Source: a virus. Taken from it: a stretch of DNA of 5,051 nt. The notes below the pieces were generated by a model. That model ran no database searches, was not told the origin of the DNA, and saw only the letters and a list, made by a program, of their open reading frames with translations. This document shows, piece by piece, positions 1 through 5,051 of this stretch (positions within the stretch are counted from its first letter, which is position 1; every line of letters begins with the position of its first letter). The stretch lies in the IMG/VR virus record IMGVR_UViG_3300038758_000031, one strand, 5' to 3'. The position numbers and the translations under genes are program-made.

Positions 1-99
1 TAGTTTTGCTAGTTCTTCATCGTTAAAGCTTAGTGTTACGAATTGTCCTCTTTTATCGTGTCTTATTTCTTCTTGTAGTCTTACTTGCCACTGTCTTTT
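1..99. repeat. Terminal redundancy, copy 1. Identical to 4953..5051, marking a circular genome of 4952 nt.
   Basis: Base-by-base comparison shows 1..99 equals 4953..5051 with no mismatch. The minus-strand reading frame of the Rep gene runs through the junction without a stop. Confidence 0.95.
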
Positions 100-243
100 C
101 TTCTGTTTTTTACACTCCATACATTTTCCACATCCTACTGGTACGTATCGTGTTCTCTCATCTTTTATTTTTGGTATTATTCCCTTATTCTTTTTTGTCT
201 TTGTGTATTTTCTGTTTAGTATTATTGTCGGATAAAGGCACAT
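1..243 (-). CDS. VP4: Replication initiation protein (Microviridae VP4, HUH rolling-circle endonuclease), N-terminal 81 codons. Continues at 4952 on the circle; the full gene is join(243..1, 4952..4128), 355 aa.
   Basis: Hand translation of the minus strand gives an ATG at 243..241, preceded by an in-frame TAA at 258..256. It reads MCLYPTIILNRKYTKTKKNKGIIPKIKDERTRYVPVGCGKCMECKKQKKRQWQVRLQEEIRHDKRGQFVTLSFNDEELAKL. This is the typical microvirus Rep N-terminus: MC..P at the start, a GCGKCxxC cysteine cluster, and RCR motif 1 FVTLSF at 25..42. It is in frame with the 4128..5051 segment. Confidence 0.9.
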   Translation of the reverse strand, partial: MCLYPTIILNRKYTKTKKNKGIIPKIKDERTRYVPVGCGKCMECKKQKKRQWQVRLQEEIRHDKRGQFVTLSFNDEELAKL

Positions 244-257
244 TCTTTTTTTGTTTT

Positions 258-291
258 AGGGGCAAATTCACGTTAGTGATCATGCCCCGTT
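258..291 (-). repeat. 34-nt perfect repeat core, copy A (hairpin-forming). Lies in the VP2-Rep intergenic spacer 244..295.
   Basis: aggggcaaattcacgttagtgatcatgccccgtt is identical to 1644..1677. An outer inverted repeat GGGGCA/TGCCCC and an inner one TCAC/GTGA surround a 4-nt apex. The ORF track also shows it as the shared peptide RGKFTLVIMPR in two unrelated plus-strand ORFs. Confidence 0.95.
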
Positions 292-295
292 TAAC

Positions 296-1207
296 TTAAT
301 ATTTCCCTAGTCCTCTAATGACTGTCGGTGCCTTAGCTAGTAGGTCTGCTATTACTTTTTGTGGTAATAATTTTATTAATTTTTCCACTGCCGTTAGTCC
401 TCCCAAAGTCCATATTATTGTTCCTTGTTCTACTCCCGTTTGTTCTGATAGGTATTGAATTGTTTTTGCTATTATACCGTCATTTCTGTTCAGTCCTGTT
501 TCCTTCATCCATTGTAAATCTTTTTCAGATATCTCTGTATTCGCTATTGCTTGTCCTGTTTGTGCATCTTGTAGTCCTTCCGTTACCTTCATTAACTGTC
601 TTTTGCTTGCTTCTGTTAAGCCTTGTTCTGTGTTCAGTTTTGCTTTGCTTATACTTTCTTGTACTTGTTGTACTAGTGCTTTGGCTTGTTGATTATTTAA
701 CTTAGTCTTACTTCCACTTTCTTCTGCTTTATATCCTCCTATCGCTTCTGCTTCTGCGTCGTTTTTGTTTGCCTGGCTTTTCGCTACTTCTATTTGCGCT
801 TTGCTCATTGCTACATTTAATGCGCTTTGTATGTCTATTGGTTGTGGGCTTGGTGCGTTTCCACTTTGTGCACTTCCTCCGCTTTGACTTCCTGTTGTTC
901 CTCCCGCTCCCGCACTTCCGTATATTAAACCAGGATTTAATCCCGCTTCTTTTAACATTTCTACTTGTGCTGGGTAGTTTGTCTTTTTCCACATATCATA
1001 TTGTAAGTCTGCTCCTTGTTGGTTCAGTCTCATTTGGTTTCGGCTTTGTATTCCCATTAGTGTTTCCTGGTTTTCCATTGCTCGTCTTTCTCGTCTGTTT
1101 TGTCCTAACATTCCTATTAGTCCGCTTCCCAGTCCTATTGCTGTTTGTGTCCAATCCATTTGGTTTGTGTTTGTTGGTGTTCCTGTTGTACTATATCCGC
1201 TTGGCAT
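296..1207 (-). CDS. VP2: Minor capsid / DNA pilot protein (Microviridae VP2, H-like), 303 aa.
   Basis: ATG-to-TAA ORF on the coding strand. It has a glycine-zipper-like N-terminal segment AIGLGSGLIGMLG, the motif YPAQVEMLKEAGLNPGLIYG that I recognise from gokushovirus/alpavirus VP2 proteins, a Gly/Ser/Ala low-complexity linker, and a long Q/K/E-rich probably helical region. It sits downstream of VP1, as in related phages. Confidence 0.85.
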   Translation of the reverse strand: MPSGYSTTGTPTNTNQMDWTQTAIGLGSGLIGMLGQNRRERRAMENQETLMGIQSRNQMRLNQQGADLQYDMWKKTNYPAQVEMLKEAGLNPGLIYGSAGAGGTTGSQSGGSAQSGNAPSPQPIDIQSALNVAMSKAQIEVAKSQANKNDAEAEAIGGYKAEESGSKTKLNNQQAKALVQQVQESISKAKLNTEQGLTEASKRQLMKVTEGLQDAQTGQAIANTEISEKDLQWMKETGLNRNDGIIAKTIQYLSEQTGVEQGTIIWTLGGLTAVEKLIKLLPQKVIADLLAKAPTVIRGLGKY

Positions 1208-1226
1208 TTTTTTCGTGCTTTTTTGT

Positions 1227-1267
1227 AAAAAGCGTGTATTTACGTCTTGATATATATAAATACACGC
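1227..1267 (-). terminator. Hairpin with an 11-bp perfect stem followed by T5 on the coding strand. Candidate intrinsic terminator or attenuator, or an mRNA or ssDNA structural element.
   Basis: gcgtgtattta (1232..1242) is the exact reverse complement of taaatacacgc (1257..1267), with a 14-nt loop. On the minus strand the stem is followed directly by TTTTT (1231..1227). It lies in the 74-nt spacer between the 115-aa ORF stop (1282) and the VP2 ATG (1207). Confidence 0.4.
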
Positions 1268-1281
1268 GTACTACTCTGTTA

Positions 1282-1629
1282 TTACTCCGTTTTACCTTGT
1301 ATTGACTTATCTTCGATAATATCTCCCTTATCTTCTGTTTTAAGTTTTACTACTTTTCCTTTTCCTTCTCTTTTAGCTAGTTTGCTTTTACTTACTGTAT
1401 CCATTGCATCACATGCTACCTCGAATCTGTCTGTACGTATGTTATATGCTTCCATAACTCCGTCTTTTCTTTCCGTAAATATTTCACTTGCTCCGTCTGT
1501 TATCGGTTCATTATTATCCAATAATCTTGCCACTTTCTGTTCGATTCTTTCTCCTTCTACTGTTTCAATTCTTGTTAGTTGACTTCTTGTTCCTTGTTTT
1601 GCTTTGTTATATGCTTTTATTTTGCTCAT
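1282..1629 (-). CDS. Hypothetical protein, 115 aa, between VP1 and VP2. Possibly a scaffolding or structural accessory protein; function not established.
   Basis: ATG-to-TAA ORF on the same strand as all other genes, filling the VP1-VP2 gap. The segment EPITDGASEIFTERKDGVMEAYNIRTDRFEVA resembles a motif I recall from uncharacterised proteins of gut microviruses. The C-terminus is Lys-rich. The start is preceded by an A-rich leader and repeat copy B. Confidence 0.7.
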   Translation of the reverse strand: MSKIKAYNKAKQGTRSQLTRIETVEGERIEQKVARLLDNNEPITDGASEIFTERKDGVMEAYNIRTDRFEVACDAMDTVSKSKLAKREGKGKVVKLKTEDKGDIIEDKSIQGKTE

Positions 1630-1643
1630 TATTTTTTATTTTA

Positions 1644-1677
1644 AGGGGCAAATTCACGTTAGTGATCATGCCCCGTT
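1644..1677 (-). repeat. 34-nt perfect repeat core, copy B (hairpin-forming). Lies in the VP1-ORF115 intergenic spacer 1630..1681.
   Basis: Identical to 258..291. It has the same geometry as copy A: 4 nt from the upstream stop codon (1682..1684) and 14 nt from the downstream ATG (1629..1627). Confidence 0.95.
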
Positions 1678-1681
1678 ATTT

Positions 1682-3658
1682 TTATAAATTTGGAATTATT
1701 TTCGCACTCATTTTTCTTCTCGCAGTTATTCTTTTTGAGATTTGCACCCAAAAGTTCTGTGCATCTAATTGCGTTTGCGCAAATATTTGATTGAATTTTG
1801 TTGGGTCTATGTATGTTGTTAAATCTTCTATTTCTCCTGTACTATTATTTTTAGTATATCTTCTGTTTAATGTCATAAACATTTCACTTTCTTCTGCGAA
1901 GTTTCCATACGTTCTGTTCACTGCAGTCATGTAGTTTATCCATGCTGGTTGTTTTCCCGCACTTGAGAAAGTGCTTGTTCCATTACTTGCGTTTTGACTT
2001 GTATCAGTCCAACTCATTTGGTCTGTTATTAAGTCCTGGTATCCTATTCCGTCCAAACTTGGTTTGTGAAAATCTTCCATTGTCTCCAGGTTTACGTCCC
2101 ATTTGTTTCCTTGTGAATAGTCCACTCTTGGCGTTAAGCTCACAATTCCCATTATATATGATGGTTCATCTACTTTAATTACCATTTTTCCTCCTTTGTT
2201 CTTTCCTGTTAGTTTTCCTCGTCCCGCTAGACTTCCCAATGGTTGGTCTGTCGTTTCTGCGTTACTTACTACTTCCTGGAATGCTAACTCTTTTATAAGG
2301 CTTCCATGATATACTGGACTTTCTACGCTTTTACTTCTTTCATGTGTATATACTGCGTCTAACCAGTCATCATAACTTCCTCCACTTATTGCCACTCTGT
2401 TTAACATTTCATAAACTTTCTGTGCTAAGTTTAAACTGTCTATTGTGAAACTATCCCCTGTCGTATCTACTCTTGTTACTTCGTTGATTCCGTTTGTTCC
2501 GTCAATCCATTCTGTTTCAATCCAGTTATTGAATAAATCACTTTGATATGTTTTTAGTCCCAGTCCTTCTTGTGTATATTGGCAAGAATATGTTTTGTTT
2601 TCATTTGTTCCAAAATTTTTCATTGGGAAGCAATATGGCGTTGCTACACTTTCAGTTATTGTGTATACTCCACTTGCGAACGGATACTGTAATATGTTCT
2701 CGCGCATCTTGTCTATGTTTTCTAATGGAAATTCTGCCAATGATATTTGTGCTCCTGTTCCTCCTTCTGTTCCTACTGGATTGTCTGTAACGACCCAGGT
2801 TGTACTGCCACTATCGTCTCTACATTCTGTGCAGTTGAATCTCGATAAGTTTGGTTCCCATACTACACTGTCCCATAATTCTGTTGGATTGTATGTTGTT
2901 CCTCCTACTACTACGTCTATGTCTGTTACATCTGGTTCATTTGTTCCGTCTGGAAAATTTATCCTTAATACTGTGTCATAGTCTGCAGTATATCCCGCTT
3001 GTCCTATTCCTAGAATATCTCCTACTACTTCATTTGTATTTAATAGTATTGCACTATCCATGTCTGTCTCTCCACTACTGTCTGTGTGTATCGCGAAGCC
3101 TCTTTCTTCTTGTTTGTTTGCATAATAGTTTTTGTATATGTCCCAGTATGCTAAGTATGGTACTGCATTGAAGTATCTTTTTGCTGGGTTTGTAGAACCT
3201 GTTATTTTTCCCAGTCCGCTAATTCCTAAGTATTTGAATATACATGAACTATTAATCTGTTCGTTGTCTTCGAATGTCTGTACATAATCCGCATGGTTGT
3301 TTGTTAGTACTTTCACTCTTGGTAGAAATACTTCGCCCATTTTCATTCCTATTCCTAGTTTGTTCATGTGCAATCCCGCATTGTATAATCTAATCGGTAT
3401 TTGAAATACATCTAATTGCACTTTATAGCTTCCGAACAAAGGTCCTATCGTTGGTAATGTCATTACATTACAGTCTAGATCTATGTCCCAACTGTCACCA
3501 GGTAGTGCTAATTCGCTCATAAATGGTACTAGTGTTCCACTACTCATTGAACTTCTCCATGTACTACTCAAGTCATGTGTACTTCTGCTAAATGTTTTTA
3601 AATTTACATTTTCTTTGTTTCCGCTTCCTAGTCGGTTTCCTCCTATTGCTACTTTCAT
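1682..3658 (-). CDS. VP1: Major capsid protein (Microviridae VP1, F-like), 658 aa.
   Basis: Longest ORF in the window. The N-terminal region RSTHDLSSTWRSSMSSGTLVPFMSELALPGDSWDIDLDCNVMTLPTIGPLFGSYKVQLDVFQIPIRLYN and the later YWDIYKNYYANKQEE match conserved blocks of Alpavirinae/Gokushovirinae VP1 as I remember them. The large size (over 600 aa) is more Alpavirinae-like. Its ATG overlaps the stop of the upstream ORF (ATGA at 3658..3655). Confidence 0.93.
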   Translation of the reverse strand: MKVAIGGNRLGSGNKENVNLKTFSRSTHDLSSTWRSSMSSGTLVPFMSELALPGDSWDIDLDCNVMTLPTIGPLFGSYKVQLDVFQIPIRLYNAGLHMNKLGIGMKMGEVFLPRVKVLTNNHADYVQTFEDNEQINSSCIFKYLGISGLGKITGSTNPAKRYFNAVPYLAYWDIYKNYYANKQEERGFAIHTDSSGETDMDSAILLNTNEVVGDILGIGQAGYTADYDTVLRINFPDGTNEPDVTDIDVVVGGTTYNPTELWDSVVWEPNLSRFNCTECRDDSGSTTWVVTDNPVGTEGGTGAQISLAEFPLENIDKMRENILQYPFASGVYTITESVATPYCFPMKNFGTNENKTYSCQYTQEGLGLKTYQSDLFNNWIETEWIDGTNGINEVTRVDTTGDSFTIDSLNLAQKVYEMLNRVAISGGSYDDWLDAVYTHERSKSVESPVYHGSLIKELAFQEVVSNAETTDQPLGSLAGRGKLTGKNKGGKMVIKVDEPSYIMGIVSLTPRVDYSQGNKWDVNLETMEDFHKPSLDGIGYQDLITDQMSWTDTSQNASNGTSTFSSAGKQPAWINYMTAVNRTYGNFAEESEMFMTLNRRYTKNNSTGEIEDLTTYIDPTKFNQIFAQTQLDAQNFWVQISKRITARRKMSAKIIPNL

Positions 3659-3885
3659 TTGTTATCTGTTTTTAATTTTTCGTTTAATATCATCACTATT
3701 TGAATTATTCTGTTCCATGTTATTGCCTTACATTCTTTTTCTGCTTCTTCCTGGCTTTCGTACTTTTCTGTTATTCTATATTCGCCCAGTGTCGCAAAGT
3801 GTTCTTTTTCGTTTAAGCTTATTACTACGAATGGCGTGTTCTTTACTTCTGTTCTTCTTATTAGTTCTTCAGTTTCTGTACTCAT
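3655..3885 (-). CDS. Hypothetical protein, 76 aa.
   Basis: ATG-to-TGA ORF on the coding strand. It is linked by ATGA overlaps to the upstream ORF (3885..3882) and to VP1 (3658..3655). The N-terminus is acidic and I recognise no motif. Confidence 0.6.
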   Translation of the reverse strand: MSTETEELIRRTEVKNTPFVVISLNEKEHFATLGEYRITEKYESQEEAEKECKAITWNRIIQIVMILNEKLKTDNK

Positions 3886-4082
3886 AATAGTTTTAATTGA
3901 TTTGTTTTACATTTTATTTTTTGTACTATCTCCCCTGTTTCTTTATCTGCGTAAAGGGTTTCATACCATTGTGAGTTTATTTCCCGTCTTACTTTTATTC
4001 TTACGTTCCCGCAGTGTTTACATGTTCCTTTTTTATCCCATTGATGTGTTTTTCTTATTAATTGCTTGAATTGTTTTAACAT
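3882..4082 (-). CDS. Hypothetical protein, 66 aa, basic, with a CxxC element.
   Basis: ATG-to-TGA ORF on the coding strand, first gene after Rep, preceded by an A11 leader. It contains H-x7-CKHC and one distal Cys, so metal binding is possible but a classical 4-Cys site is not present. Confidence 0.55.
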   Translation of the reverse strand: MLKQFKQLIRKTHQWDKKGTCKHCGNVRIKVRREINSQWYETLYADKETGEIVQKIKCKTNQLKLL

Positions 4083-4127
4083 AATTTTTTTTTTTAAATA
4101 TACATAAAAATTGGTAAACAGTTTGTT

Positions 4128-5051
4128 TCACCTTTTTTTGCCCCAGTTTTTTAACTTAGCGAAGCGTTCCATTTTTTTTAAATTTCTTCTTTCGTTCTCA
4201 TATTTTATCTTATTCCAGTTCTTTTTGTTGTCCTGGTACCCTAGTATTTTACTTTTAATTTGTGCTTCTTTTAGTCTTTTATAATATACTTCTTCTGTTT
4301 TACTTATATCTATTTTTATCCCATTTACCCATCTTTCTCCTTTGTCTAGTTTTTGAATCCATAGTTTTTCTCGTTCTTCTTCTGTGTATATCTTATTTCG
4401 GTAATATATTGGTAAATTTAGTTTGATTCCTTGTCGTGTTTTATATGTCTCGTTTGTTTTCTCTCCTTTATATTTGTTGTTATTACTATCTCTCCTTTTC
4501 ATGTAGTTATTTCCAATTCCTGGACTGCATAAGGTTATGCTATTGTAGTTTGGGTGTTGCTTGTCTGTTTTACTTACATATTTAACTATGTAATTTATTG
4601 TTTTTTCGTTTGTGTATTCTCCAATCCATACTTTTCCATACTTCCATATTTTTTCTATTTCTTCCGTTGTTTTATCTGTAAATAGTATTCCATGTACGTG
4701 TATTCTTTCTGTCTTTTTTTGTCCTAGTTCTGTCACTAACCAGTGTTTAACACTCTTTTTATTTTCCTTTCTCCATCTTTCCAGGAATCTTCTTACCGCC
4801 TTTTTTACTACTGCGTTGTCTAGTTCGTATCCTTGTAGTTTATTTTTCGTTTTTATTTTTTCCTTATTATAGTAGTTTCTTTGTTTTCCGTTCTTTAGTG
4901 TTATTGTTTTCCTTATCCCTGTTATTATTTCTTGTTCGTCATAGTCTGCCTCTAGTTTTGCTAGTTCTTCATCGTTAAAGCTTAGTGTTACGAATTGTCC
5001 TCTTTTATCGTGTCTTATTTCTTCTTGTAGTCTTACTTGCCACTGTCTTTT
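4128..5051 (-). CDS. VP4: Replication initiation protein VP4, codons 49-355 plus the stop. The frame stays open to the window end and continues at 99..243 through the circular junction.
   Basis: The ORF track reports only 4128..4736, starting at a GTG. Hand translation shows no stop between 4737 and 5051. HUH motif 2 HVHGILF is at 4680..4700, and motif 3 YIVKYVSK, with the catalytic Tyr pair, is at 4569..4592. WLVTELG precedes motif 2, as in other microvirus Reps. The stop is TGA at 4130..4128. Confidence 0.9.
   Translation of the reverse strand, partial: KRQWQVRLQEEIRHDKRGQFVTLSFNDEELAKLEADYDEQEIITGIRKTITLKNGKQRNYYNKEKIKTKNKLQGYELDNAVVKKAVRRFLERWRKENKKSVKHWLVTELGQKKTERIHVHGILFTDKTTEEIEKIWKYGKVWIGEYTNEKTINYIVKYVSKTDKQHPNYNSITLCSPGIGNNYMKRRDSNNNKYKGEKTNETYKTRQGIKLNLPIYYRNKIYTEEEREKLWIQKLDKGERWVNGIKIDISKTEEVYYKRLKEAQIKSKILGYQDNKKNWNKIKYENERRNLKKMERFAKLKNWGKKR
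4953..5051. repeat. Terminal redundancy, copy 2. Identical to 1..99.
   Basis: Exact 99-nt match to the window start. Confidence 0.95.

What the first reader, a model, noticed from the sequence alone, without database searches (positions are those of the whole stretch)
244..295. Duplicated 52-nt intergenic cassette with a 34-nt perfect core in identical register to flanking genes
Two of the four intergenic gaps, 244..295 and 1630..1681, are both exactly 52 nt. Each has the layout: stop codon, 4 nt, identical 34-nt core (258..291 = 1644..1677), 14 nt of A-rich leader (10 of 14 identical), ATG. The 4 nt next to the stop codons share no position, so identity is sharply bounded to the core. A 34-nt perfect repeat is costly in a genome this compact, which argues for a functional element kept by selection or gene conversion. 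Both copies follow the virion structural genes (VP2 and VP1) and precede Rep and the 115-aa ORF. One structure could therefore set 3-prime ends or stability for capsid messages and also control initiation of the next gene. I do not recognise this element from described microvirus biology.
Basis: seen in the sequence. Interest (0 to 1): 0.75.

Follow-up and report, generated by a model that had tools for sequence, protein, structure and literature searches.

The report
Twin stem-loops behind microvirus capsid genes
A small circular phage genome carries two identical 34-base stem-loops, one right after its capsid gene and one right after its pilot-protein gene; they are real and strongly conserved, but they are this lineage's version of gene-end hairpins found across the phage family and in phiX174, not a new kind of element.

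Summary
The window is a circular 4952-nt microvirus genome with all genes on the minus strand. The gaps VP2→Rep (244-295) and VP1→115-aa ORF (1630-1681) are both 52 nt. They share an exact 34-nt core (258-291 = 1644-1677) that folds into GGGGCA/TGA/TCAC/TAAC/GTGA/ATT/TGCCCC.

It is not an assembly artefact: seven independent assemblies show both copies. It is under strong constraint. There are no changes in 2×30 nt against a relative whose third codon positions differ by 22-25%. In a 78%-identical relative both copies carry the same single change, which indicates concerted evolution.

Relatives put it in context. Most of this probably Flavobacteriaceae-infecting family has two G-run/C-run hairpins. 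One lies after VP1 or the next ORF. The other lies at the VP2/Rep boundary, usually written into the first 60 nt of Rep with rare GGG/CCC codons. Only this lineage fills both sites with one sequence. A near-identical hairpin, with one compensatory pair change, sits at a third junction in distant marine relatives.

Most likely function (confidence about 0.5): an RNA hairpin marking or stabilising the 3' ends of capsid messages and damping read-through, as with phiX174 TF/TH. It lacks a U-tract, so canonical termination is unproven. The main rival is priming of complementary-strand DNA synthesis. I rate it a new variant of a known kind.

The parts
1644..1677 (-). Core copy A (34 nt), 4 nt after the VP1 stop. 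Sense strand reads AAC + 30-nt hairpin (1674..1645: GGGGCA TGA TCAC TAAC GTGA ATT TGCCCC) + T.
   Evidence: Exact repeat bounds; fold -16.5 kcal/mol, z -5.3; covariance-model score 71.9 bits.
258..291 (-). Core copy B (34 nt), 4 nt after the VP2 stop and 14 nt before the Rep ATG. The hairpin occupies 288..259.
   Evidence: Identical to copy A; fold -16.5 kcal/mol, z -5.1; 65.6 bits. It occupies the position where most relatives carry a GC hairpin inside the 5' end of Rep.
1630..1643 (-). A-rich, Shine-Dalgarno-less leader of the 115-aa ORF (TAAAATAAAAAATA, A at -3).
   Evidence: Read from the sequence. Similarity to the other leader is no more than composition predicts. A at -3 without an SD sequence fits Bacteroidetes-type translation initiation (PMC6847099).
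244..257 (-). A-rich, Shine-Dalgarno-less leader of Rep (AAAACAAAAAAAGA, A at -3).
1678..1681 (-). 4-nt spacer between the VP1 stop codon and the core (AAAT); not shared with the other copy.
   Evidence: It varies among close relatives.
292..295 (-). 4-nt spacer between the VP2 stop codon and the core (GTTA).
   Evidence: It reads GTTT in L121 and L122.
1682..3658 (-). VP1 major capsid gene; its stop codon lies 7 nt upstream of hairpin A.
   Evidence: Pfam Phage_F 5e-11; PHROG major head protein 7e-48.
296..1207 (-). VP2 DNA pilot protein gene; its stop codon lies 7 nt upstream of hairpin B.
   Evidence: PHROG pilot-protein families, E-values 5e-7 to 8.5e-5.
1282..1629 (-). 115-aa ORF downstream of hairpin A; a real gene.
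   Evidence: Homologues found in nearly every relative whose contig covers that position, 44-72% identity, always between VP1 and VP2.
1..243 (-). 5' part of Rep (continues at 4952..4128 across the circle junction), downstream of hairpin B.
   Evidence: 355-aa ORF across the junction; Pfam REP_ORF2-G2P 6e-13; PHROG replication initiation protein 1e-34.

Best explanation
The core is a GC-clamped stem-loop that acts on the sense-strand transcript. It sits 7 nt behind the stop codons of the two structural genes VP1 and VP2. There it most likely marks or protects the 3' ends of those messages, through pausing, weak termination or a block to 3' exonucleases. That would lower the amount of intact message reaching the next gene (the 115-aa ORF and Rep). 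The unstructured A-rich leader behind it lets the downstream gene start on its own in a host without Shine-Dalgarno pairing.

This is the lineage's version of a two-hairpin layout common to the whole virus family. One hairpin lies behind VP1 or the next ORF, and one lies at the VP2/Rep boundary. What is special here is that one hairpin sequence was copied into both places and the copies are kept identical by gene conversion or recombination.

Shown: the structure, its position, purifying selection, concerted change of the two copies, and the family-wide layout. Inferred: action at the RNA level and the effect on expression.
For: (1) Stable fold, far better than shuffled sequence.

(2) Among five sequence variants, all four single changes fall in unpaired positions. 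The only stem change is a compensatory A-U to U-A. Paired cells are 100% versus 31-53% for slid controls.

(3) Strong constraint: 0 changes in 60 nt against 22-25% third-codon-position divergence, and at most 2 changes in 57 nt against 35% (P = 8e-9).

(4) In 40 complete relatives, GC hairpins cluster at gene ends: 26 after O115, 12 after VP1, 6 after VP2 and 26 inside Rep (21 genomes carry one at +50..+60). Only 6 lie inside VP1, VP2 or O115 and 7 after Rep. They start 4-14 nt (mostly 5-8) after the stop codon in most cases.

(5) Hairpins at the O115 site have U-rich tails: 4.0 T in the next 8 nt against 1.75 expected. The window-type hairpin itself has such a tail (CUUAUUUAAU) where it occurs at that site in marine relatives.

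(6) The Rep-embedded hairpin is maintained at nucleotide level. GGG makes up 82% of Gly codons there versus 9% elsewhere; CCC makes up 62% of Pro codons versus 3% elsewhere.

(7) Precedent: phiX174 TJ, TF, TG and TH are leaky terminators behind structural genes. TH sits just before gene A and cuts transcription to about 9% of its peak.

(8) Where relatives lack the hairpins, VP1/O115 are 2-12 nt apart and VP2/Rep overlap. The insert therefore uncouples the downstream gene.
Against: There are no transcript data.

On the sense strand the two window copies are followed by UUAAAAUA and UAAAACAA (3 of 8 and 1 of 8 U). The defining U-tract of an intrinsic terminator is therefore absent. Hairpins after VP1 in relatives also show no U enrichment (2.07 of 8). 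The simple terminator scan does not call the element.

mRNA and the packaged viral DNA strand have the same sense, so no sequence test here separates an RNA role from a single-stranded-DNA role.

The conservation of the unpaired bases (TGA, TAAC, AWT) across distant lineages is more than a plain exonuclease barrier needs. It hints at a sequence-specific partner.
Confidence: 0.5

Rival explanations
1. The hairpin acts in the packaged single-stranded DNA as an entry or start signal for complementary-strand synthesis. It would be an SSB-free duplex recognised by host primase, PriA or RNA polymerase, like the phiX174 n' site or the G4 origin. Two copies would give two priming sites.
For: It folds as DNA at -8.3/-8.4 kcal/mol, z -3.8/-4.3. 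All 40 complete relatives have at least one GC hairpin. Position is flexible and a hairpin is even embedded in Rep coding sequence, which suits a purely structural DNA signal. No U-tract is needed. The conserved unpaired bases could be a primase start motif. The phiX174 primosome hairpin also lies in an intergenic region ahead of gene G, and the same idea has been raised for uncultured microviruses (PMC9865509).
Against: A priming signal could sit anywhere in non-coding DNA. Yet the hairpins sit 4-14 nt behind the stop codons of structural genes and are scarce in the long Rep-O66 spacer. U-rich tails at the O115 site have no meaning for DNA priming. Hairpin sequences are swapped freely between close relatives, which is unlike a specific recognition site.
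Confidence: 0.22
2. The 34-mer is a portable palindromic module that spreads by recombination or template switching during rolling-circle replication, within a genome and between co-infecting microviruses. It persists mainly as a recombination joint or selfish passenger, in the manner of PeSL cassettes, REP elements or MITEs.
For: It forms a discrete sequence family: at least 47.6 bits, against 20.5 bits or less for generic hairpins. That family is found in two distant clades at three different junctions. At one and the same site, close relatives carry unrelated hairpins between homologous flanks. The copies change in concert. Mosaic genomes exist in the clade (L121).
Against: Purifying selection on every base argues for a function for the virus. 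There are only two copies per genome. No copy was found in about 186,000 representative bacterial or archaeal genomes or in GenBank phages. The one mapped recombination breakpoint (L121) lies in the middle of VP2, not at a hairpin. No transposase-like partner is present.
Confidence: 0.12
3. The hairpin plus leader is mainly a translation device. A stable stem ending 15-16 nt before the ATG would keep the A-rich leader free of pairing with upstream coding RNA, or act as a ribosome standby site. It would set the initiation rate of O115 and Rep independently of VP1 and VP2.
For: Both copies end 15-16 nt from the ATG, and several relatives show 16-19 nt. In Flavobacterium, initiation is tuned by mRNA structure and by A at -3 (PMC6847099). 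The hairpin replaces the tight coupling seen in relatives.
Against: The same hairpin type occurs 83-190 nt upstream of the next start at the O115 site, and inside Rep at +57. There it cannot serve initiation. The leaders themselves are not homologous beyond what composition predicts.
Confidence: 0.1
4. The hairpin is the Rep nicking origin for viral-strand rolling-circle replication.
For: HUH-type Rep proteins often nick in or beside hairpins (my own knowledge). One family hairpin lies in or next to the Rep gene, as the phiX174 origin lies in gene A (my own knowledge).
Against: Two identical origins 1386 nt apart would release subgenomic circles, yet the twin arrangement is stable across the clade. 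Loop sequences vary freely among relatives, unlike nick sites. The only universally conserved non-coding block is elsewhere, at 1208-1281.
Confidence: 0.04

Closest known systems
phiX174 leaky intrinsic terminators TJ, TF, TG, TH (intergenic J-F, F-G, G-H, H-A)
   Same: Both are hairpins in the short gaps behind structural genes of a microvirus. One lies behind the major capsid gene (TF, like copy A). One lies behind the pilot gene directly before the replication gene (TH, like copy B). In phiX174 the result is stepwise lowering of downstream transcript levels.
   Different: There is no sequence similarity and no Rfam match. The window copies lack a U-tract. The two copies are identical in sequence, which the phiX174 terminators are not (my own knowledge). 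The host is probably a Flavobacteriaceae member, not E. coli. The function here is untested.
phiX174 n' (PriA) primosome hairpin and G4-type complementary-strand origins
   Same: Both are stable hairpins in the viral strand in an intergenic gap next to the capsid gene. The same interpretation has been offered for conserved hairpins in uncultured microviruses (PMC9865509).
   Different: The element here is much smaller (30 nt), duplicated, tied to stop codons, and replaceable by unrelated hairpins in close relatives. Recognition by a primosome could not be tested.
PeSL composite promoter-terminator cassettes of T4-like phages
   Same: Both are short conserved stem-loop cassettes repeated in intergenic regions of one phage genome and shared between related phages. 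PeSLs are linked to recombination (PMC2839356, PMC4122927).
   Different: No promoter consensus is found in or beside the core. There are only two copies. No recombination breakpoint was mapped to it.
Intercistronic mRNA-stabilising hairpins (REP elements in operons such as malEFG; my own knowledge)
   Same: Both are imperfect GC-rich palindromes of about 35 nt behind the upstream, more highly expressed cistron. Neither needs a U-tract. REP elements give differential expression within one transcript.
   Different: REP elements are host-genome repeats present in hundreds of copies and mobilised by RAYT transposases. This element was not found in bacterial genomes.

Membership tests
Canonical intrinsic (Rho-independent) terminator | GC-rich RNA hairpin shortly downstream of a stop codon | tested here: met
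   6+4 bp hairpin, -16.5 kcal/mol, 7 nt after the VP1 and VP2 stops.
Canonical intrinsic (Rho-independent) terminator | U-rich tract of 7-9 nt directly after the stem on the transcribed strand (definition as in the abstract of PMC3993855) | tested here: not met
   Sense-strand tails are UUAAAAUA and UAAAACAA. The pattern scan does not call the element. The antisense tails are more U-rich (GUUAUUUU, GUUUAACU), but that strand is 46% T overall.
Canonical intrinsic (Rho-independent) terminator | Measured release of transcripts at the site | not testable with these tools
   No RNA data available.
phiX174-type post-cistron leaky terminators | Hairpins in the gaps behind structural genes, including the gap before the replication gene | tested here: met
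   Copies lie behind VP1 (F homologue) and VP2 (pilot), the latter before Rep. phiX174 layout.
phiX174-type post-cistron leaky terminators | Sequence or covariance-model homology to the phiX174 elements | not tested
   No direct comparison with the phiX174 sequences was made. Rfam gives no match to any family at E <= 10.
Complementary-strand origin (n' site / G4 oric type) | Stable hairpin in the packaged strand | tested here: met
   DNA fold -8.3/-8.4 kcal/mol, z -3.8/-4.3. That the sense strand is the packaged strand is assumed from known Microviridae.
Complementary-strand origin (n' site / G4 oric type) | Specific recognition by PriA, primase or RNA polymerase and primer synthesis | not testable with these tools
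   Needs biochemistry.
Complementary-strand origin (n' site / G4 oric type) | Conserved sequence and site among related phages | tested here: not met
   Hairpin sequence and junction differ among relatives. The nearest outgroups L004, L083 and L084 lack both intergenic hairpins.
PeSL-like promoter-terminator cassette | Repeated intergenic stem-loop shared among related phages | tested here: met
   Two copies per genome; the same family is present in a distant clade.
PeSL-like promoter-terminator cassette | Promoter joined to the stem-loop | tested here: not met
   No sigma-70-type site near the cores. No TTTG-N17-23-TAnnTTTG anywhere, and all six TAnnTTTG matches are on the antisense strand.
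REP / MITE-like mobile palindrome | Many copies in cellular genomes | tested here: not met
   The genome-contig scan found only unrelated perfect hairpins. GenBank phages gave none.
Structured RNA family in Rfam 15 | Match to a curated covariance model | tested here: not met
   0 matches at E <= 10 on both strands.

The most novel reading that the evidence does not exclude
The 30-nt hairpin, with its conserved unpaired bases (TGA / TAAM / AWT, including a GATC), may be a sequence-specific, portable recognition module for a host or viral factor. It would move between gene junctions and between distantly related Flavobacteriaceae microviruses and be homogenised within a genome by gene conversion. 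That would make it a small mobile regulatory element of ssDNA phages, perhaps mobilised through the rolling-circle (HUH Rep) machinery. On this reading, the family-wide pair of hairpins, one written into the Rep reading frame with rare codons, would be a previously undescribed core feature of microvirus genome organisation.
Probability: 0.15. Interest if true: 0.7.

Novelty: new variant of a known kind. Interest (0 to 1): 0.45.

Why it matters
In a 5-kb genome with almost no spare DNA, every non-coding base here is frozen while synonymous sites drift. The element is therefore a clean handle on how uncultured, probably Bacteroidota-infecting microviruses set the ratio of capsid to replication gene expression, or how they prime their second strand.

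The comparison also shows a family-wide rule: two GC hairpins, one of them encoded inside Rep with GGG/CCC codons. It also gives a case of concerted evolution and lateral sharing of a 30-nt element in ssDNA phages. Both can be tested directly with synthetic genomes or reporters in Flavobacterium.

It does not change the general picture set by phiX174.

Tried and rejected
- Rfam at E <= 10: no match.
- Sigma-70 promoter and simple terminator scans: nothing at the cores.
- Bacteroidetes promoter consensus: no match on the sense strand.
- Inner-motif scan KGATCACTRAMGTGAAWT in IMG/VR: only the known members, plus an unrelated conserved coding sequence and a few chance hits.
- Structure-pattern scans of metagenomes and representative genomes: apart from the microvirus hits, only generic perfect 13-bp hairpins, so no host source.
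- GenBank phages: chance hits only.
- General concerted evolution of the two hairpins in other relatives: own-genome similarity is only weakly above cross-genome similarity (mean rank 0.32). Only the window stands out, at 0.79 versus 0.15 or less. Rejected as a family rule.
- Cognate viral protein: Rep, VP2 and O76 of the marine hairpin carrier L052 are no closer to the window than those of its hairpin-lacking sister L017.
- Stop-codon read-through or frameshift stimulator: rejected. A second in-frame TAA follows the VP1 stop after one codon, and Rep is in another frame than VP2 (read from the sequence).
- Rep nick origin: rejected, because two identical origins would release subgenomic circles and the loops vary among relatives.
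- Assembly artefact: rejected, because seven assemblies show both copies.

Full report
1. What is there

The window is a complete circular microvirus genome of 4952 nt; bases 1-99 repeat at 4953-5051. All genes lie on the minus strand, in this order: Rep (243..1 joined to 4952..4128, 355 aa), O66, O76, VP1 (3658..1682), a 115-aa ORF (O115, 1629..1282) and VP2 (1207..296). VP1 matches the Phage_F capsid family, VP2 matches pilot-protein families, and Rep matches REP_ORF2-G2P and a replication-initiator PHROG.

The gaps VP2→Rep (244-295) and VP1→O115 (1630-1681) are both 52 nt. They share an exact 34-nt core, 258-291 = 1644-1677, whose identity stops abruptly on both sides. On the sense strand each gap reads: stop codon, 4 unrelated nt, AAC, GGGGCA-TGA-TCAC-TAAC-GTGA-ATT-TGCCCC, T, 14 A-rich nt, ATG.

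The stem-loop folds at -16.5 kcal/mol as RNA (z about -5; no shuffle folds as well). As DNA it folds at -8.3 kcal/mol.

The leaders match at 10 of 14 positions, but composition alone predicts 9.4. The duplicated unit is therefore the 34-mer, not the whole gap.

2. It is real and constrained

- Seven independent assemblies carry both copies.
- L122-type genomes differ from the window at 22-25% of third codon positions in VP1, O115 and Rep. Yet both hairpins are unchanged (0 of 60 nt, P about 1.5e-7). The five differences in these two gaps all lie outside the stem-loop.
- In sample SRR18489175 (VP1 78% aa identity, third positions 65% identical), contig L082 stops inside the hairpin after VP1. 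The 1406-nt contig L120 (O115 plus VP2) begins and ends inside it. The end points are those expected if a 31-mer assembly graph collapses a 34-nt repeat; that reading is my inference.
- In that relative both copies carry the same single change, ATT to AAT in the internal loop. The duplication therefore predates this split, and the copies evolve in concert.
- The next outgroups, L004 (69%), L083 (68%) and L084 (66%), have neither intergenic hairpin.

3. The same hairpin elsewhere

A structure-pattern scan of metagenomes found near-identical hairpins (25-28 of 30 nt) in marine microviruses whose VP1 is only about 57% identical: L086, L087, L094, and L052 (the same contig as L119). There the hairpin sits at a third junction, right after the O115 stop.

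L052 has GGGGCT...AGCCCC in place of GGGGCA...TGCCCC, a compensatory A-U to U-A change. All four other changes among the five variants fall in unpaired positions. Every cell of the 10 pairs is paired, against 31-53% for slid controls. With only five variants, the shuffle control is not decisive (59 of 500).

A covariance model separates this family (47.6-71.9 bits) from all other hairpins in the relatives (20.5 bits or less).

No copy was found in representative bacterial and archaeal genomes, in GenBank phages or in Rfam.

4. Family context

Gene order is conserved in about 80 relatives.

- In roughly two thirds of them, VP1 and O115 are 2-12 nt apart and VP2 and Rep overlap.
- About a third have a 41-88-nt VP1→O115 gap containing a G-run/loop/C-run hairpin of unrelated sequence.
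- Most others have such a hairpin directly after O115, where close relatives carry different hairpins between homologous flanks.

A genome-wide scan of 40 complete relatives placed GC hairpins as follows: 26 after O115, 12 after VP1, 6 after VP2, 7 after Rep, 6 within VP1, VP2 or O115, and 26 inside Rep. In 21 genomes the Rep hairpin lies at +50 to +60 nt from the Rep start (mostly +57). That embedded hairpin encodes N-G-G-x-x-P-P. It uses GGG for 82% of Gly codons (9% elsewhere) and CCC for 62% of Pro codons (3% elsewhere). It is therefore selected as nucleic acid, not only as protein.

The family norm is thus two hairpins: one behind VP1/O115 and one at the VP2/Rep boundary. The window follows this plan. 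It is unusual in filling both places with one sequence. Within-genome similarity of the two hairpins is 0.79 here, against 0.07-0.42 in the other genomes tested.

5. Host

A relative (VP1 61%) is integrated in a 36-kb contig. Its neighbouring MscS gene is 73-80% identical to named Flavobacteriaceae proteins (Algibacter, Flavivirga, Jejuia and others). The A-rich leaders without a Shine-Dalgarno sequence and with A at -3 fit Bacteroidetes-type initiation (PMC6847099). Assigning this host group to the window lineage itself is an inference.

6. How it most likely works

The tight link to the stop codons of structural genes points to a role in gene expression on the transcript. So do the near-absence of such hairpins from other coding DNA and their low number in the Rep-O66 spacer, and the U-rich tails at the O115 site (4.0 T in 8 nt against 1.75 expected).

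The closest precedent is phiX174. Its leaky terminators TJ, TF, TG and TH sit behind structural genes, and TH, just before gene A, lowers transcription to about 9% of its peak.

I therefore favour a post-cistron RNA hairpin that defines or protects the 3' ends of VP1 and VP2 messages and damps expression of O115 and Rep. The A-rich leader would allow independent initiation of the downstream gene. Confidence is about 0.5.

The weak point is the missing U-tract: the sense-strand tails are UUAAAAUA and UAAAACAA. Canonical termination is therefore not established, and an exonuclease barrier or pause site is as likely as a terminator.

7. Rivals

- Complementary-strand priming hairpin in the viral ssDNA, as at the phiX174 n' site (confidence about 0.22). 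This has been proposed for other uncultured microviruses (PMC9865509). It cannot be excluded, because mRNA and viral strand share the same sense.
- Portable recombination module (0.12).
- Translation device (0.10).
- Rep nick origin (0.04). Twin origins would shed subgenomic circles, and the loops vary among relatives.

8. Verdict

The finding is real, non-random and under selection. Its interpretation as a gene-end RNA element is plausible but unproven. Its kind is known in microvirus biology.

The new points are the identical twin copies under concerted evolution, the same discrete hairpin family at three junctions in two distant clades, and the family-wide hairpin pair including one written into Rep.

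Rating: new variant of a known kind, interest about 0.45.

Noticed in passing
window 1208-1281 (minus strand): The O115→VP2 gap holds the only non-coding block conserved in all relatives: GGTACGC(A/G)T.TGTTCTTATATATCAAG, then a small CGCTTT-loop-AAAGCGCGAAA hairpin just before VP2. In the window it forms a 12-bp hairpin (1225-1242 / 1257-1274). It is 100% identical to L122 despite 22-25% third-codon-position divergence. It is a candidate replication origin or main promoter.
   Followed up: partly
relatives L004, L017, L019, L029, L032, L034, L036, L039, L042, L043, L045, L050 and others; Rep +53..+58 nt: A GC hairpin (for example GGGGGGAACATCCCCCC) is embedded in the Rep reading frame, encoding N-G-G-x-x-P-P. 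GGG is 82% of Gly codons there versus 9% elsewhere, and CCC is 62% of Pro codons versus 3%. This is a nucleic-acid element overlapping a gene. The window lacks it and has the intergenic copy instead.
   Followed up: partly
window 1-99 and 4953-5051: A 99-nt terminal redundancy shows the window is a circular 4952-nt genome. Rep runs across the junction.
   Followed up: yes
window 278, 1664, 3478: GATC occurs only 3 times against 12.6 expected from composition. Two of the three sites, and the only two TGATCA palindromes, lie in the hairpin copies. The GATC is kept in all five hairpin variants.
   Followed up: no
window 4083-4127: The Rep→O66 gap is A/T-rich and unstructured (-0.9 kcal/mol) but 100% identical to L122, so it too is constrained. 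In the prophage relative L126 the integration junction lies in the corresponding region between Rep and O66.
   Followed up: no
L126:4380-4408 and 10167-10195: A microvirus relative (VP1 61%) is integrated in a Flavobacteriaceae-like 36-kb contig. It is flanked by 29-nt direct repeats (ATTTTACATAATATAAATTATAGTACAAA, 90% identical) 5787 nt apart, which look like attachment or dif-type sites.
   Followed up: partly
L023 and L063, O115→VP2 gap: An insertion of about 100 nt sits inside the loop of the O115-site hairpin (GGGGGAT...GTCCCCC), so the hairpin arms are kept around foreign sequence.
   Followed up: no
L010, L015, L027, L028, L031, L040, L054, L065, L078, VP1→O115 gap: In a marine subgroup the hairpin after VP1 starts 26-34 nt after the stop, following a run of TAG/TGA-rich repeats. 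It is followed by a conserved TGTATAAT (TGTACAAT in L031 and L040), which resembles an extended -10 promoter element.
   Followed up: no
L121 compared with window 296-1207: L121 is 100% identical to the window from O115 to the middle of VP2 (99.7% over the 3' part of VP1) and then diverges (VP2 82% aa overall). This indicates recent recombination within the clade.
   Followed up: partly
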